Below are positions 1-53,636 of a DNA stretch of 53,636 nucleotides, one piece after another (within the stretch, counting starts at the first letter, position 1; the number at the start of each line of letters is the position of its first letter). Where the stretch lies: positions 1 through 53,636 of the forward strand of contig JAWLDI010000001.1 of NCBI GenBank assembly GCA_041686715.1, read 5' to 3'. Below the pieces are notes generated by a model that did no database searches, was not told the origin of the DNA, and saw only the letters and a program-made list of their open reading frames with translations. The position numbers and the translations under genes were made by a program. Origin of the DNA: Pelovirga sp. GTDB lineage: Bacteria > Desulfobacterota > Desulfuromonadia > Desulfuromonadales > Geopsychrobacteraceae.

Positions 1-49
1 ATTGTATTGTGTGTTGTTCGGCGGCAATGCCGATATGGAACATGTTATT

Positions 50-65
50 TGCAAGATACCTGCCA
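50..65 (-). promoter_or_regulatory. sigma54 (-24/-12) promoter for a gene left of the window
   Basis: Reverse complement reads TGGCAGGTATCTTGCA: TGGCA...TTGCA with exact GG-N10-GC spacing. Confidence 0.8.
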
Positions 66-114
66 GAACCGGCGGTTCGCGCAAGGGGGATGGGAGCAAC
101 AGACGATGCGATAG

Positions 115-188
115 GTAGGGGCGTGATTCATCACGCCCAATTGTCATTATACGTCAACAAATCAGGGCGCAATGAATTCCGCCCTTAC
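115..188. repeat. Inverted pair of GTAG-type REP palindromes (REPIN-like)
   Basis: GTAGGGGCGTGATTCATCACGCCC (115-138) and inverted degenerate copy AGGGCGCAATGAATTCCGCCCTTAC (164-188). Confidence 0.65.
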
Positions 189-290
189 ATACAAACCTTC
201 TGCCCAAAATTTCACCACCCTGCCTCAAGAATCAGCAGAACATCCATGACTTCTTGCCATCAACCCATGAAATTCCGCTATCCCGAGACA

Positions 291-306
291 AGGCACACAA
301 TTTGCT
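291..306 (+). promoter_or_regulatory. sigma54 (-24/-12) promoter of nifV
   Basis: AGGCACACAATTTGCT, GG 292-293 and GC 304-305 (N10), about 70 bp upstream of nifV. Confidence 0.8.
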
Positions 307-374
307 TTGAAGTAAACGACGCACAATCAACCCGGCGACAAAGACGTCCCTTAACCTGATTCGGGGGTACGCCT

Positions 375-1493
375 ATGTCCAGCAAAACAGTTCACATCTC
401 CGACACCACCCTGCGCGACGGCGAACAGACCGCCGGGGTCGTCTTCAGTCACAGCGAAAAAATCGCCATTGCCACCATGCTCGACCGCATCGGCGTCAGC
501 GAACTGGAATGCGGCATCCCGGCCATGGGCAAGGACGAACAACGCACCATCAAGAAGCTGGTCGATCTGAATCTCAATGCCCGCCTGCTCTCATGGAACC
601 GCGCCCTGATTCCCGACATCCAGGCATCTTTGAACTGCGGCATCAGGGCGGTCGACCTCTCCATTTCCGTGTCTGATATCCACATCCATCACAAACTGCG
701 CTCCAGCTGTGATCAGGTTAAAGAGCAACTGAAAACCGCCCTGGGCTTTGCCAAGCAGCATCAGCTCTATGTCTGCGTCGGTGCTGAGGACGCCGGCCGC
801 GCTGACATGGAGTTTCTGCTGGAACTGTTGGCGATTGCTGCAAACCTTGGTGCCGATCGTTTCCGCTTCTGCGACACCCTGGGACTGCTCGACCCCTTCA
901 CCACGTATGACAAGGTCAGCACCCTGGCCCGTCACAGTGCCATCGATCTGGAGGTTCATACCCATAACGACCTGGGGATGGCGACCGCCAATGCGATTGC
1001 CGGCGTCAGAGCGGGAGCGACCTATGTCAGCACCACCGTCAACGGCATCGGCGAACGCGCCGGCAATGCGGCAATGGAAGAAGTGGTGATGGCGCTGAAA
1101 CTCGCCTGCGAGATCGATCCTGCGATTACGACCACTGATCTGGCTCATCTTTCCCGTTATGTAGCAGCTGCCAGCGGCCGACCGCTGACTCCCTGGAAGG
1201 CGGTTGTTGGTGAAAAGGTATTTTCCCACGAATCAGGGCTGCATGCTGATGGTATCTTGAAACATCCCTCCACCTATGAGGGATTTGATCCGGCAGAAGT
1301 CGGGCTCAAGCGCCATATCGTTGTCGGTAAACATTCCGGTCGCAGCGGCTTGAAACAACGCCTGCAGGAACTGCAACTGGAACAACCGCACATTGACTTG
1401 AATAAATTATTACCGCGCGTCCGCTCCCTTGCCGGTCGCCGCAAACGGGCCCTACTGGATCAGGAATTGATTGAACTGTGCCGCGCCTGTTAA
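375..1493 (+). CDS. nifV: Homocitrate synthase
   Basis: DRE-TIM motifs DTTLRDGEQ, HTHNDLGMA, GIGERAGNA; 372 aa with no LeuA regulatory domain; sigma54 promoter; adjacent mod genes. Confidence 0.9.
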   Translation: MSSKTVHISDTTLRDGEQTAGVVFSHSEKIAIATMLDRIGVSELECGIPAMGKDEQRTIKKLVDLNLNARLLSWNRALIPDIQASLNCGIRAVDLSISVSDIHIHHKLRSSCDQVKEQLKTALGFAKQHQLYVCVGAEDAGRADMEFLLELLAIAANLGADRFRFCDTLGLLDPFTTYDKVSTLARHSAIDLEVHTHNDLGMATANAIAGVRAGATYVSTTVNGIGERAGNAAMEEVVMALKLACEIDPAITTTDLAHLSRYVAAASGRPLTPWKAVVGEKVFSHESGLHADGILKHPSTYEGFDPAEVGLKRHIVVGKHSGRSGLKQRLQELQLEQPHIDLNKLLPRVRSLAGRRKRALLDQELIELCRAC

Positions 1494-1500
1494 ATTGCCG

Positions 1501-2307
1501 ATGATCCTTCAACCCTTATCAGCTGCCGACTGGAACCTTTTTTTACGCCTTGCCCGAGGCGAAGGCTGGCTTGTCCCAACCAAAGAGCAACTGCTGTTTC
1601 AACATCAGTGGCGCCCTTTTTTTTTGGCTTTGCGTCATTACGGCAAAACCTGCGGCTTCATTTCTGCTGTCAGCTACCGCCATAGCGGCTGGATCGGCAA
1701 TCTGCTCATCGACCCTGAATTGCGCGGACAAGGTTACGGTAAGTATCTGCTTGAAGAGGCGTTAAAGCTTCTGTACCAACCTCCATTGCAACGAATCTGG
1801 CTCACGGCCTCGAGGCAGGGCCGGCCCCTGTATCAACGTTATGGATTCACGCAGGTTGATACGGTGACGCGCTGGAGCACAACCGGCCGCGGCAAGAATC
1901 AACCCGTTACCACCCAGGCAACGCTGGCATGTCTGGTTGCAATTGAACAGGATTGCTGGGGAGAAGATCGCCGTGATCTGATCAGCGCCCTCGCCGCAGA
2001 CAGCTTGCTGTTACAGCAAGCGAATACTCTTGCCATGGTGCAAACCGGAATTGATTTATGGCAGCTTGGCCCCTGGTCTGCCGCAAAAAGTGATCCACGC
2101 AGCGCCCGCCTGCTGCTTGACCTGGCGGTGGCCGCAACGCCTGCGAACAAGACTCTATTCGTAGATACTCTGGATTCTGCCGGCCTTGAACTGCTGCTGC
2201 GCCGGCGAGGTTTTGCCCGGCATGGGCAAAACCTGCTGATGTATCAGGGGGAAGCGCCCCGCTTGAGGGGCGTGATGGCGTTAGCCAGTCTGGGTAGCAT
2301 CGGTTGA
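1501..2307 (+). CDS. GNAT family N-acetyltransferase with YitH-like C-terminal domain
   Basis: Acetyl-CoA motif LRGQGYGK and GRPLYQRYGF; ATG 7 nt after nifV stop (ORF track starts at 1471). Confidence 0.8.
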   Translation: MILQPLSAADWNLFLRLARGEGWLVPTKEQLLFQHQWRPFFLALRHYGKTCGFISAVSYRHSGWIGNLLIDPELRGQGYGKYLLEEALKLLYQPPLQRIWLTASRQGRPLYQRYGFTQVDTVTRWSTTGRGKNQPVTTQATLACLVAIEQDCWGEDRRDLISALAADSLLLQQANTLAMVQTGIDLWQLGPWSAAKSDPRSARLLLDLAVAATPANKTLFVDTLDSAGLELLLRRRGFARHGQNLLMYQGEAPRLRGVMALASLGSIG

Positions 2308-2318
2308 CAATCATTGTC

Positions 2319-2350
2319 TTGACTAGCGCTATTTACTTTAGTATATAACG
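2319..2350 (+). promoter_or_regulatory. ModE operator overlapping a sigma70 promoter
   Basis: CGCTATTTA-N6-TATATAACG (2327-2350) fits the ModE box; TTGACT-17-TATATA overlaps it. Confidence 0.8.
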
Positions 2351-2381
2351 CTAACAGCCCCCAACGGCGAAGGAGAAATCA

Positions 2382-3158
2382 ATGAGAGTCAGCGGCAACC
2401 TGTTGCTGGGCAGCAATCAGCAGCTGAATGAAAAACGTATCGAGTTGCTGCGCCAGATCGACCAGCTTGGCTCCTTGAGTGCCGCAGCCAAAGCTGTGGG
2501 CTTAAGCTACAAAGGCGCCTGGGATGCCATTGACGCCATCAACAACCTGTCTGACAAAGAACTGGTCTGTCGCGTCAGCGGTGGACGCGGCGGCGGCGGC
2601 AGTACCCTGACGAATGAGGGGAAAAAGATCCTGCGGATGTATGATCTCTTCGCCCGTGCCCACGAGCGCTTTATGGACGACCTTTCGACTCACAGTGACA
2701 ATCCACAGGATGCCTACAACTTTTTACAGAGGATGACAATGAAAACCAGCGCACGCAACCAATTCGGCGGTGAGATCATCAGCATCCGTCACGGCTCGGT
2801 CAACGATGAAGTCACCCTGCTACTCAGCGGCAGTGATGAAATTACCGCCATTATTACCCGTGACAGCGTGACAAACATGGAGCTGTCCGTCGGCAAAAAG
2901 GCCTACGCCCTGATAAAAGCCAGTGCGGTTATCCTATCCGACGAAAGACCTCGTGGCATCAGCGCCCGCAATATTCTGTCTGGTACCATCGAGCGGATTG
3001 TGCTGGGCGGTGTCAATGCCGAAGTAATCCTCGCCCTGCCCGGTCAGACTCGTCTGGCAGCGGTGGTAACGCGCGAGTCAGTCAGCAACCTGGAACTGCG
3101 GGAAGGGACCACAGCCTGGGCATTCTTCAAGGCATCGAGCGTTATTTTAGGAGTTTAA
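2382..3158 (+). CDS. modE: Molybdate-responsive transcriptional regulator
   Basis: HTH (GSLSAAAKAVGLSYKGAW), GGRGGGGS turn, two SARN TOBE/Mop repeats. Confidence 0.93.
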   Translation: MRVSGNLLLGSNQQLNEKRIELLRQIDQLGSLSAAAKAVGLSYKGAWDAIDAINNLSDKELVCRVSGGRGGGGSTLTNEGKKILRMYDLFARAHERFMDDLSTHSDNPQDAYNFLQRMTMKTSARNQFGGEIISIRHGSVNDEVTLLLSGSDEITAIITRDSVTNMELSVGKKAYALIKASAVILSDERPRGISARNILSGTIERIVLGGVNAEVILALPGQTRLAAVVTRESVSNLELREGTTAWAFFKASSVILGV

Positions 3159-3198
3159 CTTATCGACAGGTGGCGCCAGTCCCTGTTTTTTTCCTGAT

Positions 3199-3222
3199 CG
3201 ATATATAAACGACTTTACATCG
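3199..3222 (+). promoter_or_regulatory. Second ModE operator, upstream of modA
   Basis: CGATATATA-N6-TTTACATCG, 20 bp before the modA start. Confidence 0.7.
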
Positions 3223-3242
3223 AGATTCTCAAGGAGATTACC

Positions 3243-4013
3243 ATGAAACGGGTACTACTGTTTATCATTATTCTTGTCGCTGTCAGCACCAGTCTGCATG
3301 CTCAGGATCGCCCCCTGACCATTTTCGGTGCTGCCGACCTGCGCTACGCCCTCAATGAAGTTGTCACCGCCTTTAAGCAGACTCATCCGGGCGCCAACAT
3401 CGAAACTATTTATGGTTCCAGTGGTAAAGCCTACGCTCAGATTCGCAACGATGCTCCCTATGATCTCTATTTTTCCGCCAATATCGACTACCCGGAACGC
3501 CTGTTACGAGACGGACATGGTATCGGTGAAGCCAGACTTTATGCCATCGGTCGGGTTGTCCTCTGGCAACGTAAAGGAGGAAAGCTTGACTTAAGCAAAG
3601 GAGTGGATGTGCTACGGGACCCCGCCATTCGCCGGCTTGCCATTGCCAATCCTGAACACGCCCCCTATGGGGTGGCCGGAATGGAGACGTTGGAAACCCA
3701 CGGCCTCTGGGAAAAGTTGCAATCTAAACTGGTTATGGGAGAAAACATCTCCCAGACAGCACACTTTGCCGCCACCGGAGCTGCCGATATCGGCATCATC
3801 GCTTATTCTCTGGCTCTGGCCCCGGAGATGAAAGCTCTGGGTGAATCCTTCAAGCTGATTGACCTAAAGGACCACAACCCGCTGCGGCAGGGTTATATGA
3901 TCACTAATTACGGGGCAAAACACCCCCTGTCACGAGCCTTTGCCGATTTTATCGAAAGTGAGGAAGGCAAGGGAATCCTCAAGGTGTACGGTTTTGAGGT
4001 TCCCGCACAATGA
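3243..4013 (+). CDS. modA: Molybdate ABC transporter substrate-binding protein
   Basis: Signal peptide; YGSSG, AIANPEHAPYG and GENISQ motifs. Confidence 0.93.
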   Translation: MKRVLLFIIILVAVSTSLHAQDRPLTIFGAADLRYALNEVVTAFKQTHPGANIETIYGSSGKAYAQIRNDAPYDLYFSANIDYPERLLRDGHGIGEARLYAIGRVVLWQRKGGKLDLSKGVDVLRDPAIRRLAIANPEHAPYGVAGMETLETHGLWEKLQSKLVMGENISQTAHFAATGAADIGIIAYSLALAPEMKALGESFKLIDLKDHNPLRQGYMITNYGAKHPLSRAFADFIESEEGKGILKVYGFEVPAQ

Positions 4014-4414
4014 ACAGCATTCCCGGAAAAATCGCTACCATTGACACGGATGGCAACCTCTCTCTGGTGGATATTGAGGTGACCTCAGACTTCAGGATGT
4101 CGGCGCTGATCGTCGAAACCCCGGAGCACTGCCCCTGGTTGAAAACCGGTCAGAGGATAAAAATTCTGTTCAAGGAGACAGAAGTCTCCATCGCCCGCAA
4201 CCTAAGTGGACAGATCAGTTTACGCAACCGCTTTGTGGCAACCATCGCCGGCATTCGTAGTGAAGGAATGCTGGCAGAGATTACCCTCGATAGTGCCGGA
4301 CACCAGGTGGTTTCCATCATCACCAGTCGTTCAGCGCAACGAATGGAGCTGAAAACCGGCGATCAGGTGGAATGGCTGGTCAAGGCCAACGAAGTCTCAT
4401 TGACTGGAAATTAA
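4010..4414 (+). CDS. Tandem TOBE/Mop molybdate-binding protein
   Basis: ISLRNRF and SIIT..SA..MEL..G Mop motifs; ATGA overlap with modA. Confidence 0.8.
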   Translation: MNSIPGKIATIDTDGNLSLVDIEVTSDFRMSALIVETPEHCPWLKTGQRIKILFKETEVSIARNLSGQISLRNRFVATIAGIRSEGMLAEITLDSAGHQVVSIITSRSAQRMELKTGDQVEWLVKANEVSLTGN

Positions 4415-4486
4415 AAGAATTTCCTGCTATTCAACTCGCCATAGCTCAGGGTTGGGGATCCTGTGCTCAACAGATACGGACCTTCT

Positions 4487-5167
4487 ATGAACCCAGACTT
4501 TACCCAAACCATGATCCTCACCTTTCAGGTGGCCGGCATCACTACCATCATCCTGCTGGTACTGGGAATTCCCTTGAGTTACTGGCTGGCCTATACCAGC
4601 AATCGCGCCAAGGCCGTGGTTGAAACCCTGGTGAGTATGCCCCTGGTGCTGCCACCGACGGTGCTGGGATTTTATCTGCTGGTCTTCTTCAGCCCGGTCA
4701 ATCCGGTTGGTGGCTGGCTCGATAGCTGGTTCAACCTGAGGCTGGTGTTCAGCTTTGAAGGGGTTATCGTCGGTTCGGTACTGTTCAGCCTCCCCTTCAT
4801 GATCCATCCCCTGCAAAGCGGCTTTGGCGCAATTCCTGCCAATCTGCGCGAGGCGGCAGCAACGTTGGGTATCTCCCGGGTGAAGACCCTGTTCACCATC
4901 CTGCTGCCCAACATGAAACCGGGCATCCTCGCCGGCTGCGTGTTGAGCTTCGCCCACACCGTCGGCGAATTCGGCGTGGTACTGATGGTCGGCGGCAATA
5001 TCCCCGGAGTAACCCGCATGGCTTCCATCGCCATCTATGATCGGGTCGAAGCCCTCGACTATGCCACTGCCCACCAGTACGCCTTTGTTTTATTTGCCAT
5101 TACCTTTGCCATACTGCTACTGGTCTATATGGTCAACCGGCGCTTTGCTCGTATGGAGCTGGCATGA
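4487..5167 (+). CDS. modB: Molybdate ABC transporter permease
   Basis: PLVLPPTVLGF, EAA loop, FAHTVGEFG and GNIPGVT; start 4487 preferred over 4463. Confidence 0.93.
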   Translation: MNPDFTQTMILTFQVAGITTIILLVLGIPLSYWLAYTSNRAKAVVETLVSMPLVLPPTVLGFYLLVFFSPVNPVGGWLDSWFNLRLVFSFEGVIVGSVLFSLPFMIHPLQSGFGAIPANLREAAATLGISRVKTLFTILLPNMKPGILAGCVLSFAHTVGEFGVVLMVGGNIPGVTRMASIAIYDRVEALDYATAHQYAFVLFAITFAILLLVYMVNRRFARMELA

Positions 5168-6042
5168 TTGAAGTCAATGTCAGCAAACGCCTGCATACCG
5201 CCGAAGGACCGATGGATCTGGTGTTTAACGGCATCATTGAACAGGGGGAATTCATCACCCTGTTCGGCCCCTCCGGTGCCGGCAAAACCACCCTGCTGAG
5301 GATGGTAGCGGGGCTGACCACCCCCGACGCCGGCACCATCGTCGTCAATGGCCAAACCTGGTTCGACTCGACCAGCCGTATCAATCTATCCCCGCGCCGG
5401 CGCTCCATCGGCATGGTGTTTCAGGATTATGCCCTGTTTCCCAATCTCACCGTCGCCGAGAACATTGGCCTGGCCCTGCCCAGGGAAAAACGCGGTGTCA
5501 TCGCCGGAGAGTTGCTGGAGGTCGCGGGATTACAGGAGCTGGCCGGTCGCAAACCGGACAAACTCTCCGGCGGCCAGCGCCAACGCGTGGCGCTGGCACG
5601 GGCCCTGGCCCTGAAACCCGCCATACTGCTGCTCGACGAACCCCTGTCGGCGCTGGATCTGCAGATGCGCCTCAAACTCCAGGATGAGCTCTTGCGTCTG
5701 CATCAGCGTTATCAGCCCACGACCCTGCTGGTGAGCCACGATCTGAGCGAGGTCTTCCGCCTCAGTCGCCGCGTCTTTGTGCTGGACAGAGGCGAAGTCA
5801 CCCGCAGCGGCAGCCCGACTGAAGTTTTTTCACAGTCAAACATCAGCAACAAGTTCCGCTTTAACGGTGAGGTGGTACACATCAAAGCCAGCGGCATCGT
5901 CTACATTGTCCATGTGCTGGTCGGGCAGGATGTTGTTCAGGTCATCGCCAGCAAACGGGAAATGGCGAACCTGAAGGTCGGCAAGCGGGTTCTGATTGCT
6001 TCCAAAGCGTTCAATCCCCTGATCATGCCGCTGGATGAATAA
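5164..6042 (+). CDS. modC: Molybdate ABC transporter ATPase with C-terminal TOBE
   Basis: GPSGAGKT, LSGGQ, LLLDEP; coupled to modB. Confidence 0.9.
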   Translation: MIEVNVSKRLHTAEGPMDLVFNGIIEQGEFITLFGPSGAGKTTLLRMVAGLTTPDAGTIVVNGQTWFDSTSRINLSPRRRSIGMVFQDYALFPNLTVAENIGLALPREKRGVIAGELLEVAGLQELAGRKPDKLSGGQRQRVALARALALKPAILLLDEPLSALDLQMRLKLQDELLRLHQRYQPTTLLVSHDLSEVFRLSRRVFVLDRGEVTRSGSPTEVFSQSNISNKFRFNGEVVHIKASGIVYIVHVLVGQDVVQVIASKREMANLKVGKRVLIASKAFNPLIMPLDE

Positions 6043-6098
6043 TTGTCTGAAAAAACGGAGAATATTGACGTCCTCAGGTAAAAATGCTACTGACTTAA

Positions 6099-6125
6099 GT
6101 AGCACGAAATACAAATTCGTATTAC
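6099..6125 (+). promoter_or_regulatory. Putative NikR-type operator
   Basis: GTAGCAC-N13-GTATTAC inverted repeat just downstream of TTGACG-17-TACTGA (6065-6093). Confidence 0.6.
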
Positions 6126-6143
6126 TAAAAAAGAGGGCTTGCT

Positions 6144-7256
6144 ATGCGGAAGATCATCGCACTGCTGATTTTTCTGCTGGGAATGACATCTCCGGCTTTT
6201 GCTGCCACGCCATCCCGTACAGTAACCGATATCCTGAAACGAACGGTTCAGATTCCAGACCAGATCGACCGGGTCATCTGTTCCGGTTCCGGTTGCCTGC
6301 GCCTGCTGGTTTACCTGCAAGGGCAGGCTCGGGTCGTCGCGGTTGACAGTGCCGAAAAAGGGGGGCTGCCGTTCGCCGTCGATGCACGCCCTTACGCCTT
6401 AACCCAGCCTCAACTGAGCGATCTACCGCTCTTTGGTGAATTTCGCGGCTTTGACAACCCGGAGCTGATCGCCGGTCTCGATCCCCAACCCCAGGTCATT
6501 TTCAAGGTCAATGCCCCACGCGACGGTGGTGTTGACAGCTTACAAACGAAAACGGGAATCCCGGTTGTTGCCCTGGGCTACGGCAATCTGACCCACGGGC
6601 GCGAAGAACTGAACCGGACCCTCCACCTCATGGGAAACGTATTGGGGCTGGAGCAACGTGCCGAAGAGGTGATCAGCTTTTTTGACGCGCTGCAGGCCGA
6701 TCTGGAGCAGCGGGTTGCCGGCATCACCGACAACGAGCGTCCAACCGCCTACGCAGGAGGGCTGGCGATGCGTGGCGGTCATGGTTTTGCCTCGACTGAA
6801 CCGGCCTATGCTCCCTTCGCATTTTTAAACGCCGGCAACGTTGCCATGGAGCTTGGCACCGGTGCAGCCAATTTCTCTCACGCCACCGTGGCCAAAGAAC
6901 AACTGCTGCTGTGGGATCCAGACGTTATCTTTCTGGATATTGCCGGCACCCGCCTGCCCGCCGGCGCCAACGGTCTGGAACAGTTACGCACCGATACTGT
7001 TTATCAGGCCATGACCGCCGTACAGTCCGGACGCGTGTATGGGGTTTTTCCTTACAACTTTTATAACACCAATTTTGCATCGGTCTTTGCCAACAGCTAC
7101 TATATCGGCACGATCCTTTATCCGGAGCGCTTTGCCGATATTGATCCCCTCGTTAAAGCCGAGGAAATCAGTATCTTTCTTAACGGTGGTCCGGCCTTTA
7201 AGCGCATCAATCAAGACTTCAGCAACATGGGCTTCAGCCGGATCCCCCTGCGGTAA
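6144..7256 (+). CDS. Class III (Fe-siderophore/B12-type) ABC substrate-binding protein
   Basis: Signal peptide, VTDILKRTVQIP..IDRVI, RPY, E.L....PDVI, AVQSGRVY motifs. Confidence 0.85.
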   Translation: MRKIIALLIFLLGMTSPAFAATPSRTVTDILKRTVQIPDQIDRVICSGSGCLRLLVYLQGQARVVAVDSAEKGGLPFAVDARPYALTQPQLSDLPLFGEFRGFDNPELIAGLDPQPQVIFKVNAPRDGGVDSLQTKTGIPVVALGYGNLTHGREELNRTLHLMGNVLGLEQRAEEVISFFDALQADLEQRVAGITDNERPTAYAGGLAMRGGHGFASTEPAYAPFAFLNAGNVAMELGTGAANFSHATVAKEQLLLWDPDVIFLDIAGTRLPAGANGLEQLRTDTVYQAMTAVQSGRVYGVFPYNFYNTNFASVFANSYYIGTILYPERFADIDPLVKAEEISIFLNGGPAFKRINQDFSNMGFSRIPLR

Positions 7257-7258
7257 CG

Positions 7259-8332
7259 ATGTCACACTTTGATCACGGCCAAAAACCAACTGCCTACAAT
7301 GCCTATATCGGCAGAAAACTGTTGTTCATCGCCGTTCTGGTTGTGCTGACGGTGCTCATGCTGATGCTGGCCATCTCCCTTGGTGCCGTTCGAATCCCCA
7401 CCCGGGAAGCGGTTCTGGCCTTGTTTAACCTCGGCGACGATGCCAGATCCGCCATTATTGTCCGTCATATCCGCCTGCCCCACGCCCTTGCTGCGATCCT
7501 TGCCGGTGCCGGTCTGGCTGCAGCCGGTGCCACCATGCAGTCGATCCTGCGTAATCCCCTGGGTTCCCCTTTTACCCTGGGTATCTCACAGGCCGGTGCC
7601 TTTGGTGCCGCCTTTTCGGTGATGATCTTCGGCACTGGTACCATGCAGAGCACCCAGGCCGACGCCGTCAGTATCATCAACCCCTACCTGACGACATTGT
7701 CTGCCTTTGCTGCCTGCATGGTGGCATCACTGGTTATCATCGCTATCGGCCGCCTGCGCGGTGCCACACCGGAAGTGATGATTCTCAGCGGTGTTGCCCT
7801 GGGGTCGTTGTTTACCGCCGCAACCATGCTGCTGCAGTATTTTGCCGACGATATACAACTGGCATCCATGGTTTTCTGGACCTTTGGTGACGTGGGCCGG
7901 GCCGGCTGGACCGAAATAATTTTTATGGCCGTGGTCGTTTTCGGATCTTTAGTTTTTTTCATTCTTAACCGCTGGAACTACAATGCTATCGACGCCGGTG
8001 ACGAAACCGCCAAAGGGTTGGGAGTGCGGGTCGAACTGGTGCGCATGACCGGTATGCTGGCGGCATCACTGGTGACCGCGGTTATTGTCTCATTCCTCGG
8101 TATCATCGGCTTTGTCGGCCTGGTCTGCCCCCATATCGTCAGGCGTATCATTGGCGATGATCACCGCTTCCTGCTGCCGGCTTCCGCTCTGACCGGTGCC
8201 TGTCTACTGCTGGCAGCAGATACCGCAGCGCGCCTACTGCTCGCTCCGCAGATGCTGCCGGTGTCGATTCTGACGGCTTTTCTGGGTGCTCCTGCCTTCC
8301 TCTACCTGTTGATCCGGGGGAAGAATCGATGA
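7259..8332 (+). CDS. FecCD/BtuC family ABC permease
   Basis: IRLP, Q..LRNPL.SP..LG, A..LGV, IGFVGLVCPH motifs. Confidence 0.92.
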   Translation: MSHFDHGQKPTAYNAYIGRKLLFIAVLVVLTVLMLMLAISLGAVRIPTREAVLALFNLGDDARSAIIVRHIRLPHALAAILAGAGLAAAGATMQSILRNPLGSPFTLGISQAGAFGAAFSVMIFGTGTMQSTQADAVSIINPYLTTLSAFAACMVASLVIIAIGRLRGATPEVMILSGVALGSLFTAATMLLQYFADDIQLASMVFWTFGDVGRAGWTEIIFMAVVVFGSLVFFILNRWNYNAIDAGDETAKGLGVRVELVRMTGMLAASLVTAVIVSFLGIIGFVGLVCPHIVRRIIGDDHRFLLPASALTGACLLLAADTAARLLLAPQMLPVSILTAFLGAPAFLYLLIRGKNR

Positions 8333-9081
8333 CCCTTGACATCCGCGATATCCGCATCGGCTACGCCGGCCGCATGGTCCTGCACGGCCTGAATTTTCAG
8401 GTCAGCCAGGGGCAGGTGCTGACCATCCTCGGCCCTAACGGCGTCGGCAAAACCACCTTGCTGCGCTGTATCAATGCTATGCTGAAACCCAAAACCGGGG
8501 CGGTACTGATCGAAAATGCCGATGTCTTCAGAATGCGTGCCGGTGAGATTGCCAAACGTATGGGTTATGTCGCCCAGCGCAACGATGCCGGACGCATGAC
8601 CGCTTTTGACGCGGTGCTGCTGGGGCGCAAGCCGCATCTGCGCTGGCGCGTCGGTGATGATGACCTGTTAAAGGTTGATGCCGCCCTCAAGCAACTTAAT
8701 CTTGCCCATCTGGCCCTGCGCAATATCGACGAAATGAGCGGCGGTGAGCTGCAGAAAGTCTGTATCGCCCGAGCATTGGTTCAAGAACCCTCGGTGTTGC
8801 TTCTCGATGAACCGACCAGCAGCCTTGATCTGAAAAACCAGCTCGAAATTCTCCATACCATTCAGCATATTGTCCGCGAACATCAGCTAACTGCCGTCAT
8901 GACCATGCACGATCTGAATATGGCGATGCGCTTTTCCGACGCTTTGTTGTGCCTTAAAGACGGCCACCTTTTCTTCTGCGGCAACTGCGAGGAATTAACT
9001 GCCGATATTGTTCAGCAGGTCTACGATATCGAGATCGACATATTGCGTCATCAGGGCAAAACCCTGATCGTGCCGCGCTGA
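8329..9081 (+). CDS. FecE/BtuD family ABC ATPase
   Basis: GPNGVGKT, MSGGELQ, LLLDEPTS, HDLN. Confidence 0.92.
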   Translation: MTLDIRDIRIGYAGRMVLHGLNFQVSQGQVLTILGPNGVGKTTLLRCINAMLKPKTGAVLIENADVFRMRAGEIAKRMGYVAQRNDAGRMTAFDAVLLGRKPHLRWRVGDDDLLKVDAALKQLNLAHLALRNIDEMSGGELQKVCIARALVQEPSVLLLDEPTSSLDLKNQLEILHTIQHIVREHQLTAVMTMHDLNMAMRFSDALLCLKDGHLFFCGNCEELTADIVQQVYDIEIDILRHQGKTLIVPR

Positions 9082-9174
9082 AGTTTTCTGCTTGTCGTTG
9101 TTTGCAACAACACCTGCTGTAAAAATATTGGTGAAGCAATGCAAAAAACACCTGTAATGCTTTAAGATGCTGTC

Positions 9175-9747
9175 ATGCGCATCTTTATCGCGATTGAACT
9201 GCCTCCGCAAATCAAACAGCACCTCGGCGACATCACCCGGCAGCTACGATGCAGCGATGTCACTGCCGGCTGGGTCAAACCGGACAATCTGCATCTGACC
9301 TTGAAATTCCTTGGTGATGTTGATGACACCCGGTTGCCCCGACTTGCTGAGAAGATCAGCCAGATTGCTCGACAACAGAATTCTTTCACTGCCAATCTGA
9401 ACGGCTTCGGCTTTTTCCCCTCATCCAAACGACCACGCATCCTCTATGCCGCCATCAAAGAGCCACTACCATTCAAACAACTGGTGCAGCACCTCGACCG
9501 TCTACTGGGACCATCAGGTTTTGCTCCGGAGCAGCACTTTACTCCGCATATTACCCTCGCTCGTATCAAGAGCATTAAAAACCTTGAAAGACTCCGACAA
9601 CAGCTGGATGACAGGATCCTTCGGCAAACTTTTACTGTCAATGCCATCACTGTCTTTAGCAGCACTCTGCACGCAGATGGAGCACAATACCAGGTGCTGC
9701 AGCGCGCATTACTTGCTAAAACAATCAAGCAACCATCGACATCCTGA
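9175..9747 (+). CDS. thpR: RNA 2',3'-cyclic phosphodiesterase (2H family)
   Basis: MRIFIAI start with two HxT motifs (HLTLKFLG, PHITLAR). Confidence 0.9.
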   Translation: MRIFIAIELPPQIKQHLGDITRQLRCSDVTAGWVKPDNLHLTLKFLGDVDDTRLPRLAEKISQIARQQNSFTANLNGFGFFPSSKRPRILYAAIKEPLPFKQLVQHLDRLLGPSGFAPEQHFTPHITLARIKSIKNLERLRQQLDDRILRQTFTVNAITVFSSTLHADGAQYQVLQRALLAKTIKQPSTS

Positions 9748-9849
9748 CAAAAACCGTCAAAAGCACCTTACCAGACAACCTGTTTTCCGCTAATATTGCC
9801 AACCGATTCACAATGCACTCAGGTTCTCAACCTAGATAATGGAACAAAG

Positions 9850-11358
9850 ATGACCAGAGGTATGATTCACTTGATATACCGTGGATTGATTGTCGCGACA
9901 GGTTTGATCGTGGTGTTGACTCTTTTATTGGGCAGCATCCTTCAGGCAAATGCCTTCATCGATTGCGCCCCTGGTCAGAAATTCAACCCTGTCGCCATGC
10001 GCTGCGAGGCTGCCCTCGATTGCCCTGACGATGTTGACGCCGGCACTGACATGTCCTGTCAGGGCGTTACCTCAAGTCCGCTGGTTCCATCCCTGACAGC
10101 CGAAAGCTTCAGTTGGATCGATGCCGCCGACAGTCCGACATTGACAAGCAGGTCAGCAGGCGCCCAGCAGATCCTCTATTTCTGGGGCATCGGCTGCCCA
10201 TTCTGCGAACGCCTGAAACCACAACTCGAACAACTGGCGGAAAAATTCCCACAGGTTGAACTGCGTGATCATGAAGTTTACTACGATCGTGCCAATCAGC
10301 AGCTCTTTCTCGAAACAACCAGCAAATACGGTATCGATTCTCACAGCGTTCCCTTAACCCTTATAGGTGAGCGTCACTGGATCGGCTACCGTGAGCATTT
10401 CCCCGATGAGATGCGCGCCGAAATAGAAAAACTCCTGGGCAGCACTGACGGTACGAATACCACTTCAGCAACAGCATTAGACACTATCAGTGTCCCACTG
10501 TTTGGCAACATCAACATCGGCACCATGCCCCTGCTGCTGACAACGGTACTGATCGCCTTTGTCGACGGCTTTAATCCCTGCTCACTTTGGCTGCTGACGA
10601 TTCTTCTCGGGATCCTGTTACACACGCGCTCGCGCCGCAAAATTATCATTGTCGGACTTGCCTTCTTGCTGACAACGGCAACCGGCTATGGGGCCTTCAT
10701 GCTGGGTTTGCTCAATGTCTTTTTGTATGTGGGATATGTCGACTGGATCAAAATCGTTGTAGGTTTGCTGGCTTTAACCTTTGCCGTGGTCAACATCAAG
10801 GACTACTTCTGGTTTCAACAAGGGGTGAGCTTTACTATCTCCGACAAGCACAAGCCGGGGATTTTCAAACGCATGCGCAACATCATCAACAAAGACATGT
10901 CGACAGCGGGCATGGTCGGCGCCACCATCATTATGGCCCTGGGTGTAACCCTGGTCGAACTGCCCTGCACCGCCGGCTTCCCGGTTATCTGGTCTAATAT
11001 TGCCGCCCAGCAGGGGGTCAACGGCATTGAATTCGCGCTATTGTTTGTGATTTATCTGGGCATCTACCTGGGGGTCGAAATCGCTATCCTGGCGACGGCA
11101 GTCGTCACCCTGAAAAAGAGTGTTTTGGAAGACAAACACGGGCGTATTCTCAAACTGATCAGCGGTGTGATCATGCTGGTACTGGCCTATGGCATTGTCT
11201 TTGCCTACGACGCCCTTGGCAGCCTCGGCGGTGTCCTCGCTCTGTTTGGAGCGGCTGCAGCAATTATCGTTCTGGTTCTCCTTCTCCACCGGATCATCCT
11301 GCCGCGCTGCGGCATCAGCTTGGGCTCGGAGAAGCAGAAGCCTCGTTCTCACAAGTAG
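9850..11358 (+). CDS. Membrane protein: thioredoxin-fold domain fused to a CcdA/DsbD-like transmembrane domain
   Basis: CPFC and SVP cis-Pro; membrane Cys motifs DGFNPCS and VELPCTAGFP; many TM helices; start uncertain (9796/9850/9862). Confidence 0.75.
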   Translation: MTRGMIHLIYRGLIVATGLIVVLTLLLGSILQANAFIDCAPGQKFNPVAMRCEAALDCPDDVDAGTDMSCQGVTSSPLVPSLTAESFSWIDAADSPTLTSRSAGAQQILYFWGIGCPFCERLKPQLEQLAEKFPQVELRDHEVYYDRANQQLFLETTSKYGIDSHSVPLTLIGERHWIGYREHFPDEMRAEIEKLLGSTDGTNTTSATALDTISVPLFGNINIGTMPLLLTTVLIAFVDGFNPCSLWLLTILLGILLHTRSRRKIIIVGLAFLLTTATGYGAFMLGLLNVFLYVGYVDWIKIVVGLLALTFAVVNIKDYFWFQQGVSFTISDKHKPGIFKRMRNIINKDMSTAGMVGATIIMALGVTLVELPCTAGFPVIWSNIAAQQGVNGIEFALLFVIYLGIYLGVEIAILATAVVTLKKSVLEDKHGRILKLISGVIMLVLAYGIVFAYDALGSLGGVLALFGAAAAIIVLVLLLHRIILPRCGISLGSEKQKPRSHK

Positions 11359-11386
11359 CTTTACCAACAAAAGAGAGGGGCGAAAC

Positions 11387-12238
11387 ATGACTCCATCCGA
11401 GCATCTCACCTTCTGTACTGACCTGATCATCTCCCTGGTTAATGGGGCGCCGCAGAATCACCTCCATGGCTTTGATGAAAAAGCCTGGGGCAGTCCGTTG
11501 ATCGGTGTGGCGACAGGCGCTGATCCCCTGTTTACCCAATACAAACAGATCATCGGTTCGGTGCACTGGACACCAGCGGAAACACTTGCGCTGGCCTATC
11601 CTGAGCAGCAAGTAGCAGCGGAAGAGTTACGGGTAGTGAGCTGGATTTTGCCACAAACAGAAAGCACCCTGGCAGATCAGCGACTGGAAACGGAACTACC
11701 GGCACCACGCTGGGTTTACTCGCGCTATTATGGAGAACTGTTCAATGACTGGCTGCGTATCAGGGTCCGCGATGAGTTCGCCGGGATGGGACTGCGGGCG
11801 ACGGCGCCGACCCTGCTACCAGGCTGGGGCTATCGCCAAACCCGGCAGGCCGGCATCTGCTCTAACTGGTCGGAGCGTCATGCAGCCTATGCGGCAGGCC
11901 TCGGCACTTTTGGCCTGTCTGATGGTTTGATTACCGAAGTGGGAAAAGCGGTCCGCGTCGGCTCAGTCGTCGTTGCGGCCGACATTGCGATCACCCCACG
12001 CAACGTTACCTCCCATACCGCCAACTGCCTCTTTTATGCCCGCGGTACCTGTGGTGCCTGTATCAAACGCTGCCCGGTGGCTGCCATCTCCAAAGCCGGG
12101 CACGACAAAATCGCTTGTTACAACTATATTCGCCAGGTGACCGTCCCTTTCGCCAAACAGCTTAGCGGTCAGGAGGTGACACCGTGCGGGCTGTGTCAGG
12201 TTTGCATCCCCTGCGAACGCCGTAATCCTCTGTGGTAA
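11387..12238 (+). CDS. QueG/reductive-dehalogenase-related 4Fe-4S dicluster protein
   Basis: WSERHAAYAAGLGTFG, CGACIKRCP and CGLCQVCIPC; RBS GAGGGG before ATG 11387. Confidence 0.75.
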   Translation: MTPSEHLTFCTDLIISLVNGAPQNHLHGFDEKAWGSPLIGVATGADPLFTQYKQIIGSVHWTPAETLALAYPEQQVAAEELRVVSWILPQTESTLADQRLETELPAPRWVYSRYYGELFNDWLRIRVRDEFAGMGLRATAPTLLPGWGYRQTRQAGICSNWSERHAAYAAGLGTFGLSDGLITEVGKAVRVGSVVVAADIAITPRNVTSHTANCLFYARGTCGACIKRCPVAAISKAGHDKIACYNYIRQVTVPFAKQLSGQEVTPCGLCQVCIPCERRNPLW

Positions 12239-12334
12239 AATCGGGGACACAATTCGGTAAAATTGGGGACACAAAACCAATTATGAAATAATTGGAATTG
12301 TGTCCCCAATTTTGCTTGTGTCCCCGATTTTACC
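12234..12334. repeat. Nested GGGGACAC inverted repeat (MITE/REP-like) between convergent genes
   Basis: Two tandem GGTAAAATYGGGGACACAA units facing two TTGTGTCCCCRATTTT units. Confidence 0.85.
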
Positions 12335-13573
12335 CCCTCTGCGCAGCGATTCAAAATAATCGCGTTGTCGATGGCCGCAAAAATTTTTCTGTAAAAGGGA
12401 GTAGATCCGACTGGCCCGTACCTGCAGAGCAAGCTGGTTTTGGGCGCGCAGGAGGGTCTCAGGGTCAGCACTGTAGCGGCGTTTGAGCAGTGCCTGAACC
12501 CGGGAAAAATTCTGGATCAGGGGAATCGTGCGCCGTTTGCGCCGAGAGGCCAGAAACGCCTCGCCCCGCTCACTGACAGCGAGCAGGTGCAGATAGGCCG
12601 GGGGAGCAGCCAGCAGCAGCCGCGCGACTTCAGCTTCAATGCCCAGGAGAACCGCCACTAACGCCCGTTGCACCCGGGTCCGGGTGAGATGCCGCGCCTT
12701 GACAGCGCTGATCAACTGTTCCAGATTATATGCCTGATCGGCGGCAGCGACCAGACGCTGCGCCAATCCCGCTTCGATAAGCCAGTAACGGCTCAGATCA
12801 TCGGGCTGCCGCGCAATTTGCGCAGACAGCAGACGATAATAGATGTCTTCGTTCAGCCCCAAACCTTTTTCGAGAGTCTTTTCCAGTAGAAGAGCAACTG
12901 CTTCAGGAACCAAACCGGTGACCTCCAAGTCCTCACGCAAACGCTGGCGAATCCCGGTAGCACTGGCAACCCCCTCCCTTGCGTCGAAATCGTGATAACC
13001 GGCACCAATACGGGTCATGGTCAGAGGCGCTATGGAGCTGCCGGTTTCACTCAATGCCCGCAGATAAGCAAGACCGAGGATATTATTCGGGTTGGCAAGA
13101 ATCTCTTGTGTGTCAGCCTCCGGAAAAAGCTCAGCCAGCGCTTGCGCCCGCGCATGGGGAAATGTGACACCGCGACGCAACGCGGTTGAGGTGCGATGTT
13201 CAATAATGTCATGGGTGTCAGCCAGAAGATCAGCACAGCCCTGTAAGGCATTGAGGTCGCCACTTTCGCTGCCGAAACAGCAGGCATCGACCCCCAGGGC
13301 GGTGAGCGCCTGGATTGCGCCCCGGGCAAAATCCGGAGCGCTGCTGCAGGCCCAGGGCAGCGGTAATTCGACCACAACGTCAACCCCGACCGCCAGGGCC
13401 ATCTGTGCCCGTACCCACTTGTCCACCAGCGCCGGCTCACCGCGCTGAAGAAAATGACCGCTCATCACCGCCACGGACACTTCCGCCTCTGCCAGTTCAA
13501 GGCTGCGGCGCAGATGGTACAGGTGGCCGTTGTGGAACGGGTTGTATTCGGTGATCAGTCCGACAGCGCGCAT
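12281..13573 (-). CDS. tmcAL: tRNA(Met) cytidine acetate ligase (HIGH-NTase1/YlbM family)
   Basis: ITEYNPFHNGH, MSGHFLQRGEPA, PNNILG, RIGAGYHD, SATGIR, TRTRVQR. Confidence 0.85.
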   Translation of the reverse strand: MRAVGLITEYNPFHNGHLYHLRRSLELAEAEVSVAVMSGHFLQRGEPALVDKWVRAQMALAVGVDVVVELPLPWACSSAPDFARGAIQALTALGVDACCFGSESGDLNALQGCADLLADTHDIIEHRTSTALRRGVTFPHARAQALAELFPEADTQEILANPNNILGLAYLRALSETGSSIAPLTMTRIGAGYHDFDAREGVASATGIRQRLREDLEVTGLVPEAVALLLEKTLEKGLGLNEDIYYRLLSAQIARQPDDLSRYWLIEAGLAQRLVAAADQAYNLEQLISAVKARHLTRTRVQRALVAVLLGIEAEVARLLLAAPPAYLHLLAVSERGEAFLASRRKRRTIPLIQNFSRVQALLKRRYSADPETLLRAQNQLALQVRASRIYSLLQKNFCGHRQRDYFESLRRGGKIGDTSKIGDTIPIIS

Positions 13574-13600
13574 AAAACAATAACCTCACCCCAAAAGCAA

Positions 13601-14293
13601 TCACAGCTTTACAGAAATCCGCTCCGCCACCCGATTTTCCTCCGGGGTGGTGCGGGTTTTGTAGGCCAGCACCTCAACCCCCGTTGCTGCCGCCTGACGC
13701 AACAGGCGCCCGTACTCGGGGTCGATCTTGTCTGCCGGGGAAAAATACAGCGCCTCGCCACGCTGCACGAGAAAAAAGATAACACTGCGATACCCCCGCC
13801 TCAATGCTGCCTCCAGTTCGAGCAGATGCTTCTGCCCACGTACCGTTACCGCATCGGGAAAACAGGCGGTTTCGTTATCACAGCAGAGGGTGACGTTTTT
13901 CACCTCGAGCAGGACCTTTTCTTCACCTTTGGTCAGGAGAAAGTCGATGCGGCTACCGCCATAAGGATATTCGGCGCGCACCTGATAATCACGAAATTCC
14001 GTAATCCATCCCTGCACCAGGGCTTCGGCCACCAGCTGGTTGCTGCGCTGGGTATGGGTATCGACCCAGTCGTGACCAACCTGGATCAGTTCCAGCGTCC
14101 AGGGGAGTTTACGCTTGGGATTGTTCGCGGCGGAGAACAGTACCGGATAACCGGGCACCGCGCATTGCTTCATGCTGCCGGTGTTGGGGGTATGAGTAGT
14201 GATGATCGTCCCGTCGGGGCGTTCAATATCGGTCAGAAAACGCTGGTAGCGGCGCAGCAGGGTGCCGGCAAACAGAGGTGCAGGTAGTTTCAT
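13601..14293 (-). CDS. sfsA: Sugar fermentation stimulation protein / nuclease SfsA
   Basis: RYQRFL, HTPNTGSM, SRIDF, EVKNVTL, FPDAVTVRGQKHL. Confidence 0.93.
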   Translation of the reverse strand: MKLPAPLFAGTLLRRYQRFLTDIERPDGTIITTHTPNTGSMKQCAVPGYPVLFSAANNPKRKLPWTLELIQVGHDWVDTHTQRSNQLVAEALVQGWITEFRDYQVRAEYPYGGSRIDFLLTKGEEKVLLEVKNVTLCCDNETACFPDAVTVRGQKHLLELEAALRRGYRSVIFFLVQRGEALYFSPADKIDPEYGRLLRQAAATGVEVLAYKTRTTPEENRVAERISVKL

Positions 14294-14459
14294 GGTGACT
14301 CCGGGGCTGAGTTTCCTGTCATCTTAGCGGGTTACCTCCTCATTTCACAAGGGACAGATGTTGCGAAGGGGGATGGATCATCGTATATTAGCGCCTTCGA
14401 TCCATTGAGCCTGTTCTTTGTGCCAGCACCCATACCATTTATCAAGCCGCGAGGTCCCC

Positions 14460-16100
14460 ATGACAGACAACCTGATAACACGTACCCCATCCGCCTACGA
14501 CTATCCGCTGCTGATTAAAAACCTGTTTGCTGCCCCGGCTGTCAGCAACCCGCACCAGACCATTGTCTACCGAGACCTGCAGCGTTTCACCTATGCTAAT
14601 TTCAAGCAGCGGGTCTGCCGTCTGGCCAACGCCCTGACCACCATCGGTGTTAAGGCCGGCGACACGGTGGCAGTCATGGACTGGGACTCCCATCGCTACC
14701 TTGAGTGCTTTTACGCTGTTCCCATGCTGGGTGCGGTGCTGCATACGGTCAACATCCGCCTGTCAGCGGAACAGATTCTCTATACCATCGACCATGCTGA
14801 GGATGATTACATCCTCGTCAACGAAGAGTTCCTCCCCTTGCTGGAACAGATTAAGGGGCGGATCGACACGGTCAAATCTTACGTTCTATTGCAGGATGAG
14901 CGGCAGCAGGTAAAGACCGGCCTGCCCCTGGCCGGAGAATACGAAGCTTTGCTAAATCAAGCAGCTGACGGCTTTGAGTTTCCCGATTTCAATGAAAACA
15001 CCAGGGCCACAACTTTTTATACTACCGGCACCACCGGTATGCCCAAGGGGGTGTATTTCAGCCACCGCCAGCTGTTATTACACACCCTCGCCGGCATGGC
15101 GGCGCTGGGCAGCGTCACGGGCCAGGGGCGTCTGCATCAGGAAGATGTGTACATGCCGATCACCCCCATGTTTCATGTTCATGCCTGGGGACTGCCCTAC
15201 ATTGCCACGTCACTGGGAATCAAACAGGTTTACCCCGGCAAATACCTGCCGGAAATGCTGCTTAAGCTGATTGACAGCGAAAAAGTCACCTTCTCCCATT
15301 GCGTACCGACCATCCTTCACCTGCTCATGAACCACCCCCTGTTCAAAGAGATTGATCTAAGTGGCTGGAAAGTGCTGATCGGTGGTGCGGCCCTGCCCAA
15401 AGCCATGTGTCAGGCTGCAAGGGCACGGGGAATCGATATCTATTCCGGTTACGGCATGTCGGAAACCTGCCCGGTGCTGACTCTGGCCCATGTTACTGCG
15501 GAGGATTTAAGCAGCGAAGAGGACCAGGAGATCCGCTGCAAAACCGGCCGTCCTCTTCCCCTGGTCGATCTGCGCATCGTCGATGAGCAGATGCAGGACG
15601 TTCCCGCCAATGGCCAAAGCGTCGGCGAGATTGTCGTGCGCAGTCCATGGCTGACTCAAGGCTATCTGAAGGATCAGCGCAATTCGGAAACCTTGTGGCG
15701 TGGGGGTTACCTGCATACCGGGGACGTCGCCAACCGCGACCGGCACAACTACATCAAGATTACCGACCGGATCAAGGACGTCATCAAGATTGGCGGTGAG
15801 TGGATTTCGTCATTGGAGGTGGAAGATTTTCTCGCTGCTCATCCGGACCTTGTCGAGGCAGCGGTCATTGGATTGCCTGACCCCAAATGGGGTGAAAAAC
15901 CGGTCGCCCTGGTGGTCAGAAAAGAGTCCACTGAAATCACCGAAAAGGAATTGCTGAATTATATCCGCGGATTTGTCGACAAGGGGCTGATTTCTAAACA
16001 GATCGTGTTGCTGAAGATCGAGTTTGTTGACAGCATCGCCAGGACCAGCGTCGGCAAAACCGACAAGAAACTGCTGCGCGAAAAATATCAACAACACTAA
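14460..16100 (+). CDS. Medium/long-chain fatty acid--CoA ligase (AlkK/DmdB-like)
   Basis: YTTGTTGMPKGV, PMFHVHAWG, GYGMSET, LHTGD, KTDKK; GAGG RBS before 14460. Confidence 0.9.
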   Translation: MTDNLITRTPSAYDYPLLIKNLFAAPAVSNPHQTIVYRDLQRFTYANFKQRVCRLANALTTIGVKAGDTVAVMDWDSHRYLECFYAVPMLGAVLHTVNIRLSAEQILYTIDHAEDDYILVNEEFLPLLEQIKGRIDTVKSYVLLQDERQQVKTGLPLAGEYEALLNQAADGFEFPDFNENTRATTFYTTGTTGMPKGVYFSHRQLLLHTLAGMAALGSVTGQGRLHQEDVYMPITPMFHVHAWGLPYIATSLGIKQVYPGKYLPEMLLKLIDSEKVTFSHCVPTILHLLMNHPLFKEIDLSGWKVLIGGAALPKAMCQAARARGIDIYSGYGMSETCPVLTLAHVTAEDLSSEEDQEIRCKTGRPLPLVDLRIVDEQMQDVPANGQSVGEIVVRSPWLTQGYLKDQRNSETLWRGGYLHTGDVANRDRHNYIKITDRIKDVIKIGGEWISSLEVEDFLAAHPDLVEAAVIGLPDPKWGEKPVALVVRKESTEITEKELLNYIRGFVDKGLISKQIVLLKIEFVDSIARTSVGKTDKKLLREKYQQH

Positions 16101-16106
16101 TGTTTC

Positions 16107-16145
16107 AAACCTCCCCCCAACATATTGTTGCGGGGGGAGGTTTTT
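16107..16145. terminator. Intrinsic terminator between convergent genes
   Basis: AAACCTCCCCCCAAC...GTTGCGGGGGGAGGTTTTT hairpin with T tail. Confidence 0.8.
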
Positions 16146-16150
16146 CCGTG

Positions 16151-17269
16151 TCACACCTTCAATACCTCATCAACCGGCACGTATTCCAGTCCGAATGCTT
16201 CCGCCACTCCTTTACAACACACCAGTCCATTGACAACATTAAAGCCTTCAGCAATACCCGCATCCTGCCGTGCTACAGATTTCCACCCCTGGTTGGCAAT
16301 TTTGCAGGCATAGGGCAAGGTAGCGTTGGTCAGGGCCATGGTCGAGGTCAAGGGCACAGCGCCGGGCATATTGGCAACACAGTAGTGGAGAATACCGTCA
16401 ACCTCGTAGGTGGGGTTGCCGTGGGTGGTCGGACGCGAGGTTTCAAAGCAGCCTCCCTGATCAATAGCAACGTCCACCAGCACCGTACCCGGCTTCATCG
16501 TCGCGAACATCTCACGTGTCACCAGGCGGGGCGCCTTGGCACCATGGACCAGCACTGCGCCGATAACAGCGTCGGCTTTAGTCACCAGTTCCCGGATGGT
16601 CGCCGGTGAGGACATCATGACGAAGCAGTTGGCCGGCATGGTTTCATCCAGATAACGCAAACGAGTCAGATCCTTGTCGAGGAGATAAACCTTGGCCCCG
16701 AGCCCACAGGCCATGCGCGCGGCCTGACTGCCGACCACGCCGCCGCCAATCACCACCACCGTCGCCGGCTCCACCCCGGGTACGCCACCCATGAGGATAC
16801 CGCGCCCCCCCTGGGCACGTTCCAGATATTTGGCCGCCTGCTGGGCCGCCATGCGTCCGGCGACTTCACTCATGGGGGTCAGCAGGGGCAGACCACCGGC
16901 AACATCAGTGATCGTCTCATAGGCGATGCATACGGCTTTGCGATCAAGCATGGCCCTGGTCAGTTCTTCGCCGGCGGCAAAATGAAAATAGGTAAAAACG
17001 ACCTGCCCCTCTCGGATGTGCTGATATTCCTGCGCTTGTGGCTCCTTGACGTGCATCACCATGGCAGCGCGGGCATAAACCTGCGCGGCCTCAGGCACAA
17101 TTTGCGCACCTGCGCACTGATAATCCTCATCGGTAAAACCACTACCGACTCCGGCAGATTGTTCCACCAGAACCTGGTGCCCGGCAGCAGTCATGACCTC
17201 GACTCCGGCCGGGGTCATGCTGACCCGGTTTTCCTCTGCCTTGATTTCCTTGAGTATTCCGATAATCAT
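16151..17269 (-). CDS. ald: Alanine dehydrogenase
   Basis: [54 protein letters not shown]. Confidence 0.95.
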
Positions 17270-17293
17270 CGTCACCTCGCCAGTTAGATCTAA

Positions 17294-17585
17294 TTTCACC
17301 ACCCGTTCGCTTCGCTCACTTGAGACACAGAGAATGCATGTTTATTATGAATACTGGTTATGTTCATGGCTCCGAAAGACAATAAATCTAAAAATGGCTT
17401 TTTGGTCCATGGAAATCACAAAAAAACACAGAAAGTTAAACCATTACAGCAATGCAGTCTTTCACCAAACAGGTTACACAATGAAGTTACAATGTCTTTT
17501 AATATTCATTTCGTGGATTCCGTGTTTTCTGTGGATAACTGCTTTTTCATGAATTTCTCAGTGCCTCAGTGACTCTGTGGTGAAT
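17294..17585. repeat. Composite palindromic extragenic repeat (CACCAC/CACAGAG family with a nested second family)
   Basis: Arms 17294-17332 and 17551-17585 match, inverted, the element at 23651-23751; inner imperfect inverted pair at 17406-17434 and 17509-17535. Confidence 0.7.
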
Positions 17586-17776
17586 GCTTTATGAACCCGA
17601 GTCAATAGTTTGAGTGAAGTGAACACCCAGGTAAAGAAAAAAAATAGCGGAGCGATTCTGTAGCCATGAATTGAGACAAACTGTGCGTAACACTGATTAC
17701 TTCCACACGCTTTTCTGCTAGATTCATCTGATAGCATACCGCTTTGGTTTTCAATTTCTTTGTTACAGGACAACCC

Positions 17777-18973
17777 ATGAAGCGCATCATCCGTTTTCTC
17801 CTGCCCCTGCTGATTCTCTCAGGTGGCATTGCCATCAGTGCCGCGCTGATTACCAGTGGTCCGGAAGCGACCCGCCAGCGCCCGCAGACCCCTCCACCAA
17901 CCGTTGAAGTCATCACCCTTAAGCCGCAGTCCTATCAGGTTCAGGTTGCCAGCCGTGGCACCATCTCACCGCGCACGGAAAGCACTCTGGTGGCTGAAAC
18001 AGCCGGGCGGGTGGTTAAGGTCGCGGACAACTTCGACACCGGCGGTTTTTTTGAACAAGGCGATCTGTTACTGCAAGTAGATGATCGCGATTATCAGAAT
18101 GCCGTGATCATTGCCCGCGCCGAGGTCGCACAACGGCAGCTGGCTCTGGCTGAAGAACGGGCACGCGCTAAACAGGCACGCCGTGACTGGAAACAATTTA
18201 AGCTTGACACACCGCCGACCGCCCTGGCCCTGAGAGAACCTCAGCTTGAAAACGCTGAAGCCGCCCTAAATGCCGCCAGAGCGCGTCTGCAACAAGCCGA
18301 GCTGGACCTGGAACGGACCCGTATTCTTGCGCCCTATGCCGGCCGCGTTCTCACCAAGGACGTTGATATCGGGCAGTATATCACCCCCGGCACGCGCCTG
18401 GCTCGGATCTATGCCAGCGACGCATTGGAAGTGCGCTTGCCTCTCTCTGATGAGCAACTGAGCTACCTCACCCTGCCGGAAGAATTTCGTAATCGTCCGG
18501 TGGTTCCCGCAACCCGGCAGGCAGACGTCACCTTCAGTCTCCGCATCGGTAGCGACATCTTTACCTGGTCCGGGCGCCTGGTCCGCACCGAAGGCAGTAT
18601 CGATATCAACAGCCGGCAGCTCTTTGTCATCGCCCGGATTGATAACCCTTATCAGCAGACAGGAGACCGGCCTCAATTGAAAATCGGTCAGTTCGTTGAA
18701 GCACGCATCTCCGGCAGTCAGCTGGAGGACGTTTACCGGATTCCTCGGCAAGCCATTCATGGCGAACGTACCGTCCATATCATCACTCCGGAAAACCGGC
18801 TGGAGCGACGCGAACTGAATATTGTCTGGCGCGACACCGACTACCTGGTCGCCAGCGGTCCCCTGCGCCCCGGCGAACAGATTACCCTGACGCGACTTCC
18901 CTTTGCCGCTGACGGTATCAGCGTCCGCGTTCTCAACAACAATCAGGATGAACGTAAGGGACAGAACCAATGA
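17777..18973 (+). CDS. RND efflux periplasmic adaptor (MFP)
   Basis: N-terminal anchor, G.V..V, coiled hairpin, RTRILAPYAGRV; AGGA RBS. Confidence 0.92.
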   Translation: MKRIIRFLLPLLILSGGIAISAALITSGPEATRQRPQTPPPTVEVITLKPQSYQVQVASRGTISPRTESTLVAETAGRVVKVADNFDTGGFFEQGDLLLQVDDRDYQNAVIIARAEVAQRQLALAEERARAKQARRDWKQFKLDTPPTALALREPQLENAEAALNAARARLQQAELDLERTRILAPYAGRVLTKDVDIGQYITPGTRLARIYASDALEVRLPLSDEQLSYLTLPEEFRNRPVVPATRQADVTFSLRIGSDIFTWSGRLVRTEGSIDINSRQLFVIARIDNPYQQTGDRPQLKIGQFVEARISGSQLEDVYRIPRQAIHGERTVHIITPENRLERRELNIVWRDTDYLVASGPLRPGEQITLTRLPFAADGISVRVLNNNQDERKGQNQ

Positions 18974-21900
18974 ACGGGGTTATTGCCTGGTTTGCCCGCA
19001 ATCATGTAGCAGCCAACCTGCTGATGGCATTGATTATCGGCCTCGGCCTGTGGGCGGTCACAGACCGAATTCCGATGGAGGTCTTTCCCGAATTTGAGCG
19101 GGATACAGTCATCATTAGTGCCGTGTATCGTGGTGCAACCCCGGCCGAAGTAGAAGAAGCGGTCATTATCCGCATCGAGGAAGCGATCGCCGCCATCAGC
19201 GGGATCGATACAATTATTTCCACCGCCAATGAAGGCAGTGGTCAGGTGCGCGTCGATGTCTTGAAAGGTTATAAACCGCGCGAGATCATGGATGATATCC
19301 GCAACAAGGTCGATGCCATCAGCACCTTTCCGGAAGAAGTCGAACGACCAACCTACGAGATTCTGGAATTCCGCCGGGAAGTCATCTCTGTAGTTGTCGG
19401 TGCCAACCTGCCCGAAGCCGATCTGCGCAAAATCGGTGAAATGGTTCGCGACGACCTGACTGCGCTGCCGGCGATCAGCCTCGCAGATCTGGTCGCGGTC
19501 AGACCCTATGAACTCTCTATTGAGGCCAGTCAGGCGACCCTCGAACAATACCAGTTGAGCCTGGAAGATCTGTCCCAGGCAATTCGTCGCCATTCCCTCG
19601 ATCTGCCGGCCGGTGCCATCAAAACCCGTGGCGGTGAGATCCTGTTACGCACCATGGGCCAGGCAGACACGGCAGCTGACTACGCCCGCATCCCCGTACG
19701 CACCACGCCTGCCGGCAGTCAGCTGCTGCTCGGTGATATTGCGACCATTCGCGACGGATTTGACGAAGAGCCACTGGAAGCTGTGCTCAATGGAAAATCT
19801 GCGGTCATGATCGAAGTATATCGTACCGGGGAACAGAACGCCCTGGACGTCGGGCGCGCCGTGCGTGACTATGTAGCGGAAAAACGTGAAGCTCTTCCCC
19901 CGGGAGTTTCCATCGACTACTGGCGCGATCGCTCACGCATTGTCCAGTTGCGTCTGAATACCCTGACCAGCAGTGCGCTGCAGGGCGGCCTGCTGATCTT
20001 TCTGGCCCTGTCTCTGTTTCTGCGCCTTTCTGTCGCGGTATGGGTCTGCGTCGGTATTCCGATCAGTTTTTTAGGCGCACTGGCACTGATGCCGACCCTC
20101 GGTGTGACCCTGAACTCCTTAAGCCTGTTTGCTTTTATCCTGGTGTTGGGAATTGTCGTTGATGATGCCATTATTACCGGTGAGAATGTCTACCGGCGAC
20201 TCAAGGAAGATGGCGAATCGATCGAAGGGATCATCGCCGGAACCCAGGAGGTTGCGGTTCCAGTCACCTTCGGGCTGCTGACCACCATTGCCGCCTTTAC
20301 ACCGTTACTTTTTATGGAAGGGGTGCGAGGGCCGATCTTCGCTCAGATTCCGTTGATTGTCATTCCAGCCCTGGCCTTTTCCTGGGTCGAATCAAAGTTG
20401 ATTCTGCCGGCCCACCTGAGCAGCGTCCACATCACCAAACCACCACGGGGTGGACTGTTGATGCTGCAGAAACTGCAGCAGAAAGTTGCCAGCGGACTGG
20501 AGTTGTTCGCCCTGCGGATTTATCGACCGGTGCTCGAACTCGCGATCAGGCGGCGGCATCTGACCCTGTCGATTTTCACTGCAGTCATCATCATTATTGT
20601 CAGCTTTGTTATCAGCGGCCGTTACGGATACACTTTTTTCCCTCGGATTCAAAGCGAGATTGCTCGCGCGACCCTGATCATGCCGGCCGGAACCTCCATC
20701 GACCAGACCCGAATCCACATTGAACGCATGGCGCAACATGCTTACACCCTGCAGGCTAAACATCAGGAACCGGATGGGTCCGGATCGGTCATCCGTAACA
20801 TCCTGGTGAGTACCGGCTGGACGGGAACCGGAAGTCCCGGCATGGGCGGCAAACCGGAACTGGGGCAGATCACCATGGAGATGGTACCGCCGGAAGAGCG
20901 CCTTAACCAGATCAGCACCAGTGAAGTAGTACAGGAATGGCGTCAACTGATCGGCACGATTCCCGGAGCCAAAGAACTGACCTACCGGGCGGAAATCGGA
21001 AGGGGCGGCAACCCGGTTGATGTTCAATTGACCGGTGCTGACTTTAACCAGCTGACTGAAGTCGCCGAAAGTCTGAAAAAGCGCTACAGCGAATATCCCG
21101 GTCTGTTCGACATTCAGGACAGCTTTGATCAGGGCAAGCAGGAGATCCAGCTGCACCTGCTGCCGGAGGCCAAACTCCTCGGGTTGACCACCACTGATCT
21201 CGGACGCCAGGTCAGAGCGGCTTTTTTCGGCAGCGAGGCTCAACGCATTCAACGTGGGCGCGATGATGTCCGGGTGATGGTTCGCTATCCAAAAGAACAA
21301 CGTGAGAATCTGGCCAGCCTGGAAACCATGAAAATCCGCACACAAAGTGGCGTTGAAGTCCCCTTTAACCAGGTCGCCGCCATCGATATGCAGGCCGGTT
21401 ATTCAAGCATCCGCCGGGTCGACCGTAACCGTGCGGTGAATGTATCGGCCGATGCCGAAAAGGGAGAGGTTGATACCAACGCTATCGCCGCCGATTTGAG
21501 GATCTACCTCGACGAACTGCTGCTTGAATATCCCGGTATCCGCTACACCTTCAAGGGGGAGCTGGAGGAACAGCGCGAATCAATGGGGAGTCTGATCTAC
21601 GGGGTTATTTTTGTCCTGTTTGCCATCTATGCCCTGCTCGCCATCCCGTTTCGCTCCTACCTGCAACCGCTACCGGTGATGCTGGTCATCCCCTTCAGTA
21701 TTGGCGGTGCCATTGTCGGCCACATGATCATGGGATACAACTTGAGCTTCATGAGTCTGCTCGGTATTCTGGCGTTATGCGGGGTGGTCGTTAACAACAG
21801 CCTGGTGCTGGTTGATTTCATCAATCGCCGGCGCCGCGAAGGGATGCCGATGCTTGATGCAGTGATGCTCTCCGGGGTCAACCGTTTCCGGCCGATCCTG

Positions 21901-22101
21901 CTGACCTCCCTGACCACCTTTCTCGGGCTGACGCCACTATTGTTTGACACCAGCACCCAGGCGCAGTTTCTGATTCCGATGGCGGTATCCTTAGGCTTCG
22001 GCATCCTCTTCAGCACCTTTCTCAGTCTGCTGCTGGTACCGGCAACCTATCTGATTCTCGAAGATATCATCGGACTTTTCAGGGCAGAAAAACGCTTGTA
22101 A
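18970..22101 (+). CDS. RND efflux transporter permease (AcrB/CzcA superfamily)
   Basis: 1043 aa; GIVVDDAII.GEN, RFRPILLTSLTT, PMAVSLGFG. Confidence 0.95.
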   Translation: MNGVIAWFARNHVAANLLMALIIGLGLWAVTDRIPMEVFPEFERDTVIISAVYRGATPAEVEEAVIIRIEEAIAAISGIDTIISTANEGSGQVRVDVLKGYKPREIMDDIRNKVDAISTFPEEVERPTYEILEFRREVISVVVGANLPEADLRKIGEMVRDDLTALPAISLADLVAVRPYELSIEASQATLEQYQLSLEDLSQAIRRHSLDLPAGAIKTRGGEILLRTMGQADTAADYARIPVRTTPAGSQLLLGDIATIRDGFDEEPLEAVLNGKSAVMIEVYRTGEQNALDVGRAVRDYVAEKREALPPGVSIDYWRDRSRIVQLRLNTLTSSALQGGLLIFLALSLFLRLSVAVWVCVGIPISFLGALALMPTLGVTLNSLSLFAFILVLGIVVDDAIITGENVYRRLKEDGESIEGIIAGTQEVAVPVTFGLLTTIAAFTPLLFMEGVRGPIFAQIPLIVIPALAFSWVESKLILPAHLSSVHITKPPRGGLLMLQKLQQKVASGLELFALRIYRPVLELAIRRRHLTLSIFTAVIIIIVSFVISGRYGYTFFPRIQSEIARATLIMPAGTSIDQTRIHIERMAQHAYTLQAKHQEPDGSGSVIRNILVSTGWTGTGSPGMGGKPELGQITMEMVPPEERLNQISTSEVVQEWRQLIGTIPGAKELTYRAEIGRGGNPVDVQLTGADFNQLTEVAESLKKRYSEYPGLFDIQDSFDQGKQEIQLHLLPEAKLLGLTTTDLGRQVRAAFFGSEAQRIQRGRDDVRVMVRYPKEQRENLASLETMKIRTQSGVEVPFNQVAAIDMQAGYSSIRRVDRNRAVNVSADAEKGEVDTNAIAADLRIYLDELLLEYPGIRYTFKGELEEQRESMGSLIYGVIFVLFAIYALLAIPFRSYLQPLPVMLVIPFSIGGAIVGHMIMGYNLSFMSLLGILALCGVVVNNSLVLVDFINRRRREGMPMLDAVMLSGVNRFRPILLTSLTTFLGLTPLLFDTSTQAQFLIPMAVSLGFGILFSTFLSLLLVPATYLILEDIIGLFRAEKRL

Positions 22102-22122
22102 ATATTCATTCCAGGAGCAGCC

Positions 22123-22869
22123 ATGGTCAACAAGCAGATTTCAGAACAACGGGAATTTCTCAAGGATTCCCTGCGTCTGGCGATTGATTTTCGCTTCACC
22201 GACCAGCGCATGGGGGTTGAACCGCCAGCGATCCAGAAACCGGCGCTACCTGAGCAACAACTGATCAAACTGCCGGCACCGGATTATCACTACAGCGCCA
22301 GTCTGGTCGATGTCATCGCCGGGCGCCGCAGCCATCGCCGTTTCGCCGGGTCGCCGATTGATTTAACCGAACTGGCTTTTCTGCTCTGGGCAACCCAGGG
22401 CCTGCGCGAAGAGCTGGCCCCCGGCACAGGGTTGCGCACCGTCCCCTCTGCCGGTTGCCGCCACCCCTTTGAAACCTTTCTGCTGGTCACCAATGTGACC
22501 GACCTTGAGCCTGGCGTATACCGCTACCTGCCCCGCGAACATGCCCTGGTGCTGGAACGGGCTGATGATGACCTGATGGAAAAGCTTCCCCCGGCAACCC
22601 TCGGTCAGCGATTCACCGCCACCGCCCCGGTAACCTTCGTCTGGACCTGCGTTCCTTATCGCACCGAATGGCGCTACCATACTGCCGCCCACCGGGTGAT
22701 TCTGATGGATGTCGGACATGTCTGTCAGAACCTCTACCTGGCCTGCGCAGCCGTCGGCGCAGGCACCTGCGCTATCGCGGCCTTTCATCAGGAGTTGATG
22801 GATCAGCTGGTGGGGGTAGATGGGGAAGATGAGTTTGTTATTTATCTGGCGCCGGTGGGGAAAATCTGA
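22123..22869 (+). CDS. SagB/ThcOx-family FMN nitroreductase-fold protein
   Basis: RRSHRRF, RTVPSAG, MDVGHVCQNLYL. Confidence 0.88.
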   Translation: MVNKQISEQREFLKDSLRLAIDFRFTDQRMGVEPPAIQKPALPEQQLIKLPAPDYHYSASLVDVIAGRRSHRRFAGSPIDLTELAFLLWATQGLREELAPGTGLRTVPSAGCRHPFETFLLVTNVTDLEPGVYRYLPREHALVLERADDDLMEKLPPATLGQRFTATAPVTFVWTCVPYRTEWRYHTAAHRVILMDVGHVCQNLYLACAAVGAGTCAIAAFHQELMDQLVGVDGEDEFVIYLAPVGKI

Positions 22870-23517
22870 TCACCCCGCCAGGAGGGTCAAGACCTTTGCT
22901 TCAACCTGATCCAAAAATTTCTCCAGGCTGTCGTCATTGCGCAACACCATGTTCCAGCCGGTGAAATCATCGAGGGAATTCTCGCTGCTGTGGTTATTGG
23001 CGCCGTTGAATCCCGGGCGTTCCACCCGGATCAAAACCCCGCCATTACGCTGAACAGCCTCGACCTCGTTATGGAAACGCACATCATCAACCAGAATATG
23101 CACGTTGCGTTCCGTCACTTCTGCCAGCGCCGCCTCCCACGCCTTGGTCCAGTAGTCGGGGTCCTGGGCGCGGCGGTATTCGGTCCCCCACCACTGCAGG
23201 ATGCGCCGGACATTTAAGGTCGTCCGCCCCGGGTGCTGCTGAATATCGAGATTTTTTGCAACAAAGTCCTCCCAGGCCGAACACTGCAGCCTGGCGCTGT
23301 GCTCATCGATCTCGAAGTGGGTCAGTTTGTCCTGCTGATCGCCATAGAGTAGAGCCACCTTATCAGCTGCACCGACCTTGCGCAGAAAGGCTTCCACCTC
23401 GCGCCGTAACATACTCGCCATCGGCAACACCTGAATTTTATCCCCCAGAAGAGCCTGCAAATGTTTCGCTGCAGTGGTCTTCCCCGAGGCAGCCTTGCCG
23501 GCAAATCCGATAATCAT
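22870..23517 (-). CDS. Deoxynucleoside monophosphate kinase (phage T4/T5-like family)
   Basis: IIGFAGKAASGKT P-loop, RRILQWWGTEYRR..DPDYW, DDVRFHNE, NHSSE. Confidence 0.75.
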   Translation of the reverse strand: MIIGFAGKAASGKTTAAKHLQALLGDKIQVLPMASMLRREVEAFLRKVGAADKVALLYGDQQDKLTHFEIDEHSARLQCSAWEDFVAKNLDIQQHPGRTTLNVRRILQWWGTEYRRAQDPDYWTKAWEAALAEVTERNVHILVDDVRFHNEVEAVQRNGGVLIRVERPGFNGANNHSSENSLDDFTGWNMVLRNDDSLEKFLDQVEAKVLTLLAG

Positions 23518-23650
23518 GAGTTGAGTCCTTGGAAAAAGTGATAAATACAGACTTGTGGAGTCTAGCTATTTCGGGCAAAAAATCAACGGCGTTTATTGCG
23601 AGGGGTGTCTTGAAGGCTCATCCGCTTTAGTGATGTTACACTGTCTAAAC

Positions 23651-23751
23651 ATTTACCACAGAGTCACAGAGACACTGAGAAATTCATAAAAACCATGTAT
23701 TCTAAACTTCCTCTGTATCTCAAGTGAACGAAGAGAGACCGGGTGGTGAAA
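23651..23751. repeat. Palindromic extragenic repeat, same family as 17294-17585
   Basis: ATTTACCACAGAGTCACAGAGACACTGAGAAATTC...CTCTGTATCTCAAGTGAACGAAGAGAGACCGGGTGGTGAAA. Confidence 0.75.
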
Positions 23752-23785
23752 AGATTTATTTAAAAGCCAAGCGGAGGTTACTACC

Positions 23786-24079
23786 ATGAAAAACACCCTC
23801 ACTGCAGGAATCAGTTATCTCCACAGCTATCAGGTCCCCACCGACAAAACCGGCCCCCATGTTTTTAAAGAATCCGATCTGTTCGCCGCCATGCCGCCGG
23901 TTTTTGCGACGGCATTCATGGTCGGACTGATGGAATGGGCGTGTATGGAGGCGTTGCGGCCGCACATGGAGGAAGGGGAAATCAGCCTCGGAACCAATAT
24001 CTGTTTGACCATTTCAAGCCCCCTCATCCGGCTTTCAGCCACCTTCTCCCCCAGGAGAAGGGTTCAAACGGAAGAGTGA
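23786..24079 (+). pseudogene. Truncated FlK-like hotdog thioesterase
   Basis: PPVFATAFMVGLMEWAC..AL and SLGT motifs; similarity stops before the expected H..ATP.G segment, where a repeat begins; GGAGG RBS. Confidence 0.7.
24019..24062. repeat. CCCTCATCC...CCTTCTCCC..GGAGAAGG palindromic repeat
   Basis: CCCCCTCATCCGGCTTTCAGCCACCTTCTCCCCCAGGAGAAGGG, double-hairpin REP-like element. Confidence 0.7.
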
Positions 24080-24116
24080 TGCTAATCAGGAAAAACAATA
24101 AGAATTTTCCCCGCAT

Positions 24117-24239
24117 TTATTTTTGTTTTATCCATAATACCTTCGATTTAATCACTTGGCGTACCGTAGCCAGGACCCCGATGACAACCCCCAGAATCAA
24201 CCCGTTAATCAAAATCCCAATAACAGCTCCCCAGCCATA
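24117..24239 (-). pseudogene. 3' remnant of a membrane protein gene
   Basis: Frame YGWGAVIGILINGLILGVVIGVLATVRQVIKSKVLWIKQK* (TM helix plus basic tail); no start, 5' end abuts the GGGGAC repeat. Confidence 0.35.
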
Positions 24240-24242
24240 AGT

Positions 24243-24299
24243 AAAAACGGGGACATAAAACTAATTTTGAAGATTAATTAGTATTACGTCCCCGCATTT
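24243..24299. repeat. GGGGACA inverted repeat, same family as 12234-12334
   Basis: CGGGGACATAAAACTAATT...AATTAGTATTACGTCCCCG versus GGGGACACAAAACCAATT...AATTGGAATTGTGTCCCC. Confidence 0.8.
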
Positions 24300-24648
24300 A
24301 CCCCGATCCATGCACCTCACGACTGTCTTTCGGTGCGTCGCCACGTTCCTGCATCCCGTAGTTGCGCATCACCGAAGCGACTCGCAGTCGATAATCGGCA
24401 AGTACGCCGCTCCGGCCCATTGCCTGCGATTGCCGATGTCTTGCGTGATTTCGCCAGGAGCTAACAGCTTCTTCATCACGCCAGAACGAGAGCGAAAGAT
24501 ATTTTCCCTTTGTTGTCACGCTCTCGAAGCGCTCGATGGAAATGAAACCGTCAATGTTCACCAGATCGTCCCGCAAGGAAGCGGCTAGATCGAAGTATTC
24601 GACGGATTTCCCGTCAGCCGGCCAGAGTTCGAAGATCACTGCAATCAC
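24298..24648 (-). CDS. Antibiotic biosynthesis monooxygenase (ABM) family protein
   Basis: MIAVIFE, DGFISIERF, SLSFWRDEEAV..WRN...HR, DYRLRVA; GTG start with GGAGG RBS. Confidence 0.88.
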   Translation of the reverse strand: MIAVIFELWPADGKSVEYFDLAASLRDDLVNIDGFISIERFESVTTKGKYLSLSFWRDEEAVSSWRNHARHRQSQAMGRSGVLADYRLRVASVMRNYGMQERGDAPKDSREVHGSG

Positions 24649-24721
24649 AAAGAAACCTCCTGGTGAATTCCTACGTGTAATTCGCTCAACCCCTTGCGCC
24701 TCTGAGCCGAGTGACGATGCT

Positions 24722-25183
24722 TCAAACCCAACGGCGTACCTCAGATGTGTACTTGCTGAATGACTCACCGAATTTTTCGCGCACAAATCGCTCCTCTGGA
24801 ATGATTTGAAAGCGGTTCATGTAGATGACGAACGCGGGGAGGAACAGCAAAGAAGGGATACTGCCCAGGAACAAGCCCCACGCACACAAGACCAGCAACA
24901 ATCCTAAATACATCGGATTTCGGCTGCATCGATAGACTCCACGAATCTCGAGGCTTTCAGATTGGTCCGGCACCCGTGGATCGACAGTCGTTCCGGCGGC
25001 TCTGAACTCCATCACTCCCAGAATGGCGATGCAAGCGCCGACCACTGCGCTTCCTGTCGCCAAACACCCTGCCCGGGGAATGGTGAAATAAAGATTTGGC
25101 AAGAGACGCGCAACCGCCCAAATACAGGCAGCAACCAGAATTACCAACGCAACGGGAGGAACTTTAATCTCGAGTACTTTCAC
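24722..25183 (-). CDS. Isoprenylcysteine carboxylmethyltransferase (ICMT/PEMT) family membrane protein
   Basis: GTTVDP, GVYRCSRNPMYLG, QIIPEE, VRRW. Confidence 0.88.
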   Translation of the reverse strand: MKVLEIKVPPVALVILVAACIWAVARLLPNLYFTIPRAGCLATGSAVVGACIAILGVMEFRAAGTTVDPRVPDQSESLEIRGVYRCSRNPMYLGLLLVLCAWGLFLGSIPSLLFLPAFVIYMNRFQIIPEERFVREKFGESFSKYTSEVRRWV

Positions 25184-25215
25184 GACATTTTCTCTTGATG
25201 TCCACGGTTATTGCG

Positions 25216-25734
25216 CTAAGGTATACGTACCACCGCGTACCCCTGCATCTGGTAACCGATCACCGATACAAAACCGTTATCCACTGGGTCGATCTCCGGC
25301 AGAATCGTTTGTTCATCTACTCCCGCCATCTTGACCGCGTAGAGACAGACTTCAAACTTGACACCATCCTGTTTCATCTGCCGGATGGTTGCCTGAAACT
25401 GCTCAACGTTGCCGCGCACTTCATCAGGGAAAATGGCCAGATTCGTTGAAAGCAGATTCACGACCGGCCCATGAAAAACGACGACGATATTTGGCTTGAG
25501 CCCCAGATCACGGACAGTTGTATCCTCGTATGAATTTTTAACGGCCCAGAATACCCGGTTGGCAACCCCGGGGTCGCCAGACGTGAACTGGTAGACAGCA
25601 TTGTAGGTTGTAATGCCGTTGAACGCTGACGCGTAGCCTGAAGCAAATACCGGGGTAATTCCGAAAGTAAAAAGGATGACGACAGCCAGGGCGGCAATGC
25701 TGTTGCGGGCGAACGGGTTTCTTGAACGACTCAT
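25216..25734 (-). CDS. Exported DsrE-family protein
   Basis: Signal peptide, VVVFHGP, GVKFEVC, Q..GYA C-terminus; AAAGGAG RBS before 25734. Confidence 0.8.
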   Translation of the reverse strand: MSRSRNPFARNSIAALAVVILFTFGITPVFASGYASAFNGITTYNAVYQFTSGDPGVANRVFWAVKNSYEDTTVRDLGLKPNIVVVFHGPVVNLLSTNLAIFPDEVRGNVEQFQATIRQMKQDGVKFEVCLYAVKMAGVDEQTILPEIDPVDNGFVSVIGYQMQGYAVVRIP

Positions 25735-25917
25735 GATGCACTCCTTTCCCCGAACATCAGGATCTGACATTGGTGTGATGCCGGGACGGTATCAGCGGAT
25801 TTTCTCTTGCCAGCTTAAGCCATCATTGGTCAAGCCTGCCTTCTCACCAACCAGCTCCGACCGTATTGAGGCCGATGCTGTGGGGTCTGTTGCATGCCGT
25901 GAAAGGGCAGTGCCTCT

Positions 25918-26580
25918 TCAGGGACGATACCGGGAGTAATCTATTTCCTGATCGTCTCCCCAGACCTTTTCGATGAACTGATAGCGCCCCGAGTTGAAGG
26001 TGTAGAACTTGTAACGCAACGGACTTTTCTTGTAGTAATCCTGGTGATACTCTTCAGCATCGTAGAAGGCTTTAAACGGTACAATCTCGATCACTACCGG
26101 ATCGTCATAACGACCGGAGGCTTCCAGTTCAGCTACCGATGCTGCAGCTGCTGTTTTTTCTGCCTCGTTGTGGTAAAAAACCGCTGGTCGGTATTGCTTG
26201 CCACGATCGACATACTGTCCTTCAGCATCCGTCGGGTTGGCAGTTCGCCACAGGGCCTGCAACAACCCTTCGTAAGTAATTAGCGCCGGATCATAATGCA
26301 CCTGTACGGCTTCGGTGTGACCGGTATTGCCACCGGCTACCTGCTCATAGGTCGGATCAATCTCGTTGCCGCCGCTGTAACCGGATACCGCCGCTACGAC
26401 ACCGGGAACCTTTTCAAAGGCTTCCTCCACACACCAGAAACAGCCACCGGCAAATGTGGCAACGGCCAGATCAGGATCGGCAGGAGCATATTTTGAAGCC
26501 ATCGCGCTGGAAGCGTTCAGTTGAAATCCCGCCAGAGCAATGACAACAGCCGTGGAGATCAGTAACAGATAGCGTTTCAT
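25918..26580 (-). CDS. msrA: Exported peptide-methionine (S)-S-oxide reductase
   Basis: Signal peptide; FAGGCFWC, SGYSGG, TGHTEAV, FYDAEEYHQDY. Confidence 0.93.
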   Translation of the reverse strand: MKRYLLLISTAVVIALAGFQLNASSAMASKYAPADPDLAVATFAGGCFWCVEEAFEKVPGVVAAVSGYSGGNEIDPTYEQVAGGNTGHTEAVQVHYDPALITYEGLLQALWRTANPTDAEGQYVDRGKQYRPAVFYHNEAEKTAAAASVAELEASGRYDDPVVIEIVPFKAFYDAEEYHQDYYKKSPLRYKFYTFNSGRYQFIEKVWGDDQEIDYSRYRP

Positions 26581-26775
26581 CACATCAACCTCCTGCTCTG
26601 GTGTCTCGTGCAGACACCCGATTACTTGATAGAAACAGATAGACTCATCATACCATTTTTTGTCATTTCATTTTTTTGTCATGACATTTTTGCGTATCAA
26701 CTGCTGTTCAAGATGATTCAACTCCGGGAAAATGCTAACATCTCAAAACAAACAACAATTCAGGAGAGTCCCTTT

Positions 26776-27216
26776 ATGCTCAGCAACCCTTTTGTCCGGC
26801 TAGGCTATTTCCTGACCTTTGCCTTTATCTGCCTGGTGTCGCTCCCCTTCTCCAGCATTAGCGCTGAGCTTCCCCAGACCACTAATGATATCCCACGGAT
26901 CAGCATTAAAGAACTGCTGGAATGGCAGGAACAAGAACCCGTAGTCATTGTTGACGCGCGCATAACCAGGGCCTGGAAACGAGCCGGCAATAAAATTCCC
27001 GGCGCAATTCGACTGGACTCGCCGGAAAAGATTGCTCGCTTCACCCTCACGACAGACCCTCAGCAAGCTGTTCTCGTCTATTGTCTCTGACCACGGGAGC
27101 GATCCAGTGCCGGTCTGGCACTGACCTTATCCAAGCAGGGCTTCAGCCGCGTTCGGGTACTCGAAGGAGGTTACCATAGCTGGATCAGTGCAGACCTGCC
27201 GCTGGATCAAAAATAA
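26776..27216 (+). CDS. Exported rhodanese-domain selenoprotein (CxU; TGA 27088-27090 read as Sec)
   Basis: VDAR, KIPGA, LVYCL-TGA-PRERSSAGLA..L..QGF..V.VLEGGY.SW: the domain continues in frame past TGA; SECIS-like hairpin; AGGAG RBS before 26776. Confidence 0.85.
27091..27123 (+). promoter_or_regulatory. Bacterial SECIS element
   Basis: CAGTGCC-GGTCT-GGCACTG perfect 7-bp stem; G-initiated loop starts 21 nt after UGA. Confidence 0.75.
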
Positions 27217-27323
27217 TCACAACTTTAGAAAGAAGGATTTACCACTGACAGAGAAAAATTTGCTAAGATTGAGACCAGATCAGCCGGAACAACCCCCAGC
27301 ATGATATCTGATGAAGGAGAGAG

Positions 27324-27506
27324 ATGATGACCGAATGGAGCTGTGATAACCCCGAGGAACATTGTGATCTGCATGCCTGTCAATTAACGGCCAATGCGCG
27401 CAACCCGGAAATTGACAAAATTTTTGAAAATCCCCGTTACGTCTGTACCAACTGCGGAGCCAAAGTCCATGACGCAGTGAATGTCTGCCGGCCAAAGGAA
27501 CTTTAA
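27324..27506 (+). CDS. Small Cys/His-rich hypothetical protein
   Basis: AAGGAG RBS; HAC...PRYVCTNCGAK.....VCRP pattern; followed by a terminator. Confidence 0.7.
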   Translation: MMTEWSCDNPEEHCDLHACQLTANARNPEIDKIFENPRYVCTNCGAKVHDAVNVCRPKEL

Positions 27507-27515
27507 CAAATAGTT

Positions 27516-27552
27516 GCGGGCAAACTCATTAACACTCAATGAGTTTGCCCGC
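27516..27552. terminator. Hairpin between convergent genes
   Basis: GCGGGCAAACTCATT-N7-AATGAGTTTGCCCGC perfect 15-bp stem. Confidence 0.75.
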
Positions 27553-27560
27553 TGCGCTGC

Positions 27561-28343
27561 TCAGGTCCGCCACACCGCGATGCGCTGACTCACCGGATAC
27601 ACTGCCGGGCCGAACTGGTTGTATATGGCTACATCGGCAGCGTCGCGACCGTATCCGATCGTTACATACCCCCCCTTGTGGAACGGCTGGGTAGCATCAA
27701 AGGTATACCAGCGACCACCGACATAAGCTTCAAACCAGGCATGCAGGTCCATCGGTTCCAGCTCATACAGATACCCCACCACAAAGCGCGCCGGGATACT
27801 GATACTGCGACATAAGGCGATCCCCAGGTGTGCCAGATCTCGACAGACACCGGACTGCCGATGGTTGACCTCAACCGCGGAGATGGGCAAATCGCTGCTG
27901 CCGGGCAGGTAGCGAATGAAATTGCGCACCCAGCCCTCAATCGCCGACACCTGATCATAGCCGGGTTGAAGATTGGCCGTGATCTCGGTTGCCATCTGAC
28001 CAAAGCGATCTGACTCGCAGTACCGACTCGGAAGAAGGTATTCCAGCACGCCATTGGGAAGATTCTGAATTTCGATGAAAGGGGCCCCCACCGCCTGATC
28101 ACTGAAGTCTGCGGTCTTTACCTGCGCTAATGTATGGATGGCGAAATATCCGGGCGGCGCAATCAACCGCTGGCAGAGATTCCCATAGCCATCAGTAAAC
28201 TCGAACACGGGAACTTCAGGGGCAAGCCGATACTCTTCTTTAGCTATCCATTGCTGGGCCCCACTACGCGGCCGCAGCATCAGCACAAACGGCGTCGCTA
28301 CCGAAATTTCAAATTCAAGATCACAACTGACATGTAACCACAT
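27561..28343 (-). CDS. Transglutaminase-like protein
   Basis: [11 protein letters not shown]; triad GVCRDLAH / HAWFE / TFDAT. Confidence 0.9.
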
Positions 28344-28420
28344 GATTATTCCTGATGGCTCATCAAGCTCTGCCGGCGGACTGCTGCCACCAACCGCTTA
28401 GAGTAAAAATCAATACGCTG

Positions 28421-29371
28421 TCATTCCTCCATTACCATCCGGAAGAAGACCTCGTAAATTGCCTCGCCAACCTGGTTGATCCGGGTCTGGGTAACGTCGA
28501 GATACTCATGCAGCCCGTAATCAAAAATTTCCTCCAGCGCCGCAAACTGAAACTCTGCCAACAACCGTCCCAATGCCTGCTGCGCCTTGTTGGAATAGGA
28601 ATCAATCTGGCCACCACTGATTTCATTGAGGGACTTCATCCCTGCCGCCAGGGAATAATGAACAGCCCGCGGGAAGTTACGGTCAAGCAGCAAAAAATTG
28701 GTGATATTGCGCGGCGCAATGCGACCATACTGCTTGCGGTACATTTCAAATGCGCTGGCTGAACGCAGCAAGGCCCCCCAGAGAATATTGTCATACGGGC
28801 TGCCGACATAATCGACAGAGGGCAACAGGATAAAATACTTAACATCAAGCAGGCGGGTGGTTTTGTCGGCGCGCTCAAGCATCCGCCCGAGGCGACCAAA
28901 ATGCCAGCCTTCGCCATGATTCATGGTCGCATCGGTAATGCCGATAAAGGCGTGACTGGCATTCATCACCTCGGCAGAAAACTGGTGGGGCAGATCCATC
29001 ACGGTCTCTTCCGAAGCGGCGTTGACCATCAGGTAAAAGGTATTGAGCTGCTCCCACATTTCGGAACTGATATATTCGCGGATTGATCGAGCGTTTTCCC
29101 GCGCGGCCCGCACGCAGGAATAAATAGAATTGGTGTTACGCCGGTCAAATATCAGAAAACGGATAGCGTTGTCACGGGTTGCCTCGCCGTAAAGCTTTTT
29201 GAATAACTCGTGATCACCGGTGGTATTGATCAGAGGCTGCCACTGATCACTGGCATCCTCGGGAAGATCAAGGGTCATATTATAATTGGCGGAAATAAAA
29301 CGGGCGACATTTTCAGCCCGCTCAATATAGCGGTTCAACCAGTAGATGGAATTCGCAACCCGACTCAGCAT
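28421..29371 (-). CDS. Alpha-E domain protein (DUF403)
   Basis: [39 protein letters not shown]. Confidence 0.9.
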
Positions 29372-30873
29372 GGCGCATCCTCCTGATTCTGATTCTGATT
29401 CTCCTCCTGCAACGGAGATTCAGGTGACGGTCCCTCCGTTGAATTAATCACCCAGGTGTCTTTACTCCCTCCCCCTTGCGATGAATTGACCACCAGTGAT
29501 CCTTTCTTCAGTGCCACCCGCGTTAAACCACCGGGCATAACATAGATGTTATCATTGCCACAGAGGATATAGGGGCGCAGATCGACATGCCGTCCCTCGA
29601 AATGGTCGCCCATCAGCACCGGCACCCGCGACAGCGACAGGGTCGGCTGAGCAATATAGATGCGTGGCCTGGCGATAATCCGGCGGCGGAATTCTTCGCG
29701 CTCTTCAGCGCTGGCATGGGGGCCGATCAACATGCCATAGCCGCCGGACTCATTCACCGCCTTGACCACCAGCTTGTCGAGGTTTTCCAGAACGTATTTG
29801 CGGTCGTCTTCGCGCCAGCAGGCATAGGTCGGCACATTGTTAATGATAGGATCTTCCTGCAGGTAATATTTGATAATCTCCGGCACATAGGCATAGACCG
29901 CCTTGTCATCGGCAACCCCGGACCCGGGGGCATTGGCGAGAGCGACCCGTCCTTTACTGTAGGCTTCCATCAAGCCCGGCACGCCAAGCATGGAATCGGC
30001 ACGGAACACCTTGGGATCGATGAAATCATCGTCGATGCGCCGATAAATCACATCAACCCGTTCCAGTCCCTTGGTTGTGCGCATCATCACCTCGCCACGG
30101 TGAACAACCAGGTCCCGCCCCTCAACCAGCTGCACTCCCATCTGTTGCGCCAGGTAACTGTGCTCGAAATAAGCGGAGTTATAAATACCTGGCGTCCAGA
30201 CCACACACACCGGAGCACGCACCCCGGGCGGAGCCATGTCCTGCAGCATATCGAGCAGGCGAATCGGATAATCCGTGACCGGCTGAACACTGCAGGCATC
30301 AAAAACCAACGGGAAGGTGCGTTTCATGATCTGCCGATTTTCCAGCACGTATGAAACCCCCGAGGGACAGCGCAGATTGTCCTCGAGAACATAATACTCA
30401 CCATCGCCACCACGAACCAGATCGGTTCCGGTAACATGACACCAGACACCACAAGGAGGATCAAGGCCGATACAGGGTTTACGAAAACCTTCCGCGGAAA
30501 GCACCAGATCCGCCGGCACAACGCCATCTTTAAGAATCTTCTGGTCGTGATAAACATCGTCGATAAACAGGTTCAGGGCGTGAATCCGCTGTTTCAGACC
30601 AACCTCAAGGTGTTGCCACTCTTGCGCCTGAATAATCCGTGGGACGATATCAAAGGGGAAAATTTTTTCGGTCTGGGCATCGTCACTGTAGACGTTAAAG
30701 GTGATTCCCAGATTCAATAACGCTTTTTCTGCCGCCTGTTGCCGGCGCTGCAACTCAGAATCAGGCAGGGCGTTGATACGCTTGACAAGCAGGTCGGCGC
30801 CGCGCCGCGGTTTCCCTCCGGCATCAAACAACTCATCATAAAAACCTTCGGTATCATATCCGGTAAAATTCAT
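29365..30873 (-). CDS. Circularly permuted ATP-grasp (type 2) protein
   Basis: [67 protein letters not shown]. Confidence 0.92.
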
Positions 30874-30924
30874 TGAATCCTCCTTTATTTAAGGGGTCAA
30901 AAAACACATTCATTGTTACTGATA

Positions 30925-31851
30925 TCAGGACAATGGACCCTGGCTCTGTTGTTGTTGCAGCAACAGCGGTTGATCAGGCTGCCTGGCGACATCAACAGAA
31001 ACCACGACCTGATGCTTGCCTCCTCCCAGAGCGATCCCCTTTAAGGGCGACACATCGGAAAAATCACGTCCCCAGGCGACAGTAATATGCTGCTCGCGCG
31101 GTTGGTGATTATTGGTCGGATCAAAATCAAACCAGCCATGGCCTGGAAGATAAACAGCAAACCAGGCATGGGAAGCATCAGCACCGATCAGCCGCTCCTG
31201 CCCCGGCGCCGGCAGGTTTTCGATATAACCACTGACATAGCGAGCCGCCAGCCCCAATGAGCGCAGACAGCCGATGGCAACATGAGCGAAATCCTGACAC
31301 ACCCCCCGCCTTTTTTCGAGGACCTCCGCCAATGGTGTCGCAATGGTCGTTGATGTCGGGTCATAGGAAAAGTCGTGATAAATCCGCTGCATCAGATCCA
31401 TTGCCGCCGCCAGCAAAGGACGTTCTGGGGTCATGGAAGCCCGGGCATAGTCAACCAGCGGTGGCAATAACGGGATCAGTGGTGAAGCGTAGCGGTACGG
31501 CATCACTGAAACAATGTCAGGGGTGCGCTGGGTACGCAACATCTCAACAACCGCCTCCCAGGGGTGCGATTGTTCCGGTTTTTGCAGGTATATCCGCGGG
31601 AAAACCTCAACATCACTGACAGCCGTCACCGTTAAGGTATCATGAGGCTGCTGGATGGCAAAATGGGTCCTAAGATTACCAAAAAAGTCGCTGCGCTCAT
31701 GGATATCCGTGGCTTCGGGACTGATCTGCAGCACGCTGTTGCGAGAGCGTTGATGCTCAGTCTCGCGCACCAGTAGACAGGTTTCATTGCGGCACATATT
31801 AACCGCTTCGCTGTAGTGGTAACGCGTCACATGTCGAATACGATAGTTCAT
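30925..31851 (-). CDS. Transglutaminase-like protein with Bact_transglu_N domain
   Basis: IRHVTRYHYS, DFFGN, GVCQDFAH / ASHAW / FDPTN, GRDFSDVSPLKG. Confidence 0.92.
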   Translation of the reverse strand: MNYRIRHVTRYHYSEAVNMCRNETCLLVRETEHQRSRNSVLQISPEATDIHERSDFFGNLRTHFAIQQPHDTLTVTAVSDVEVFPRIYLQKPEQSHPWEAVVEMLRTQRTPDIVSVMPYRYASPLIPLLPPLVDYARASMTPERPLLAAAMDLMQRIYHDFSYDPTSTTIATPLAEVLEKRRGVCQDFAHVAIGCLRSLGLAARYVSGYIENLPAPGQERLIGADASHAWFAVYLPGHGWFDFDPTNNHQPREQHITVAWGRDFSDVSPLKGIALGGGKHQVVVSVDVARQPDQPLLLQQQQSQGPLS

Positions 31852-34469
31852 AATACCATTTCCCGCAGCGGCAAACCGAACTGTTGCAACGCCTGTGTCG
31901 GCCTGAAATAGAACTGGGTCAGACAGTTCGAAAGCTGCTGCAGGCGCTTTTTCTGATCTGTCAGCAGCGCCTCCAGCAGGGGGTAGCTGCCACTCTCGGA
32001 GATTTGCCGGGTCAAACCTTTATGATCTGTCGCCTGTAATTGCTCCAGCGCAGAAGAGATAATTTCCTCATCTTGACCCACTGTGGGCACATTGGCTTCG
32101 TGGGGCAGTTCACTGATATGTCTTTTCATCTGGCGCATCTGGCAGGCCAGGGACCTGGGATAATTTTCATCCAGCAACAAGAGTTCGAGGATGGGTGATA
32201 ACTGCATGAATGAACGATAACGACGGCGAAAAACGACCAGGCTGTTGCAGCTTGCCAGCACCGTTTCCATAATACGCGCTTCGGTCGCACTATCGTAACA
32301 GGGCACCAGTGTCTCATTGAGCAGATCAATCAAATTGAGAGCCCGCTCGAGTCGACGCCCGATATTCAGCAGCAACCAGGCTGTTTCACGCGCCATATTT
32401 TCATAAGCCAACCCGCTGAAAGCCGACAGTTGCAACACCAGTTGGTGAACATTTTCATACATCCGGCCGCTGCCGATCAATGCCCTGCCGACTCGCGGGT
32501 TCCATGACTGCATCTGGTCCACCAACCGCCAGGCATCTTCGGGAAGCAGATCACGTATTTCCACTGCCGAGCGGCCCAGACTGCGCAAGGAGGATCGCAA
32601 ACTCCCCGATCGATCGATATCGCGAATCAACGACAGCAGCTCTGCCCGTGGATCATCCAATTTCTGCTGTGCGTCTTTACCGACAAAGCCCGGATAGGTC
32701 AGGGTAACATGGGTCAACGCCTGCAGCAGATGATTCAGACTGATGCGATCATCCGGATCGCCAAACTCTTTAACTTCACGCAGCTTCACCAGTATAGAAC
32801 GCAGCAGCCGCGCCGTCTGTTCGGTACGCTCAGCATAGCGCCCGGCCCAGAACAGGTTTTCCGCGGCACGGCTCGGTAATGAAACAAAATAGGGTGAAAG
32901 AGGCACATCCGATGTGGATCGCAACCACAGGTTTACCTGTTGATGAGGTTCCTGAGTCAACACCCAGGTATCCTTGATGCTACCTGCACGTTGTCCGGAA
33001 ACAAGCAGGTTGTCACCAGCCGCGGCCACCCGGCTCAGCCCTCCCGGCATCAACTGGTAGCTTTCATTGTGCGCAGTAACATACAGACTGACCAAGCTCT
33101 GGCGGGTGGCCAGCTGCTTCTGCTCATAAGCTGGAAAGGCAACATAATCAACCTGCTCCTGACCAACAAACAGGCGCGGATTGGCACTGATCAGGGCAGT
33201 CCAGCGCTGTCGCTGCGCATCCGTCATCCGTCCCGGAGTTGACTGGGGCATATCAGGTAAGGGCTGAATCGGTTTGATAATCAGACGATCCAGATTTTCC
33301 AGCACATACTTGCACTCCCGCGGCTGACCGCACCACCAGGTCGCAATTGACGGGACCTTCAGGTCAGTGCCCAGAAAATAGCGGCATATTCCAGGCAGAA
33401 ACGCCATCAGTGCCGGATTTGCCAGGATACTGCTACCGATCGGATTGACCAGAGCCAGGTTGCCCCGACGCACTGCCTGCAACAGACCGGGGACACCGCC
33501 GCCGCTATGACTGCGCAGCTCCAGAGGGTCGCAGGCATGATCCGCCAGCCGGGAAAAAATCACATCGACCTGATGCAACCCATCCACCGTTTTCAACCAG
33601 ACACAGCTGTCGCGAACGACAAGATCGCCCCCCTGTACCAACGGGTAACCAAGATAAGAGGCAAGATAGGCATGCTCAAAGTAATCAGGATGCGTCGGCC
33701 CCGCGGTCAGCACCACAATCCGTGGATATTCCTGATGTTGTCGGGCCAATTGGCCGAAGCGCTGGCGCACAGCACGGAAGAACTGTGCCAGTCGGTGTAC
33801 CCTGAATCCCTCGAATAACTGCGGAAAGCTGCGTGTCATGATCACCCTGGTTTCCAGGGCATAACCGGCACCAAACGGCGGGCTGACATGATCATCGACG
33901 ACCCAGAAATTACCGTCAGTCCCCTTGGCTATTGTTGTAGAGAAGAGGTTAAGCTGCTGTGGTTGAGGAAAATTACCATCGGCACAAGGGTAGAAAAAAC
34001 CACTGTGTGGAAAGACCAGCTCCGGCGGCAACAACCGTTTTTCAATCAGTTTACGCGGACCATAGATATCTTGAAGAATCAGGTTAAACAACTCGGCACG
34101 CTGAATCATGGCCTGGTCCAGCTGGCCCCACTCAGCGACACTGAAAATCAGCGGCAGCGGGTCAAACTGCCAGGCGCGATTACTGTTGCTCTGATCAAAG
34201 ACATTGTGGATGGCACCGTTTTCCCGCAACAGCCGTTGCGCCTCGCGAAAACGTGTGTGGACACGCGGCCCCAGTTTCTCAAGATTCTGCTGCAATCGTT
34301 GCCAGTGCTCGGGAAAATCCCCGGCTCCCGCGGCTTCGACAATCGCCCGGTAGATATCGGTGGCGGCGGCAGTTGAAATCGATGTTTCAGGTTCACTTAT
34401 CAAAGTTAAACTCTCATCACATATCTGTTGTTTAGCAGGCTCATCAGCAACTATGGCGGCGCAGGTCAA
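31848..34469 (-). CDS. Circularly permuted ATP-grasp fused to an alpha-E domain
   Basis: WQFDPLP, YFEHAYLA..LG, PGGLSRV, KDTW, then LPSRAAENLFWAGRYAER and GRRLERA; true start may be TTG 34403. Confidence 0.88.
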   Translation of the reverse strand: MTCAAIVADEPAKQQICDESLTLISEPETSISTAAATDIYRAIVEAAGAGDFPEHWQRLQQNLEKLGPRVHTRFREAQRLLRENGAIHNVFDQSNSNRAWQFDPLPLIFSVAEWGQLDQAMIQRAELFNLILQDIYGPRKLIEKRLLPPELVFPHSGFFYPCADGNFPQPQQLNLFSTTIAKGTDGNFWVVDDHVSPPFGAGYALETRVIMTRSFPQLFEGFRVHRLAQFFRAVRQRFGQLARQHQEYPRIVVLTAGPTHPDYFEHAYLASYLGYPLVQGGDLVVRDSCVWLKTVDGLHQVDVIFSRLADHACDPLELRSHSGGGVPGLLQAVRRGNLALVNPIGSSILANPALMAFLPGICRYFLGTDLKVPSIATWWCGQPRECKYVLENLDRLIIKPIQPLPDMPQSTPGRMTDAQRQRWTALISANPRLFVGQEQVDYVAFPAYEQKQLATRQSLVSLYVTAHNESYQLMPGGLSRVAAAGDNLLVSGQRAGSIKDTWVLTQEPHQQVNLWLRSTSDVPLSPYFVSLPSRAAENLFWAGRYAERTEQTARLLRSILVKLREVKEFGDPDDRISLNHLLQALTHVTLTYPGFVGKDAQQKLDDPRAELLSLIRDIDRSGSLRSSLRSLGRSAVEIRDLLPEDAWRLVDQMQSWNPRVGRALIGSGRMYENVHQLVLQLSAFSGLAYENMARETAWLLLNIGRRLERALNLIDLLNETLVPCYDSATEARIMETVLASCNSLVVFRRRYRSFMQLSPILELLLLDENYPRSLACQMRQMKRHISELPHEANVPTVGQDEEIISSALEQLQATDHKGLTRQISESGSYPLLEALLTDQKKRLQQLSNCLTQFYFRPTQALQQFGLPLREMVL

Positions 34470-37400
34470 GGGTCAAGGGAAACTCATCATCAATGTCCAG
34501 CGGTGGGGGTGCCATGGGTCCGGGAACCGAGCCGTTAGGGAAGAAACGCCCGAAGCTGCCGAAATCGGCGTGGGGAGCCAGGCGTCCAGGGGTATGCTCG
34601 GTCACCGTAAACATGGAGCGCCGGCGGGATTCAGCGATCAACGGGTTCAATGGAAAAACATCATAGCTGCGCCCGCCGGGGTGGGACACATGATAGGAAC
34701 AACCACCAATGGAACAGCCATTCCAGGTGTCGATGACATCGAACACCAGCGGCGCGTGGGGCTTGATCGTCGGATGCAGCGCCGAAGGGGGCTGCCAGGC
34801 GCGATAGCGGACGCCGGCAACAAACTCATCGCGCCGCCCGGTGCTGCGCAATGGCAGTCGCATGCCGTTACAGACAATGACATAGCGCTCTTCTGTCAGC
34901 CCGGTAACATACAACTGTAACCTCTCAACCGAGGAATCAACATAGCGTGAAGTCCCCTGGCTGGTAACTTCTTCACCAAGTACATGCCAGGGCTCGATGG
35001 CAAAACGCAGTTCCATCTCGATATTGTCGATCTGCACTGTCCCGTAACGGGGAAATCTGAATTCAAAAAAGGGATCAAACCAGTCAAACTGGAACGGATA
35101 GCCGGCCCGCTTCAGATCGGCCATTACCTCTTTGATGTCCTGGGCAACAAACCAGGGGAGCAGGAAGCGATCGTGCAATGAGGTCCCCCAGCGCACCAGC
35201 TTATGGGCATACGGCTCGCGCCAGAACCAGGCCACCAGGGTGCGCAACAGAAGATTCTGGACCAGGCTCATGCGCGCGTGGGGGGGCATCTCAAAGGCGC
35301 GCAATTCGAGAATACCGAGGCGACCAGCCGGCCCATCGGGCGAATAGAGCTTATCAATACAGAATTCGGCGCGATGGGTATTACCGGTCACATCAATCAG
35401 CAGATTACGCAGCAACCGATCCACCAGCCAGGGTGCAGCAACCTCCCCTTCCGGCATCTGGGCAAAAGCAATCTCCAGCTCATAAAGGGAGTCATCCCTG
35501 GCCTCATCGATACGCGGCGCCTGGCTGGTCGGGCCCATGAACATGCCGGAGAACAGATAGGAGAGCCCGGGGTGATGCTGCCAGTAGGTGATCAGGCTGC
35601 GCAGCAGATCAGGCCGGCGCAACATCGGGCTGTCCGCCGGGGTGGCTCCACCCAGGGTAATATGGTTGCCGCCACCGGTGCCGGTATGACGACCATCGAG
35701 CATGAATTTTTCCGTTCCCAGTCGACACTGGCGTGCCTCTTCGTAAAGCCGCGTGGTGTTTTCAACAATTTTCTGCCAGCTATTGGCTGGATGAATGTTG
35801 ACCTCGATGACGCCGGGGTCGGGGGTCACACTCAAGCGTTCAATGCGCCAGTCGCGTGGCGGTTCATAGCCTTCGATCACCACCGGCAACTCCAGTTCTG
35901 CTGCCGTCGCTTCGATGACGGCGATCAGGTCAAGATACTGCTCAAGAGCCGGCAGGGGTGGCATGAACAGATACAGACGACCGTCGCGTACTTCAAAGCA
36001 GATGGCGGTATGGGGAACCTCTTCGAGCCTGAGCTGTTCTTCGGTTTCCACAACCTGTCCGGGAGCCTCCGGCGGCCAGGGCGACTGTGAAAAATCTCCC
36101 AGTGGCGGCAATGGCGCAAACTGGCTCTGCTCCATGAACGGCTCCCGCTTTTCCGGAGCAACCCAGGGCAGGGAATCCAGCGGCAGACGCATACCCATGG
36201 CGGAATCGCCGGGAATCAGATACATCTGCTCGCGGCGAAAGTCCCAGTCAGCACTGATCCAGCGGTTTTCATGGGTTTCCCAGCGCAGCGGCAGCGCGTA
36301 CCCAACAGGCTGATCGAGTCCATGGGTCAACACCTTTGCCAAAGTACGGCGCTCCATGCTGTCTTTTAAATCGGCCACTTCCGGGTCGAGATTAACCGGC
36401 GTGGTGCCCTCTTTCCAGAGCCAGTAGAGAGGATCTTCATAACCGGGAACAAGATAATGGTCCTTGACGCCGATACGCTCGGCAACTTGTAAGGCAAAGC
36501 GCTCGGCGGCATCCTGCGCGGCGGTGCCCGGCTCACGGATATCGGCAAGCAAATCATGATTGTGCCAGATCGGCTGCTTGTCTTTGCGCCAGAAGCAGTT
36601 ATACGCCCAGCGCGGCAAGGGCTCACCGGGATACCATTTGCCCTGGCCATAATGCAACAGCCCACCGCTGGTAAAAGCGTCACGCAGGCGCAGTACCAGA
36701 TCATGGGCGAGGTTGCGCTTGTGCTCACCATCAGCGTGGGTATTCCACTGGTCGCTCTCCATATCATCGATGGAGACAAAAGTCGGCTCGCCGCCCATGG
36801 TCAAACGGACATCACCAGCCACCAGATCCTCTTCTACCTTTTGCCCCAGGGCGTTGATCAGTTGCCACTGGTCATCACTGTAAGGCTTGGTTACCCGCGG
36901 ATCCTCATGCAGACGATGGACGGTATTGCTGTATTCAAAGGTTACTTTACAGGGGCCGGTGGCACCCGTCAGTGGCGCCGCACTCGCCGGGTGGGGGGTG
37001 CAGGCCAGGGGAATATGCCCCTCTCCGGCCAGCAACCCGGAGGTGGGATCAAGGCCAACCCAGCCGGCACCGGGGATATAGACTTCGGCCCAGGCATGCA
37101 GATCAGTAAAATCGGCTTCCGGTCCGGAAGGACCATCCAGCGATTTTTCATCAGAACTCAGCTGCACCAGGTAGCCACTGACAAAGCGCGCTGCCAGACC
37201 CAGGTGCCGTAAAATCTGTACCAGCAACCAGGCGGTATCACGGCAGGATCCGAGCGCCAGATGGAGGGTTGTCTCACAGGTCTGGACCCCCGGCTCCATA
37301 CGCACCGAATAAGCAATATCCTGGTTCAGACGACGGTTAACCTCGACCAGAAAATCGACCGTAATCATTGGTTCGCAATCAATTTTTTTCAGCCAGCGGG

Positions 37401-37782
37401 ACAAGCGCGGTCCGGCATGGATTTTCTGCAGATAAGGAATCAGCTCGGTCCGCTCCTGGCGGGTATACTCAAAAGGAAACTTCTCGGCATAGTCCTCGAT
37501 AAAAAAATCGAAGGGGTTATAGGCGATCATATCAGCAACCACCTCTACCGCAATTGACAGCTCCTTGCTCGGTTCAGGAAATACCAGACGCGCGAGATAG
37601 TTGCCGAAAGCATCCTGTTGCCAGTTAATAAAGTGCTCTTCCGGCAGAATCTTGAGAGAATATGCCTGGATCGGCGTGCGGCAGTGAGGAGCCGGTCGCA
37701 AGCGCAGCACGTGAGGATAAATCTGGGTCGGTTTGTCAAAGAGATAACGGGTTACATGGTGACAGGCAATACGAATCGGCAT
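34444..37782 (-). CDS. Transglutaminase fused to DUF2126 putative COOH-NH2 (amido)ligase
   Basis: GSCRD / DLHAWAE / GLDPTSG triad; GGEPTFV, TPDPGVIEVN, GTGGGNH, NTHRAEFCIDK, ELRAFEMPPH. Confidence 0.92.
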   Translation of the reverse strand: MPIRIACHHVTRYLFDKPTQIYPHVLRLRPAPHCRTPIQAYSLKILPEEHFINWQQDAFGNYLARLVFPEPSKELSIAVEVVADMIAYNPFDFFIEDYAEKFPFEYTRQERTELIPYLQKIHAGPRLSRWLKKIDCEPMITVDFLVEVNRRLNQDIAYSVRMEPGVQTCETTLHLALGSCRDTAWLLVQILRHLGLAARFVSGYLVQLSSDEKSLDGPSGPEADFTDLHAWAEVYIPGAGWVGLDPTSGLLAGEGHIPLACTPHPASAAPLTGATGPCKVTFEYSNTVHRLHEDPRVTKPYSDDQWQLINALGQKVEEDLVAGDVRLTMGGEPTFVSIDDMESDQWNTHADGEHKRNLAHDLVLRLRDAFTSGGLLHYGQGKWYPGEPLPRWAYNCFWRKDKQPIWHNHDLLADIREPGTAAQDAAERFALQVAERIGVKDHYLVPGYEDPLYWLWKEGTTPVNLDPEVADLKDSMERRTLAKVLTHGLDQPVGYALPLRWETHENRWISADWDFRREQMYLIPGDSAMGMRLPLDSLPWVAPEKREPFMEQSQFAPLPPLGDFSQSPWPPEAPGQVVETEEQLRLEEVPHTAICFEVRDGRLYLFMPPLPALEQYLDLIAVIEATAAELELPVVIEGYEPPRDWRIERLSVTPDPGVIEVNIHPANSWQKIVENTTRLYEEARQCRLGTEKFMLDGRHTGTGGGNHITLGGATPADSPMLRRPDLLRSLITYWQHHPGLSYLFSGMFMGPTSQAPRIDEARDDSLYELEIAFAQMPEGEVAAPWLVDRLLRNLLIDVTGNTHRAEFCIDKLYSPDGPAGRLGILELRAFEMPPHARMSLVQNLLLRTLVAWFWREPYAHKLVRWGTSLHDRFLLPWFVAQDIKEVMADLKRAGYPFQFDWFDPFFEFRFPRYGTVQIDNIEMELRFAIEPWHVLGEEVTSQGTSRYVDSSVERLQLYVTGLTEERYVIVCNGMRLPLRSTGRRDEFVAGVRYRAWQPPSALHPTIKPHAPLVFDVIDTWNGCSIGGCSYHVSHPGGRSYDVFPLNPLIAESRRRSMFTVTEHTPGRLAPHADFGSFGRFFPNGSVPGPMAPPPLDIDDEFPLTLDLRRHSC

Positions 37783-37894
37783 AAATATGTCCCTGTATCA
37801 GCAGGCCGCCAACGGACCTGCAAACTCAACAAAAGAAAAAAGCAAAAACGTGAGCTATATTAGTTGAACTGCGGGACAAAAGCGATTGAAAACC

Positions 37895-38635
37895 TCAAGG
37901 GTCAAGATTTCCTGCGTGACAGGCAGCACCGACGATCCCCGCACCGTTCAATAGTTTGGCCGGTAACAGCCCGGCACGGGTATGGAGGTAAGGGAAAAAA
38001 CATTCACTACGCTGACTGACGCCACCACCGATGATGATCATTTCCGGTGACAACAGCCGTTCGACACGGCTGAAAAACAGGTTGAGTCGTTCTGCCCAGT
38101 CCTTCCAGCTCAATTCTTCCTTTGTGCGGATAGATGCGGCGGCATATTCCTCTGCAGACATGCCGTGAAGGGGAAAGGATCCAAGTTCCAGATTGGGAAA
38201 AAGTTGCTGCCGAAAAAATAATGCCGAACCGATCCCGGTACCAAGGGTCAAGACCAGCACCGTTTCGTCACGACCGGCCCCGGCCCCGAACCGCATTTCC
38301 GCCAGGCCGGCAGCGTCGGCATCGTTGAGAACCACGCACCTTCTTGCTGTCGCACTAGAGAACAACTCGACAGCATCAACATCAATCCAGCTGTTATCGA
38401 TATTGGCCGCCGTACCGACAACACCTTCGCGAATCACCGCCGGAAAACCCACACCGATGTGACCTTGCCAGTCCAACTCAGTAACCAGGCTCCCTAGCGC
38501 TGTGGCCATTGCCCGGGGGGTGGCGGGTTGCGGGGTTGTCACCTCGACAGGCTTCTCCAGCATGGTGCCACTGGTAATGTCGACCACAGCTGCCTTAATT
38601 GTACTACCTCCGATATCTATTCCCAGAACCGGCAT
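37895..38635 (-). CDS. ppgK: Polyphosphate glucokinase (ROK family)
   Basis: GIDIGGS.IK, TPQPATP, AANID.SW, NDADAAG.AE, LTLGTGIGSA, PNLELG, AGIVGAA; GGAGG RBS. Confidence 0.85.
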   Translation of the reverse strand: MPVLGIDIGGSTIKAAVVDITSGTMLEKPVEVTTPQPATPRAMATALGSLVTELDWQGHIGVGFPAVIREGVVGTAANIDNSWIDVDAVELFSSATARRCVVLNDADAAGLAEMRFGAGAGRDETVLVLTLGTGIGSALFFRQQLFPNLELGSFPLHGMSAEEYAAASIRTKEELSWKDWAERLNLFFSRVERLLSPEMIIIGGGVSQRSECFFPYLHTRAGLLPAKLLNGAGIVGAACHAGNLDP

Positions 38636-39071
38636 CAGTGCCTCCCTCAAGATTGATCTGTTTTTCATGGTTGCGATCACAAGTGCCCGTATCACACTTT
38701 CGGTCGCGCCTCGGCAGCAGATGGCGATAGCGGGCAAAAAGTCGATAACCACTGCGGCTTACGGAATTCACACCCGGCAAGCCCAGCAGCGCAGCGGCCA
38801 GACGCCAGCCGGAGTAACTCGGAAAAGCCTGCCAGATAGCAATAAAGGCATCTATACCGGTAGCAAAGTTGCCATCGGCATCTCGCACATGGAGTTCCGA
38901 CATAAATTCACCCAGTGACCTGCCATGCTTCTCGGGCTGAAAATCGTCCGCACTGATATCAATAAATTCAAGACGATTATCAGGATTTTTGCGTCGATAG
39001 TTTTCCATTTCGGCACTGCAGACCCGGCACGAGCCATCAAAAAAAATTTGCAGCGGAAACGCAATTGCCAT
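38604..39071 (-). CDS. DCC1-like thiol-disulfide oxidoreductase (DUF393)
   Basis: FFDGSCRVC (DxxCxxC), GIDAF, Y..FA..RH, C-terminal CDTGTC. Confidence 0.85.
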   Translation of the reverse strand: MAIAFPLQIFFDGSCRVCSAEMENYRRKNPDNRLEFIDISADDFQPEKHGRSLGEFMSELHVRDADGNFATGIDAFIAIWQAFPSYSGWRLAAALLGLPGVNSVSRSGYRLFARYRHLLPRRDRKCDTGTCDRNHEKQINLEGGTDAGSGNRYRR

Positions 39072-39238
39072 ATCTTGCCCCCATCATGCAGGAAGGTTAG
39101 GATGAAAATACATTGGCCGTGCTGCTGCACGCAGTACCGGCACTGTTTATTTCAACCTTAATGCTACCACAAACTCGACTTCCATGCAGCGTTTGCCAGT
39201 TACCGGCAACCCATTCAAACGATAAAAGAGGCCTGCTA

Positions 39239-39727
39239 ATGGAACAGCAGAACGAACAGAACAGAACGATGTTCAGCAGCGTCCTTGTCATTGCTCTGAT
39301 TCTTCTTTTTCATATTGTTCTGATCGTTGGGCTGATAGGAGCAGTTATCCTGTTCAAGGGAATATACGATCTGCGCTGGTGGATTCTGGCGGGGGGGCTG
39401 CTGCTGATCGGCGCATCGGCTTACTTCTTTTATCGACGCGCGAAAGCCGGCAAACGGCGCCTGCGTGACATGATGAATGATCCAGCCTTTCACAACCGCA
39501 ATCTGGAAATCAGCCTTCTGGGTGGCATGGCAACCTTGCGGGTGGGACACCCCGACCACCCCCCAAATCAGCCCCGGATGATAGATGTCAGCCCCGACAG
39601 CGATGTGAAGCAGCTGCCCGCTCCTTCTTCCCGGAAGATTGCCGAACTGAGCGAACTCAACCACATGCTGGAGCAGGGGTTGATCACCAAAGAGGAATTT
39701 TTACGGCTGAAAGAGGACATTCTCTAG
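39239..39727 (+). CDS. Membrane protein with C-terminal SHOCT domain
   Basis: Two TM helices; L.EL..MLEQGLITKEEF..LK..IL; AGAGG RBS. Confidence 0.8.
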   Translation: MEQQNEQNRTMFSSVLVIALILLFHIVLIVGLIGAVILFKGIYDLRWWILAGGLLLIGASAYFFYRRAKAGKRRLRDMMNDPAFHNRNLEISLLGGMATLRVGHPDHPPNQPRMIDVSPDSDVKQLPAPSSRKIAELSELNHMLEQGLITKEEFLRLKEDIL

Positions 39728-39781
39728 GAGCCTGTTCTTGCTTCTGCCGTGCTTTTTTTGGAAGCTTCTCATTTTTCCAGC

Positions 39782-39808
39782 TTGACAACCTGCCGCGAAG
39801 CCTATAAT
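39782..39808 (+). promoter_or_regulatory. Possible sigma70 promoter
   Basis: Consensus TTGACA and TATAAT, but only a 15-bp spacer. Confidence 0.4.
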
Positions 39809-39869
39809 TTTTACAAATTAGCATTCATTTTCTACCAACATTGCGTGTTTTATGGAGACCCGACACTTG

Positions 39870-40616
39870 ATGCGCTTTCCGCTGTGCATTCCTTTACTGC
39901 AGTCAACCTGCCTGATTGCGACACTGATGTTGTTAAGTTCGTGTGCACCGACGCCGGCAGTCGCGCCTTCTGCGGCCCTGAAGGAAGAGCTGCAACAGAT
40001 TCGCCAGCAACAGCAGGACCAGGCAGAACAACTGCAGCTTCTGACCCGGCAGATGACCCTGTTCCAGCAGGCTATGGGTATCGAAAAGATCAAACCAACC
40101 GCAACCGATCCACTTGAAGCCCTCATTTTTGAACTACCAGAATCGCCGGAAGATGAGTCAACAGAAAAATCTTTCACTCCGAGCGAAACGCCTCAAATCG
40201 TACTGGCTCCCGAGGTGAGTTCTTATCTCGCCGCTTTTTCACATCTCGCCGGCGGTCGTGCGGAGGCCGCTGAAGGAGAATTCCAACGTTTCTTGACTGA
40301 GTTTCCCGATCATCAGCATGCTCCCAATGCCCGCTACTGGCTTGCTCAGGCTCAAGTAACTCTGAACAAAACCGATCCGGCAACATCAAATCTGCGCCGG
40401 ATCATTATCGATCCCCAAGCTCAATTCAAGGCTCCAGCGGCAATGAGGCAGTTAGCTATCATTTACCGGCAGCAGGGGTTTAACCGTCAGGCCGACGATA
40501 TTGTTGAACAGCTGCGCATCAGCTATCCTGATAGTCCTGAAGCGCAACAACTTTTCCGGGATGACACGTCGCAACGCAACAGCGACCCGTCGTCCCAGCG
40601 ACGAGGGAACCAATGA
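39870..40616 (+). CDS. CpoB/YbgF-like TPR lipoprotein
   Basis: Lipobox LSSC, coiled coil, F..FL..FP.H..APNA.YWL, YPDS.EA; start uncertain (39852/39870). Confidence 0.8.
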   Translation: MRFPLCIPLLQSTCLIATLMLLSSCAPTPAVAPSAALKEELQQIRQQQQDQAEQLQLLTRQMTLFQQAMGIEKIKPTATDPLEALIFELPESPEDESTEKSFTPSETPQIVLAPEVSSYLAAFSHLAGGRAEAAEGEFQRFLTEFPDHQHAPNARYWLAQAQVTLNKTDPATSNLRRIIIDPQAQFKAPAAMRQLAIIYRQQGFNRQADDIVEQLRISYPDSPEAQQLFRDDTSQRNSDPSSQRRGNQ

Positions 40617-41629
40617 CACGGACAATGACTTGCAGATTACTAATCCTGGTTCTTCTTCTGACCTTTTCCGCGGTCACCGCCCCGGCCTTTGCCCAGCGTG
40701 GTGAAATCTACACGATCAAAAAAGGAGACACCCTCTGGGATCTGTCTCAACGGTTTATTGATGATCCCTACTACTGGCCTAATATATGGGCGGACAATCC
40801 GGACCTTATCAGCAACCCGCATCTGATTTTTCCGGGGCAGCAGATCCGCATTCTTGACGGGCGTCTCCAGATCATACCTGCCTTTACCGATACCGACACG
40901 GAAGCTCCCGCCGAGGTCATTACCAGGAATGAAGACGAAGAGCAGCTGTCGATCTCTGTTGCGGCTCGTGGTGACGGTTTTATCCTGGTGAACGAGCATC
41001 CACAGGGGCGCATTGTTGATGCCACGGATAACCGGGTACTGCTGACTGAAGGCGACCTGGTTTTCGCCTCCATGAACTCCGGCGCCAGCGCTGCCGTGGG
41101 TGACTCCTTTGGACTTTACCAGCGTGGCGAAAGTGTTGTTCACCCTCTGAATAAAAAACAACGACTGGGCACCCTGATGTATAATGTCGGCTCCCTGGAG
41201 GTCACCGAAGTCAGAGGGACAACTGTCGTTGGTCGCATCGACAAGGCCTATCGCGAAATCACGCGCGGCGTTGAACTGTTCTACTATGACCCGCCCCGGC
41301 GTGAAATCGCCCTGCAGCGTGGCACAACCGATGCCCCGGGCACCATTATTGCGACCCAGGAGGAAAAAGGCACCATCTCGACAGGGGATATCATCTTTAC
41401 CGATCTGGGACGAAACGATGAACTGGCAGTCGGCAACCTGTTCTACATATCGCGACCCCGACAGACAACCGATCTGGCTCTTGATGGTGCCGAACACCTT
41501 GACCTGCCTGAAGAAGTTGTTGGCGCGGCGATTGTCACTGAAACCAGAGACACTACCTCAACAGCCCTTATCATCAAAAGTGTCGACACGGCTTCGATCG
41601 GCAACAGCGTCACTGTTGCCATAGATTAG
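40613..41629 (+). CDS. LysM peptidoglycan-binding protein (TsaP-like)
   Basis: Signal peptide, YTIKKGDTLWDLS..F....YYWP.IW..NP..I.NPHLIFPG; upstream of dprA. Confidence 0.88.
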   Translation: MTRTMTCRLLILVLLLTFSAVTAPAFAQRGEIYTIKKGDTLWDLSQRFIDDPYYWPNIWADNPDLISNPHLIFPGQQIRILDGRLQIIPAFTDTDTEAPAEVITRNEDEEQLSISVAARGDGFILVNEHPQGRIVDATDNRVLLTEGDLVFASMNSGASAAVGDSFGLYQRGESVVHPLNKKQRLGTLMYNVGSLEVTEVRGTTVVGRIDKAYREITRGVELFYYDPPRREIALQRGTTDAPGTIIATQEEKGTISTGDIIFTDLGRNDELAVGNLFYISRPRQTTDLALDGAEHLDLPEEVVGAAIVTETRDTTSTALIIKSVDTASIGNSVTVAID

Positions 41630-41650
41630 TAACAGCTCTAACCGGCCCGG

Positions 41651-41688
41651 AAAAAAAGAGGATTGAAACTGTTTCAATCCTCTTTTTT
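41651..41688. terminator. Bidirectional intrinsic terminator
   Basis: AAAAAAAGAGGATTGAAAC-T-GTTTCAATCCTCTTTTTT. Confidence 0.8.
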
Positions 41689-41725
41689 GCATCATCAGGA
41701 AACTATCTCATCTGAAGGGGGGACG

Positions 41726-42817
41726 ATGGGACCGACTAAAAAAGATCTGCTGCGGCTGAATATGAACCCGGGTATCGGCCGCTCCACCCTGTTCAAACTG
41801 TATCATCATTTTGGTTGTTTTACCGCCGCAATCAATGCTTCGCGTCAATCCTGGCAGAACGCAGGCGTCAACCCGGAGCTTCTCACCGCAGTTGCCAAAC
41901 CACAATCAACCGATTTTTGCAACCTGCTGAAAAAGATGGATAAGCTCAACATTCACCTGCTCAGTTACTGGGATGATGGATATCCGCCCTTGTTGCGGAC
42001 TATCTATGATCCGCCGGCACTACTGTACGTCCGTGGAGTCATGCCGGAGCAGGATTCATTGGCGATCGTCGGTTCACGCAAAGCTACGCCGGCAGGTCTC
42101 GATTTCGCCCGCAAGCTGGCCCGGCAATTAGCAGAACAACGGGTCTGCATTGTCAGCGGTATGGCGCGCGGCGTTGACAGCGCCGCCCATCAGGGTGCCC
42201 TTGATGGCAATGGCGCAACTGTAGCCGTTCTCGGCTGTGGCGTTGATCATATCTATCCACCCGAAAATGCACGCCTCTACCAGCAGATTATTGACCAGGG
42301 AGCCGTCATCAGCGAGCACCCTCCCGGCACCAGGCCGGCTGCCGGTCACTTTCCCGGACGTAACCGGATTATCAGCGGGTTAGCTCGCGGGGTGCTGATC
42401 GTTGAAGCAGCTATCGGCAGCGGGTCCCTCATTACCGCTGATTTTGCTCTGGATCAGGGTCGTGAACTGTTTGCCAGCCCCGGTGCCATCAGTCACCCCA
42501 ACAGCCACGGGCCTCATCAGCTACTCAAGGAGGGGGCGCAGATTGTCACCGATGCCAATGATATCCTGCAGACGTTGTGGCCCCAAAGGGGCTGTTACAG
42601 CAACCCCAGATGTACCGCCGAGCCGCCAGTGGACCTTGAACCCAAGGCTTTGTCCGTCTACCGGATGCTTGGCGAAAACCCGCTTCATCACGATGAAATC
42701 GCACGGAAATGCGCCTTGACTCCCATGGATCTTTCCGCTATTTTACTCGACTTGGAGCTCCGGGGAGGGGCAAAACAACTACCCGGAGGTCACTATACCC
42801 GTGGTTCTCTGGCATAA
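41726..42817 (+). CDS. dprA: DNA-processing protein DprA
   Basis: AIVGSR, VSGMARGVDSAAH, FPGRNRIISGL, SGSLITA, C-terminal winged helix. Confidence 0.95.
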   Translation: MGPTKKDLLRLNMNPGIGRSTLFKLYHHFGCFTAAINASRQSWQNAGVNPELLTAVAKPQSTDFCNLLKKMDKLNIHLLSYWDDGYPPLLRTIYDPPALLYVRGVMPEQDSLAIVGSRKATPAGLDFARKLARQLAEQRVCIVSGMARGVDSAAHQGALDGNGATVAVLGCGVDHIYPPENARLYQQIIDQGAVISEHPPGTRPAAGHFPGRNRIISGLARGVLIVEAAIGSGSLITADFALDQGRELFASPGAISHPNSHGPHQLLKEGAQIVTDANDILQTLWPQRGCYSNPRCTAEPPVDLEPKALSVYRMLGENPLHHDEIARKCALTPMDLSAILLDLELRGGAKQLPGGHYTRGSLA

Positions 42818-42921
42818 GGTTTATGCGCAAACAGCTTCACGCTAATCCGTTGGCTGCTGATCTGGAAACGCACGGAATCGACAGTATTCGCTTGACAAAG
42901 CAAGAGTCACCTGGAGGTCTT

Positions 42922-43401
42922 TTGAATGAACGTGTCCTGGCGATAGTCAACCTGATCGCCCAATATGTTATCGGATCGGAAGAAACTCCCGTCAATGAGA
43001 AGGAACTGATTGCCGAACTCATGTCTGCCGGTTTTGCCGCTGATGAGATTGACAACGCTTTTTTATGGATGGAATCTGTCACCATCGGCACATCAGAGTC
43101 CCGGGAGAAAACTGACTATCTGTTGTCGGATCCCGGTTATCGGATTTTTACCACACAGGAGCAACAACTCCTGACGCTCGAAGCACGTGGATTTCTGGTC
43201 CGGGTCAGATCCATGGGCCTGCTTCCTGATCCCGTCCAGGAAGAGATCATTGACCGGGCAATCAATGCTGCCGAAGAACCGGTCACTGAGCAGGAGATTA
43301 AACTGATCACGATAATGACACTGTTGACGCGCTCAAACGACATCTGGTTGCGAGAAATCGACTGTTTTCTGGAAAACGACTGGCAACGCATTTACCACTA
43401 G
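42922..43401 (+). CDS. smg: Smg-like protein (DUF494)
   Basis: L...GF...EI..AF.W, RIFT..E...L..EARGFL; conserved dprA-smg-topA order; TTG start after GGAGG. Confidence 0.8.
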   Translation: MNERVLAIVNLIAQYVIGSEETPVNEKELIAELMSAGFAADEIDNAFLWMESVTIGTSESREKTDYLLSDPGYRIFTTQEQQLLTLEARGFLVRVRSMGLLPDPVQEEIIDRAINAAEEPVTEQEIKLITIMTLLTRSNDIWLREIDCFLENDWQRIYH

Positions 43402-43407
43402 GCTGCC

Positions 43408-43437
43408 AAGGGTTGCGTCTGTGGCGCAACCTTTTTT
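43408..43437 (+). terminator. Intrinsic terminator
   Basis: GGTTGCGTC-TGT-GGCGCAACC followed by TTTTTT. Confidence 0.65.
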
Positions 43438-43481
43438 ATTATCACTGCTGCTGTTATCATAACAGGGCATAGAGGTTATAA

Positions 43482-45824
43482 ATGGCTCAATCACTGGTCA
43501 TTGTCGAATCCCCGGCAAAAGCTAAAACCATCGAAAAATTTCTCGGCAAAGGCTACAAAGTCCTTGCATCCTACGGACATGTTCGCGCCCTGCCAAGCAA
43601 GCAGGGGTCAGTGGACACCACCGCCGACTTCAAGCCCAACTATCAGATATTACCGGATAGCACCAAACATATCGCGACCTTGAAAAAAGAGGTGGCCAAA
43701 TGCGAGGAACTTATCCTTGCGACCGACCTTGACCGTGAAGGTGAAGCCATTGCCTGGCACTTACTGGAAGCGCTTGGAATCAGCGAAGAAGCTCAGAAAC
43801 CGGCAGTCAAAAGGGTGACCTTCCATGAGATCACGCAAAGTGCCATTACTGAAGCGATGGCCGCCCCCCGTACGATCTCACGTAATCTGGTCGATGCCCA
43901 GCAGGCCCGGTCCGTCCTGGATTATCTGGTCGGTTTCAACCTGTCACCGTTTCTCTGGAAGAAAATCCGTTACGGGCTTTCTGCCGGACGGGTACAGTCT
44001 GTTGCCCTGCGCCTGATCTGTGAGCGCGAGGAAGAGATAGAAGCTTTCAAGCCCCGTGAGTACTGGAGCATTGAGGCGCTTCTGGCTAATGCTGACAAGG
44101 TGTCATTCAGTGCCAAGCTGCATGCCCGGCAGGGAAAAAAACTGGGCAAATTTGCCTTGGCCGACCAGCAACAGACCGACGATGTGCTGACGGAACTGCA
44201 GCATGTCCACTTTAAGGTCAGCAACCTTGAACAAAAAGAACGTAAACGCAACCCGGCCCCCCCCTTTACCACCAGTACCCTGCAGCAGGAAGCCAGCCGC
44301 AAGCTGGGTTTTTCTGCCCGCAAGACCATGAGCGTGGCACAAAAGCTGTATGAAGGAATTGCTGTCGCAGATGGCACCCACGGCCTGATCACCTATATGC
44401 GTACGGATTCGGTCGCCCTTTCGGATACCGCCACCGGGGAAGCACGCAACCTGATCCAGGAACAGTACGGACAGAAATACGCACTATCCAAACCGCGGGT
44501 TTTCCGTAACAAAAGCAAGAACGCCCAGGAAGCTCATGAAGCAATCCGACCGACCAGCCTGATCCGCACACCAGCCCAGCTGAAATCTCATCTCAATTCG
44601 GATCAGTACCGGCTCTACGAGTTAATCTGGAAAAGAACGGTCGCTTCACAGATGGCACAGGCCATCTTCGATGCGACAACAGTCGACATTAGCGCCGGCG
44701 ACAAATACAGCTTTCGCGCTACCGGCCAGGTCATTCGTTTTCCCGGTTTTATGACGCTGTATATCGAAGGAACGGACAATCAGGAAGACGAACAACAGGA
44801 AGGCTCGCTACCGGCGCTTAAGGTCGGTGAGGAACTGCAGAAAGAACAGTTGACATCACAGCAGCACTTTACCCAACCCCCACCCCGATTCACAGAAGCC
44901 AGCCTGGTCAAAAACCTTGAAGAGTTTGGCATTGGTCGCCCGTCAACCTACGCCAGCATCATGAATACCCTGGTCACACGCAAATATGTCCGTCTCGAAA
45001 AACGCACCTTTTTCCCGGAAGATACTGGTCGGGTGGTAACCAAACTATTGACCGAGCATTTCAGCCAGTACGTGGATTATGAATTCACCGCAGCCCTTGA
45101 AGAAGAGCTCGACGCTATTTCACGTGGAGAAAAAGCCTGGATTCCGGCAATCCGCCAGTTCTGGGACCCCTTCATCGAATTGCTCCAGCGTAAGGAAAAA
45201 GAAGTCAGCAAGGCTGACGTCACGACCGAAAAAACAGACAAAACCTGTCCCGAATGCGGCAAAGAGCTGGTCATCAAACTGGGGCGCGCCGGTCGCTTCC
45301 TGGCCTGTTCCGGTTTTCCCGACTGTCGTCATACCGAACCGCTCGGCGGACAGTCAGAGGAAGCAGAACAACCGGTCTACTCAGATGAAAAATGCGACAA
45401 GTGCGGCAGCCAGATGCTGATAAAGAGCGGCCGTTACGGCAAGTTCCTTGCCTGCAGCGGCTATCCATCCTGTAAAAACATCCAGCCGCTGGAAAAGCCC
45501 AAATCCCTGGGGATATCCTGTCCAGAATGCGGGGATGGGGAAATGATGGAAAAGAAAAGCCGCTACGGAAAGATTTTCTATTCATGCAATCGCTACCCCA
45601 AATGCAAATATGCCTTATGGAATCCACCCAGCAATGAAGCCTGTCCGAAATGCGGATGGCCCCTTACTGAAATCAAAACAACAAAACGATTTGGCACAGT
45701 ACAGCGCTGCCCACAGTCTGAATGCGACTGGGAGAAGGTCATAACACCGCCGGAAAAGAAAGTCGCCACAACCAAAAAACCGGCCGGCAAAAAATCCGCC
45801 AAGACCAAAAAGTCCGCAACATAA
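43482..45824 (+). CDS. topA: DNA topoisomerase I
   Basis: [44 protein letters not shown]-terminal zinc ribbons. Confidence 0.97.
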
Positions 45825-45844
45825 GCTCCTGCTGGATAGAATCG

Positions 45845-47185
45845 ATGGAAATAACCATTATCGGCGCTGGACTGGCCGGCTGTGAAGCGGCCTGGCAGGT
45901 GGCCAAAGAAGGTATTCGCGTTCATCTGCTGGAGATGAAACCGGTCAACTTCTCTCCGGCTCACCAGAGTGCGGGCCTGGCTGAACTGGTCTGTTCCAAC
46001 AGCTTACGCGGCAGTGGCATGAACAATGCTGTCGGCTGCCTCAAAGAGGAACTGCGGCGCTGTGACTCTCTGATAATAGCCGCCGCCGATGCCACCGCGG
46101 TACCGGCTGGAGGCGCCCTCGCGGTTGATCGCGAGGCTTTCTCCAGCTACATCACTGAAAAAATCAGTTCCACCCCCCTTATTGAGCTGACCAGAACCGA
46201 AGTCACCAAACTGCCGACCACGCGAATGACCATCCTCGCCAGCGGGCCCCTGACCTCAGCACCTTTGTCTGCCGCGCTGGCAGAGCTGACCGGTAGCAAC
46301 CACCTTTATTTTTACGATGCCATTGCCCCGATTATCGACGCAGAATCCATTGATACCAGTATTGCCTGGCGGGCATCTCGTTATGGACGTGGCGGTGATG
46401 ACTACATCAACTGCCCCCTGGCCAAGGAAGAGTATGATGATTTTGTTGCCGCGTTGCTCGATGCCGGCAAGGTGTCGGGGCGTGATTTTGAAAAGCTGGT
46501 TCATTTCGAGGGATGCATGCCGATTGAAGAGATGGCAGCACGGGGCCCTCAGACCCTGGCGTTCGGGCCGATGAAACCAGTTGGACTACCTGATCCACGC
46601 ACCGGCCGCCCTCCTCATGCGGTTGTTCAACTGCGTCAGGACAACCATCACGCCACTTTGTATAACATGGTAGGATTCCAGACCCGCCTGACCTACCCAG
46701 AACAGAAACGTATTTTTTCCATGATTCCCGGCCTGCAACAGGCTCGCTTTGTCCGTCTTGGCAGTATGCATCGTAACACCTTTATCAATGCTCCGAGCTG
46801 TCTCAACCGCACGCTGCAATTTCATCAGGCCCCGCATATCTATGCAGCCGGGCAGATCACCGGAGTTGAAGGCTATGTCGAATCTGCTGCCTGCGGTTTT
46901 CTCGCCGGCCTTTTCGCGGCACGCCACATGCGCGGCAAAGAGGCCCCATTGCCGCCGGCTGAAACCGCATTGGGGGCACTATTGAATCATCTTCGGTTCG
47001 CTGCTCCGGAGAACTTCCAGCCGATGAACATCAATTACGGGCTCTTCCCCCCCCTTGAGGGTGGCAGAAAAAAACGGACTGAGCGACGGCTGGCCATGGC
47101 CGAACGGGCTCTGGCGTCATTGCCGGCATGGTGGCAACAGGTTCTGACTGAACGCCCGGCGCCCACGGAAAACGGCAATGGATAA
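45845..47185 (+). CDS. trmFO: Folate/FAD-dependent tRNA U54 methyltransferase
   Basis: [52 protein letters not shown]. Confidence 0.95.
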
Positions 47186-47765
47186 CACCCTGACACTGGC
47201 ATCCGCCTCGCCACGGCGCAAAGAACTCCTCGAGCAGATTGGCCTTGAATTCAGCGTCATACCGAGTAACATAGAAGAAACGATCATCCCCGATGAATCC
47301 CCTGAGCACCTGGTTATCCGCTTAAGTCTGGACAAAGCCCGGGACATCGCACAGCGCTTTGACACCAGAAGCCGCTGGGTTATCGGCAGTGACACCGTGG
47401 TCGTTTGTGGCAACCGGATTCTGGGCAAACCGTCCGATGAGCAGGAAGCCGCTGCCATGCTCAGGCTACTGTCGGGAACCAGTCATCGGGTTATCACCGG
47501 CTTTGCGGTTATTGACCGCCTGCGGGAATGTCAGCGCAGTGAAGCGGTTACCACCAAGGTTCATTTTCGTCAATTGACAGATGCAGAAATTGCACGCTAC
47601 ATTGCCACCAAAGAACCGGCTGACAAAGCTGGAGCTTACGCTATTCAGGGTTTCGGCGCCGGTTTCGTCAGCGGCATCGAAGGCAGCTATACAAACGTTG
47701 TCGGCCTGCCGTTGTGCCGACTGACTCTGATATTAAAGGAACTGGACGTGCCCCTGGTCGTTTGA
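47178..47765 (+). CDS. maf: Maf family nucleoside triphosphate pyrophosphatase
   Basis: [33 protein letters not shown]. Confidence 0.93.
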
Positions 47766-47802
47766 ATCAGCCCTGCTGCCATCAATAGCGGAAAGAAAAC
47801 TC

Positions 47803-48492
47803 ATGATCTCTGTGCGGAACAATCTTGAAACAATCCGTAGCCGCATCGCCAATGCCTGTGCAACATGCGGTCGCAACCCGGCAGATGTCCGGCTGGTAGC
47901 CGTTTCCAAAGTAAAGTCCGCGGAACTTATCGACGCGGCCTTTGAGGCCGGGCAGCAGATATTCGGTGAAAGCTATGTCCAGGAGTTCCGCGACAAGGTC
48001 GATATCGTCAAGCATCCGGTCGAATGGCATTTTATCGGCGCCCTGCAAAGCAACAAGGTAAAGTACCTGCGCGGCCGGGTGGCAATGATCCATTCCGTTG
48101 ATCGCCTTTCCCTGGCCAGGGAAATCAATCGCCAATGGGAAAAAATCAACGCTACTGTCCCGGTCCTGATCCAGGTGAATGTCGGTGACGAAAACAGTAA
48201 AGCCGGCTGTGCTACCGACAAGCTAGGCAACCTGGTGCGGCAGATCGCTGAGTTGCCCCACCTGCGTATCCTCGGACTCATGTGCCTGCCCCCCTATTTT
48301 GCTGACCCGGAACAGGTACGCCCCTACTTCCGCCAGTTGCGCGAACTTGCTAACGGCATCGATGCCCAACAGATACCCGGTGTCATGATGCAGGAACTAT
48401 CCATGGGAATGAGTGGTGATTTCGAAGTGGCCATCGAAGAAGGAGCCACTCTGGTGCGCATCGGTACGGCAATTTTCGGGGAAAGAAACTGA
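47803..48492 (+). CDS. yggS: PLP homeostasis protein
   Basis: LVAVSK, FGESYVQE, WHFIG.LQSNK, LSMGMSGD, VRIGTAIFG. Confidence 0.95.
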   Translation: MISVRNNLETIRSRIANACATCGRNPADVRLVAVSKVKSAELIDAAFEAGQQIFGESYVQEFRDKVDIVKHPVEWHFIGALQSNKVKYLRGRVAMIHSVDRLSLAREINRQWEKINATVPVLIQVNVGDENSKAGCATDKLGNLVRQIAELPHLRILGLMCLPPYFADPEQVRPYFRQLRELANGIDAQQIPGVMMQELSMGMSGDFEVAIEEGATLVRIGTAIFGERN

Positions 48493-48493
48493 T

Positions 48494-49141
48494 TTGTTAC
48501 GGCAACCGCAATTTCTGATTTTTGATCTGGATGGCACCCTGATTAACTCTATACCTGATCTGACCCTGGCGTTGAATCTGTTGCGAGAGGAACTGGGACT
48601 GGCACCGATGTCGCCCGATCAGGTCACTACCATGGTCGGCGACGGGGCCACCATGCTGGTACAACGCGCGCTCGGGGATGACATCTATGAGCGTCGGCAT
48701 CTGGAGCGTTTTCTCGCTATCTACGGGGATCACCTGCTTGATCAGACCCGCTGTTATCCGGGCATTGAGGAGCTGTTGAAACAGCATAATCCAAAGCAGA
48801 TGGCAGTGGTCACCAACAAGCCTATCCTTTATACCCGAAAAATTCTCGATGGCCTCAACCTGTCCCGATTCTTCACTGCCGTGATCGGCGGGGACTCCTA
48901 TCCGCACAAAAAACCCCATCCCTACCCGGTACAGCAGGCCCTGAAACAGATTGGCGCACAACCGGACCTGGCCATCATGATCGGCGATCATCATACCGAT
49001 CTCTATGCCGCTCGCGGCGCAGATATCGCGACATGTTTCTGTGCTTATGGTTTCGGCAATTGTGACAAGCTGACCCCGGACTACCAGGTCAACAGCCCCG
49101 AGGATTTGCTGACCCTGTTTCCGGGGGCCGCTATTGACTGA
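48494..49141 (+). CDS. HAD phosphatase (phosphoglycolate phosphatase-like)
   Basis: FDLDGTL, VTNK, KKPHP, MIGD; probable TTG start right after yggS. Confidence 0.85.
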   Translation: MLRQPQFLIFDLDGTLINSIPDLTLALNLLREELGLAPMSPDQVTTMVGDGATMLVQRALGDDIYERRHLERFLAIYGDHLLDQTRCYPGIEELLKQHNPKQMAVVTNKPILYTRKILDGLNLSRFFTAVIGGDSYPHKKPHPYPVQQALKQIGAQPDLAIMIGDHHTDLYAARGADIATCFCAYGFGNCDKLTPDYQVNSPEDLLTLFPGAAID

Positions 49142-50435
49142 ACACCGCCTGGGTTATCGCGAAATTTCCTGGTTTTTCTTTCCGCTGCTGCTCAACGTTC
49201 AATTGATGAGTATTTCTCATACCATCATCAATAGCGCCCTGGCCCGGCTGGACAACTACGTTACGGCGTTGGCCGGCATCTCTGTCGCCATGATCGTCCA
49301 TCTGTTTATTTCGTCGCCCTCTTACCAGAACCATACCGTGACCATGGCCATGGTACGCGGCCGCCGCTCGCTTTATGGTGTTTTGCTTTTTATCGTTCTG
49401 GTGGCGGTTTACGTCACCCTGATGCTCGGGCTGATTGCCTTTACCCCCCTGGGAGAGCTGATCCTGACAGGGCTGCTGGGCATTCCCCGCGAAGTCGCCG
49501 AAGAAGCGCGCAAGGCTTTAATAATCATGACCTTTCTGCCCTTTTTTACCGGTATACGCGGATTCAGTCAGGGGATGCTGATTCGTGCCCGACGAACCGC
49601 CCTGGTGTCATTTGCTACCGGCATCCGGGTTGCCGGTCTGTTTTTGTTTCTGTTTGCCGGTAAAATCTGGTTTGACGGCGCCCAGCTCGGTGCCTTTGCG
49701 CTGGTCAGTTGTGTAGTGACGGAAACATTGGTGATTTCATGGCTCGCATTGAAAGAACGCCCGACTTTGCTGCGTGAGGGGGAGGAAAGAAGCACGAGCG
49801 ACATCCTGCGCTACGCCTTCCCTCTTGCCTACTCCTCATGTCTGCAGCAAACAATCCCGCTGTTGATCAGCGCGATTATCGGGCGTCTGCATGATGGTGC
49901 CCTGGCTCTTGCAGCGTTCGGTGTCATCCGTGGCTTCCTGTTTCTTTTGGCCGGACCGATGCGCAATCTGCAACAGACCTATATGACCCTGGTCAAGTCG
50001 GTCTACGATTACCGCAGGCTGGTTTTTTTCAGTTGCTGCCTTTCTGCGGCTATGGGTCTGATCATTCTGCTCACGGCGGGACCGTTGTATCAACTGATTA
50101 TAGGACAACTTCTTGGTGTCGAAACCGACCTGCGCGACTATCTGCGTCTGTCATTTGCTGCCTGTGCCATCTTCCCTCTGCTGTATGGTACCAGCAACCT
50201 GCTGCGCGGATGGTTTTCCGGTGCTGAACAGACCAGCCAACTGGGACGCTCGACGGTCATCAAAAGCCTATTTCTGTTGGCAACCTGGTGGCCACTGGTC
50301 TCCTGGCAACCTCCCGTCTCCGGTATCGTCATCGGCGTTGTCCTGCTGCTGGCGGCCGAAACCCTTGAAGCGGTCTATCTCTATCACCAACGCAGAAAAC
50401 AGCCTGCCGGCAGCCGTGCCCTTGCCCCCTTTTGA
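49134..50435 (+). CDS. MATE/MOP-superfamily 12-TM membrane transporter
   Basis: About 12 hydrophobic segments in two repeats (I..AL.RL....ALA); overlaps the upstream stop. Confidence 0.7.
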   Translation: MTEHRLGYREISWFFFPLLLNVQLMSISHTIINSALARLDNYVTALAGISVAMIVHLFISSPSYQNHTVTMAMVRGRRSLYGVLLFIVLVAVYVTLMLGLIAFTPLGELILTGLLGIPREVAEEARKALIIMTFLPFFTGIRGFSQGMLIRARRTALVSFATGIRVAGLFLFLFAGKIWFDGAQLGAFALVSCVVTETLVISWLALKERPTLLREGEERSTSDILRYAFPLAYSSCLQQTIPLLISAIIGRLHDGALALAAFGVIRGFLFLLAGPMRNLQQTYMTLVKSVYDYRRLVFFSCCLSAAMGLIILLTAGPLYQLIIGQLLGVETDLRDYLRLSFAACAIFPLLYGTSNLLRGWFSGAEQTSQLGRSTVIKSLFLLATWWPLVSWQPPVSGIVIGVVLLLAAETLEAVYLYHQRRKQPAGSRALAPF

Positions 50436-50456
50436 TGAATAAAGGTAAAATGACCT

Positions 50457-50642
50457 ATGGTTGTCATCATCAGGAAACATCCCTGTCGCGACTGCTTTCA
50501 GTGCCACTGGTGCAGCAATGACCGCTGTCATCTCTGCCTGGAAACATGTCATAAAAATCGCTTGTCGATTCAGGAACAGATAGAGCTTTATGAACAGCTC
50601 AACCGCAAAGCAGAACCTTTTAACCCCAGTAACCCCACCTGA
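50457..50642 (+). CDS. Small Cys-rich hypothetical protein
   Basis: KHPCRDCFQCHWCSNDRCHLC followed by LSIQEQIELYE; AAAGG upstream. Confidence 0.6.
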   Translation: MVVIIRKHPCRDCFQCHWCSNDRCHLCLETCHKNRLSIQEQIELYEQLNRKAEPFNPSNPT

Positions 50643-50744
50643 AAACAGCCTGCTATAAGCTTTGATTGTGCTTTTATCATGACAACGGGCGTTTTGCTGT
50701 GTTTAAATGCGCGGTGCAAAAATTACTTCCGAAGGAGCCAGACT

Positions 50745-51308
50745 ATGTATAATTGTTCCGACCTGAAAAAAGGGTTGAAAATAATGATTGATGGGGATCC
50801 CCACGTCATTGCGCAGTATGACTTCACCAAACCGGGCAAAGGACAGGCACTGTACAAGTGCAAGCTACGTAACATGATCACCGGAGCACTCTTCGATCGC
50901 ACCTATCGCAGCGGCGAATCCTTTGAACCGGCTCACCTGGAAGAAAGGGCAATGCAGTATCTCTATCAGGATGACACCGGTTATGTTTTTATGGACAAAA
51001 AAAACTACGAGCAGATCACGCTGACCGCCGATACCGTTGGAGACGACAGATATTTTCTCGTTGATAACATGGACGTGGAAATACTCATGCACGGTGACCG
51101 CGGCATCGGTATCAGTCTGCCGAATTTTGTCAATCTACGTGTCACCCAGGCCGATCCGTGGGTCAAGGGTGATACTGCCGCCGGCAACAATAAGCCTGCC
51201 GTCGTTGACACCGGTTACAATCTGCAGGTGCCTTCATTTGTTGAAGAAGGAACCATGATCCAGATCGATACCCGCACTGGAGAATACGTCACTCGTGTCA
51301 AGGAATGA
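50745..51308 (+). CDS. efp: Elongation factor P
   Basis: KPGKGQA, MQYLY, GDT....KPA, DTRTGEY; AAGGAG RBS. Confidence 0.96.
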   Translation: MYNCSDLKKGLKIMIDGDPHVIAQYDFTKPGKGQALYKCKLRNMITGALFDRTYRSGESFEPAHLEERAMQYLYQDDTGYVFMDKKNYEQITLTADTVGDDRYFLVDNMDVEILMHGDRGIGISLPNFVNLRVTQADPWVKGDTAAGNNKPAVVDTGYNLQVPSFVEEGTMIQIDTRTGEYVTRVKE

Positions 51309-52222
51309 CTGTGGAACCTAACTGGCAACTGGCACGCAAACAGGACACCATAAAAAAAAGAGCCCGGATCCTGCAACAGATTCGGGCTTTCTTTATTGAG
51401 CAGGGTTTCATTGAAGTCGAAACCCCGCACCGGATTCCGGCAAATGCTCCCGAACTGCATATTGACGCCATCACAAGCGAAGGCTGGTATCTGCAGACAT
51501 CTCCGGAACTGTGCATGAAACGTCTTCTTGCTGCCGGTTATGACAACCTGTTCCAGATCTGCCGCTGTTGGCGCAGCGGCGAACGCAGCGCGCAGCATCT
51601 GCCGGAATACACCATGATTGAGTGGTACCGGCGTGATTGTGACTACCATCAGCTCATGGCTGATTGTGAACAGCTCATCCTCAGTCTGACTGAAAATAAC
51701 GAGCTGACATGGCAGGGGAAAAACCTTGACCTTAGCGTACCCTGGCCACGAATGACTGTTGCTGACGCATTTTCACAACATGGTTCTACTGCCTTGCATG
51801 AAGTCAGTGATGCAAATTTTTTTTCCGAACTGATCAGCAATGAAATCGAGCCCGCACTTCCCGTAAATAAACCACTGTTTCTAGTTGACTACCCTGTCCT
51901 TCAGGGCTCCCTTGCCAGGCGTAAACTGCACTATCCGAACCAGGTGGAGCGCTTTGAGCTTTATCTGGCAGGATTCGAACTGGCCAACGGTTTTTCGGAA
52001 TTGACCGATCCGACGGAACAGCGCCGACGCTTTGAAGAAGAAGAAAAACAGCGCCGCGCATTGGGGAAACAACCCTGCCCGGTTCCGGACAAGTACATCA
52101 CTGAGCTGGAAACCCTCACCAATGCTGCCGGGATAGCACTGGGCATTGATCGACTGATCATGCTGCTCTGCAACCAGCCGACAATCGATGAGGTCGTCTG
52201 CTTCACACCTGAACAACTCTAG
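51305..52222 (+). CDS. epmA: EF-P lysine aminoacylase
   Basis: GFIEVETP, YLQTSPELCMKRLLA, HLPEYTMIEWY, ERFELY, ELANGFSEL, GIALGIDRL; coupled to efp. Confidence 0.93.
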   Translation: MTVEPNWQLARKQDTIKKRARILQQIRAFFIEQGFIEVETPHRIPANAPELHIDAITSEGWYLQTSPELCMKRLLAAGYDNLFQICRCWRSGERSAQHLPEYTMIEWYRRDCDYHQLMADCEQLILSLTENNELTWQGKNLDLSVPWPRMTVADAFSQHGSTALHEVSDANFFSELISNEIEPALPVNKPLFLVDYPVLQGSLARRKLHYPNQVERFELYLAGFELANGFSELTDPTEQRRRFEEEEKQRRALGKQPCPVPDKYITELETLTNAAGIALGIDRLIMLLCNQPTIDEVVCFTPEQL

Positions 52223-52351
52223 CCGGACAACCGAAAAGATCCACAATACCAGCGCCTGTCATCCCGCCCGTCGCAGCAATGCAGAATCTCTTCTAACTAA
52301 AATAGAACGTTATTTTGTTATACAAAACAGTGGTTTTGCCTTTTTTTTGGG

Positions 52352-52379
52352 TTGACACACTTATATAACAACGTATTAT
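52352..52379 (+). promoter_or_regulatory. sigma70 promoter of the DUF485-actP operon
   Basis: TTGACA-16-TATTAT in an AT-rich intergenic region. Confidence 0.55.
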
Positions 52380-52546
52380 ATCGCCGGGTCAGAAAGACAA
52401 TATTTCGCATTTTTTAACCTGAGTACAAATCTACTGATAAAATTCAATCAAATGGGGTTTCTTATCGCCCCCCTGAACACACCTGAGCAACCTGTGAACA
52501 TGTGATCAACCTGATCACGAATTCGATGAACGAGAGGAGATTTCTT

Positions 52547-52813
52547 ATGGGGCATGGACCTGCTGTAAAGCTCGGCAAAGATAACGCTGCCAGCTTTAAA
52601 ACGAGACTGGGCGTCAAGATGTTTTTCGGCTATACGCTCTTTTACGTCATTTTCATTGCGTTGAATGTCTACGCACCCAAGACAATGGAGACGATCATCC
52701 TTGGTCAGACGGCCGCTGTTATATGGGGCTTTTTTCTACTGGGTCTCGCGCTGATTATGGCAGTGATTTATAACCACTTCTGCACTCAAGCAGAAAAACG
52801 CTATAACAGTTAA
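52547..52813 (+). CDS. DUF485 (YjcH-like) small membrane protein
   Basis: Two TM helices, GAGGAG RBS, directly upstream of actP. Confidence 0.85.
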   Translation: MGHGPAVKLGKDNAASFKTRLGVKMFFGYTLFYVIFIALNVYAPKTMETIILGQTAAVIWGFFLLGLALIMAVIYNHFCTQAEKRYNS

Positions 52814-52827
52814 GGGAGATTCGGACG

Positions 52828-53636
52828 ATGATATATACACAATCACCACTGGCTATCGGTCTGTTTATCTTCTTTGTGCTGTTTGTTCTCGGTCTCTCTT
52901 TCTACCTTGCCCGCCGGACCAGTTCCGCCGAGGGATACTACGCCGCCGGTGGCAATATCCACTGGATGACCAACGGCATTGCCTTTGCCGGCGACTACCT
53001 CTCAGCAGCATCCTTCCTTGGCATCTGTGGCATGATCGCGACCTCCGGCTATGATGGCTGGATGTATTCAATCGGGTACCTTGCCGGCTGGGTCGTCGCC
53101 CTGTTCCTGGTGGCTGAACCGATGAAGCGCCTGGGCAAATATACCTTTACTGATGCCCTTGACTCCAAATTCAACTCCAAGTCGATCCAGCTGATGGCAG
53201 CCATCTCCACTCTGCTGGTGTCAATTTTCTATCTGATTCCGCAGATGGTCGGTGCCGGTGTGCTGGTACAACCACTGATGGGTCTGCCGCACTGGGTTGG
53301 CGTCTGTATCGTCGGTGTCGTTGTTACCCTGATTGTTGCGACCGCAGGGATGGCGTCAACGACCTATGTGCAGTTCTTTAAAGGGGCGATGTTACTGATC
53401 GTATCCACCACCCTGGTTGCCATGGTATTGTTCCGTGGCCTGTCGACCACCCCGGAAAATGATGGCAAACCCTACCACGACTTTACCACTCTTTATGCCG
53501 ATAGCGCTCTGACACTCGAAGACAACAGCTACCGGGTTGTTGCCGGCCTTGATTCAATCTTCGGCGAAAAAGGATTCGTCAAGCTCGAAAAGAACGGCAA
53601 TGAATCAATCTGGCACCTGCATGAAACCCCTGAGGG
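52828..53636 (+). CDS. actP: Cation/acetate symporter, partial (runs off the window)
   Basis: Translated by eye: YYAAGGNI.W..NGIAFAGDYLSAASFLG, SIGYLAGW, YLIPQMVGAG, GMASTTYVQ; absent from the ORF track because there is no stop in the window. Confidence 0.9.
   Translation, partial: MIYTQSPLAIGLFIFFVLFVLGLSFYLARRTSSAEGYYAAGGNIHWMTNGIAFAGDYLSAASFLGICGMIATSGYDGWMYSIGYLAGWVVALFLVAEPMKRLGKYTFTDALDSKFNSKSIQLMAAISTLLVSIFYLIPQMVGAGVLVQPLMGLPHWVGVCIVGVVVTLIVATAGMASTTYVQFFKGAMLLIVSTTLVAMVLFRGLSTTPENDGKPYHDFTTLYADSALTLEDNSYRVVAGLDSIFGEKGFVKLEKNGNESIWHLHETPE

What the first reader, a model, noticed from the sequence alone, without database searches (positions are those of the whole stretch)
26776..27216. 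Hidden selenoprotein: exported rhodanese with a CxU active-site loop and SECIS hairpin
Seen: the ORF track stops at YCL-TGA, but the frame continues for 41 codons giving the rest of the rhodanese fold (PRERSSAGLALTLSKQGFSRVRVLEGGYHSWISADLP). A perfect hairpin with a G-initiated loop lies 21 nt downstream. Established: bacterial Sec insertion uses UGA plus an immediately downstream SECIS, and Sec-containing rhodanese-like proteins have been predicted in deltaproteobacteria. Inference: a 146-aa secreted selenoenzyme that standard annotation would truncate or call a pseudogene.
Basis: partly seen in the sequence, partly recalled or inferred. Interest (0 to 1): 0.85.

Follow-up and report, generated by a model that had tools for sequence, protein, structure and literature searches.

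The report
Exported selenocysteine rhodanese, arginine-rich paralogue
The apparent stop codon inside this small sulfur-transferase-like gene is almost certainly read as selenocysteine, giving a likely exported 146-residue selenoprotein of a class already predicted but never assayed, which public protein sets list cut short at 104 residues.

Summary
Confirmed, and of a known kind. Reading TGA 27088-27090 as Sec gives a complete 146-aa rhodanese with a Cys-Leu-Sec loop. The in-frame TGA recurs in 42 of 42 family matches and 77 of 79 order matches. The frame after it is under purifying selection. The 7-bp hairpin freezes synonymous sites and covaries at one pair. A syntenic Cys orthologue (TGT) has a damaged hairpin. 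selA, selB and Sec-type selD are in the genome; selC was not found and probably lies in an assembly gap. This is the catalogued 'rhodanese form 3, CxU' class (predicted only), though it scores under the NF041203 cut-off (92 vs 115 bits). This scan's notes hold the same search words in 33 findings from at least 32 other genomes. What is particular here: a long-branch second paralogue, found in 5 of 9 genomes of one genus, with fixed arginines that create a Cx5R-like string. Most likely it is a periplasmic sulfane-sulfur carrier/reductase (Cys persulfide resolved by Sec; untested). An arsenate/oxyanion reductase role is not excluded (about 10%).

The parts
26762..26766 (+). Shine-Dalgarno-like AGGAG, 9 nt before the ATG
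   Evidence: sequence; close homologues begin at the same Met
26776..27216 (+). Rhodanese selenoprotein gene, 146 codons plus TAA stop, when TGA is read as Sec
26776..26865 (+). Predicted Sec-pathway signal peptide, residues 1-30 (Arg8, hydrophobic core, small-x-Ala end at residue 30; no lipobox, no twin Arg)
   Evidence: heuristic script: similar hydrophobic, poorly conserved N-termini in all 32 aligned rows; no dedicated predictor was available
26905..27189 (+). Rhodanese domain (PF00581, residues 44-138), spanning the TGA
   Evidence: E 4.3e-13, profile positions 2-101 of 102; models match GlpE at Z 15.4 and 15.1
27082..27084 (+). Cys103, at the end of the last core strand; likely rhodanese catalytic Cys
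   Evidence: invariant in 32 of 32 rows; strand ends at 102 in both models
27088..27090 (+). In-frame TGA = Sec105
   Evidence: TGA at this codon in 31 of 31 loci extracted; TGT in the orthologue L069
27100..27102 (+). Arg109, giving a C-x5-R string; fixed in this clade
   Evidence: 6 of 6 clade rows against 0 of 26 others
27105..27123 (+). Bacterial SECIS hairpin inside the coding sequence: 7-bp stem, GGUCU loop 21 nt after the UGA
   Evidence: meets the consensus constraints quoted in PMC13188914
27091..27213 (+). 41 codons after the UGA (active-site helix, last strand, GGY-x-x-W motif)
   Evidence: 41 or 42 codons to the next stop in 31 of 31 loci; pN 0.17 against pS 0.53 in the clade after the hairpin

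Best explanation
The gene carries an in-frame UGA followed by a conserved SECIS-type hairpin and is almost certainly translated as a 146-residue selenoprotein, predicted to be exported to the periplasm as a single rhodanese domain that likely handles sulfane sulfur. Step 1 (strongly inferred, about 0.97): SelB binds the GGUCU hairpin and inserts Sec at codon 105. Step 2 (predicted, about 0.9): the signal peptide is cut after about Ala30, leaving a soluble periplasmic domain of about 116 residues. Step 3 (inferred by analogy, untested, about 0.6): Cys103 takes a sulfane sulfur from polysulfide or thiosulfate, helped by the clade's extra arginines, forming a persulfide. The Sec105 selenolate two residues away then attacks it, releasing sulfide or passing the sulfur on and leaving a Cys-Sec bridge that a periplasmic reductant re-opens. 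The likely client is the genome's PsrA/PhsA-like molybdoenzyme system for sulfur respiration (least certain).
For: Recoding. TGA inside 42 of 42 matches in 37 of 72 family genomes and 77 of 79 matches in 68 of 155 order genomes. The position was checked in 31 of 31 extracted loci and 4 more. 105 of 121 database homologues end exactly at Tyr-Cys-x. Synonymous divergence in the hairpin codons is pS 0.00 in the clade (0.15 in all 31), against 0.53-0.72 in the flanks; Ala+7 is GCC in 31 of 31. 97.7% of stem cells are paired, and a U-A/C-G swap occurs in 6 of 31 distinct rows, reached by 0 of 500 shuffles. The Cys orthologue L069 (64% identical, same downstream neighbour) has loop GUCCU and a C-A mismatch. 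selA, selB and selD with its own in-frame TGA pass their cut-offs on contig C76. Three other apparent selenoprotein genes of the genome (C147, C72, C190) have the same 21-nt spacing and a [GA]GUCU loop. Fold: both models are rhodaneses closest to GlpE (Z 15.4, rmsd 2.1, 106 aligned; Z 15.1, rmsd 2.5); the Wolinella polysulfide-sulfur transferase 1qxn matches at Z 11.7. Roles: Cys103 is invariant, while the Sec column also takes Ser or Gly, which fits a catalytic Cys and an auxiliary Sec. Context: a PhsA/PsrA-like gene is present (394 bits, under the 694 cut-off); its C-terminal part on C25 is followed by an Fe-S subunit, a Sec multi-rhodanese and another rhodanese.
Against: No activity has been shown for any member: the class is listed under 'Predicted with high confidence', and a search for a purified Sec rhodanese with sulfurtransferase activity found 0 papers. 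The loop is two residues longer than the Cx4R/T sulfurtransferase loop, and sequence aligners put the canonical catalytic Cys on Sec105 rather than Cys103, so the roles could be reversed. The two models disagree on the loop: helix from Pro106 or from Arg109; both had Cys in place of Sec. The gene is not next to any sulfur-respiration gene; its steadiest neighbour is a 60-aa Cys-rich ORF of unknown function without a signal peptide. A PhsA/PsrA-like gene is also in 2 of 4 congeners that lack this clade. Covariation rests on one pair only. selC was not found in this assembly. Both copies in G147 have Ser (TCA) with an intact hairpin although selA and selB are present, so an intact hairpin does not by itself prove current recoding.
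Confidence: 0.6

Rival explanations
1. The same exported selenoprotein works as a general periplasmic thiol/peroxide oxidoreductase or as a selenium (selenite/perselenide) handling protein, using a Cys-Sec redox pair on a rhodanese scaffold rather than transferring sulfane sulfur.
For: Divergent neighbours here are an exported MsrA and an exported DsrE-like protein. The 2026 review expects most uncharacterised selenoproteins to be redox proteins.
Against: The MsrA link was seen in only 1 of the 4 other clade genomes, and DsrE in 2, within the 1.5-3 kb fetched. The second model has a six-residue cradle-like loop. The fold is closest to the sulfurtransferase GlpE.
Confidence: 0.25
2. After duplication this arginine-rich clade became an oxyanion enzyme: a Cdc25/Acr2-like arsenate (or thioarsenate) reductase or phosphatase, with the C103-x5-R109 string as anion cradle and Sec105 as a built-in resolving residue.
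For: Cx5R loops mark rhodanese-fold phosphatases and arsenate reductases (PMC10135228, passages). Arg109 and Arg65 are fixed in 6 of 6 clade rows and absent from the other 26; Arg107 is in 5 of 6 against 2 of 26. Arg65 is in 19 of 20 clade database entries. The clade sits on a long, fully supported branch (about 1.07 changes per column, 100/99) while a conventional CTU copy is kept on C147. In the second model the helix starts at Arg109.
Against: By helix register the canonical Arg position falls on Ser110, not Arg109. Pro106 lacks the backbone NH that an anion cradle uses (established chemistry). Cdc25/ACR2-type structures score lower than GlpE (2j6p Z 12.0, 3f4a 11.8, 1c25 10.7, 1cwr 9.9 against 15.1), though whole-domain Z says little about a loop. 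No arsenic gene was seen among the ORFs scanned near the gene. Arginines would serve thiosulfate or polysulfide binding equally well.
Confidence: 0.1
3. The TGA is a true stop (nonsense mutation, pseudogene, or a 104-residue product), or it is read as Trp.
For: selC was not found in the assembly. One distant database homologue (P0098) has Trp at the column. No RNA contig identical to this gene was found in 4 RNA runs laid.
Against: The same TGA is kept across the order, the downstream frame is under purifying selection, the hairpin is synonymous-frozen, and the Cys orthologue has a damaged hairpin. TGA serves as the ordinary stop of several orthologues, so this is not a TGA=Trp code.
Confidence: 0.02

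Closest known systems
Rhodanese-like selenoprotein 'form 3' (CxU; NCBIfam NF041203 rhodanese_LYCAU; 'COG0607 form 2' in the 2022 review)
   Same: Single rhodanese domain, Tyr-Cys-x-Sec loop, best NCBIfam hit over profile positions 13-126 of 126; listed in PMC13188914 Table 1 and PMC9312934 (passages). Two LYCAU proteins from the same order that pass the cut-off (149-150 bits) also have export-type N-termini and the same hairpin position.
   Different: Scores 92.3 bits against a cut-off of 115 (U scored as C). All 16 other CT-x/CL-x/CxC relatives tested also fall short (86.7-107.6 bits). Loop CLUPRER with fixed Arg65 and Arg109; a second paralogue beside the usual CTU copy.
Single-domain sulfurtransferases GlpE (1gmx/1gn0) and the Wolinella polysulfide-sulfur transferase Sud (1qxn)
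   Same: Same fold (Z 15.1-15.4 for GlpE, 11.7 for 1qxn), with Cys at the end of the same strand. Sud binds polysulfide with high affinity (PMC6378623, passage); its periplasmic location is recalled.
   Different: They have one Cys in a Cx4R/T loop; here the loop is two residues longer and holds Sec.
Rhodanese-fold Cx5R enzymes (Cdc25, Leishmania As-Sb reductase 2j6p, yeast Ygr203w)
   Same: Fold (Z 9.9-12.0) and a literal C-x5-R string.
   Different: The Arg is one residue off by helix register; the loop holds Sec and Pro; the protein is predicted to be exported.
MccSep (Geobacter sulfurreducens periplasmic multiheme selenoprotein, PMC13510729)
   Same: Shows experimentally that an exported UGA-encoded Sec, working with a Cys, cleaves polysulfide in a sulfur-respiring bacterium; the paper leaves room for further periplasmic sulfur-transfer components (passages).
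   Different: Unrelated fold with five hemes. A short-motif scan found no MccSep-like Sec site in this assembly (a weak test).

Membership tests
Bacterial UGA-recoded selenoprotein gene | In-frame UGA at a conserved column, with conserved coding sequence on both sides | tested here: met
Bacterial UGA-recoded selenoprotein gene | Cys-containing homologues at the same column | tested here: met
   L069 has TGT; 12 of 16 read-through database proteins have Cys
Bacterial UGA-recoded selenoprotein gene | bSECIS consensus: loop 3-9 nt, stem 4-16 bp, G in the first two loop positions, 16-37 nt spacing, MFE -7.5 kcal/mol or lower | tested here: met
   loop 5, stem 7, loop starts GG, spacing 21, -12.5 kcal/mol (constraints); conservation
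Bacterial UGA-recoded selenoprotein gene | selA, selB and selD in the genome | tested here: met
   all over cut-off on C76
Bacterial UGA-recoded selenoprotein gene | tRNA-Sec (selC) in the genome | tested here: inconclusive
   not found; present in 7 of 8 congeners; its syntenic place is beyond the end of C124; ARAGORN also lists no Lys, His, Trp or Ile tRNA in this assembly
Bacterial UGA-recoded selenoprotein gene | Selenium shown in the protein | not testable with these tools
   needs 75Se labelling or mass spectrometry
Rhodanese selenoprotein form 3 (catalogue class defined by domain and CxU motif) | Rhodanese domain with a CxU motif and one Sec | tested here: met
   PF00581 E 4.3e-13; C103-L-U105; class definition
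NCBIfam NF041203 rhodanese_LYCAU (equivalog) | Score of at least 115 bits | tested here: not met
   92.3 bits with U read as C; LYCAU proteins treated the same way score 149-150
GlpE/Sud-type sulfurtransferase | Cx4R/T active-site loop | tested here: not met
   two-residue insertion (motif); NF001195 GlpE 37.5 bits against a cut-off of 102
GlpE/Sud-type sulfurtransferase | Export signal (Sud) | tested here: inconclusive
   heuristics favour a cleavable signal peptide; no dedicated predictor was available
GlpE/Sud-type sulfurtransferase | Persulfide formation and sulfur transfer | not testable with these tools
   needs an enzyme assay
Cdc25/Acr2-type Cx5R phosphatase or arsenate reductase | Cx5R loop with the Arg at the start of the active-site helix | tested here: inconclusive
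   string present; register off by one; the two models disagree

The most novel reading that the evidence does not exclude
After duplication, this genus-restricted copy gained a ring of arginines and a Cx5R-type loop and became a periplasmic, selenium-dependent oxyanion reductase (arsenate, thioarsenate or thiosulfate) whose Sec105 resolves the Cys103 intermediate without glutaredoxin: a rhodanese-fold selenoenzyme with a new activity.
Probability: 0.1. Interest if true: 0.75.

Novelty: new member of a known kind. Interest (0 to 1): 0.3.

Why it matters
At minimum it corrects an annotation: 105 of 121 database homologues are cut at the Sec codon, before the active-site helix. It adds a sub-cut-off branch to a selenoprotein class that has been predicted for years but, in the library searched, not assayed. 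The locus offers a ready comparison set for that open question: a Sec copy, a natural Cys orthologue with a damaged SECIS, a Ser variant, and a CTU paralogue in the same genome.

Tried and rejected
selC: ARAGORN, RF01852 (only 150 of 277 candidates scored), an anticodon-arm pattern and blastn with 7 congener loci found none; read as an assembly gap, not absence. Hairpin stability alone was rejected as proof. Promoter/terminator scan: counts equal to shuffles, no promoter-like site on the + strand. Expression: 4 RNA runs laid; none holds a contig identical to the rhodanese gene. One holds a 213-nt piece of a relative (27 other letters) spanning the TGA and hairpin, with no difference listed there. 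All 4 hold identical pieces of the downstream 60-aa ORF; contigs cannot show expression, strand or level. RNA runs with a small share were not used to assign a habitat. The MccSep motif scan was negative but weak. Coupling to PhsA/PsrA across 9 congeners was unclear: 5 of 5 with the clade, 2 of 4 without. An ArrB search gave only sub-cut-off hits, so respiratory arsenate reductase is neither shown nor excluded. The deep profile search of protein representatives never ran because the queue was full, so the range outside the order is known only from the word-based search. No language-model look-alike search was obtained for this protein. No complex prediction was sent, as no binding claim is made. 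L060 and L068 encode the same protein as L031 and were left out of the counts of 31. Only the best 30 of the 42 family matches were fetched as loci, plus the C147 paralogue. The root of the clade is not resolved (midpoint root, long branch), so the order of duplication is not claimed. Literature: 8 searches; passages only were read of PMC13188914, PMC13510729, PMC1976440, PMC9312934, PMC5877670, PMC10135228 and PMC6378623, and no supplements. Subscription papers, including the original bSECISearch paper, were not seen.

Full report
Observation. Window 26776-27216 (+) starts at an ATG 9 nt after an AGGAG. With TGA read as U it gives 146 residues with one U at 105, in the loop VYCLUPRERSS, and ends at TAA. 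Under table 11 the ORF stops at 27090. A perfect 7-bp stem (27105-27123) closes the loop GGUCU, which begins 21 nt after the UGA. This meets all four bSECIS constraints quoted in PMC13188914 (passages). On its own the hairpin is weak evidence: z -3.0 only for the hand-picked 29 nt, -0.55 and -0.16 for longer pieces. About 0.3-0.5% of long six-frame ORFs in this genome show such a hairpin plus 41 open codons, whichever stop codon ends them (7 of 2362 TGA, 7 of 1400 TAA, 2 of 762 TAG). Contigs of four DNA runs from four studies cover the TGA without a variant.

Fold. The read-through protein matches PF00581 over residues 44-138. Its best NCBIfam hit is NF041203 rhodanese_LYCAU, 'rhodanese-related (seleno)protein', at 92.3 bits, under the 115 cut-off. 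Two AlphaFold2 models (pLDDT 91.5 and 93.9, Cys in place of Sec) are closest to E. coli GlpE (Z 15.4, rmsd 2.1, 106 aligned; Z 15.1, rmsd 2.5). Stopping at the TGA would remove the active-site helix and the last strand.

Comparative proof of recoding. In the family, 42 of 42 matches (37 of 72 genomes) contain an in-frame TGA. In the order, 77 of 79 matches do (68 of 155 genomes). In the 31 loci extracted (the best 30 plus the C147 paralogue) the TGA is at the same codon and the frame runs 41 or 42 codons further. After the hairpin, pN is 0.17 and pS 0.53 within the window's clade, as before the TGA (0.14 and 0.60). Inside the hairpin pS falls to 0.00 in the clade and 0.15 in all 31, against 0.70-0.72 in the flanks (uncorrected, pooled over related pairs). 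The stem is paired in 97.7% of cells, against 15-44% for slid controls. One pair swaps U-A to C-G in 6 of 31 distinct rows through two synonymous changes (0 of 500 shuffles); this is one pair, and the rows are related. The best control is natural: L069 (= P0003, 64% identical, same downstream neighbour) has TGT (Cys), and its hairpin has lost the conserved second loop G and carries a C-A mismatch. Of 121 database homologues, 105 end at Tyr-Cys-x (DNA not seen for most); of the 16 that run through, 12 have Cys, 2 Ser, 1 Gly and 1 Trp. A counter-example: both copies in G147 have TCA (Ser) with an intact hairpin although selA and selB are present.

Machinery. selA, selB and a selD with its own in-frame TGA lie together on C76, all over cut-off. 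tRNA-Sec was not found. It is present in 7 of 8 congeners, and in 5 of those 7 loci it lies about 1 kb beyond the gene that the end of contig C124 interrupts here, so it most likely falls in an assembly gap. The genome has four more TGA-bearing rhodanese-like genes (C147, C9, C72, C25). C147, C72 and a SelW-like frame on C190 (label recalled) share the 21-nt spacing and a [GA]GUCU loop.

What is particular to this copy. The window gene belongs to a clade with loop CLUPRER, found in 5 of 9 genomes of the genus, each of which also has a second match; in this genome that is the conventional CTUPNE copy on C147. The clade is separated by a long, fully supported branch (about 1.07 changes per column, 100/99). 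It has fixed changes including Arg65, Leu104 and Arg109 (6 of 6 against 0 of 26) and mostly Arg107. It occupies the locus beside a conserved 60-aa Cys-rich ORF, a neighbour seen in 19 of the 31 loci, window included, within about 1.5 kb, and also beside CTU-type genes of other genera. A close database homologue (73%) is labelled Pelovirga sp. by its source; that the type species reduces sulfur and arsenate is recalled and was not confirmed. DNA runs that hold most of the stretch are sediment metagenomes.

Export. Residues 1-30 have a positive n-region, a hydrophobic core and a small-x-Ala end, with no lipobox or twin arginine. All 32 aligned rows have a similar, poorly conserved hydrophobic N-terminus. 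This is a heuristic prediction of a cleavable signal peptide; periplasmic location is inferred.

Mechanism. Active rhodaneses use a Cys at the end of the core strand in a Cx4R/T or Cx5R loop, for sulfur transfer, phosphate transfer or arsenate reduction (PMC10135228, passages). Here Cys103 ends that strand in both models and is invariant, while column 105 tolerates Sec, Cys, Ser or Gly. I therefore take Cys103 as the persulfide-forming residue and Sec105 as the resolving nucleophile that releases or hands on sulfur, through a Cys-Sec bridge. An exported Sec/Cys pair cleaving polysulfide has a precedent in MccSep (PMC13510729, passages), and the genome has a PhsA/PsrA-like enzyme with Sec and Cys rhodaneses beside it. 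Against this: the loop has a two-residue insertion, aligners place the canonical Cys on Sec105, the models disagree on where the helix starts (106 or 109), and the gene has no sulfur-respiration neighbours. The chemistry is therefore about 0.6, while recoding is about 0.97. A general redox role (0.25) and a Cx5R-type oxyanion role (0.1) remain open.

Comparison with what is known. CxU rhodanese selenoproteins are catalogued as 'form 3' (NF041203) under 'Predicted with high confidence', and were already counted in deltaproteobacterial symbionts in 2007 (PMC1976440, passages). This gene meets the class definition (domain plus CxU) but not the NF041203 score cut-off, like all 16 other CT-x/CL-x/CxC relatives tested (86.7-107.6 bits), whereas two LYCAU proteins from the same order pass. 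Searches showed no biochemical study of the class in the library; papers outside it were not seen. This scan's notes hold the same search words in 33 findings from at least 32 other genomes, and several name this family (unchecked AI notes). No look-alike of this sequence was on record.

Verdict. A real, well-supported selenoprotein gene that gene callers truncate; a new member of a known but unassayed class, with a modest twist (an arginine-rich, genus-restricted paralogue). Interest 0.3.

Noticed in passing
window 27324-27506 (+): 60-aa Cys/His-rich ORF, 73-95% identical in relatives and a frequent neighbour of this rhodanese family. Only weak zinc-ribbon Pfam hits, no NCBIfam family, and Atlas clusters named 'hypothetical protein'. 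Identical pieces lie in 4 of 4 RNA runs laid. Function unknown; possibly a small metal-binding protein.
   Followed up: partly
window 25918-26580 (-): Exported MsrA of 220 aa. The orthologue in L060 is a 399-aa protein with a long C-terminal extension (MsrB-like by recall), and similarity here runs on past the stop codon to 25867, so the window copy looks truncated after the A domain.
   Followed up: partly
window 23786-24079 (+): FlK-type thioesterase remnant: matches only the first 75 of 138 residues of homologues, which in other genera lie directly downstream of the CTU rhodanese.
   Followed up: partly
G000 C25:1-3115 (L028, L025): C-terminal part of a PhsA/PsrA-like molybdoenzyme, an Fe-S subunit, a three-domain rhodanese lipoprotein-like gene with an in-frame TGA (CGGLAU) and a further exported rhodanese: a candidate polysulfide-respiration operon.
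   Followed up: partly
G000 C9:22525-22944, C72:101-535, C190: Further unannotated candidate selenoproteins: rhodaneses with C-x4-U loops (CRGYSU, CMGVRU) and a small CxxU frame, each with a hairpin loop about 21 nt after the TGA. C72 and C124 seem to be two pieces of one gene split by the assembly.
   Followed up: partly
L072 and L073 (G147): Two near-identical rhodanese copies with TCA (Ser) at the Sec codon and an intact hairpin, in a genome with selA and selB: an apparent recent loss of Sec.
   Followed up: partly
window 27561-34469 (-): Cluster with transglutaminase-like and alpha-E proteins and long unscanned ORFs; its proximal part is conserved downstream of the gene in the four other clade genomes. 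It is on the opposite strand and no link is implied.
   Followed up: no

What the first reader, a model, noticed from the sequence alone, without database searches (positions are those of the whole stretch)
27561..37782. Complete six-gene transglutaminase / CP-ATP-grasp / alpha-E / DUF2126 peptide-ligation operon
Seen: six co-oriented, overlapping or closely spaced genes, with three transglutaminase domains (all Cys-His-Asp triads intact), two circularly permuted ATP-grasps, two alpha-E domains and a glutamine-synthetase-like DUF2126 ligase. No proteasome-like (Anbu) peptidase lies in the window. Established: these families were linked by comparative genomics as a predicted peptide synthesis/tagging system; I know of no defined product or substrate. 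Inference: ligases add amino acids to Glu of alpha-E ER motifs or build an isopeptide polymer, and the transglutaminases transfer or remove it, possibly as nitrogen storage or reversible protein tagging in a diazotroph. This is the best candidate for an uncharacterised system here.
Basis: partly seen in the sequence, partly recalled or inferred. Interest (0 to 1): 0.8.

Follow-up and report, generated by a model that had tools for sequence, protein, structure and literature searches.

The report
Amide-ligase operon with one dead ligase
The six genes are real and intact, and they form an ordinary copy of a widespread, long-predicted bacterial system that likely builds and removes glutamyl-type amide bonds; one of its two ATP-grasp domains has lost the residues predicted to bind Mg-ATP and likely binds rather than catalyses, and the product is still unidentified.

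Summary
Observation confirmed: six co-oriented genes, three transglutaminase-like domains with intact Cys-His-Asp, two circularly permuted (CP) ATP-grasps, two alpha-E domains and one DUF2126. No Anbu was found in the 95%-complete genome; nifH is present.

Corrections. (1) Only the stand-alone ATP-grasp looks active. The fused one lacks the E-x-N motif, glycine loop and a fourth acid: 0 of 26 fused domains from many phyla keep E-x-N, yet most keep putative gamma-glutamyl-binding residues. Genomes with the fused form nearly always carry an intact copy (38 of 39; 39 of 40). (2) The conserved unit is five genes; gene 6 is accessory. (3) A predicted alpha-E model puts the ER glutamates mid-helix among conserved arginines, more like an anion-binding partner than a tag acceptor. 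(4) No sigma-54 site here and no class-wide nifH link, although a sister variant with M14 peptidases sits in nif clusters behind sigma-54-like sites.

Best reading: a gamma-glutamyl peptide build-and-release cycle (0.45); protein tagging is the main rival. The system was predicted in 2008-09. This scan found it, and the dead ligase, before on other genomes. New member of a known kind.

The parts
34444..37782 (-). g1, 1112 aa: transglutaminase-like domain (C180-H229-D245) fused to DUF2126, a predicted glutamine-synthetase-fold carboxylate-amine ligase (Rv2566 family)
   Evidence: Pfam; motifs; family assignment PMC2588565
31848..34403 (-). g2, 851 aa (start TTG 34403): degenerate CP-ATP-grasp (pseudo-ligase) fused to an alpha-E domain with both ER motifs (E525-R526, E686-R687)
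30925..31851 (-). g3, 308 aa transglutaminase-like thiol enzyme (C185-H228-D244), overlapping the g2 stop by 4 nt
29365..30873 (-). g4, 502 aa stand-alone CP-ATP-grasp with intact motifs (D151, E164-x-N166, K371-x3-E375-SGGYG, D431-x-R433, NSSQGGG loop); close homologue of PDB 3n6x
28421..29371 (-). g5, 316 aa alpha-E protein; predicted tandem of two four-helix-bundle-like repeats; ER motifs E17-R18 and E166-R167
27561..28343 (-). g6, 260 aa accessory transglutaminase-like protein (C167-H201-D216), not part of the conserved five-gene core
27516..27552 (-). 17-pair hairpin directly after g6, likely terminator
   Evidence: the scan found 8 sites against 12.4 expected, so only its position and stem length stand out
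29365..29421 (-). Gln-rich C-terminal tail of g4
30925..30975 (-). Gln-rich C-terminal tail of g3

Best explanation
The locus likely runs an ATP-driven build-and-release cycle for a gamma-glutamyl peptide: DUF2126 of g1 is predicted to make a gamma-glutamyl amide, the intact ATP-grasp g4 likely extends it as glutathione synthetase does, the arginine-rich alpha-E proteins likely hold the anionic product, g2, which has lost the predicted Mg-ATP residues, likely binds that product without catalysis, and the three Cys-His-Asp enzymes would cut or transfer the bond. Shown here: gene content, intact triads, intact motifs in g4, their loss in g2 and its whole subfamily, strict co-occurrence of ATP-grasp with alpha-E, near-strict dependence of the fused form on an intact copy and on DUF2126, and interchangeable amide hydrolases beside the core (Anbu, paired M14 peptidases, a zinc peptidase, extra TG). 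Inferred: the substrate, the order of steps, the role of alpha-E, and any role in nitrogen banking or recycling.
For: g4 keeps, in the right order and spacing, matches to the Mg ligands, G-loop and A-loop of permuted glutathione synthetases (roles from PMC2845819; K-x3-E spacing identical) and matches to their gamma-glutamyl-binding Ser, Asn and Arg (S171, N232, R279); these are invariant in 27 stand-alone homologues. In 26 fused domains, 0 keep E164 or N166 (24 Arg, 2 His at 166) and none has the glycine loop or D431, while E237 (26), R279 (25), R433 (25), D151 (22), S171 (22) and N232 (19) persist. CP-ATP-grasp and alpha-E occur in the same 69 of 201 class genomes. The fused form is in 39, of which 38 have an intact copy and 38 have DUF2126; in 40 genomes from other groups, 39 and 38. 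g1 carries most GS-fold motifs listed in PMC2588565: E332, D655, E660, H707, R804, E826-x-R828. That paper itself favours glutathione-like peptide synthesis over protein conjugation for this family. The downstream hydrolase varies: Anbu (L063), AstE/AspA M14 peptidases (13 of 13 sister-order regions), Peptidase_Mx (L152; this genome on contig C18). Homologous operons are induced by nitrogen limitation or NtrC/sigma-54 (PMC5491218, PMC3235984).
Against: No substrate is shown by any tool or paper seen. A homologous ATP-grasp released phosphate from ATP without stimulation by Glu or Gln (PMC6376114 section 8). The residue mapping to glutathione synthetase is by motif order only; a profile of g4 homologues did not reach those structures. 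30 of the 201 class genomes carry the intact ATP-grasp and alpha-E without the fused form, 29 of them without DUF2126, so the two-ligase relay is not obligatory. g1 reads E-x-T and H-x-T where the superfamily has Ex[EH] and [HD]x[NH], so it may not be a ligase. Among 117 close fused homologues 41% still have E164. Gln-rich tails on g3, g4 and many alpha-E proteins fit a protein substrate better. This copy lacks a sigma-54 site.
Confidence: 0.45

Rival explanations
1. Reversible protein tagging: g4 or DUF2126 ligates amino acids onto a protein carboxylate, on alpha-E or on deamidated Gln tails, and the TG enzymes remove or transfer the tag.
For: DUF2126 shares its predicted fold with the Pup ligase (PMC2588565). 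Gln-rich tails occur on g3, g4 and 19 of 28 alpha-E homologues that I picked with a bias to long ones. A proteasome-like Anbu is a frequent partner. E17 and E166 are at least 90% conserved.
Against: The ER glutamates lie inside helices 2-35 and 154-181 of a pLDDT 94 model, not on a flexible end. Co-expression of the Anbu operon gave no altered Anbu (PMC5666114). Gln tails are absent from this g5 and from the four nif-cluster-type ligases aligned. No small Pup-like ORF is reported for this family.
Confidence: 0.27
2. DUF2126 is a Dop-like de-ligase or deamidase rather than a ligase, so g1-g2-g3 is the breakdown and sensing arm (pseudo-ligase as product receptor) and g4-g5 is the only synthesis arm.
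For: Invariant or near-invariant Thr replaces two expected metal or phosphate ligands in DUF2126 (T334, T709). DUF2126 is fused to a thiol hydrolase and travels with the dead ligase (38 of 39). Genomes without it carry other hydrolases instead. The Dop analogy is recalled, not tested.
Against: The other GS-fold catalytic motifs are intact. At least one relative has both DUF2126 and Anbu (L063), so they do not simply replace each other.
Confidence: 0.18
3. The locus mainly serves protein turnover: the TG-like proteins are proteases that free amino acids or ammonia under nitrogen stress, and the ligase-like parts are regulators.
For: Mycobacterial Rv2569c, recalled as a g3-type protein (orthology not tested here), was reported to degrade casein and other proteins (PMC11081392). 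Turnover was proposed for the Anbu operon.
Against: That activity was insensitive to E-64 and NEM, which is odd for a Cys triad. It does not explain the invariant g4 active site or the strict ATP-grasp/alpha-E pairing.
Confidence: 0.1

Closest known systems
CP-ATP-grasp / alpha-E / transglutaminase system (COG2308-COG2307-COG1305; Anbu operon; Valas and Bourne 2008, Iyer et al. 2009)
   Same: g4, g5 and TG domains, conserved adjacency, intact motifs; no product known.
   Different: No Anbu found here; adds the g1-g2-g3 module and an accessory TG; no sigma-54 site in front of this copy.
M. tuberculosis Rv2566 family (TG + GS-fold ligase; Iyer, Burroughs, Aravind 2008) and its neighbouring fused ATP-grasp/alpha-E gene
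   Same: g1 has the same domain architecture; g2 is the fused type (Rv2567 as its counterpart is recalled).
   Different: Here both modules lie in one operon. The fused ATP-grasp is shown to be degenerate across phyla and further decayed in this lineage (D151, S171, N232 and R433 also lost).
Eukaryote-type glutathione synthetase and glutathionylspermidine synthetase/amidase
   Same: Permuted ATP-grasp with E-x-N, G-loop and A-loop; pairing with a papain-fold amidase (the Gsp pairing is recalled). PDB 3n6x, the solved g4 homologue, is labelled putative Gsp synthase.
   Different: Works-like only: no sequence-level match to those enzymes; they have no alpha-E partner; the substrate here is untested.
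Pup ligase PafA / GCS2 carboxylate-amine ligases
   Same: Most GS-fold motifs are present in DUF2126 in the expected order.
   Different: E-x-T and H-x-T replace Ex[EH] and [HD]x[NH]; about 830 aa with large inserts; fused TG; no Pup.

Membership tests
CP-ATP-grasp/alpha-E/TG system | CP-ATP-grasp, alpha-E and TG genes adjacent and co-oriented | tested here: met
CP-ATP-grasp/alpha-E/TG system | Alpha-E with two conserved ER motifs | tested here: met
   g5 E17-R18, E166-R167; g2 E525-R526, E686-R687
CP-ATP-grasp/alpha-E/TG system | TG domains with Cys-His-Asp triad | tested here: met
CP-ATP-grasp/alpha-E/TG system | Co-transcription and induction by nitrogen limitation | tested here: inconclusive
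   RNA contigs are sparse and also cover flanks; no sigma-54 site
Anbu operon subtype | Anbu gene in the operon | tested here: not met
   None in the window; only HslV found in the 94.76% complete genome
Active permuted ATP-grasp ligase (g4) | Metal-binding acids, E-x-N, G-loop, A-loop | tested here: met
   roles from PMC2845819, mapped by motif order; the Asn role is recalled
Active permuted ATP-grasp ligase (g2) | Metal-binding acids, E-x-N, G-loop, A-loop | tested here: not met
   g2 has T, D, H, P and L at the places of D151, E164, N166, E375 and D431; no glycine loop
Rv2566 family (TG + DUF2126) | N-terminal TG fused to full-length DUF2126 | tested here: met
GS/GCS-fold carboxylate-amine ligases | Strand-1 Ex[EH] and strand-4 [HD]x[NH] motifs | tested here: inconclusive
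   First residues kept (E332, H707), third positions Thr; placement is by motif order
GS/GCS-fold carboxylate-amine ligases | GS fold by profile or structure | tested here: inconclusive
   Shallow-profile hhalign gave probability 0.3; single-sequence model failed, pLDDT 34; no PDB match
GS/GCS-fold carboxylate-amine ligases | ATP-dependent amide formation | not testable with these tools
   needs biochemistry

The most novel reading that the evidence does not exclude
This family is an unrecognised nitrogen-banking pathway for a gamma-glutamyl peptide or polymer, parallel to cyanophycin: an ATP-grasp/alpha-E pair polymerises, a conserved pseudo-ligase reads the product and hands it to transglutaminase and DUF2126, and the sister variant, wired into nifHDK clusters under sigma-54 with two M14 peptidases, stores or releases freshly fixed nitrogen.
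Probability: 0.17. Interest if true: 0.8.

Novelty: new member of a known kind. Interest (0 to 1): 0.4.

Why it matters
The system is widespread (6765 alpha-E clusters at 50% identity), is among the strongest nitrogen-starvation responses in some bacteria, and still has no known chemistry. This copy is ordinary, but the analysis narrows the experiment: assay g4 with g5, treat g2 as a binder and built-in negative control, test DUF2126 in both directions, and use the nif-embedded, sigma-54-type variant as the clearest physiological handle.

Tried and rejected
Single-sequence AlphaFold of g1 failed (pLDDT 34) and was not used. hhalign of DUF2126 against GCS2-family profiles found nothing, with Neff about 2. 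PDB sequence searches for g1 and g5 found no match. Fold searches with the alpha-E model gave no clear match: Foldseek had no hit at E<=0.001 in PDB or BFVD; VIA best Z 11.1 to generic four-helix bundles; the ESM Atlas gave no usable hit. A g4-g5 co-folding job had not finished when the session ended: no verdict. RNA runs: five small-share holders; short contigs scatter over the operon, its flanks and an 18-kb control alike, so neither expression nor co-transcription is shown. Sigma-54 scan of the window: 83 matches against 72 expected, none in the spacer before g1; sigma-70 scan none there. Rfam found nothing convincing in the window. A mixed alpha-E alignment aligned fused segments poorly and was dropped. 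A genome-wide link to diazotrophy was rejected at class level (33 of 39 against 128 of 162); within the order it is 33 of 39 against 35 of 62, but kin are not independent. Upstream ppgK and DCC1-like genes flank g1 only in same-genus regions and were not counted as part of the system. Rv2411c and Rv2567 did not make GABA-trehalose. The neighbourhood table for the 80 GTDB loci could not be computed; genome searches were used in its place.
Full report
Observation. The six ORFs lie on the minus strand at 27561-37782. Pfam assigns g1 TG + DUF2126, g2 CP-ATP-grasp + alpha-E, g3 TG, g4 CP-ATP-grasp, g5 alpha-E and g6 TG; no NCBIfam model names any of them. The three Cys-His-Asp triads are intact. 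g2 most likely starts at 34403 (851 aa). A 17-pair hairpin follows g6. GC content is like the rest of the window. Close homologues are labelled Desulfuromonadales. The genome has nifH and HslVU; Anbu was not found by the Pfam family, which detects it only weakly, nor by a relative's Anbu (94.76% complete).

Conservation. Of 17 relatives' regions, 12 have g1-g5 in this order and 1 in a permuted order; 2 are cut by contig ends, 1 has g1-g3 only and 1 has g4-g5 with a shorter g1. g6 follows g5 directly in 5 same-genus regions, lies nearby in 2 and is missing from 6 regions that hold all five core genes, so it is accessory. In 201 class genomes DUF2126 is in 39, and alpha-E and CP-ATP-grasp are in the same 69. 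The fused form is in 39; 38 of these have DUF2126 and 38 have a stand-alone ATP-grasp (exceptions G023, G038). I took 40 of the 80 GTDB loci returned for the fused protein, chosen for taxonomic spread: 39 of their genomes have a stand-alone copy and 38 have DUF2126. Kin are not independent, but the pattern holds across many phyla.

The second ATP-grasp is degenerate. In 34 stand-alone proteins D151, E164 and N166 are invariant, and E375, the SGGYG loop, D431-x-R433 and the NSSQGGG loop nearly so. In 117 close fused homologues these positions drift: D151 to N in 77%, N166 to R or H in 77%, E375 to P or R in 92%, D431 to I, V or L in 90%; E164 persists in 41%. In 26 fused domains (this g2, 21 GTDB loci, 4 plasmid loci), none keeps E164 or N166 and none has the glycine loop or D431, whereas E237 (26), R279 (25), R433 (25), D151 (22), S171 (22) and N232 (19) persist; the three stand-alone controls keep all. 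Passages of PMC2845819 give the Mg-binding acids, G-loop, A-loop and gamma-glutamyl-binding Ser, Asn and Arg of permuted glutathione synthetases. I mapped them to g4 by order and spacing only; the role of the Asn in E-x-N is recalled, and a g4 profile reached only PDB 3n6x. The inference is that the fused subfamily lost Mg-ATP chemistry but kept much of the peptide pocket, and that this lineage has decayed further. An earlier scan note reached the pseudo-enzyme reading on another genome; I had tested it before seeing that note.

DUF2126. PMC2588565 (parts 1 and 2 of 3 read) places Rv2566-type proteins in the carboxylate-amine ligase superfamily and suggests glutathione-like peptide synthesis. 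g1 has E332, D655, E660, H707, R804 and E826-x-R828-x-x-E831, conserved in 31 homologues, but Thr at the third position of the strand-1 and strand-4 motifs. My own fold tests were inconclusive, so ligase against Dop-like hydrolase stays open.

Alpha-E. In 121 diverse sequences R18, R24 and E166 are invariant, and R4, R14, E17, R91, R95, R98, R167, R173, D176 and R235 are at least 90% conserved. The model (pLDDT 94, pTM 0.92) is all helical, with two bundle-like repeats and both ER motifs inside long helices. I could not inspect solvent exposure. An arginine-rich surface suits an anion-binding partner; this is inference. Gln-rich tails on g3, g4, order-level g4 homologues and 19 of 28 alpha-E homologues (three or more Gln in the last 25 residues; a pick biased to long sequences) keep protein tagging alive.

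Interchangeable hydrolases and nitrogen. 29 genomes of the sister families have the ATP-grasp and alpha-E without DUF2126. All 13 such regions fetched, most chosen for nearness to nifH, read ATP-grasp, alpha-E, TG, then AstE/AspA M14 peptidases. At least 12 of the 29 lie within 17 kb of a nifH (57 nifH matches were not listed), and in L049 the unit directly follows nifHDK. Six of 12 upstream regions show a clear sigma-54 -24/-12 box by eye, without a shuffle control. One relative has g1-g5 plus Anbu (L063). A Peptidase_Mx partner is in 7 of 201 genomes, all DUF2126-positive, including contig C18 here. Papers link homologous operons to nitrogen: passages of PMC5491218 (NtrC and sigma-54 dependence of a four-gene cluster) and PMC3235984. 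For this copy there is no sigma-54 site, no class-wide nifH association (33 of 39 against 128 of 162) and no usable RNA evidence.

What is known. The system was described by Valas and Bourne 2008 (passages) and Iyer et al. 2009, which is not held and which I saw only as cited in PMC5666114 and PMC6376114 (passages; section 8 of the latter). Those studies found ATP hydrolysis by the ATP-grasp but no substrate and no stable Anbu complexes. A 2026 preprint (10.64898/2026.04.15.718621; abstract and passages) excluded GABA-trehalose synthesis for Rv2411c and Rv2567. PMC11081392 (passages) reports protease activity for Rv2569c. Searches found no paper naming the product, the dead fused ATP-grasp or the nif-embedded M14 variant; the 2009 paper and supplementary files, none of which I opened, may contain either. 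The scan has reported this system on at least eight other genomes.

Verdict. A real, intact, ordinary member of a known and unsolved system. Most likely a gamma-glutamyl peptide build-and-release cycle with one active ATP-grasp, one pseudo-ligase and a GS-fold enzyme of uncertain direction (0.45); protein tagging 0.27; DUF2126 as de-ligase 0.18; turnover 0.10. The g4-g5 interaction remains untested. Interest 0.4.

Noticed in passing
L049 5460-15211, L050-L059, L062, L068: Sister-order variant: ATP-grasp, alpha-E, TG and AstE/AspA M14 peptidases, often inside nif clusters (directly after nifHDK in L049 and L050) with sigma-54-like boxes; no DUF2126. Not found in the paper searches or in earlier scan notes.
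   Followed up: partly
L165 11266-12330 (own genome, contig C18): Zinc-ribbon + Peptidase_Mx gene, 52% identical to the partner found inside the Caballeronia cluster (L152); a detached accessory member, about 5 kb from a RimK + AstE/AspA pair (L165 3836-6111).
   Followed up: partly
window 29365-29421 and 30925-30975: Gln-rich C-terminal tails on g4 and g3, recurring on many alpha-E homologues; possible acyl donors or docking motifs.
   Followed up: partly
window 37783-37894: The ppgK-g1 spacer is conserved in four same-genus relatives (shared block ending AACTAATATA), a possible internal promoter or regulator site.
   Followed up: no
L064 7662-10067, L039 10989-13319: Shorter DUF2126 proteins (776-801 aa, 43-44% identity to g1) next to ATP-grasp and alpha-E without the fused gene; in L039 a TG-like ORF is separate.
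   Followed up: no
L025 11859-12773: A glutaminase gene sits between alpha-E and the g6 homologue, on the opposite strand, in one relative.
   Followed up: no
L151 8872-12173: In Sinorhizobium meliloti the fused gene and a TG form a two-gene unit just upstream of glycogen genes.
   Followed up: no
G023 C39 3286-5742: The only class genome with the fused form but no stand-alone ligase or DUF2126 found.
   Followed up: no
window 375-6042: nifV homocitrate synthase followed by modE and modABC: the end of a nitrogen-fixation support cluster, 21 kb from the operon.
   Followed up: no
window 26608-27090: Rhodanese-related gene resembling a (seleno)protein family (NF041203, below cut-off); the ORF ends at a TGA at 27088-27090, and read-through was not checked.
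   Followed up: no
L049 3066-3141: c-di-GMP-I-GGC riboswitch-like match, below the gathering score.
   Followed up: no
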